From positions 1-34,932 of the forward strand of contig WFSC01000175.1 of the NCBI GenBank assembly GCA_015486185.1: a stretch of DNA of 34,932 bases, given 5' to 3'. The DNA is from Bacteroidales bacterium (GTDB lineage Bacteria; Bacteroidota; Bacteroidia; Bacteroidales; VadinHA17). The position numbers and the translations under genes are program-made. The notes beneath the pieces are model-generated. The model worked only from the letters and a program-made list of their open reading frames with translations, was not told where the DNA came from and did no database searches. Every line of letters begins with the position of its first letter. The stretch's first letter is position 1. This document shows positions 1-34,932 of this stretch, piece by piece.

Positions 1-240
1 AAGATGGATCTCATAATAAGGAACGGAGCTGCTGAGCAGGCGTCCGTCAGCAGACAGAATATCTCCCCGGTTGGGCTGGATGGTAAAATCACGAAGTGAC
101 TGCTCGGCAGAAAGTGTGCTGTATTTATTCCCCTGCACTAATTGCAAATAGAGGATCCTGCCAAAGATAAGGACCCCAACCAGCAACATTCCCAGATAAA
201 TAATTGCCACACGCCAGACGATATCTTTTTTCAAAGACAT
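1..240 (-). CDS. ftsI: Penicillin-binding protein FtsI/PBP3, N-terminal part (runs off window start)
   Basis: Manual translation from ATG at 240: MSLKKDIVWRVAIIYLGMLLVGVLIFGRILYLQLVQG...IQPNRGDILSADGRLL. It has a TM anchor and the RG-I---DG-LL motif of class B PBPs, and follows mraZ-rsmH-ftsL. Not in the ORF track. Confidence 0.9.
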   Translation of the reverse strand, partial: MSLKKDIVWRVAIIYLGMLLVGVLIFGRILYLQLVQGNKYSTLSAEQSLRDFTIQPNRGDILSADGRLLSSSVPYYEIHL

Positions 241-244
241 GCTT

Positions 245-625
245 TTATCTCCCTTTTTTATCGACTATAATTTTCCGGGGCGGCACCACCGGCTCTTTCA
301 GTCCCAGATGCTTGTCTTCTATAGATTTTAATACTTGTGTCTTTGTACTCTTGTACATTAATTCTGCTGAAGTAGATATTGACTCCGCCCTCAGTTCCTT
401 TATTTCCTTTTTCAACCGTGTTGTTTCCCTCACAATTTTTTCGGCATGATAACGGTTCCCTATATAAATCATCGCCAAAAAAGTCAGAAATAATATATAC
501 GGTAACTGCTTTGTGATAAGCCGGTTAGTAAGTATCGTCCCGTCAATAAAGGAACGGAATGTTCCCTTTTTCGGAGTTTTACCCTTCGCTTCAACGTCTT
601 CAATAAATTCAACTTGCTTAACCAT
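245..625 (-). CDS. ftsL: FtsL-like cell division protein (Bacteroidota type)
   Basis: One TM (LPYILFLTFLAMIYIGN) then a coiled coil (LKKEIKELRAESISTSAELM), located between rsmH and ftsI. Start taken at ATG 625 to avoid overlap with rsmH. Confidence 0.8.
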   Translation of the reverse strand: MVKQVEFIEDVEAKGKTPKKGTFRSFIDGTILTNRLITKQLPYILFLTFLAMIYIGNRYHAEKIVRETTRLKKEIKELRAESISTSAELMYKSTKTQVLKSIEDKHLGLKEPVVPPRKIIVDKKGR

Positions 626-635
626 AACAAAGCTT

Positions 636-1535
636 CTATATTCTTTCTGCAATTCTAAGTTTTGCACTACGGGATCTCGGATTGCGGATCAGTTCATCCG
701 TTGCCGGTGTAATGACTTTTTTATTTACCATCCGGAAAGGCGGTTGATGCCGTACCAGGGGATTTTCATCCTCTTTGAATGAAGTAAAACCCGTTTTCAT
801 AAAAGTTTTTACCATCCTGTCTTCCAATGAATGATAAGAGATCACCACCAACCGGCCGCCTCTGGCAGTCACCTCAGGTGTTTGTTCCAGCATCTCCCTG
901 AGCGCATCCAACTCTTCATTCACTTCTATTCGCAATGCCTGAAAAATCCGGGCGAGAAATTTTTTGGATCTCCCGCCCCGGGTCATCGGTTTCAGTATAT
1001 CCAGCAGATCTCCCGTGGTGCGGATCACATGTATCTCCCTGCCACGAAGGATCATTCCGACCAAACGTTCCGGATGTCTGATCTCGGCATAATCCCTGAA
1101 TACCCTCTCCAGTTCCGGACCGGTATAACTGTTCAGTATATCCGCAGCAGTTTTTTCCCTGTTTTTGTTCATTCTCATATCCAGTTCAGCATCAACCCTG
1201 AAAGAAAAGCCTCTCTCTTCCATATCAAAATGATGTGAGGACACTCCCAGATCGGCCAGTATTCCGTCCACCTGAGAAATCTCCAGATACCTCAGATTAT
1301 TTTTCAAAAACCTGAAGTTCTGATGTAATACCAGTAAGCGATCATCCTCAGGTTTGTTTGCCATACTGGACTCATCCTGGTCAAAAGCAATCAGACGGCC
1401 TGTATTCAGTTTCGATAAGATAGCCCGTGCATGACCACCCCCGCCAAAAGTAAGGTCCACATAAATTCCGTCCGGCCGTATATTCAACCCGGATATACTT
1501 TCTTCCAACAAAACAGGTATATGATACGAACTCAT
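636..1535 (-). CDS. rsmH: 16S rRNA m4C1402 methyltransferase
   Basis: HIPVLL, DLTFGGGGHA, DLGVSSH, LDMRM, ISYHSLEDR and NPRSRSAKLR motifs. Confidence 0.97.
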   Translation of the reverse strand: MSSYHIPVLLEESISGLNIRPDGIYVDLTFGGGGHARAILSKLNTGRLIAFDQDESSMANKPEDDRLLVLHQNFRFLKNNLRYLEISQVDGILADLGVSSHHFDMEERGFSFRVDAELDMRMNKNREKTAADILNSYTGPELERVFRDYAEIRHPERLVGMILRGREIHVIRTTGDLLDILKPMTRGGRSKKFLARIFQALRIEVNEELDALREMLEQTPEVTARGGRLVVISYHSLEDRMVKTFMKTGFTSFKEDENPLVRHQPPFRMVNKKVITPATDELIRNPRSRSAKLRIAERI

Positions 1536-1999
1536 TCGCCCTTATCTTTTTTCCCATCTCCCATGATTTTCTCTGCAAGCACAGCAAATTCATCTTCAGA
1601 TGCCCCTGCATCACTATAGGTATCTTCTGCCCAAATCTCTATTTTGCTGTCCATTCCTGCCAAAACAGCCGTTTTCCCAATGCCGGCAGCTTCCAGCAAT
1701 CTGCGGGGTATTAACATACGGTTATTCCCATCCAATACAATCTCGGCGGCCCCCCTGTAAAAATTCCGCAGAAAAACATTATGCTCTTTATTGTAAGGAT
1801 TTAATCTACTACGTATTAATTCATTCTGTCTGTCCCATTCTTCCATTGTATAAAGTACCAGACACCGGTCAAAAATATCTTTCTTGATCACAAAACGATC
1901 CTGCATTTCCGGCTTCATCTGTTTCTTCAATGCCGACGGAAAAAGGATCCTTCCCTTATTATCCACTTTGCAATTATACTCGCCTATAAATGTGCTCAT
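1532..1999 (-). CDS. mraZ: Division/cell wall cluster transcriptional repressor MraZ
   Basis: Two SpoVT/AbrB repeats (VDNKGRI, LDGNNRMLIP) and IEIW; first gene of the dcw cluster; start MSTFIGE at 1999. Confidence 0.95.
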   Translation of the reverse strand: MSTFIGEYNCKVDNKGRILFPSALKKQMKPEMQDRFVIKKDIFDRCLVLYTMEEWDRQNELIRSRLNPYNKEHNVFLRNFYRGAAEIVLDGNNRMLIPRRLLEAAGIGKTAVLAGMDSKIEIWAEDTYSDAGASEDEFAVLAEKIMGDGKKDKGE

Positions 2000-2040
2000 A
2001 AGACCCGGAATTTTCAAAAAGTAAAAATAAAGAAAAATTA

Positions 2041-2074
2041 CCACTTTTCACCACTTTCTCCCATTTTTTACCAT
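2041..2074 (-). promoter_or_regulatory. MraZ binding boxes: four (G/A)TGG direct repeats with 10-bp period
   Basis: Plus strand CCAC at 2041 and 2051, CCAT at 2061 and 2071, immediately upstream of mraZ. Confidence 0.75.
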
Positions 2075-2166
2075 ATTGTTAATAACTTTTTTACGATAAA
2101 GTCCGGATTAATCAAATTTTCCTGAAAAGAATCAGTGATCTTACCGTATATTTTCAGATGATTTTT

Positions 2167-2174
2167 TAAATTTG
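2167..2174 (+). promoter_or_regulatory. Bacteroidota primary-sigma -7 box (TAAATTTG)
   Basis: TAnnTTTG consensus about 28 bp upstream of ATG 2202. Confidence 0.55.
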
Positions 2175-2201
2175 ATTTTCTAATAACTCTTACGTTGCCA
2201 A

Positions 2202-3041
2202 ATGAGTGAAAAATCTTTGCTGATAAATGTTGAAAAGGCTATCGGAGACAAAAATCCCCGGTTATTAAAAACTCTTCCCGGTTTTATTATCCGGTATTTG
2301 AAAAAGATCATACATCAGGACGACCTTAATGAGATCATCACACGATATGCTGATAAGGAAGGGCTTGATTTTGTAAGGGGCGCCCTTGAATATATGGGAA
2401 TTACCTACACGGTGGAAGGGTTGGAAAACATTCCTGAAAAGGGAAGGTTTCTTTTTGTTTCCAACCATCCGCTGGGAGGATTGGATGGCATGGTTTTTAT
2501 TGAGGTGGTAGGTGAAAAATTCCGGGACGTTAAATTTCCGGTCAATGATTTTCTTCTGAATATAAAGAATCTGGATCCTATTTTTCTGCCGATCAACAAA
2601 CACGGTTCCCAGAGCAGGGATGCGGTACGGGCTATTGAAGAAGCGTATGCCTCCGATGCTCAGATCCTGTATTTTCCTGCAGGCTTATGTTCAAGAAAGA
2701 TCAGGGGAAAAATCATCGATCTGGAATGGAAAAAACACTTTATCTCCAAAGCCATTGAATATAAAAGAGATATCGTTCCCGTATATTTTTCAGGAAAAAA
2801 TTCCGGCTTTTTTTACAACCTGGCTAATCTGCGTGTTTTCCTTGGGATAAAAAGCAATATAGAAATGATCTATCTGCCAAATGAGATGTTCAAACAACGG
2901 GGCAAGAAACTGATCCTGAAAGTGGGGGAAACGATTCCCTGGACTTTGTTTGACAAAACGCGTACTGCAAAAGAATGGGCGGATTATGTAAAGAATATTG
3001 TTTATTCTATAGGTAGTACTCTCAATAAAACAAACCATTAA
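2202..3041 (+). CDS. PlsC-superfamily acyltransferase, GlsA/OlsA-like O-acyltransferase
   Basis: NHPLGGLDG (HxxxxD) and YFPAG motifs; paired with a downstream GNAT. Confidence 0.8.
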   Translation: MSEKSLLINVEKAIGDKNPRLLKTLPGFIIRYLKKIIHQDDLNEIITRYADKEGLDFVRGALEYMGITYTVEGLENIPEKGRFLFVSNHPLGGLDGMVFIEVVGEKFRDVKFPVNDFLLNIKNLDPIFLPINKHGSQSRDAVRAIEEAYASDAQILYFPAGLCSRKIRGKIIDLEWKKHFISKAIEYKRDIVPVYFSGKNSGFFYNLANLRVFLGIKSNIEMIYLPNEMFKQRGKKLILKVGETIPWTLFDKTRTAKEWADYVKNIVYSIGSTLNKTNH

Positions 3042-3062
3042 ATTTGTAAAAATTTACCGGCT

Positions 3063-3995
3063 ATGGAAGATGTTATTCCTCCCGTACCTAAAGAGTTGAT
3101 CTTAGAAGAGCTCACGCCTGACAAGTACATCAGGAAGACAAACAAAGGGTATAATGAAGTATATATCTTCACCTATAAGGATTCTCCCAATCTTATGCGG
3201 GAGTTGGGGCGGCTCAGGGAGATCAGTTTCCGGGAAGCCGGTGGGGGTACGGGAAAAAGTCTGGATATTGATGAATTTGATTTGGGGGATCACCCTTATA
3301 AACAGTTGATTGTATGGGATCCGTCAGCAAAGGAGATCATTGGAGGATACCGCTTTTTCATTTGTCACAGAAATACGGATCCTGCACGTTTGGCCACCTC
3401 ACACCTATTCCGGTTCAGTGACAAATTTTTAAAGGAATACATGCCTCACCTTGTAGAACTGGGGCGTTCTTTTGTACAACCGGAATATCAACGGACCGGG
3501 GCACACGCCAAAAAGGGTATTTTTGCTCTCGACAACCTCTGGGATGGTTTGGGAGCAGTTGTCATAGACAATCCCGGTGTAAAATATTTTTTTGGTAAAA
3601 TGACCATGTATCCCCATTTTCAAAAAAAGGCCCGTGATCTGATCCTGTACTTTCTTGACCGGTACTTTGGGGACAGGGAAGATCTTGTTATTCCGATCCA
3701 CCCGATGCAGCCTGAATATGACAAAAAAGAAATGGATGCCTTGTTTTCCGGCAATAATTACCTGGAGAACTATAAGATCCTTTCCCAGCAGGTAAGGCAA
3801 CTGGGAGAAAATATCCCTCCCCTTTTCAACTCCTACATGAACCTGTCGCCCACTATGAAGATTTTTGGCACGGTCATTAACTACGAATTCGGAGATGTGG
3901 AAGAGACCGGATTAATGATCACAATAAAAGACCTGTATCTGGATAAGGTAACGCGACATCTCTCTTCGTATAACGAAGATTTCAGACTGGATTAA
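3063..3995 (+). CDS. GNAT N-acyltransferase, GlsB/OlsB-like (amino-acid lipid synthesis; often annotated 'hemolysin')
   Basis: LMRELGRLREISFR, DIDEFD, VELGRSFV and IPPLFNSYM motifs of the OlsB/GlsB-like family; a TAAATTTG box at 3039-3046 overlaps the upstream stop codon. Confidence 0.8.
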   Translation: MEDVIPPVPKELILEELTPDKYIRKTNKGYNEVYIFTYKDSPNLMRELGRLREISFREAGGGTGKSLDIDEFDLGDHPYKQLIVWDPSAKEIIGGYRFFICHRNTDPARLATSHLFRFSDKFLKEYMPHLVELGRSFVQPEYQRTGAHAKKGIFALDNLWDGLGAVVIDNPGVKYFFGKMTMYPHFQKKARDLILYFLDRYFGDREDLVIPIHPMQPEYDKKEMDALFSGNNYLENYKILSQQVRQLGENIPPLFNSYMNLSPTMKIFGTVINYEFGDVEETGLMITIKDLYLDKVTRHLSSYNEDFRLD

Positions 3996-4004
3996 AAGCA
4001 GTAC

Positions 4005-5903
4005 TTAATAGGCCCTTTCATCCCGGCCTTCAATATAGTTAATGAACGACCGGTTCACCACCCTGTTTCCACCCGGGGTAGGATAATCGCCTGTAAAATA
4101 CCAGTCTCCCCGGTGCCGGGGACAAGCTTTATGCAGGTTTTCTATGGTTTGATAAACAATTTTTACATCTGCTCTAACTTCCTGTGTCTTCAGCATAGAA
4201 GCAATTTTATCTGAAATCTCTTCAGGGGTAAAAGGATGATATATTTCTTTTACATAGTTAGGGATCCGCTTTCTTGGCAATTTATCCTGGTCTCTGGCTT
4301 TCAGATATACATGATTAATAATATTTTCTTTCCCGGTTTCTTTCAACAGTTCAATAGCAGCTCTGAAAGCAATAAAATCAGAAAGTTTTGCCATATCGAT
4401 TCCATAACAATCAGGATATCTAATCTGGGGAGAAGAGGATACTATAATAATTTTTCTGGGGTTGAGCCGGTCGAGTATGCGGATAATGCTTTCACGCAAG
4501 GTAGTACCCCTGACAATGGAATCATCAATGACTACCAGATTGTCTTTTCCATTCCGGACAATACCATAGGTAACATCATACACATGGCCGACCATATCTT
4601 TCCGGCCGGCATCCCGGGCAATAAAAGTACGTAGTTTGATATCTTTAATGGCCACCTTTTCCACCCTCGGGCGCATTTTCATGATATTTTCCACTTCGTT
4701 TTGATCCAGCGGCAAAGGGAGTTGCATGATCCGCTGTACTTTTTCTTTATTCAGCTCATTTTCCACCCCTTTGATCATTCCATAAAATGCTGACTCAGCC
4801 GTATTTGGGATATAGGAAAAAACCGTATTCTCCAGATCATTATTCAGCACTTTCAGGATAGGCGGCACCAACAGCTCACCGAGTTTTTTTCGTTCTTTAT
4901 AAATATCCGCATCACTGCCACGAGAAAAATAAATGCGTTCGAAAGAGCACGATCTGACCTGATCAACCTCACGTATCTGTTCAAAACGGGTTTTACCATT
5001 TCTTTTAATAATCAAAGCCTGTCCCGGGGGGATTTCCTTCACTTCTTCGTAGTGAACGTTCAATGCGGTCTGAATGACAGGCCGTTCGGATGCACTTACG
5101 ACAATATCATCATCTTCATAATAGAATGCAGGTCGTATTCCCCAGGGATCCCGAAGCACAAAGGCATCTCCATGCCCTATCATCCCGGTGATCACATATC
5201 CTCCATCCCAATGTTTACTGGCCCTTTTAAGGATATTTGCCACATCGAGATGTTCTTCAATCAAACCGGATATATCCCGGTTATCATACCCTTCATCCTT
5301 GAATTTTCTGAACAAATTCTCATTCTCTTCATCTAAAAAATGACCTACATTTTCGAGAACGGTCACCGTATCGGAAATATCCTTTGGTGTCTGTCCTATA
5401 GCCAGGAGGCTCTGGAACAATTCATCCGTATTGGTCATATTGAAATTCCCGGCCAGTACAAGATTACGTGATCTCCAGTTATTTTCACGCATGACAGGAT
5501 GAACATGTTCAATATTGTTTTTTCCAAAGGTACCATACCGCAGGTGCCCCATATATAATTCACCGGCAAAGGGAATGTTTTCCTTAGCCCAGACCGGATC
5601 ATTAATTAATTCAACAGAATGATTTTTTGCAGTAAGTTTCTTATTGATCCTGGAAAAAACCGCCTGAATAGGATTGTCTGCATTGGAACGGTATCTGTAT
5701 AGATATTTTTTACCGGGATCCATATCCATTTTTAAACATACAGCACCTGCCCCGTCCTGTCCCCTGTTATGTTGTTTTTCCATCAACAGATACAACTTGG
5801 TCAGGCCATATTGCCAGGTACCATAATTAATCCGGTAATATTCGAGACTTTTTTTTAGACGAATCAGCGCGATCCCGCATTCATGTTGAATTGCATCACT
5901 CAT
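4005..5903 (-). CDS. purF: Amidophosphoribosyltransferase (long Bacteroidota form)
   Basis: N-terminal HECGI (Ntn Cys), HNRGQDGAG, GHLRYGT, PRPP-binding VIDDSIVRGTT and CYGID; -7 box TATTTTTG at 5938-5945. Confidence 0.9.
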   Translation of the reverse strand: MSDAIQHECGIALIRLKKSLEYYRINYGTWQYGLTKLYLLMEKQHNRGQDGAGAVCLKMDMDPGKKYLYRYRSNADNPIQAVFSRINKKLTAKNHSVELINDPVWAKENIPFAGELYMGHLRYGTFGKNNIEHVHPVMRENNWRSRNLVLAGNFNMTNTDELFQSLLAIGQTPKDISDTVTVLENVGHFLDEENENLFRKFKDEGYDNRDISGLIEEHLDVANILKRASKHWDGGYVITGMIGHGDAFVLRDPWGIRPAFYYEDDDIVVSASERPVIQTALNVHYEEVKEIPPGQALIIKRNGKTRFEQIREVDQVRSCSFERIYFSRGSDADIYKERKKLGELLVPPILKVLNNDLENTVFSYIPNTAESAFYGMIKGVENELNKEKVQRIMQLPLPLDQNEVENIMKMRPRVEKVAIKDIKLRTFIARDAGRKDMVGHVYDVTYGIVRNGKDNLVVIDDSIVRGTTLRESIIRILDRLNPRKIIIVSSSPQIRYPDCYGIDMAKLSDFIAFRAAIELLKETGKENIINHVYLKARDQDKLPRKRIPNYVKEIYHPFTPEEISDKIASMLKTQEVRADVKIVYQTIENLHKACPRHRGDWYFTGDYPTPGGNRVVNRSFINYIEGRDERAY

Positions 5904-5964
5904 AACAAGCCCCTTTTTGATCGGTCGGATAATGGCTCAAAAATAGGTATAATAATCCAATGTC

Positions 5965-6423
5965 TCAGTTTAAATCAGGAAATCTGACAATATCATTTAC
6001 AATAAAAGCAGTTGGATATTTGTTCTTGATTTGATGATACACTTTCAATGCATCTCTTTTTAGAACAAAATCTCCTATTCTGACCTTATAAAAGGGAGAC
6101 TGATACAAAATATACACGGGATAACCGGGATAAGCAGACAGAAAATCAGCTTTTGCACGAATTGCCTGGTTTCTGGCACCAGGGCCGGAATTGAACAGGA
6201 TTTGTATCCTGTAACCATCCACTCCGTTTTTTCTTTTATTTTGACTGATCTGTCTTTTCAATATATCAGTTACCCGTGCATCCTGTTTCACGGTAATAGT
6301 TCCTGTTTTCCATACATTTTCATGGGTATCAGGTAATTCCTGTGCATAGGATGCAGGCCACCAGACCAAAGCAGCCAAAAATAAAAAAACGGAAAAGCTT
6401 ATGCCGGACTTAAAACCTTGCAT
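5965..6423 (-). CDS. SPOR-domain periplasmic protein
   Basis: Signal peptide; GYRIQI...YKVRIGDF...AFIV SPOR pattern. Confidence 0.85.
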   Translation of the reverse strand: MQGFKSGISFSVFLFLAALVWWPASYAQELPDTHENVWKTGTITVKQDARVTDILKRQISQNKRKNGVDGYRIQILFNSGPGARNQAIRAKADFLSAYPGYPVYILYQSPFYKVRIGDFVLKRDALKVYHQIKNKYPTAFIVNDIVRFPDLN

Positions 6424-7252
6424 AGGACGGATGGATACTAAGTACCGGTATCGGTGAATGATTTACCATTTCCTGGGCTTCGTTGCTCAGATACAATCTC
6501 ATAGGGTTTCCACGGTGATTACTGACCATGGAAATAAGCTGTGCATCCACATGGACAGCATAGGTAAAAGTCAGCTCGGCAATATCACTTCCCTTGAACG
6601 AATCCCTCACGGTTTTGACGTTTCTTTTTTCGAGATAGTCTGCCGATTGATCGGCATATCTGTTCAGGCGGGCAATTACATCCTTATTATTGGTTTCACG
6701 CACATCAATAACATGAACTTCGGCCTTTAATGCCAGGGCCAGATCACAGGTAAAAGGCACCTTTACCCGTGTATCCATGCGTGCATCAATAGGTAGTACG
6801 ATCTTTTTGATCGTTTTTTTCCGGAAACCGTGACGTATGGTCATAACCGGACAGGGAGCCTTACAGACTACCCGATAGGCATTACTTCCGACCCAGAATT
6901 CTTCAAAACCCGAAACGCCATGTGTCCCCATAATGATCATAAGGGTATGATCTTTTTCAGCCTGGTCCGTTATTCCCTTGTATATGCGTCCCTCACGGAT
7001 CACATAGTCGAAAGTGCCTCCTCCTTTGTATTTGGATTTATAATCCGAAATGATCCCTTCACAAAATTCTTCCGTTGTTTTACCGTATGCTTTATCCTTT
7101 CCCTCAAGAATAAAAGGAGTATCATAATTTTTATCCTTTCGTACATGGATAATACGTAAGCTCTTTTTTAAAACATTTGCTAAATAGATCGCATGCTCCA
7201 GAGCATTTATAGAGCCTTTGGAAAAATCGACAGGGACAAGTATGTTTTGCAT
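6410..7252 (-). CDS. Tandem-domain universal stress protein
   Basis: NILVPVDFS, IMGTHGVSG...GSNAYRVV...CPV and a second domain KIVLPID...IPVLSI; -7 box at 7284-7291. Confidence 0.92.
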   Translation of the reverse strand: MQNILVPVDFSKGSINALEHAIYLANVLKKSLRIIHVRKDKNYDTPFILEGKDKAYGKTTEEFCEGIISDYKSKYKGGGTFDYVIREGRIYKGITDQAEKDHTLMIIMGTHGVSGFEEFWVGSNAYRVVCKAPCPVMTIRHGFRKKTIKKIVLPIDARMDTRVKVPFTCDLALALKAEVHVIDVRETNNKDVIARLNRYADQSADYLEKRNVKTVRDSFKGSDIAELTFTYAVHVDAQLISMVSNHRGNPMRLYLSNEAQEMVNHSPIPVLSIHPSYARF

Positions 7253-7324
7253 AATGATGGAATTTAATTGTTTGGTCAGCTATCAAAAATAGAAAATAGT
7301 TTTTACAAAATCAAGATATAGCCA

Positions 7325-7804
7325 TTATCTGAAAACCGGCACCTCCTGTTTTTCGTCAAAATGTATCTTTTTTATTATAATTCCCGATCGTATATATAAT
7401 ATTCCTCTCATTTCCAGTTTAAGTCGTCTTCCGTGGAACACCGAATTCAACAGGATCCTGCCGATTTTCCCCGGATTTTCATGAGAGACTTTTACCGGTA
7501 CCTTATACTCTTTTTCACTATCGGGCATAATAGTCACTTTTTCCTGCGTAGTAACCGTCCCGATTTTTTCAGATTCAACAAATACATCCGAAGACAATTT
7601 TCTTACAACGATCTTATGTGTTGTATTGTTTTCCATGTACATTTTAACATCGAGTAAAAAAAAACCATTATGAATTTCCCTGACCGTAATACCGGATACT
7701 TTTCCGGGCCTTACATCTATGTTTTCAGAACAACCGGTTATTATCAGGCCAAGGAAAAGAAGATACAAAAAAGTTTTTTCTATAGGTTTCAGCACGTTAA
7801 TCAT
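7325..7804 (-). CDS. LEA_2/WHy-domain putative lipoprotein
   Basis: Lipobox-like LIITGC; beta-rich LDVKMYMENNT...VFVESEKIG...VPV pattern. Confidence 0.6.
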   Translation of the reverse strand: MINVLKPIEKTFLYLLFLGLIITGCSENIDVRPGKVSGITVREIHNGFFLLDVKMYMENNTTHKIVVRKLSSDVFVESEKIGTVTTQEKVTIMPDSEKEYKVPVKVSHENPGKIGRILLNSVFHGRRLKLEMRGILYIRSGIIIKKIHFDEKQEVPVFR

Positions 7805-8547
7805 TCTTCTTCCAATGCCTGCATTAGCTCGTCGGTCATCTCCAGGTTATGATAAACATTTTGAACATCATCATCTTCTTCAAAATCTTCTACCAGCTTA
7901 AGGACTTTCATCGCTTCATCAACTTCAAGTTTTTTTGTGGTAATCGGAACACGCTCCAATTCGGCATTCTCTGCCTGAACGCCCATTTCATCAAGTTTCT
8001 TCTGGATATTTCCAAAATCTTCGAGCGGGCAGGTCACCACCAGTGTATCCCCCTCATTTTCTATCTCTTCTGCTCCCGCATCAATCAGTTCCAGCTCAAA
8101 TTCTTCGGGATCAATATCCCCTTTGGGAATGGTAAACACGCCTTTTCTTTCAAAAACATATTTTAATGAGCCGTTGGTACCCAGACTGCCTCCCCGCTTG
8201 GTAAACAGTGACCGTATATTACTGACTGTCCGGTTTTTATTGTCAGTAAGACATTCAATGAATATGCCCACACCATGCGGGGCATATCCTTCAAAAGTAA
8301 TTTCCTGGAAATTAGCCCCGTCAGCAGAAGCCTTGGATATAGCCCGTTCAATATTGTCTTTGGGCATATTGGCCCCTTTTGCATTCTGTATAGCCAGCCT
8401 GAGCCTGGGATTGGAAGAAGGATCAGGCCCTCCTTCACGTGTAGCTATCTGAATTTCTTTTACCAGTTTTGAGAAAATTTTTGACCGTTTGGCATCCAGG
8501 GCACCTTTTTTCCTTTTTATGGTTGACCATTTACTATGTCCTGACAT
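7801..8547 (-). CDS. YebC/PmpR family protein
   Basis: MSGHSKWSTIKRKK, TFEGYAPHG, TDNKNRT and DDDVQNVYHN; start at 8547; -7 box at 8569-8576. Confidence 0.96.
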   Translation of the reverse strand: MSGHSKWSTIKRKKGALDAKRSKIFSKLVKEIQIATREGGPDPSSNPRLRLAIQNAKGANMPKDNIERAISKASADGANFQEITFEGYAPHGVGIFIECLTDNKNRTVSNIRSLFTKRGGSLGTNGSLKYVFERKGVFTIPKGDIDPEEFELELIDAGAEEIENEGDTLVVTCPLEDFGNIQKKLDEMGVQAENAELERVPITTKKLEVDEAMKVLKLVEDFEEDDDVQNVYHNLEMTDELMQALEEE

Positions 8548-8591
8548 AATATTCCATTTAAGTTTCGACAAAAATACAAAAAACAGCCAAT

Positions 8592-8621
8592 AAAAAAGCC
8601 CCGGGTTTTTCGGGGCTTTTT
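8592..8621. terminator. Intrinsic terminator
   Basis: AAAAAAGCCCCG-GGTTTTT-CGGGGCTTTTT directly after the stop of the 8623-9543 gene. Confidence 0.85.
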
Positions 8622-8622
8622 C

Positions 8623-9543
8623 TTAAAAGTTAACTACAAAATCCAAAAAGGGAATTCCCAAAAATATAGTTTTGGAAATATCTTTGTTATTAATAAAAGC
8701 GAGATCGATAGAATTCTTCTCCCCTAAAAACCGGATGCCATAAGAAAAGATACCATAATAAGATTGGTTTCCTCCGACATCAGGTAGAAACCAGTTCTCA
8801 GTAACAAAAGCAATCCGTCTGGAAACCCTGGCCATCCCGGCAAGAGTAATAACCGGCTTCTTTGCAAAGTCCTTATTTACAAATCCCCATCCCAGTCCTC
8901 CTGTAACATTCAGATTGGTCGTACCATATGTGGCAAATCCGTTTAACACACCAAGACCGGTAAAACTGGCATTGTCATCATTTGAATGATTAAAATAATT
9001 TACATACAAGATATTACCCCCGGCATAAAGATTCTTATAAACCTTTGTGCTCATTTTGGGATTCAGATAAAATACATAAGGAGCCTCTTTGTCCTTGGAT
9101 AATAAGGAAAACAACTCAAAACCTCCGGATAAATCCATAAAGTTCAGCGGAGCATAACTAAAGGAATTAAAAAAGACCCATACATTCTGATAGGTGGCCA
9201 TCTTTTTAGGTTTCGGAATGGCTGAGTAACCCACAAGATATTTGTATGGATTGGGATTATCAAACCAAACCTTTCCTTCCTTTTTTATGTTTACACCGGA
9301 GACTTTTTTTATGGATTTTATCTTGCTTCTTTCAATGCTTACCTGTCCCATTGAAGCAGATTCAATAGTAAGTTTGCTTTCATTCATAGAAACCAGTTTT
9401 CCTGTTACCTGTGAACCATCCTGCATTGTTATCAGCAGTAAAGTCCCGGGCGAATATACAGCTTTTTGTTGAGCCTGACTATTTTCTGTTTGTAACAAAA
9501 ATAAGCCGGCAAAAACCATTGCAAAAAGAATAAATTTTTTCAT
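8623..9543 (-). CDS. Hypothetical exported protein, probable outer-membrane beta-barrel
   Basis: Signal peptide MKKFILFAMVFAGLFLLQ..SQA, alternating beta strands and C-terminal FLDFVVNF. Confidence 0.7.
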   Translation of the reverse strand: MKKFILFAMVFAGLFLLQTENSQAQQKAVYSPGTLLLITMQDGSQVTGKLVSMNESKLTIESASMGQVSIERSKIKSIKKVSGVNIKKEGKVWFDNPNPYKYLVGYSAIPKPKKMATYQNVWVFFNSFSYAPLNFMDLSGGFELFSLLSKDKEAPYVFYLNPKMSTKVYKNLYAGGNILYVNYFNHSNDDNASFTGLGVLNGFATYGTTNLNVTGGLGWGFVNKDFAKKPVITLAGMARVSRRIAFVTENWFLPDVGGNQSYYGIFSYGIRFLGEKNSIDLAFINNKDISKTIFLGIPFLDFVVNF

Positions 9544-9644
9544 CGTTTTTATATTATATTTGGCTATTACAAACATGAACTTTTACGTCTTTATCTTAAA
9601 AAAGTTTCGGAAAACACTGATAAACAAACATTTTCTTTCAATTG

Positions 9645-9983
9645 TCACAAACAACTTTTATAAGTTGTCTCCCCTGTGCCCAATATATTTTCCAGATGGA
9701 GGAGCTTAATCAGTTCAGTGACCTCGGGTAAAACATGTATCAATTCCAGTTCGAACCGGCATGATTCAGCCTGTTTTGCCAAATTCACCAAAAAATCAAA
9801 GCCGGCACTATCAATGAAATGGATCCTCTCCAGATCAAGGGTAATCAACATATCCTCTAGGTCAGGGATCCGGCTAAGTTCATCTTTCATCTCCCGCGCA
9901 ATCAGAAAACTAAAACGACTGATCCCGGGAAAGGAATACAACAGGTGATGACCGTTGATAAAATCTTTTTTTATCATAACCAT
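9645..9983 (-). CDS. STAS-domain protein (anti-sigma-factor antagonist)
   Basis: ITLDLERIHFIDSAG motif and C-terminal VTELIKLLHL helix; start uncertain (9989, 9983 or 9977). Confidence 0.8.
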   Translation of the reverse strand: MVMIKKDFINGHHLLYSFPGISRFSFLIAREMKDELSRIPDLEDMLITLDLERIHFIDSAGFDFLVNLAKQAESCRFELELIHVLPEVTELIKLLHLENILGTGETTYKSCL

Positions 9984-10069
9984 ATTCAATTTTGAACCCG
10001 ACGAAAATAATGATTGATTATTACGTAAAACTTAAGAAAAAGTTATATTTTATCAACAATTGGAATGAT

Positions 10070-11818
10070 TTATTCACGAAAACGAAGGTGGAGCTCATTT
10101 AATTGTTTTTGGGAAATAAAATTCGGGGCATCCGCCATCATATCGCGACCGGCATTATTTTTAGGAAAGGCAATATAATCGCGAATAGATTCTCCTCCCC
10201 CGAACAATGCCACCAGCCGGTCAAAGCCGAGGGCTATCCCTCCGTGCGGAGGAGCTCCGAAACGCAGGGCTTCCAACAAAAATCCAAACTGTGAAGCAGC
10301 CTGCTCCGGGGTAAAGCCCAACAGGCTGAGCATTCTGCCCTGCAGCTCCGTATCATGGATACGGACAGAACCGCCCCCTATCTCTACTCCATTAATGACC
10401 AGATCATAGGCATTGGCCCTGACCTTTTCAGGATGATCTTTCAGTAAAGGCAAATCTTCCGGCAAGGGTGAAGTGAAAGGATGATGCATTGCCTGGTAAC
10501 GTTTTTCCTCTTCATTCCATTCCAACAAAGGGAAGTCCACCACCCATAACGGAGCAAATACGCCCTCTTTACGCATGTCTAAACGGTTCCCCATTTCCAG
10601 GCGCAATTCCGATAAAGCAAACAAGGTGCCTTGCTTCTCACCAGAGAGGATCAGCAACAGATCACCTTTACAGGTCCCGGCCCGTTCTCCCCACATCATC
10701 AAATCAGAAGCATCAAAGAACTTATCAACAGAGGATTTAACAGATCCGTCCCCTAAAAATTTCACATACACCATTCCACCGGCTCCTATTTGCGGACGCC
10801 TGACAAAATCAGTCAACTGATCCAGTTGTTTTCTCGAATAACCTGCCCCTCCAGGTACACAGATCCCTCCGATAAAACCGGCCGTGTCAAAAACACGAAA
10901 CCCTCTACCCCTGGCTTCGCCGGTCAGATCATGTATCTCCATACCAAAACGGATGTCCGGTTTATCCGTGCCATATTTTTCCATTGCCTCCCCATAGGTC
11001 ATCCGGGGAAATTCATCTTTGTAATGTATCCCCTGTATCGTCTCCAGCAAATATTTTATGAGTCCTTCAAATACTCTCATCACATCTTCCTTCTCCACGA
11101 AAGACATCTCGCAATCCACCTGTGTAAATTCAGGTTGTCTATCAGCCCGCAGGTCTTCATCCCTGAAACATTTCGCCAGTTGGAAATATTTATCATAACC
11201 ACCGATCATTAACAACTGCTTGAATATTTGCGGTGATTGTGGCAAAGCATAGAACTGAGCCTTGTGAAGGCGGGAAGGAACCACAAAATCCCGGGCCCCT
11301 TCAGGGGTTGACCTGATCAAAGCAGGTGTTTCTATCTCAAGGAATCCTTCTTTATCCAGGTATTTTCTTATCTCCTGTGCCATCCGGTGTCTCAGGATCA
11401 AGTTTTTTTTCAGTGGTTCCCTTCTCAGGTCCAGGTACCTGTATTTCATCCGTAGTTCGTCACCGCCATCCGTTTCTTCCTCAATCGTAAACGGGGGTAA
11501 AGCAGATTTACTCAGCAGTTCAATTTTCTGCACTTCTATTTCAATATCACCGGTAACCAGATTTTTGTTTTTATTACTTCTTTCCCGCACAATACCTTCC
11601 ACCCTGACAACATCTTCGCGCCCCAGGTTTCTGGCTTCCTGACACAATGCAGCATCCTGGTCCATATTAAAAACAAGCTGGGTAATGCCATATCTGTCCC
11701 GCAAATCAACAAAAGTCATACCTCCCAGATCCCGTGACCGTTGTATCCATCCGGAAAGGGTCACTTTTTCCCCGGCATCATCCAACCTCAGCTCACCACA
11801 ATTGTGTGTACGGTACAT
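10070..11818 (-). CDS. aspS: Aspartate--tRNA ligase
   Basis: [44 protein letters not shown] and [12 protein letters not shown]; -7 box at 11835-11842. Confidence 0.98.
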
Positions 11819-11922
11819 AACTGAAAAATTTTGGCAAAAATACATAAATATTACGGGGATTGTTTTGTTAGTATTGGTTTTTTCTCATCTTTACCTTTAC
11901 TTTATAAAAAGAACATATAATT

Positions 11923-12384
11923 ATGACAGAAAAAAAAATACTTGATGACACCTTTTTTATGAAGGAGGCACTAAAGGAAGCACAGAAAGCGCTTGCGTCA
12001 GGAGAAATACCCGTCGGAGCAGTTATAACCTGCAATGACAGGATTGTTGCCCGCAGTCACAATCAGGTTGAAACACTGAGTGATCCCACTGCGCATGCGG
12101 AGATACTGGCTATTACAGCAGCCACCCATTACCTGGGAAGTAAATTTCTGGATAAATGCACCTTGTATGTTACGGTTGAGCCCTGCCCGATGTGTGCGGG
12201 AGCCCTTTTCTGGGCCAGAATCGGAAAAATTGTTTTTGCCACTGCAGATGAGAAAAGAGGATACCTTCATTATCATCCAAAGATCATTCACCCCAAAACA
12301 AAAGTCAAAAAGTTTGTCCTGGAGAAGGAAGCAAGAAAAATTATGGAGGACTTTTTCAAAAACAAGCGAACAGAAGAAAATTAA
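11923..12384 (+). CDS. tadA: tRNA adenosine deaminase TadA-like (nucleoside deaminase family)
   Basis: GEIPVGAV, DPTAHAE and LYVTVEPCPMCAGA zinc motifs. Confidence 0.8.
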   Translation: MTEKKILDDTFFMKEALKEAQKALASGEIPVGAVITCNDRIVARSHNQVETLSDPTAHAEILAITAATHYLGSKFLDKCTLYVTVEPCPMCAGALFWARIGKIVFATADEKRGYLHYHPKIIHPKTKVKKFVLEKEARKIMEDFFKNKRTEEN

Positions 12385-12476
12385 TTACAAAATGGTATAA
12401 AAATTGTTTAACTTTATCAAGGAGAAAACCAAATTGCTCCTTGTTTAGATCTCATTAACATTAATAAATCAGTACA

Positions 12477-13184
12477 ATGAAAAAAATATTCATTTTCTCC
12501 ATATTACTTTTTGCAGGCATAGGTTCTTTCTCTTTCGGCCAGATCTATTCCACGCCAAACACAAACCCACAGATCATCAATATGATCCATCGTTCCCTGG
12601 TTATTGAAAAGGATGCTTACATTAAAGTGGAAGGGGATCCTTTTGTGGACAAGGATTTTGAAAAAGGAACGATCATATTTAAGGATTCTACCAGAGCAAG
12701 TGATATTCCTTTACGCCTGGATACCTATACGGATAATTTGCAGCTTAAAATTAATGATACCATCAAAGTGCTTTCCCCTCCTGATATAATTGATCATGCG
12801 AATTTTGGTCACAGAGAGTTTATTTATTCCCGCTTTAAAGAAGGTGCATTTTACAAAAACGGATATTTTGAAGTACTGGCACAAGGGAATTGTAAACTTC
12901 TGCTCCGCCGTGAATCAGTTATACGAAGGGAACAACTTCCGGCCAGCAATTTTGGGGGAGGGAATTACAGGGACTATTTCCGCACAACAAATACCTATTT
13001 TATAAAAAAAGATGATAATCCTGCTGTGAAAATTTCCAGGAGTAAAAAAAGTATTCTCGCAGTATTGGGTGACCATAAAAGTGATCTGGAAAAATATATC
13101 AGGGATAATCACCTTAAACTGTCGAAGGAAGATGCCCTCATCGATCTGATCTATTATTATAATTCACTTATAGCTAAACATTAA
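12477..13184 (+). CDS. Hypothetical exported protein
   Basis: Long ORF with a Sec signal peptide; no recognised catalytic motif. Confidence 0.75.
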   Translation: MKKIFIFSILLFAGIGSFSFGQIYSTPNTNPQIINMIHRSLVIEKDAYIKVEGDPFVDKDFEKGTIIFKDSTRASDIPLRLDTYTDNLQLKINDTIKVLSPPDIIDHANFGHREFIYSRFKEGAFYKNGYFEVLAQGNCKLLLRRESVIRREQLPASNFGGGNYRDYFRTTNTYFIKKDDNPAVKISRSKKSILAVLGDHKSDLEKYIRDNHLKLSKEDALIDLIYYYNSLIAKH

Positions 13185-13231
13185 GCGGGAAATTTCAACA
13201 ATGATCATATCTTTTAGTAAATAATGTCCCC

Positions 13232-13735
13232 ATGACCATCGAAAACAAGCATCTTCATACTATTACCTGGCTGATCCAGCTTATCAGTACCATTATCTAT
13301 GTAATGATCATTTACTCAATTTATCTGACCCGTTTCTATGAAAATCTGACCCCGGCAATTCATAAGGATTATTACACGGTTTTTTTCGGAATATTCTATC
13401 TCGTAGCCCTTTTTTACCCCAACCTATTGAAATATCATTATGTCTATTATTCTGATGATGGGGATAAGCTTGTTTTCAAAACTTATCCCATAGGTTTTTT
13501 CACTTCCGGAAAACAAACCTTCCGCATACCCAAAAAAGATTTTATCAGGGCCGAACTGAGGGAGAGTTTTTTCAAACTTCGCAAAGCCCTGATCATTTAC
13601 CAGAAGGTAAATAACCGTACGGCAAAATACCCCCCGGTATATATTAATGGTTTACCCGGAGAAGACCAGAAAAAGATCTTATTATCTCTAACCAGGCTGA
13701 TGACAGAGAAAAGTGCTGTTATACAACAGCATTAA
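13232..13735 (+). CDS. Hypothetical membrane protein (2 TM plus basic soluble domain)
   Basis: Two hydrophobic segments at about aa 10-32 and 48-66; fills the intergenic space in operon orientation. Confidence 0.7.
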   Translation: MTIENKHLHTITWLIQLISTIIYVMIIYSIYLTRFYENLTPAIHKDYYTVFFGIFYLVALFYPNLLKYHYVYYSDDGDKLVFKTYPIGFFTSGKQTFRIPKKDFIRAELRESFFKLRKALIIYQKVNNRTAKYPPVYINGLPGEDQKKILLSLTRLMTEKSAVIQQH

Positions 13736-13807
13736 AACATGAAAAAAATCATTCTTTTCGGGAAAAACGATTCCGTAGCTTTGTCCGGATATTAAAACGA
13801 TCAAACA

Positions 13808-15145
13808 ATGAAAACCGAAAACATCGTATCACAGCTCGGGCAAAAACATCCGGGTGAAAAGGAATATCTCCAGGCAATACAGGAAGTACTTGAATCGATT
13901 GAAGACATCTATAATCAGAATCCGCAATTCCAGTCTGCAGGCATTGTTGAACGACTGGTTGAACCTGACAGGGTGCTGACTTTCAAGGTCCCCTGGTCTG
14001 ACGATGAGGGACATGTACATATCAATCTGGGTTACCGGATACAATTCAATAATGCCCTGGGTCCATACAAGGGAGGACTACGTTTTCACCCCAGTGTTAA
14101 TCTTAGTATCCTCAAATTTTTGGGATTCGAACAAATCTTTAAAAATGCATTGACCACCCTTCCCCTTGGCGGGGCAAAGGGAGGAAGTGATTTCAATCCA
14201 AAGGGAAAATCCCAACAGGAGATCATGCGATTTTGTCAATCTTTTATGCTGGAATTATGGAAAGTGATCGGTCCGGAAACCGATGTCCCGGCGGGAGATA
14301 TTGGAGTAGGCGGACGTGAGATCGGTTACCTTTATGGCATGTATAAAAAACTTACCCATGAACATACCGGTGTTCTGACAGGCAAAGGGCTGAACTGGGG
14401 TGGCAGCCTTATCAGGCCGGAAGCTACCGGATACGGTGTGGTTTATTTTACAAAGGAGATGCTGGCTACGCGCGGAGAAACGCTTGAAAATAAGATTGTA
14501 GCCGTTTCAGGTTTTGGAAATGTAGCCTGGGGAGCCGTCAAAAAGGCAACGGAACTCGGTGCCAAAGTGGTCACCCTGTCAGGCCCTGACGGATATATCT
14601 ACGATCCGGCAGGCGTTTCAGGAGAGAAAACAGACTATATGCTTGAACTGCGTGCCAGCAATGAAGACATTGTCGAACCGTATGCCCATGAATTTGAAGG
14701 GGTGGAATTTATTCCCGGTAAACACCCCTGGGAGGTAAAGGCGGATGTGGCCCTGCCTTGTGCTACCCAAAATGAATTGAATGCAGAAGATGCCGGACAT
14801 CTGATCAATAACGGATGCATTTGCGTTACCGAAGGAGCTAATATGCCTTGTACCCCCGAGGCTGTCCAGCTTTTCCACGAACACAGGATCCTGTTCTCAC
14901 CCGGAAAAGCTTCCAACGCCGGAGGCGTAGCTACATCCGGTCTGGAAATGTCACAAAATGCACTGAAAATGAACTGGACGGCACGCGAAGTAGATGACCG
15001 CCTGCATCAGATCATGGGAGATATTCACCACGCCTGCGTAAAGTATGGAAAACAACCTGACGGTTATGTTGACTATGTTAAAGGAGCGAATGTTGCCAGT
15101 TTTCTGAAAGTAGCCAACGCCATGCTGGACCTGGGGGTGCTATAA
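13808..15145 (+). CDS. gdhB: Glutamate dehydrogenase, Bacteroides GdhB-like (probably NAD-preferring)
   Basis: [17 protein letters not shown] and PAGDIG; dinucleotide fold SGFGNVAWG...SGPDG; -7 box TAGCTTTG at 13776-13783. Confidence 0.85.
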   Translation: MKTENIVSQLGQKHPGEKEYLQAIQEVLESIEDIYNQNPQFQSAGIVERLVEPDRVLTFKVPWSDDEGHVHINLGYRIQFNNALGPYKGGLRFHPSVNLSILKFLGFEQIFKNALTTLPLGGAKGGSDFNPKGKSQQEIMRFCQSFMLELWKVIGPETDVPAGDIGVGGREIGYLYGMYKKLTHEHTGVLTGKGLNWGGSLIRPEATGYGVVYFTKEMLATRGETLENKIVAVSGFGNVAWGAVKKATELGAKVVTLSGPDGYIYDPAGVSGEKTDYMLELRASNEDIVEPYAHEFEGVEFIPGKHPWEVKADVALPCATQNELNAEDAGHLINNGCICVTEGANMPCTPEAVQLFHEHRILFSPGKASNAGGVATSGLEMSQNALKMNWTAREVDDRLHQIMGDIHHACVKYGKQPDGYVDYVKGANVASFLKVANAMLDLGVL

Positions 15146-15151
15146 TATTTT

Positions 15152-16258
15152 ATGGACTTACTTACCTACCAAATCGCACTAAGCCTGTTGCCAGGGATAG
15201 GATCAATACGGACACGATCCATTCTGGCTCATGTTGGTTCGGCTGAAAAATTCTTTCATGAAAAAAACATAAACCTTGAAAAGATCCCGGGCATAGGTCA
15301 TCAACTGGCTACCCGTTCATTACGTGAAGAAGCGCTGAGAACAGCAGAAAAAGAACGGGAGTTTATAGAAAAAAACCATATTCATACGGCTTACTTTCTT
15401 GATGACAATTATCCCCTGCGATTAAAACAGTGTGAAGATGCACCGGTGATTATTTATTCCCGTGGAGATACAGATCTGGATGCCGGGAAGATCATCAGTA
15501 TTGTAGGAACAAGACACGCTTCCACTTATGGTATTGACCATTGCAAAAAGATTGTGGAAGAACTGGCTGCCGCTTTTCCTGATCTGTTGGTTGTGAGTGG
15601 CCTGGCATACGGTATAGACATATGCGCCCATAAAGCAGCTTTGAAAAACGGTCTGCAGACGGTGGCAGTTCTGGGGCATGGCCTGCATATGATCTATCCG
15701 GCAATTCATAGACAGATAGCCCGCGAGATAGAACTTCAGGGAGCCCTTGTCACTGAATTTTCAACTGCCCATACCCTCGATAAAGGCAATTTTATTGCCC
15801 GGAACCGGATAATTGCCGGTTTGGCGGATGCCACGCTGGTTGTAGAATCCGCTGAAAAGGGAGGTGCTCTGATCACTGCCGATCTGGCCAATTCATACAA
15901 CAGGGATGTATTTGCCTTGCCCGGAAGGGCCTCCGATACCTTCTCAAAAGGATGTAATCAACTCATAAAAAGAAACCTGGCTGCTCTTGTAGAAACAGGT
16001 AACGATATTGCCTATTTTCTGGGATGGGAGGCAACACCTCCCTCCAATAAAGATGTTCAAAAAGAACTTTTCCCGAACCTGAATGATGAAGAACAAAAGT
16101 TACTGAACATCATCAAGGAACATGGAGAACTTTCCGTTGACCAACTCTCCATCCTGTCAGATCTGCCGGTAAGTAAAACCTCCTCACTCCTGTTAAACCT
16201 TGAATTTACCGGGCTGATCAAAATTCTTCCTGGCAATATGTATCGTTATCTGGCATAA
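15152..16258 (+). CDS. dprA: DNA-processing protein DprA
   Basis: SIVGTRHAS, VVSGLAYGID..AH, NFIARNRIIAGL, GALITA and VFALPG; C-terminal winged helix LLNLEFTG. Confidence 0.96.
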   Translation: MDLLTYQIALSLLPGIGSIRTRSILAHVGSAEKFFHEKNINLEKIPGIGHQLATRSLREEALRTAEKEREFIEKNHIHTAYFLDDNYPLRLKQCEDAPVIIYSRGDTDLDAGKIISIVGTRHASTYGIDHCKKIVEELAAAFPDLLVVSGLAYGIDICAHKAALKNGLQTVAVLGHGLHMIYPAIHRQIAREIELQGALVTEFSTAHTLDKGNFIARNRIIAGLADATLVVESAEKGGALITADLANSYNRDVFALPGRASDTFSKGCNQLIKRNLAALVETGNDIAYFLGWEATPPSNKDVQKELFPNLNDEEQKLLNIIKEHGELSVDQLSILSDLPVSKTSSLLLNLEFTGLIKILPGNMYRYLA

Positions 16259-16440
16259 AAATTTATTTATCGATATATGAACCCGTTAAAAATATGTTAT
16301 TAAACATTTCTAATGTTTGCATGCATTATCTATCTATTTTTCAATAACTTTTATTCAAAGGAAAAGAATGATGCTTAAAATCATATTTTAATATGCAAAA
16401 AATGAATATGTTTGCATAAAATAGATTATTAACCACTTAA

Positions 16441-17793
<1,353 letters not shown>

Positions 17794-17817
17794 TAACGGT
17801 ATTATTTTATTTTTAAC

Positions 17818-17842
17818 AAAAAGGGGCAAATGCCCCTTTTTT
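17818..17842 (+). terminator. Intrinsic terminator after gdhA
   Basis: AAAAAGGGGCA-AA-TGCCCCTTTTTT. Confidence 0.85.
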
Positions 17843-17880
17843 ATATTTTTGTCCGCTGTAAAATACCTATTATATATAAT

Positions 17881-18651
17881 ATGTACCTAACAGATACCCA
17901 TACCCATCTTTATTTGCCCGAATTTGATCATGACCGGCGTGAGGTTATAGACAGAGCTGTACGAGCAGGGGTGAAAAAAATGTTTCTTCCCAATATTGAT
18001 CTTTCGACCCTCAACCCTATGTTAAAACTGGTCAGTGATTTTCCCTCTTACTGTCATCCTATGATCGGCCTGCATCCCACATCTGTAAATGAGGATTATA
18101 AACAGGTACTGGAGGAAATGCAACATCATCTGCAGGCAGGTTCTTTCACCGGTATCGGAGAAATAGGAATCGATCTTTATTGGGATAAAACATTTAAAAA
18201 AGAGCAAACAGAAGCCTTTGCCCGACAGATACAATGGGCTATTGACTATGATCTGCCGGCGATCATTCATTCCCGTGAGTCGTTACCATTGATTTTCTCC
18301 GTCCTGGATGATTTTTCTCATCCTCCGCGGGGTATTCTGCATAGTTTTACAGGCTCCGCCGAACAGGCCAAATATGCTTTGGAAAAGGGATTTTTCCTTG
18401 GCATAGGAGGCATCGTTACCTTCAAGAACTCCAACCTGAAAAACATACTCCTGCCACTGGGACCGGATCATCTGGTACTGGAAACAGATGCTCCTTTTCT
18501 GGCACCCGTTCCCAAAAGAGGAAAACGCAATGAAAGTAGTTTCCTGGTTTATACGGCCCGTTTTCTGGCCGATCTGTTCAACGTAAAATCAGAAAAACTG
18601 GCAGAGATAACCACAGAAAATGCATTGAAGTTATTTAAGGTAGAAATGTAA
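17881..18651 (+). CDS. tatD: TatD family hydrolase
   Basis: DTHTH, GLHP, IGEIGID, IHSR, HSF and LETDAPFLAP; start at 17881, downstream of the terminator. Confidence 0.93.
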   Translation: MYLTDTHTHLYLPEFDHDRREVIDRAVRAGVKKMFLPNIDLSTLNPMLKLVSDFPSYCHPMIGLHPTSVNEDYKQVLEEMQHHLQAGSFTGIGEIGIDLYWDKTFKKEQTEAFARQIQWAIDYDLPAIIHSRESLPLIFSVLDDFSHPPRGILHSFTGSAEQAKYALEKGFFLGIGGIVTFKNSNLKNILLPLGPDHLVLETDAPFLAPVPKRGKRNESSFLVYTARFLADLFNVKSEKLAEITTENALKLFKVEM

Positions 18652-18707
18652 AACATTCATGGTCAAATTCGGACAAATAAAAATAATTGCCCAAAATATA
18701 CATTAGC

Positions 18708-19745
18708 ATGAAGAGTAAAAAGCGTTCCATATTATTGATTTATACAGGAGGGACCATTGGAATGGTAAATGATCCGGTAACAGGACGGCTCAGACCTTTG
18801 GATTTTGAACATATTCTGAACCAGATTCCGGAATTAAACCAGTTTGATTGTCAAATTGATACCCGTACTTTTGACCCGGTGGTTGATTCTTCAGAAATAC
18901 AACCCGCATTCTGGATACAGCTCATCCGGATGATAAAAGACAACTACGATATATACGACGGATTTGTCATACTTCACGGCACGGATACAATGGCTTATAC
19001 GGCATCAGCCCTTTCCTTTATGTTACAAAACCTTCAAAAGGCTGTGATACTTACAGGAGCACAGCTTCCCATCGGGACATTACGCACCGACGGGAAGGAA
19101 AATCTTATTTCTGCCATTGAGATAGCGGCTTCGGTGGATGAAAAGGGATACCCCATGGTACCTGAAGTTTCTGTGTATTTTGAGTACAAATTGTTCAGGG
19201 GAAACCGGACCACCAAATACAATGCAGAAACCTTTAATGCATTCATTTCTCCCAACTATCCCTTACTGGCAGAGACCGGAGTACATATTCATTACAATTT
19301 GGATGCAATCCGGAAGGTTCAGCCATCAGAAACATTAGTGGCAGCTACTCATTTGGATACCCATGTGATGTTTCTCAAGATCTTTCCCGGATTATCCACA
19401 CAGACCATCAGGGAAATAATAAAGTTCTCCACGCTAAAGGCACTGATTCTGGAGACATATGGCGCCGGTAATGCACCTACTGACCCTGTATTTTTATCTC
19501 TTTTAAAAGAATTTATTGATCGTGGGGGGATCATACTTAATATCTCTCAGTGCAGGGCCGGGTCAGTGGATATGGATCAGTATGAGACAGGGCATAAATT
19601 AAAGGAAACGGGCGTCATTGGGGGGAAAGACCTAACTTCAGAGGCAGCCCTTACTAAAATGATGTATGTCCTTGGGCTGAATATATCTCTGGAAAATAAG
19701 AAAAATATATTGCAAAAACCAATTTGCGGAGAAATGCGTGAATAA
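18708..19745 (+). CDS. ansA: Type I (cytoplasmic) L-asparaginase
   Basis: IYTGGTIGM, HGTDTMAY, LTGAQLP and YGAGN. Confidence 0.93.
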   Translation: MKSKKRSILLIYTGGTIGMVNDPVTGRLRPLDFEHILNQIPELNQFDCQIDTRTFDPVVDSSEIQPAFWIQLIRMIKDNYDIYDGFVILHGTDTMAYTASALSFMLQNLQKAVILTGAQLPIGTLRTDGKENLISAIEIAASVDEKGYPMVPEVSVYFEYKLFRGNRTTKYNAETFNAFISPNYPLLAETGVHIHYNLDAIRKVQPSETLVAATHLDTHVMFLKIFPGLSTQTIREIIKFSTLKALILETYGAGNAPTDPVFLSLLKEFIDRGGIILNISQCRAGSVDMDQYETGHKLKETGVIGGKDLTSEAALTKMMYVLGLNISLENKKNILQKPICGEMRE

Positions 19746-19804
19746 TTTAACTTTTTTTTGTATTTTGCGCCCTCAAAAGATGATACTGCTTTTCATACAT
19801 GTCC

Positions 19805-19894
<90 letters not shown>

Positions 19895-20009
19895 CAATAA
19901 TATAAAATACGCGATATAATATATAAAAAAAAATATTGGAATTCTAAAATAAATTTTAATACTTTGCACCACAAAGATTTCGTTATTAACTAAAAAGTAC
20001 ATGTTCATT

Positions 20010-20840
20010 ATGAAAAAACTATTTGCATTTGTTGCGGTCATCGGGATGCTGGGATTGGGAGCATCCAGTCTTGCTGTTGCTCAGAGTGAGCCTAACAGTG
20101 ACACAACCAAAGTCGTTCAAAACGACTCTGCTTCTGTTGACACCACTCAAAAAGCTGTTACGCCGGCAAGCAGTGAAAAACAACAGGGTGGAAATCAACA
20201 CGTTTTGTTAAACCAAATCAAAGCCAAATTTATCGAAGGGGGTGCCGGCTTTATGGGTTCTATCCTTCTGACCCTTATTTTTGGTCTTGCTTTGGTTATT
20301 GAAAGAATTATTTACCTGAATCTGGCAACAACCAATACTACTAAATTGCTCAAGAATGTGGAAGATGCCCTTGAGTCTGGTGGGGTTGAAGCTGCCAAAG
20401 AAGTTTGCCGGAACACGAGGGGGCCGGTTGCCAGCATCTTTTATCAGGGGCTTGAGCGGGCCAACGAAGGAATTGAGATGGCAGAAAAAGCTGTGATTTC
20501 CTATGGAAGCGTCCAGATGGGCCTGTTGGAAAAAAACCTTTCCTGGATCTCACTCTTTATCGCCATTGCCCCAATGCTTGGATTTATGGGAACAGTTATC
20601 GGGATGATCGATGCTTTTGATAAGATTCAGGTTGCCGGAACAGTATCTGCCCAATTAGTTGCAGGTGGTATCAAGATTGCTTTGATCACCACGGTGTCCG
20701 GTCTGATTGTGGCTATTATCCTCCAGGTATTCTACAATTATATCTTGTCTAAGATTGATAGTATTACCGTTAGTATGGAAGATGCTTCCATCTCACTTAT
20801 TGATATTCTGGTTAGACACAATGCTAAAAATCAAAAATAA
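20010..20840 (+). CDS. exbB: MotA/TolQ/ExbB proton channel protein
   Basis: Signal-like N-terminus, APMLGFMGTVIGM and IALITTVSGL. Confidence 0.9.
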   Translation: MKKLFAFVAVIGMLGLGASSLAVAQSEPNSDTTKVVQNDSASVDTTQKAVTPASSEKQQGGNQHVLLNQIKAKFIEGGAGFMGSILLTLIFGLALVIERIIYLNLATTNTTKLLKNVEDALESGGVEAAKEVCRNTRGPVASIFYQGLERANEGIEMAEKAVISYGSVQMGLLEKNLSWISLFIAIAPMLGFMGTVIGMIDAFDKIQVAGTVSAQLVAGGIKIALITTVSGLIVAIILQVFYNYILSKIDSITVSMEDASISLIDILVRHNAKNQK

Positions 20841-20851
20841 GAGGGTAAATT

Positions 20852-21310
20852 ATGTCTGGAACACTTAAATTAGTTGTAAAGATCATACTATGGGTCATCA
20901 TGGGTATTTCCATTGTCCTGCTTGGCTGGTTCTATTTCGGGCCTGACGTACCCGGCACAAAAGGAACCACCCTGGAAGAACCCGTAGCTACAAATGCTTC
21001 ACTATGGTGGTCATACATCCTTTTCGGACTCGCTGTAGTGATAACATTGGGCTTTTCGTTCCTGAATATCTTCAAAAACCCACAAGCCCTGAAACGGGCG
21101 GCAGTGTCCCTTGTTATTATAGCTGCCCTGATCGTTATCTCCTATTTCCTGGCTTCCGATCAAATCCTGAATATGCCGGGATATGAAGGAAATGGCAACA
21201 CCCCCGGCGTATTAAAATGGGTTGGAACGGGACTGATCACTACCTACCTGCTCTCAGGAATCGCTGTCTTGGCAATACTTTATGTGGAAATTGCCAAATT
21301 ATTTAAATAA
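20852..21310 (+). CDS. Hypothetical 4-TM membrane protein in the exbBD operon
   Basis: Four hydrophobic segments; tight spacing between exbB and exbD. Confidence 0.8.
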   Translation: MSGTLKLVVKIILWVIMGISIVLLGWFYFGPDVPGTKGTTLEEPVATNASLWWSYILFGLAVVITLGFSFLNIFKNPQALKRAAVSLVIIAALIVISYFLASDQILNMPGYEGNGNTPGVLKWVGTGLITTYLLSGIAVLAILYVEIAKLFK

Positions 21311-21339
21311 CTTTTTTACTTTTAAGTTGGATCTGAACC

Positions 21340-21921
21340 ATGGCACGTAAGCTACAACCGATCAATGCGGGATCAATGGCCGACATAGCGTTCCTTCTGT
21401 TGATTTTTTTCCTGGTGACCACGACAATGGATGTGGATACAGGGTTAATGAGAATGCTCCCGCCCATGCCGGAGAAAAATCAAAAGAAAAATCAGGATAA
21501 GATCAAGGAAAGGAATGTCTTTGTTGTCCTGATCAATAAAAATAATGAATTACTCGTCCAGGGAAAACGGATGGATATTCATCAACTGCGTCAGGCAGCC
21601 AAGGAATTCATTGCCAATCCGGACAATAAAGACAATCTGCCCGAAAAAGTTTGGAAAGATATCCCATATTTCGGCCATGTGTTCGTTACGAGAAATCCGG
21701 TTATTTCATTGCAAAATGACCGGGGGACTTCGTATGGAACTTATATAAAAGTTCAAAATGAACTGATTGCTGCCAAAGATGAGCTGAGGAATGAGCTGGC
21801 CCAGTCAAAATTCGGTATGAATTATGATGACCTGGACAAAGACAGACAGAATGCTATCAAAAAATATTATCCGGCAGCTATCTCTGAAGCTGAACCTAAA
21901 AATGTTGGAGGAGGAAAATAA
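21340..21921 (+). CDS. exbD: ExbD/TolR family protein
   Basis: INAGSMADIAFLLLIFFLVTT with the conserved TM Asp. Confidence 0.9.
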   Translation: MARKLQPINAGSMADIAFLLLIFFLVTTTMDVDTGLMRMLPPMPEKNQKKNQDKIKERNVFVVLINKNNELLVQGKRMDIHQLRQAAKEFIANPDNKDNLPEKVWKDIPYFGHVFVTRNPVISLQNDRGTSYGTYIKVQNELIAAKDELRNELAQSKFGMNYDDLDKDRQNAIKKYYPAAISEAEPKNVGGGK

Positions 21922-21923
21922 TT

Positions 21924-22403
21924 ATGAGATCAAAATTCCGCCCAAATGAAGGAGAACGTGAAGTCGGTCAGATCAACACCGCTTCCCTGCCTGATATTAT
22001 TTTTATGCTCCTGTTCTTCTTTATGGTTACTACGGTGATGCGGGAAGTTGACCTGAAAGTTAATATCCGTGTTCCGGAAGCCACCGAAGCAAAAAAACTG
22101 GAGAAAAAATCTTTGGTTTCATATATTTATGTTGGAAAACCTCTTCCCCGTTTTCAGGCTAAATTTGGTACCGAACCCCGTATTCAGTTAAATGATCAAT
22201 TCAGAACAGTCAATGACATTGAAGATTTTATCGCCCAGGCAAGAGACCAGTTAAATGAAGCTGACCGCAACAAATTAACGGTTTCCCTGAAAGTGGATGA
22301 AAACACGAAAATGGGAGTAATCACTGATATTAAACAGGCACTTAGACGAGCGAATGCCTTGAAAATCAACTACTCTTCCATAAAAACGAAGAAGTTGAAA
22401 TAA
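21924..22403 (+). CDS. exbD: ExbD/TolR family protein (second copy)
   Basis: INTASLPDIIFMLLFFFMVTT and LKVDENTKMG. Confidence 0.9.
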   Translation: MRSKFRPNEGEREVGQINTASLPDIIFMLLFFFMVTTVMREVDLKVNIRVPEATEAKKLEKKSLVSYIYVGKPLPRFQAKFGTEPRIQLNDQFRTVNDIEDFIAQARDQLNEADRNKLTVSLKVDENTKMGVITDIKQALRRANALKINYSSIKTKKLK

Positions 22404-22416
22404 TGAATATATACTT

Positions 22417-22450
22417 AAAAAAAGCCTGTGATATATCACAGGCTTTTTTT
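22417..22450. terminator. Bidirectional terminator (perfect 34-bp palindrome) between exbD and tRNA-Arg
   Basis: AAAAAAAGCCTGTGATA|TATCACAGGCTTTTTTT. Confidence 0.9.
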
Positions 22451-22453
22451 TTG

Positions 22454-22527
22454 TGATCCCGGCGGGACTCGAACCCACAACCTTCAGAACCGGAATCTGA
22501 CATTCTATCCAATTGAACTACGGGACC
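22454..22527 (-). tRNA. tRNA-Arg(CCG)
   Basis: Reverse complement GGTCCCGTAGTTCAATTGGATAGAATGTCAGATTCCGGTTCTGAAGGTTGTGGGTTCGAGTCCCGCCGGGATCA; -7 box TAAATTTG at 22544-22551. Confidence 0.95.
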
Positions 22528-22609
22528 AGTATAATCCGGAAGGCAAATTTAATAAAAATTATTGATGAACTTTTTCTATTTTCGCACTCTGCTAATAAAA
22601 CATACGGAC

Positions 22610-25600
22610 ATGGAATATAATTTCAGGAAAATAGAGAAAAAATGGCTGGACTATTGGAGAAAAAACAAAATCTATAAAACAAACGAAGACCCGTCCAAAC
22701 CTAAATATTATGTTCTGGATATGTTTCCCTATCCCTCCGGTGCAGGACTTCATGTAGGGCATCCTTTGGGATATATTGCTTCTGACATTTATGCCCGTTA
22801 TATGAGGCTGAAAGGATATAATGTATTACATCCTATGGGATTTGATGCTTTCGGACTTCCGGCTGAACAATATGCAATTCAGACCGGGACACACCCGGCA
22901 GTTACTACCGAAAAAAACATTCAAAAGTATAGAGAACAACTTAATCAACTGGGATTTTCCTTTGACTGGGATCGCGAAGTGGTCACTTCCGATCCTGCTT
23001 ATTACAAATGGACCCAGTGGACCTTTATTCAGCTTTTCAAATCCTGGTACAATCAGGACAGCGATAAAGCAGAACCCATAGAGCAACTGATCAAAATATT
23101 TGAGAAGGAAGGAAATGTAAATATCAAAGCTGCCTGTTCACCTGTAAGCAGCTTCTCCGCTAATGAATGGAAAGGCTTTTCAGAAAAAGAAAAACAGGAA
23201 ACGCTCATGAACTACCGGCTGGCTTACCTTTCAGATACCTGGGTAAACTGGTGTCCCGCCCTTGGTACTGTGCTGGCTAATGATGAGGTTAAAGACGGAT
23301 ATTCCGAGCGGGGAGGATATCCGGTGGAACGAAAAAAAATGAGGCAATGGTTTCTCCGAATTACCGCTTATGCCCAGCGCCTGCTCGACGGACTTGAAAC
23401 CATTGACTGGACCGAATCTATCAAAGAGGTACAAAGAAACTGGATCGGCCGCTCTGAGGGAGCTGTTGTGTTTTTTAATATCGACAACCATCAGGAAAAA
23501 ATAGAAATATTTACCACCCGCCCGGATACCCTCTTTGGTGCCACATTTATGGTGCTGGCTCCTGAACATCCTTTTATAACCTCCATTACAACCAGCGATC
23601 ACCGTGAGGAAGTAGAAGAATACGTAAAAAAAGCGATTAACCGCTCTGAAAGGGACAGAATTGCCAATGTAAAAAAAGTATCCGGCGTTTTCACCGGTGC
23701 ATATGCCATTAATCCTGTTAATAATAAGAAAATACCCATTTGGGTAGCTGAATACGTTCTGGCAGGATACGGAACCGGGGCTATCATGGCTGTTCCAGGT
23801 CATGATTCAAGGGATTTCACATTTGCACGCCATTTTCATCTACCCATCATCCAGGTAGTAACCACCCAAAAAGGAAAACAGGAGGATCCGTCTGCCTGGG
23901 ATGATTCCTATGATTCAAAAGAAGGATATATGATCAACTCCGGGTTCCTGGATGGCTTATCAGTAAAGGAATCCATCCCTGCCATTATTAATTTTCTGGA
24001 AAAAGAAAAAAGAGGTTATGGAAAAATTAATTATCGTCTGCGGGATGCTATCTTCAGCCGTCAGCGGTACTGGGGAGAACCCTTCCCTGTTTACTACAAA
24101 GACGGAATGCCTTATCCCCTGGATGAAAGTCTGTTACCTTTAGAACTCCCGGAAATAGATAAATATCTTCCTACCGAAACAGGAGAGCCGCCGTTGGCAA
24201 GGGCCAAAAACTGGAAATCACCCGATGGTTATCCACTGGAGACCAATACAATGCCTGGTTTTGCAGGCTCCAGCGGCTACTATTTGCGTTATATGGATCC
24301 CCACAATGACAGGGAATACTTCTCACCTGAAGCTGTCCGGTACTGGAAAAATGTGGATCTTTATATAGGAGGTGACGAGCATGCAACAGGGCATTTGATC
24401 TATTCCCGCTTCTGGAATAAATTTCTTTATGATCTTGGTTTGTCAGTGGAAGAAGAACCTTTCCGTAAGCTTATCAACCAGGGAAAGATACTTGGCAGAT
24501 CCAACTTTGTTTACCGTGTTAACCTGGAAAAATATGCCGAATATCTTTTATGGGAGAGGATGAAACAAATCGGCCTGGCGGAACATGTCATCAGAAACTA
24601 CCGGGACGGAAACAGACGCTTTGATTTTTATGATGAAAAAGACAATCTGATCATCGAGATAAAAAGCCGGGAAAAGCTCGAGAAACTGGAAAGTTACTAT
24701 ACAAAATATATTAAAAATACCGGGAAAAAACTTTTGCTTGTACCTATCGCAGACATCATCGAGTTAACAGACGAAGTGCTGGAAGAAACAAAAAAGGCCA
24801 TTGAGGAAACTGCCGAAGGAGGTCTTATCTTCGACAAGCACAGAATCAGGGAACTGCACCCTGTTTTTGTTTCAAAAAATATTAAAGATCGCGAATTATT
24901 TTCAACCCCGTTACACGTAGATATCAATCTGGTTCATAACGACGAACTGGATATTGAAGCTTTCAGAAAATGGAGGCCTGAGTTCAAGAATGCCAGGTTT
25001 ATCCTTGAGGACGGGAAATACATTTGCGGATGGGATATTGAAAAAATGTCAAAATCAAAACACAATGTTCAAACCCCCGATGAACTGGTAGATAAATACG
25101 GAGCCGATGTACTGCGGATGTATGAAATGTTCCTGGGGCCTATAGAACAGTCTAAGCCATGGGATACCAACGGAATAGAAGGGATATCCAGATTCACCAG
25201 GAAGCTCTGGAGATTATTTCATAACGATGAAAATAAGTTCACTGTAACCGAGGAAAAACCCACGGAAGAAGAAGTAAAGATCCTTAACAAAACCATCAAA
25301 AAAGTGCGGGATGACATCGAAAGATTATCTTACCATACCGCGGTAAGCTCTTTTATGGTATGTACCAACGAACTTACAAACCTGCATTGCAATAAAAGGA
25401 ATATCCTCGAACCGCTGGTTATTCTTATTTCTCCTTTTGCCCCCCTGATGGCGGAAGAGTTATGGGAACAATTGGGACATGAGCCCAGTGTGAGTTTTGC
25501 CGCTTTGCCTGATTATGATGAGTCTTACCTGACAGAAGACGCCTTTGAATATCCGGTTTCCTTCAATGGGAAAATGCGCTTTAAGCTACCCCTTCCGGTT

Positions 25601-25729
25601 GATGTTTCCCGGGAAGAAGCAGAAAAAGCCGTGATCAGTGCACCACAGGCACGGAAATGGATTGAGGGAAAGACGATCCGGAAAATCATCTTTGTTCCAA
25701 GGCGAATCATCAATATTGTAGTAAGCTGA
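22610..25729 (+). CDS. leuS: Leucine--tRNA ligase with an internal nuclease-like insertion
   Basis: [14 protein letters not shown], editing-domain FTTRPDT and [19 protein letters not shown] and KMSKS; start MEYNF at 22610. Confidence 0.97.
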
Positions 25730-25736
25730 GAAAAAT

Positions 25737-26318
25737 TTATTTTTCAAAGCTGTCCAACAACGATTCAACTACCCGGGGAAAATGTTCATACTCCAGCTCA
25801 TGGACCCGCTGTGCCAGGGTTTCCGGTGTATCATCAGACAACACAGGACATTCTGCCTGAAAAATAATGTCACCATTATCATATTCTTCATTCACATAAT
25901 GAATGGTAATGCCTGATATTTTTTCATGATTACGGATTACGGCTTCATGCACATGATGCCCGTACATTCCCTTTCCCCCGTATTTTGGTAACAGGGCCGG
26001 ATGGATATTCACGATCCTTCCCGGATAAGCCTGAAGAATTTTCTTTGGCACCAACCAGAGAAAACCGGCAAGAATAATGAAATTCACCTGATTATTCTGT
26101 AAATCCTTCAACACACGATTTTCTTTCAGATCATCACGGTTAAATATCCTGTACGGCACATTTAACCGGCGCGATCTTTCTATAACATATGCCTCCGGAT
26201 TGTTAGAAAGTATCAGTACAACTTTCTTATTGAACGTTTTGTTAAAATGTTCGATTAAGTTTTGCGCATTAGTACCCGACCCTGAAGCAAATATGGCTAT
26301 TCTCCATTCTTTCCTCAT
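25737..26318 (-). CDS. purN: Phosphoribosylglycinamide formyltransferase
   Basis: IAIFASGSGTNA, LAGF, NIHPALLPKYGG and GITIHYVNEEYDNG. Confidence 0.96.
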   Translation of the reverse strand: MRKEWRIAIFASGSGTNAQNLIEHFNKTFNKKVVLILSNNPEAYVIERSRRLNVPYRIFNRDDLKENRVLKDLQNNQVNFIILAGFLWLVPKKILQAYPGRIVNIHPALLPKYGGKGMYGHHVHEAVIRNHEKISGITIHYVNEEYDNGDIIFQAECPVLSDDTPETLAQRVHELEYEHFPRVVESLLDSFEK

Positions 26319-26485
26319 TTTTTGATACTTATAAGTTTTACAGATATCAAATTAATTACTTATCTTACGGTATGTTTTATCAGGTAAAGTAAAAAAATAT
26401 ATATTTGTTTGAAAAATTTTATTGAAATACATTTCTTTGCACCGGATTCTTAAAAACTATTAATCGTAACTAAAAACTTAAAATT

Positions 26486-26722
26486 ATGTCAGACATTGCA
26501 TCAAAAGTAAAGGCGATTATCGCTGACAAACTGGGAGTTGATGAAAGTGAAGTAACTCCTGAAGCCAGTTTCACCAACGATCTGGGAGCTGATTCTCTTG
26601 ACACGGTAGAACTGATCATGGAATTTGAAAAAGAATTCAACATCGGGATACCTGATGATCAGGCTGAGAATATCTCAACGGTAGGGGAAGCCATCAAGTA
26701 TATTGAAGAAAATGTAAAATAG
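26486..26722 (+). CDS. acpP: Acyl carrier protein
   Basis: [14 protein letters not shown] phosphopantetheine site. Confidence 0.98.
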
Positions 26723-26728
26723 AAAAGC

Positions 26729-27982
26729 ATGGCCTTAAAACGTGTAGTAGTTACAGGGTTGGGAGCACTGACCCCTATAGGAAAAAACGTGCCGGAATTT
26801 TGGGAAGCATTGGCTAATGGAGTGAGTGGCTCCAACCTTATTACACGTTTTGATACAGAAAAATTCAAGACTCACTTTGCCTGTGAGATAAAGAATTATG
26901 ATCCTAAAGATCATTTTGACCGGAAGGAGTTACGCAAACTTGACCTTTTCTGTCAATTTGCATTGATCTCAGCAGATGAAGCTATCCGGGACGCAAATAT
27001 TGAGACAGATAAGGTGGACCATAATCGTATTGGGGTAATCTATGGTTCTGGAATCGGCGGACTTCAGACATTTTATGAAGAGATTCGTTCTTTTGTTCAG
27101 GGGGATGGGACTCCGCGTTTCAGCCCTTTCTTTATTCCGAAGATCATTTCTGACATTGCCGCTGGCCATATTTCTATAAAATATGGTTTCAGAGGACCCA
27201 ATTTCGCTACGGTTTCAGCCTGTTCTACTGCAGCCAATGCCATAATCGATGCCTATAACTACATCCGCCTTGACAAGGCAGATATATTTGTTACCGGCGG
27301 TGCTGAAGCTCCTGTAAACAGAGTCGGTGTCGGAGGCTTTAATGCCATTATGGCTATCAGCACCAATAATGATGAATACAAGACCGCTTCCCGTCCCTTT
27401 GACAAAACCCGTGATGGTTTTGTAATGGGAGAAGGTGCCGGCACATTGGTCCTGGAAGAGTTGGAACATGCCAGGGCACGGGGAGCCAAAATCTATGCTG
27501 AACTGGCAGGGGCGGGCTTATCAGCAGATGCCTATCATATTACAGCTCCTCACCCGGAAGGACTGGGAGCTGCACTGGTAATGGAAGGAGCCCTGAAGGA
27601 TGCAAATATGACCCCCCGGGACATTGACTATATCAATGTTCACGGAACCGCCACTCCTTTGGGCGATCTTTCCGAGATACAAGCTATTGAAAAGCTTTTT
27701 GGTGAACATGCCTATGAAATAAGTATCAGCTCCACAAAGTCCATGACCGGTCATCTGCTGGGTGCCGCAGGAGCCGCCGAAGCAATCGCAAGTATTATGG
27801 CTATTCAAAAAGGGATTATACCTCCTACCATCAATCACTTTGTCGATGATCCGGCATTCAATCCAAAACTGGATCTTACATTTAATAAAGCAAAGAAAAA
27901 GAAGGTTAACGTAGCACTCAGTAATACTTTCGGATTTGGCGGACATAATGCTTCCATTATCTTTAAAAAATTTGAGTCTTAA
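26729..27982 (+). CDS. fabF: Beta-ketoacyl-ACP synthase II
   Basis: RVVVTGLG, SACST (Cys), NVHGT, STKSMTGHLLGA and SNTFGFGGHN. Confidence 0.97.
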   Translation: MALKRVVVTGLGALTPIGKNVPEFWEALANGVSGSNLITRFDTEKFKTHFACEIKNYDPKDHFDRKELRKLDLFCQFALISADEAIRDANIETDKVDHNRIGVIYGSGIGGLQTFYEEIRSFVQGDGTPRFSPFFIPKIISDIAAGHISIKYGFRGPNFATVSACSTAANAIIDAYNYIRLDKADIFVTGGAEAPVNRVGVGGFNAIMAISTNNDEYKTASRPFDKTRDGFVMGEGAGTLVLEELEHARARGAKIYAELAGAGLSADAYHITAPHPEGLGAALVMEGALKDANMTPRDIDYINVHGTATPLGDLSEIQAIEKLFGEHAYEISISSTKSMTGHLLGAAGAAEAIASIMAIQKGIIPPTINHFVDDPAFNPKLDLTFNKAKKKKVNVALSNTFGFGGHNASIIFKKFES

Positions 27983-27985
27983 CTG

Positions 27986-28708
27986 GTGTTTGGCTTATCT
28001 TCGAAAAAAATTAACCCCCTTTTGCCTCATCAAAAGGGGTTTTATATGCAAATCAAAAAACTGATCTCTTATCCGCCCCGGGATATCACCCTGTACCAGA
28101 TCGCTTTCGTAACCCGCTCTCATTCCATTCCCGTCTCAGGTCAGATCATCAACAACGAAAGGCTGGAATTTCTGGGTGATACCATTATCAGCACTATCAT
28201 CTCAGAATATTTATACCGGCTATATCCCGAAAAAACCGAAGGAGAACTATCCATCCTGCGTTCCAAGATTGTCAATGGACATTCCCTGAACCGGATTGCC
28301 CTCGACCTTAAACTGGACCAACTTGTACAATACACTTTCTATTCCGAGAATCAGCATAAACATATTTTTGGAGATGTATTTGAAGCTTTTATCGGGGCTA
28401 TGTTCCTGGACCATGGATATAATAAAACCCGCCAATACTTTCTTCGGGTCCTTTTTGACAAATACATCGATATTCATCAGATCCTCCATGAAGACCAGGA
28501 TTATAAAAGTCTGATGATCATATGGGCACAGAAAAATCACAAGAAAATATTTTTTGTCACCAACGAAACCCGCACGGCACATAATAAAAAAATATTTAGC
28601 TCTCTGGTGCAAACCAATCGTGATATTCTGGCCGAGGGAACCGGTTACTCAAAGAAAGAAGCAGAACAAAATGCCGCTAAGAAAGCATATTATAAGATAC
28701 GTAAATGA
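27986..28708 (+). CDS. rnc: Ribonuclease III
   Basis: NERLEFLGD, DVFEAFIGA and dsRBD GYSKKEAEQNAA; GTG start uncertain. Confidence 0.93.
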   Translation: MFGLSSKKINPLLPHQKGFYMQIKKLISYPPRDITLYQIAFVTRSHSIPVSGQIINNERLEFLGDTIISTIISEYLYRLYPEKTEGELSILRSKIVNGHSLNRIALDLKLDQLVQYTFYSENQHKHIFGDVFEAFIGAMFLDHGYNKTRQYFLRVLFDKYIDIHQILHEDQDYKSLMIIWAQKNHKKIFFVTNETRTAHNKKIFSSLVQTNRDILAEGTGYSKKEAEQNAAKKAYYKIRK

Positions 28709-28740
28709 CAAAACAGCATTGTTGACCTTTAGATTGATAC

Positions 28741-29169
28741 ATGATGCCAAAGACCAGGAAACACAGGCTTCTGCTTGAACCAGATCAAAACTTTCTGTTA
28801 ATAGCCATTGCCTCTCATGAGAAGGGATATCATCTAAGCTGGATCTTAAACAAGGAAACAGGAAGCCATTTTATCCGCTCTTCCGATTTCCGGATTGACC
28901 GGAAAAATACGCCTCTTTCATTCCCTGTATTTGGCTGGGAAGATAAAAATAAATTGTTGAGCTATCATCTCATTGCAAACCGCTCAGAAAATGGGTTTTT
29001 ATTCGACGATCTGAAAAATATTGATTTTTTCCTTCATATTTCTCCTGATCCGGGAGAATCCTTTGCCCGGGAACTGCAAGATCAATTAAAGACCCTCCCT
29101 GTTATCTATACCTGTTTTCCTATTGATACCAAAAAATATCCTTCTGCCGGTATGTTACAATTCGATTAA
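28741..29169 (+). CDS. IPExxxVDY-family-like protein
   Basis: FLLIAIAS...YHLSWILNK...YHLIANR...LFDDLKNIDFF resembles this Bacteroidota family with a degenerate motif; typical position near rnc. Confidence 0.6.
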   Translation: MMPKTRKHRLLLEPDQNFLLIAIASHEKGYHLSWILNKETGSHFIRSSDFRIDRKNTPLSFPVFGWEDKNKLLSYHLIANRSENGFLFDDLKNIDFFLHISPDPGESFARELQDQLKTLPVIYTCFPIDTKKYPSAGMLQFD

Positions 29170-29221
29170 TATATACCATTGCCTGATCCACAGTGATACA
29201 AAAGCCAGTGGAAATGGAAGC

Positions 29222-29254
29222 AAAAAAAAGCAGGTGATGTTTCACCTGCTTTTT
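29222..29254. terminator. Bidirectional intrinsic terminator, longer U-tract on the minus strand
   Basis: A8-GCAGGTGA-TGTT-TCACCTGC-T5. Confidence 0.88.
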
Positions 29255-29305
29255 CCGTATTAACCCTTTTATTAACCTAAACCAAAAACCTACTGCTTTT
29301 GTTCT
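29222..29305 (-). ncRNA. Candidate sigma54-dependent small RNA (~84 nt)
   Basis: Promoter-like element, ATG-free body with four GGUU motifs, and terminator with U8. The 5' end is inferred from -12 spacing. Confidence 0.5.
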
Positions 29306-29315
29306 TTATAAAATT

Positions 29316-29332
29316 ATCAAATTCCGTGCCAA
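29316..29332 (-). promoter_or_regulatory. sigma54 (RpoN) -24/-12-like promoter
   Basis: TTGGCACGGAATTTGAT versus consensus TGGCACG-N4-TTGCW: exact -24 element and spacing, with GA instead of GC at -12. Confidence 0.6.
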
Positions 29333-29444
29333 AAATCGTTTTTCTTAAAATATCTGCTTTCTTTGTTTAATTAACGTTAATTTTAATAAATTGTTGCAAA
29401 AATCTTCTTTATTTTTTAACACCACAAAGATAAATCAGGTATCC

Positions 29445-29479
29445 GTTAAGAAGGGTTAAAGGATGTTAAATAGTGTTAA
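29445..29479 (+). promoter_or_regulatory. Four GTTAA direct repeats with exact 10-bp period (putative OmpR-family/RprY boxes)
   Basis: GTTAA at 29445, 29455, 29465 and 29475, between divergent TATCTTTG -7 boxes (minus 29425-29432; plus 29507-29514). Confidence 0.6.
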
Positions 29480-29521
29480 AAGATCAGAGGTGATGGGGGA
29501 AAGAACTATCTTTGTAAGGCT

Positions 29522-30973
29522 ATGAATAAAAAGGTTATATGGATATTGACCGGTATAATGGGGGTAGGAATGCTGGCACTTGTCATAATACAGACCTACT
29601 GGTTAAATCATGCAATGAGGGTAAAAAGTCATCAATTTAAACAAACGGTAAATGAAGCTTTTCATGAGGTAATTGCCCAGCTTGAAAAAAATGAAATATA
29701 CAACATCGTAATCCGTGAGATCAATATTGAATCGTCCGACTCAGGCACCCTGGTCTTCCCCATGGGAAACAATTCCTCAAACAATAATTTCCCCGGCATG
29801 GATACCCTGCTGTTGAAGGGACGGATCAATGGGATATTGAATGAAACCGGAGAGAACGGCAAAGTAGATAATCAGTTTGATCGCACTTTGATGATAAAAC
29901 ATATCCTTGAAAAATTATCAAAGAAACCCCCTGACATTCAGGATCGCATCAATCCTGTTGAGCTCTTTTACCTTATCAAAAAAACCCTGAGGAAATACGG
30001 GATCAGCCAACCTTTTGAATTTGCGATAAAGAAAGATCAAACCGATATTGTGTACAGAACCCCGGGTTATACCGAGAAACATAAGTTTGTCAATACTTTT
30101 GAACAAACCCTGTTCCCTAACGATATTGTTAACCAGAAAAATTCACTTGTTTTGTACTTCCCTGATGAACATAAATATCTGGTCCGGTCTTTAGGCTGGA
30201 TCGGATATTCCTCCGTAGCGTTGACCTTTTTTTTCCTTGTGGTATTCCTTGGAACGTTGTATATCATTATGAGACAAAAAAGAATATCGGATATCAAAAC
30301 TGATTTTGTCAATAACATGACGCATGAACTTAAAACCCCTATCTCGACCATTTCACTGGCATCACAGATGCTGAAAGATAAAAGTATCTCCAATAATGAT
30401 AAAAATATTGACCATATAGCCGGCGTTATTGAAGATGAAACCAAAAGACTGAGTCACCAGGTGGAAAAAGTTCTGCAGATGGCCGTTTTTGAACGAGGAC
30501 GGGTAAAACTTAACCGTAAAGAAACTGATATTCATGCCATTATTAAAAATGTTATCCAAAACTTTTCCATACGCATCCAGAATAAGAACGGAAAGATCGT
30601 TTATGATCTCAATGCTAAACGGTCAACCGTTTTCATCGACGAAGTCCATATTACAAATGTTCTTTCCAATTTGGTGGACAATGCCATTAAATATAGTATG
30701 GAGGCGCCTCTGATCTATATTAAGACAGAAAATAATGAAAAAGGAATACTTATTTACGTCCGGGATAACGGCATCGGATTATCAAAGGAACATTTGAAAA
30801 AAATATTTGATCAGTTCTATCGTGTCCCGACAGGGAACATTCATAATATAAAAGGGTTTGGACTGGGACTAAGCTATGTCAAAAAGATCATTGAAGAACA
30901 CGATGGGACAATCACTGTGGAAAGCATGATAAACAAAGGAACCACCTTTACTATATTTTTACCTTTTACATAA
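29522..30973 (+). CDS. rprX: Sensor histidine kinase RprX-like
   Basis: Two TMs; H-box FVNNMTHELKTP, N-box NLVDNAIKY, DNGIG, FDQFYRV and GFGLGLSYVK. Confidence 0.88.
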   Translation: MNKKVIWILTGIMGVGMLALVIIQTYWLNHAMRVKSHQFKQTVNEAFHEVIAQLEKNEIYNIVIREINIESSDSGTLVFPMGNNSSNNNFPGMDTLLLKGRINGILNETGENGKVDNQFDRTLMIKHILEKLSKKPPDIQDRINPVELFYLIKKTLRKYGISQPFEFAIKKDQTDIVYRTPGYTEKHKFVNTFEQTLFPNDIVNQKNSLVLYFPDEHKYLVRSLGWIGYSSVALTFFFLVVFLGTLYIIMRQKRISDIKTDFVNNMTHELKTPISTISLASQMLKDKSISNNDKNIDHIAGVIEDETKRLSHQVEKVLQMAVFERGRVKLNRKETDIHAIIKNVIQNFSIRIQNKNGKIVYDLNAKRSTVFIDEVHITNVLSNLVDNAIKYSMEAPLIYIKTENNEKGILIYVRDNGIGLSKEHLKKIFDQFYRVPTGNIHNIKGFGLGLSYVKKIIEEHDGTITVESMINKGTTFTIFLPFT

Positions 30974-30989
30974 AATTAAAAAATATATC

Positions 30990-31673
30990 ATGGATAAGAT
31001 CCGTATTTTACTGGCAGAAGATGATGAAAATCTTGGTACATTACTAAAGGAATACCTGCAGGCCAAGGGTTATGAAACCGACTTATATCCCGATGGAAGC
31101 CATGCATATAAAGGATTTATTACCGATCATTATGATCTCTGTTTACTCGATATTATGATGCCGGTAAAAGATGGTTTTACGTTGGCAAGGGAGATCAGAC
31201 AGTTAAATTCGGACATACCCATCATTTTTTTGACGGCTAAGTCGATGAAGGAAGATGTATTTGAAGGATTCCGTATTGGTGCCGACGATTACATCACCAA
31301 GCCTTTCAGTATGGAAGAATTGCTTTTCCGTATTGAGGCTATCCTGCGCAGAACAAAATCCGGCCAGGTAGAGAACCAGGATCAGTTTAAGATCGGAAAG
31401 TATCTTTTTGATGCGAACAAACAGGAACTTACTTTTGGAAATCAGGTGCAGAAAATGACCACCAAAGAATCGGAACTGCTCCGGTTGCTTTGTAATAACA
31501 AAAATAAGATCCTCGAACGGAATTTTGCCTTGCGCACCATCTGGATGGATGATAATTATTTCAATGCCAGAAGCATGGATGTATATATCACCAAGTTAAG
31601 AAAATATCTTAAAGAGGATCCGTCCGTTGAGATCATCAATATTCACGGAAAAGGATATAAGCTGATCTGTTGA
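30990..31673 (+). CDS. rprY: OmpR-family response regulator RprY-like
   Basis: EDDENLG...LDIMMP..DG, FLTAK, GADDYITKPFSMEEL and winged helix DDNYFNARSMDVYITKLRK. Confidence 0.9.
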   Translation: MDKIRILLAEDDENLGTLLKEYLQAKGYETDLYPDGSHAYKGFITDHYDLCLLDIMMPVKDGFTLAREIRQLNSDIPIIFLTAKSMKEDVFEGFRIGADDYITKPFSMEELLFRIEAILRRTKSGQVENQDQFKIGKYLFDANKQELTFGNQVQKMTTKESELLRLLCNNKNKILERNFALRTIWMDDNYFNARSMDVYITKLRKYLKEDPSVEIINIHGKGYKLIC

Positions 31674-31700
31674 GTTGTTTTTTTGATCTGTCAGATCTGT

Positions 31701-32393
31701 TTACAGCACTTTTATCAATTCCGATTTACTGGTTAATTTCCCCTTTTTATTAAAATTTTCCGATTTTACGGTACCAATATCCCTGGTGTACCACACAATG
31801 CTTTTCCCATGGGTTCTCACAAATCCGGCCTTTCCTTCCAGATCATAGGTAACTTTAAAGCAATTGTAAGTGCCGGCAGGGGTTGTAACTTTCTCAAATC
31901 CTTCGATTTTTCTGTTCCGCAGGTAGGAACTGACAGTGATAAGTTTTACCCCGTTATTGGTCACTACGGCAACCACACTGGCATCCGGCAGTGACATTCC
32001 GGCTTTGGGATGAGCAGGCAACTCGATATTTTTCGTTTCCACTTTTATGTCCATTCCTTTATATTTATCAAGACCCAGTTGGGACAGATAGGCCCTCATA
32101 TCAATATAAAAACTATCTCCCCTGCAGTAAAAATCAAGAAGAACGGTATCTGTTGCCGGATGTTCGGGCGTTTCAACCCATTCTCTTGTCCGGATCTTAA
32201 GTCCCTGCTCCGTCTGCTCGGTTTTCATTACCTGATAAGTCATTCTTGAGGTAGGTTTCCCTTTTGCATCATAATATTGATACACCAACATGGATCCCTG
32301 TTTTGAGGGAAAATACATAGTACAATCCTGGGCTTCCGATTCTGCCGTAAGAAAAACACCCATGATAAGAACAAGAAAAAATAAACGTTTCAT
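31701..32393 (-). CDS. Hypothetical exported protein (TapB/DUF3108-like)
   Basis: Signal peptide; EKVTTPAGTYNCFKV...WY...GTVKSE pattern. Confidence 0.65.
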   Translation of the reverse strand: MKRLFFLVLIMGVFLTAESEAQDCTMYFPSKQGSMLVYQYYDAKGKPTSRMTYQVMKTEQTEQGLKIRTREWVETPEHPATDTVLLDFYCRGDSFYIDMRAYLSQLGLDKYKGMDIKVETKNIELPAHPKAGMSLPDASVVAVVTNNGVKLITVSSYLRNRKIEGFEKVTTPAGTYNCFKVTYDLEGKAGFVRTHGKSIVWYTRDIGTVKSENFNKKGKLTSKSELIKVL

Positions 32394-32441
32394 TTTATTA
32401 AATTTTTAGATTAAGGGTTCAATAATAGTTTTACCAAATAA

Positions 32442-34229
32442 TTAATCCAGTTTAAGTACAGCCAGAAAAGCCTGTTGGGGTACTTCCACATTTCCTACCT
32501 GCCGCATGCGTTTTTTACCTTTTTTCTGCTTTTCCAGCAACTTCCGTTTCCTGGTAATATCACCCCCATAGCATTTAGCAGTCACGTCTTTCCGCAAGGC
32601 TTTTACGGTTTCGCGGGCAATGATCTTTGAACCGATGGCAGCCTGTATAGCTATATCAAACTGCTGCCGTGGTATCAATTCCTTTAGTTTTACGCATATT
32701 TTCCGTCCGAAGTTATAGGCATAATCCTTATGTATCAGTGTGGACAAGGCATCCACCATCTCACCGTTCAGTAAAATATCCAGACGAACAAGGGTAGCTT
32801 TTTTATATCCTGAAGTATAATAATCGAAAGATGCATATCCTTTTGAAATACTTTTGAGCTTATCATAAAAATCAAAAACAATATCAGCCAGGGGCATCTC
32901 AAAAGTCAGTTCTACCCGGTCACTGGTCAGGTACACCTGATTTTTCAGAGTCCCTCTTTTGTCGATGCATAGTTTCATGATCGGTCCGACAAACTCAGCT
33001 TTAGAAATAATATGTGCCGTAATATAAGGTTCTTCAATATGATCTAAATGTGTAGGATCCGGCAATCCGGAAGGATTATGTACTTCTATCATCTCACCCC
33101 GTGTTGTAAAGGCCCGGTAAGACACATTCGGCACGGTCGAGATCACATTCATATTGAATTCACGGTCGAGTCTTTCCTGAATGATCTCCATATGCAATAA
33201 TCCGAGGAAACCACAACGAAAACCAAAGCCCAGGGCCGCTGAAGATTCCGGCTCAAAGGTCAGGGAAGCATCATTCAGGTGCAGCTTTTCAATAGAAGCC
33301 CGCAACTCTTCATAGTCATCCGCATCCACCGGATAGATCCCGGCAAAAACCATGGGTTTGACATCTTCAAAACCTTCAATGGCAGCTTTACAAGGCCTGT
33401 CCACATGCGTAATGGTATCTCCTACTTTTACTTCACTCGAATTTTTTATCCCCGAGATAATATAGCCTACATCTCCCGCCCGTAGAACATCACGGGGCTC
33501 ATTTTTTAATTTAAGTACACCGATCTCATCAGCGATATAGTCCCTGCCGGTAGCAACAAATTTTACATGATCACCTTTCCTCAATTCGCCATTAAAAATC
33601 TTAAAATAAGCATAGATACCCCGGAAAGAATTATATACAGAATCAAATATCAGAGCCTGCAGGGGAGCATCCGGATCTCCCTGTGGAGAAGGTATCTTAT
33701 GAATAATATCCGCAAGTATCCGGTCCACGCCCATGCCGGTTTTTCCACTGGCCTCGATAATATCATCACGGTCGCATCCTACCAGATCAACAATCTGATC
33801 TTTTACTTCTTCCGGCATGGCATTATTGAGATCCATCTTATTCAGCACCGGGATGATCTCCAGGTCATGTTCAATGGCAAGGTAAAGATTGGAAATGGTT
33901 TGGGCCTGTATTCCCTGTGTTGCATCCACTACCAAAAGAGCTCCTTCGCAGGCAGCGATAGACCTGGACACCTCATACGAAAAATCCACATGACCGGGCG
34001 TATCTATCAGGTTTAACTGATATTTTTCCCCGGCAAAGGAATATTCCATCTGTATTGCATGACTTTTGATGGTTATCCCCCTTTCACGTTCCAGATCCAT
34101 ATCATCCAGAACCTGTTCATGAAAGTCCCGTTCGTTTAATGAACCGGTCCTGATCAGTAACTGATCAGCCAGGGTACTTTTTCCGTGATCAATATGAGCG
34201 ATAATACAAAAGTTTCGTATATGATCCAT
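32442..34229 (-). CDS. lepA: Elongation factor 4
   Basis: [48 protein letters not shown] and [18 protein letters not shown]; -7 box at 34261-34268. Confidence 0.98.
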
Positions 34230-34313
34230 TCCGGTCAGTTTTCCACAGATTTTTCCAATGCAAAGATAGGACAATCCCTAAAATCCCTGACATGAAAGAG
34301 AAAAAAGATAAGG

Positions 34314-34932
34314 TTAGTTACTGTTCAGTTCTTTCAATGAAACTCTTCGCGGATAACCCGGCAACATGAAGAGATGAGGTGACAACCTCTTTCTTTTCAC
34401 TTTGATCACTTTTGTTATCACCTCATAACCATAACCAAATTCCCTGACCTTTACCGGATAGCCACGCGTTTCCATATACAAATACGTTGGAAATGCCTGA
34501 TAATGGAAACCCTGTTCATAATATTTTGTAATATGGTTGAATATCTTATAATAACGTTCCAGTAACGGAAGGGGAAGGAGCTGAAGTTTAGGAGCGATCC
34601 AGGTTTCTTCGGTAGCCACATCGTTTACCCATACCATATAGACTCTTGTATTGAAACCGGCAATTTTTTCCCCTTTCCGGGTTTGTGTTATTTTTACATC
34701 CAGGCGGTCATGTCTTGCCACCGTCGAATCAGGCAACTGTAATTGGCGGATCATCCGGTCAAAACTCTTAAGCGCATCTTGTTTTTCTTTTTCGGTATAA
34801 TCACTGATCTTTTTCAGAAAGCGATCTTTCATCAATGAAACCATATCACGATCATAATCATCCACGGTACCTTCCCAATATTTTTTTGTGGCAGGATTAT
34901 AAAACTGAATAATCCCTTTATACAGGTCCATG
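34314..34932 (-). CDS. Hypothetical protein, DUF4412-like (5' end probably beyond window)
   Basis: GEKIAGFNTRVY...EETWIAP...GYPVK...LSPHLFMLPGY pattern typical of DUF4412-like proteins. Confidence 0.55.
   Translation of the reverse strand, partial: MDLYKGIIQFYNPATKKYWEGTVDDYDRDMVSLMKDRFLKKISDYTEKEKQDALKSFDRMIRQLQLPDSTVARHDRLDVKITQTRKGEKIAGFNTRVYMVWVNDVATEETWIAPKLQLLPLPLLERYYKIFNHITKYYEQGFHYQAFPTYLYMETRGYPVKVREFGYGYEVITKVIKVKRKRLSPHLFMLPGYPRRVSLKELNSN

Follow-up and report, generated by a model that had tools for sequence, protein, structure and literature searches.

A small RNA (sRNA) gene that is almost certainly real and conserved was identified on the minus strand of the window (the whole stretch of 34,932 nt that was analysed). 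It is flanked by the acpP-fabF-rnc genes and a 142-aa ORF, which are convergent with it on the plus strand, and by rprX- and rprY-like genes, which diverge from it on the other side. Its proximal promoter, P2, is of the sigma-54 type and, judging by its conservation, very likely functional, and the RNA itself is likely to be homologous to FopS. A FopS-like RNA that is nevertheless driven by sigma-54 and tied to rprXY would be a new combination, the function of which we infer from sequence. With moderate confidence we favour a joint reading in which a FopS-like pairing sRNA with an RRM-protein partner is controlled by sigma-54 and possibly by RprY. The locus comprises the following features:

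27986–28708, plus strand: rnc, convergent with the sRNA gene (ORF and domain matches).
28741–29169, plus strand: 142-aa ORF with no Pfam family, convergent with the sRNA gene (ORF and domain search).
29222–29305, minus strand: predicted sigma-54-initiated sRNA of ~84 nt (covariance-model match at 29222–29304, 108 bits; 10/10 congeners).
29222–29249, minus strand: Rho-independent terminator with an 8-bp stem, AACA loop and U8 (fold and covariation).
29255–29296, minus strand: near-invariant GGUU-rich core GCAGUAGGUUUUUGGUUUAGGUUAAUAAAAGGGUUAAUACGG (43 invariant columns, 16 copies).
29317–29331, minus strand: predicted sigma-54 -24/-12 promoter P2, TGGCAC-N5-TTGA (sequence and comparative motif conservation).
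29425–29432, minus strand: candidate promoter P1, -7 box TATCTTTG, facing the sRNA (TAnnTTTG, Bacteroidota primary sigma type; conserved in the genus).
29445–29480, minus strand: four (T/C)TTAAC direct repeats, candidate RprY operator (genus alignment and marked-up prints).
29507–29514, plus strand: rprX -7 box TATCTTTG, with 7 nt between the end of the box and the ATG (TACAAAGATA on the minus strand invariant).
29522–30973, plus strand: rprX-like sensor histidine kinase (HisKA and HATPase_c domain matches).
30990–31673, plus strand: rprY-like response regulator (Response_reg and Trans_reg_C domain matches, OmpR family).

On the minus strand, positions 29332–29316 read TTGGCACGGAATTTGAT, with TGGCAC at 29331–29326 and TTGA at 29320–29317. 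Downstream of this -24/-12 element lie the body AGAACAAAAGCAGUAGGUUUUUGGUUUAGGUUAAUAAAAGGGUUAAUACGG, containing four GGUU motifs, and a hairpin made up of GCAGGUGA (29249–29242), AACA and UCACCUGC (29237–29230), followed by U8 at 29229–29222. Reading of the minus strand within 29420–29222 revealed no ATG, and the ORF list held no ORF of note in the sRNA unit. All of these elements had been listed in an earlier note on this DNA, and all were seen on the minus strand. Transcription would start at 29305 ± 2, 12 nt 3′ of the -12 element, and the 3′ end is expected within the U8 tract. The rprY-like product is of the OmpR family and is not an enhancer-binding protein.

Folding of 96 nt of the minus strand gave a free energy of −26.8 kcal/mol (z = −4.39), and none of 200 shuffled sequences folded as well. 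A covariance model, R1, was built from the RNA alone, with the promoter left out. The hairpin was entered into R1 by hand because the structure that RNAalifold derived from the MAFFT alignment was rejected: it paired body and terminator wrongly and contained no covarying pair. With 32 copies realigned to R1, all eight terminator pairs were changed on both sides, 98.8% of 248 cells agreed with pairing and the covariation score was reached by none of 500 shuffles, in an alignment which, being fitted to the model, favours structure. None of the 17 internal body pairs predicted by RNAalifold from the MAFFT alignment had covariation support, and the core is presumed to serve as a single-stranded seed and protein-binding region.

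A simple terminator scan of positions 28600–29700 listed none on either strand, probably because pairing of the A5 tract ahead of the stem with five of the U residues would leave a T run below the length that the scan accepts. Read on the plus strand, this hairpin has T5 after it, 57 nt past the stop of the 142-aa ORF, so that the transcript of the convergent rnc and 142-aa ORF may end there too. This possible service of the hairpin to the rnc operon had been missed at first reading, as had the FopS kinship and the TAnnTTTG promoter with its TTAAC repeats.

The 352-nt intergenic region was used as query against 41 related genomes. The sRNA body was kept in all 10 congeners at 85–91% identity; most of the length of the region was matched in five of them, and the other five matched in two islands only, namely the RNA body and a block near rprX. 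Two tandem sRNA copies, 250–320 nt apart and each with its own terminator, were present in four congeners (G004, G005, G006 and G008). Alignment of 16 copies showed a nearly invariant 42-nt core and variable terminator stems, the core outdoing the neighbouring proteins in conservation (59–75% identity for RprX, 39–65% for ORF142).

At E ≤ 0.001, R1 matched 72 of the 151 genomes of the taxonomic family, distributed over genera as follows: g1, 10/10; g3, 5/6; g14, 29/39; g2, 16/16; and g11, 2/40. Thirty loci were fetched among the matched genomes. The match adjoined and diverged from rprX in 17 of the 19 non-congeneric loci, the two exceptions being weak g2 matches, and rnc was found on the opposite side of the sRNA in 16 of these 17. 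RprX of the non-congeneric loci shared 34–48% identity with RprX of the window.

These data bear on the possibility that there is no RNA gene at all, and that the hairpin is simply the acpP-fabF-rnc terminator, with the promoter-like and GGTT motifs being due to chance or acting as protein sites at the DNA level. The T5 downstream of the hairpin on the plus strand, at its distance from the 142-aa ORF, is in line with such an arrangement, as is the failure of the simple scan to list a terminator on either strand. However, just T3 follows the stem on the plus strand in several relatives, and conservation of the core above that of both neighbouring proteins would be left unexplained, together with tandem duplication of the whole unit including its terminators, the promoter motif upstream of most copies and the reciprocal similarity to FopS (the latter two presented below). 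We consider this explanation highly improbable and retain that of a genuine sRNA gene.

In the genus alignment, TTGGCA.G..A.TTG was invariant in six of six aligned g1 species between variable flanks, canonical TTGC being the form in most relatives. The pattern [TC]GGCA[CT]-N5-TTGN occurred ≤ 80 nt upstream of 27 of 33 sRNA copies from five genera, found with a search model that did not include the promoter, whereas 0.0023 occurrences per upstream interval of that size would be expected from the own genome; as the genomes are kin, this count does not amount to a formal test, and it leaves out two g2 loci that had no sigma-54 motif upstream of the RNA. The remaining six of the 33 copies lacked the pattern. 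Compared with TGGCAC-N5-TTGC, the -24 element and the spacing in the window are exact, and the -12 element, TTGA, is non-canonical. Among the 27 motif-bearing copies, 13 had GC at the -12 element and the rest GT or GA. A conserved palindrome, CTGATATTTGCATCAG, was seen abutting the -24 element in g14 orthologues.

The own genome encodes RpoN (Sigma54_DBD, 186.8 bits, in a 502-aa frame) and four enhancer-binding proteins (Sigma54_activat, 220–249 bits). Intergenic sigma-54-like sites of the same TTGA form precede dnaK (TGGCATAATGATTGA) and htpG (TGGCACAGGTTTTGA); further sigma-54-like sites were located before a serpin gene and upstream of one clpB (TTGT), and none of the same pattern was present in this genome before groES, the second cpn10, grpE or the second clpB. 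A search for enhancers found no substantial 8-mer common to the upstream regions of the four sites compared (sRNA, dnaK, htpG and serpin). TCAYTCAT microsatellites near some of the sigma-54 sites were discarded as common and not specific (41 sites in the genome). In Flavobacterium psychrophilum, mapped sigma-54 promoters are reported for groES/EL, lon, dnaK, grpE-dnaJ, htpG, skp and clpB (PMC9723704), and a putative RNA, Rfp36, is among those mapped (Table 2 of the same paper); a comparative study describes a like sigma-54 trend across Bacteroidota (PMC12316311).

Comparative sequence evidence thus supports the central proposal of the earlier note, namely a non-coding RNA under sigma-54 control that lies between its promoter and its terminator, starts near 29305 and diverges from rprXY, with the promoter motif accompanying the RNA in five genera. 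In addition, rpoN and enhancer-binding proteins are present, the body and the promoter letters are conserved upstream of rprX in congeners, and paralogues as well as tandem copies exist; the FopS-like paralogues in the own genome carry no sigma-54 motif. We regard the reading of a sigma-54-driven sRNA as well supported at this level of evidence.

A further layer of candidate control elements lies upstream. Proceeding from rprX to the RNA, the order is the rprX -7 box, four TTAAC repeats, a 12-nt gap, the P1 box TATCTTTG, a conserved leader and the sigma-54 promoter. The four (T/C)TTAAC repeats stand at exact 10-bp phase (29480–29445) between the divergent rprX and sRNA promoters. The P1 TAnnTTTG box, located ~120 nt upstream of the RNA body, was conserved in all 10 aligned or printed g1 species. 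Of 66 regions upstream of rprX, taken from Bacteroidales through to Sphingobacteriales, 39 contained TTAAC-N5-TTAAC, in the same orientation in 38 of the 39; the whole own genome (G000) contains 16 such pairs, three of them at the window locus. P. gingivalis RprY is reported to bind its own promoter (PMC3646045), and the accessible text of the RprY literature yielded no DNA motif for this regulator. Phased direct repeats would fit an OmpR-family regulator, making the TTAAC repeats a candidate RprY operator.

The distribution of P1 and P2 across related loci varied. In the window and three other species, both P1 and the sigma-54 site precede the same copy. In two species with two copies (loci L096 and L116), the first copy has P1 as its only promoter-like element and the second has the sigma-54 site. 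In other Bacteroidales families, FopS-like RNAs linked to rprX come with TTAAC repeats and a TAnnTTTG box and show no sigma-54 motif. Outside the family, TTAAC pairs precede three of 28 order-level matches and sigma-54 motifs two of 28, many of these matches being weak. No TTAAC pair was found in the 150 nt scanned at the canonical FopS loci L076 and L078.

One could argue from these loci that the main transcript starts from P1 (at ~29418) under the control of RprY, with P2 weak, silent or modulatory, and that the product is a ~195-nt sRNA of the RprXY regulon, possibly processed. Retention of the P1 box and of all four repeats in the genus is consistent with this, as are the P1-only first copies, the lack of a sigma-54 motif in the other families and the non-canonical -12 element of the window. 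Nevertheless, the sigma-54 letters are invariant between variable flanks and recur in five genera with constant spacing to the RNA body, dnaK and htpG are preceded by the same TTGA form, and the two promoters are not mutually exclusive. Transcription chiefly from P1 appears improbable, and P2 is retained as the proximal promoter in the reading that we prefer, with P1 as a possible second input.

When the window was searched against Rfam to assess the kinship of the RNA, two tRNAs were the sole matches at gathering thresholds, and at E-value thresholds every match on the sRNA was below its gathering cut-off. Matches to L20-leader, SpF25, sraA and similar families were set aside, as they were supported by the terminator alone. 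The match to FopS (RF04319) reached 18.7 bits globally and 20.1 bits locally, below the gathering cut-off of 56, and aligned AGGUUAAUAAAA of the window to the Rfam consensus at 12 of 12 positions. Scores rose to 33.1–40.4 bits, still under the cut-off of 56, in syntenic orthologues from g3, g14, g33 and g12 (9 of 15 loci scanned), where the FopS matches coincided with those of our own model. The own genome contains further FopS-like paralogues, without a sigma-54 motif, on C19 (twice), C110, C334 and C430 (at a contig end); the best score of an own-genome paralogue against FopS was 31.2 bits. Reciprocally, a model built from Rikenellaceae RNAs, R2, had matches in 27 of the 151 genomes searched within the order, among them the canonical FopS copies L076 and L078, of which L076 carries the published 35-nt FopS consensus in a by-eye comparison.

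The published consensus of the R1′ seed of FopS is GTGTTTTTCATAGTATTAGATTTAAGGTTAACAAA (PMC11697453). Its 3′ half, AGGUUAAUAAAA, was matched in the window at 12 of 12 positions, and its 5′ half, UUUUUCAU, is kept in g3, g14, g33 and g11 orthologues, the window having GGUUUUUGG instead. The alignment shows a graded series from canonical FopS (GUGUUUUUCAUAGUAUUAGAUUUAAGGUUAAC) through g3 and g14 (GAGUUUUUUUCAUAGGUUAGGUUAGUUUUAGGGUUAAC) to the window (GUAGGUUUUUGGUUUAGGUUAAUAAAAGGGUUAAU). As in FopS, the terminator of the window RNA is situated directly 3′ of the seed region; the proximal promoter is TGGCAC-N5-TTGA rather than the canonical primary-sigma TTTG/TAnnTTTG type of FopS. To us the RNA is related to FopS/GibS but diverged from them, and not a member by the criterion of Rfam. 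The earlier note did not recognise the RNA as one of a named family; the kinship with FopS now gives it relatives, at a similarity that stays sub-threshold, and the Rfam search suggested in that note returned nothing on the sRNA at the gathering cut-off.

Resemblance to the FopS/GibS RNAs of Bacteroides thetaiotaomicron extends to size (~65–85 nt) and to architecture, the terminator hairpin coming after an unstructured 5′ part. The window RNA shares AGGUUAAUAAAA with FopS, and UUUUUCAUAG is retained as well by orthologues from neighbouring genera; further points of likeness are the presence of several paralogues in a genome, an encoded RRM protein and reciprocal sub-threshold model matches. 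Unlike FopS, the window RNA no longer has the anti-start-codon CAU, occupies a fixed syntenic position beside rprXY and comes from a Rikenellaceae host, FopS having been described for Bacteroidaceae. Its promoter is of the sigma-54 type, whereas those reported are primary-sigma for FopS and ‘PM2’ for GibS (PMC11697453, PMC7366714). PM2 is described as a near-palindromic -10/-30 promoter, and nothing in the accessible text of these sources links it to sigma-54. The 2025 description of FopS RNAs presents them as controlling the synthesis of glycan transporters in gut Bacteroides, with their transcriptional inputs given as unknown; their promoters are reported as canonical primary-sigma and their bile response as running through an unknown regulator (PMC11697453).

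As for how the RNA might act, a strand-aware count over 3709 start regions gave 41 with perfect complementarity of at least 10 nt to the core. The sense control gave 29, the reversed one 18 and shuffles ~11, so that the enrichment of targets over controls was only modest. Plain duplex energies were dropped because the duplexes were implausibly long, and a both-strand k-mer count of targets was uninformative by symmetry. The prediction is weak, and its top candidates are genes for exported or surface proteins: FG-GAP/ASPIC and PKD/CHU_C proteins, a serpin, the N-terminus of a SusC-like receptor and a CBM9/T9SS-tail protein. The best of them, the 5′ UTR of the FG-GAP/ASPIC protein, contains three TTATTAACCT sites, which were absent from the orthologous UTRs in all four congeners having this gene.

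Two mechanisms had been suggested for the GGUU body, a protein-titrating sponge and a multi-seed base-pairing sRNA, and the latter appears to be the better fit because the RNA is distantly related to FopS/GibS, for which pairing at translation start regions is described (PMC11697453). There, FopS RNAs are reported to block the translation of susC-type mRNAs by pairing close to the start codon. That the window sRNA represses envelope or secreted-protein mRNAs by pairing is, by analogy, a possibility to which we assign a nearly even chance. The sponge idea stands in part, since FopS RNAs bind an RRM protein, RbpB, and one RRM_1 gene was found in G000. Its likening to CsrB/RsmZ is not supported beyond the fact that a single small RNA contains short G-rich words in several copies: the words are GGUU and not GGA, they are not in hairpin loops, the window RNA scored 19 bits against a cut-off of 44 for PrrB_RsmZ and 13 against 61 for CsrC in Rfam, and no CsrA was found in the own genome, which is 88.8% complete.

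In its strongest form, the sponge idea would make the sRNA mainly a decoy for the RbpB-homologous RRM protein, with (A)GGUU(A) words as binding sites and with sequestration, not pairing, as its mode of action. The four GGUU words, lying where no helix found support, are compatible with this, as is the single RRM_1 gene; RbpB is reported to bind the single-stranded 5′ part of FopS and of GibS, and to act antagonistically to FopS (PMC11697453). Tandem copies in relatives would, in addition, increase the dose. On the other hand, the affinity of RbpB for FopS is given as just low-micromolar, the published mechanism is mRNA pairing (PMC11697453), and few sites fit in an 84-nt RNA. A predominant decoy function seems unlikely to us, and pairing remains the preferred mode of action.

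Similarities to sRNA systems of other bacteria are limited to organisation and logic. GlmY/GlmZ and Qrr of Proteobacteria are likewise sRNA genes behind a -24/-12 promoter, with no sequence relation to the window RNA and with different activators and signals. Among enterobacterial envelope-stress sRNAs, OmrA/OmrB are OmpR-dependent and MicA/RybB are sigma-E-dependent. The window locus resembles these in logic alone, whereby a stress sigma factor and/or an EnvZ/OmpR-type system directs an sRNA that lowers the amount of outer-membrane proteins, TonB-dependent receptors included; it differs in that the sequences are unrelated, no Hfq is involved, and its regulators and targets are predicted ones. 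Combination of sigma-54 with a second promoter type is described for GlmY/GlmZ (PMC3045617). Within Bacteroidota, Rfp36 of F. psychrophilum is comparable as an RNA under a sigma-54 promoter, being likened here by its listing and not by sequence (PMC9723704).

In the reading that we favour, positions 29305–29222 of the minus strand would give rise to a ~84-nt trans-acting small RNA. One of the AAA+ enhancer-binding proteins of the genome would be required for its transcription, because the proximal promoter is predicted to be sigma-54-dependent. The sRNA would probably belong to the sigma-54 protein-quality-control and envelope-stress regulon of Bacteroidota, dnaK and htpG having the same promoter type. 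The P1 box, ~100 nt further upstream, and the phased TTAAC repeats shared with rprX probably add control by RprY and a longer isoform. The GGUU-rich region would, by analogy with FopS, pair with A/C-rich 5′ UTR or start-codon regions of mRNAs for exported or outer-membrane proteins, blocking their translation, and the single RRM protein of the genome may bind the same single-stranded stretch.

More tentatively, and with considerable doubt on our part, the rprX-linked RNA may represent the ancestral state of the FopS/GibS superfamily, with a single locus, and be the output of an envelope-stress circuit joining RprXY (through the TTAAC operator and P1) and the sigma-54 chaperone regulon (through P2). 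If this is true, the locus would be a Bacteroidota counterpart of OmrA/B plus RybB/MicA, and RprY would be a candidate inducer of FopS RNAs under bile or membrane stress.

A literature search, subscription journals and supplements aside, returned no paper on Rikenellaceae sRNAs and no characterised sigma-54-dependent sRNA in Bacteroidota, the nearest being the listing of Rfp36. Against this background, the present locus places a FopS-like RNA outside Bacteroidaceae, where its site in the chromosome is constant and adjoins a conserved two-component system. The Rikenellaceae form would have gained, or else retained, a sigma-54 promoter like those of chaperone genes, which would tie post-transcriptional control of exported proteins to proteotoxic and envelope stress. 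Recurrence of the candidate RprY operator before rprX across the phylum means that the RprY regulon could be read from sequence. The position of such an sRNA beside rprXY and downstream of a predicted sigma-54 stress promoter suggests that these bacteria may use it to turn down exported or outer-membrane proteins under stress.

Further FopS-like paralogues of the window sRNA, with GGUUUAGGUUAAUAA or UUUUUCAUAG words and terminators, were found in the window's own genome (G000, contigs denoted by C and a number):

C19:5424-5521, plus strand, FopS-like paralogue
C19:6550-6612, minus strand, FopS-like paralogue
C110:7244-7325, plus strand, FopS-like paralogue
C334:1583-1662, plus strand, FopS-like paralogue
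C430:18092-18172, minus strand, FopS-like paralogue, cut by the contig end

The sigma-54 promoter motif was seen at none of these five copies; the C430 copy is truncated, and its promoter is therefore out of view. Scanning of a weak paralogue locus (L024) also turned up a SAM-II riboswitch (66.7 bits against a cut-off of 44) at about 3198-3257 of C133 (L024:176-235, minus strand). Within the window, only two tRNA genes gave Rfam matches above cut-off:

19805-19894, plus strand, tRNA gene
22454-22527, minus strand, tRNA gene

Sigma-54-like sites of the pattern TGGCA[CT]-N5-TTG[AT] lie upstream of four G000 genes, namely dnaK (C61), htpG (C245), serpin (C123) and clpB (C97); groES, grpE and a second clpB bear no site of this pattern. 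The groES and grpE contigs (C86 and C27, respectively) each carry an enhancer-binding gene. TCAYTCAT microsatellites, present upstream of htpG on C245, on C167/C56 and between tandem sRNA copies at a congener locus (L098), were ruled out as a mark specific to sigma-54 sites and are frequent in G000 (41 sites).

Orthologues from another genus of the family (g14; loci L044, L046, L047 and L050-L052) share a conserved palindrome, CTGATATTTGCATCAG, directly abutting the upstream side of the -24 element, and have a second inverted repeat, TGTTAAA-N9-TTTAACA, ~ 60-90 nt upstream. Both are possible activator or repressor sites; neither occurs in the window's genus.

Two elements were located at the divergent rprX gene:

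29445-29480, minus strand, TTAAC-N5-TTAAC
29507-29524, rprX -7 box TATCTTTG to ATG

The -7 box ends 7 nt ahead of the annotated ATG, so that the rprX transcript possibly has little or no leader. The TTAAC-N5-TTAAC motif is very rare in G000, with 16 pairs genome-wide, which include pairs on C279, C386, C5, C172, C207, C373, C394 and C158. Except at the rprX site, large ORFs (1103, 962 and 941 aa) adjoin or follow such pairs, which may mark an RprY regulon.
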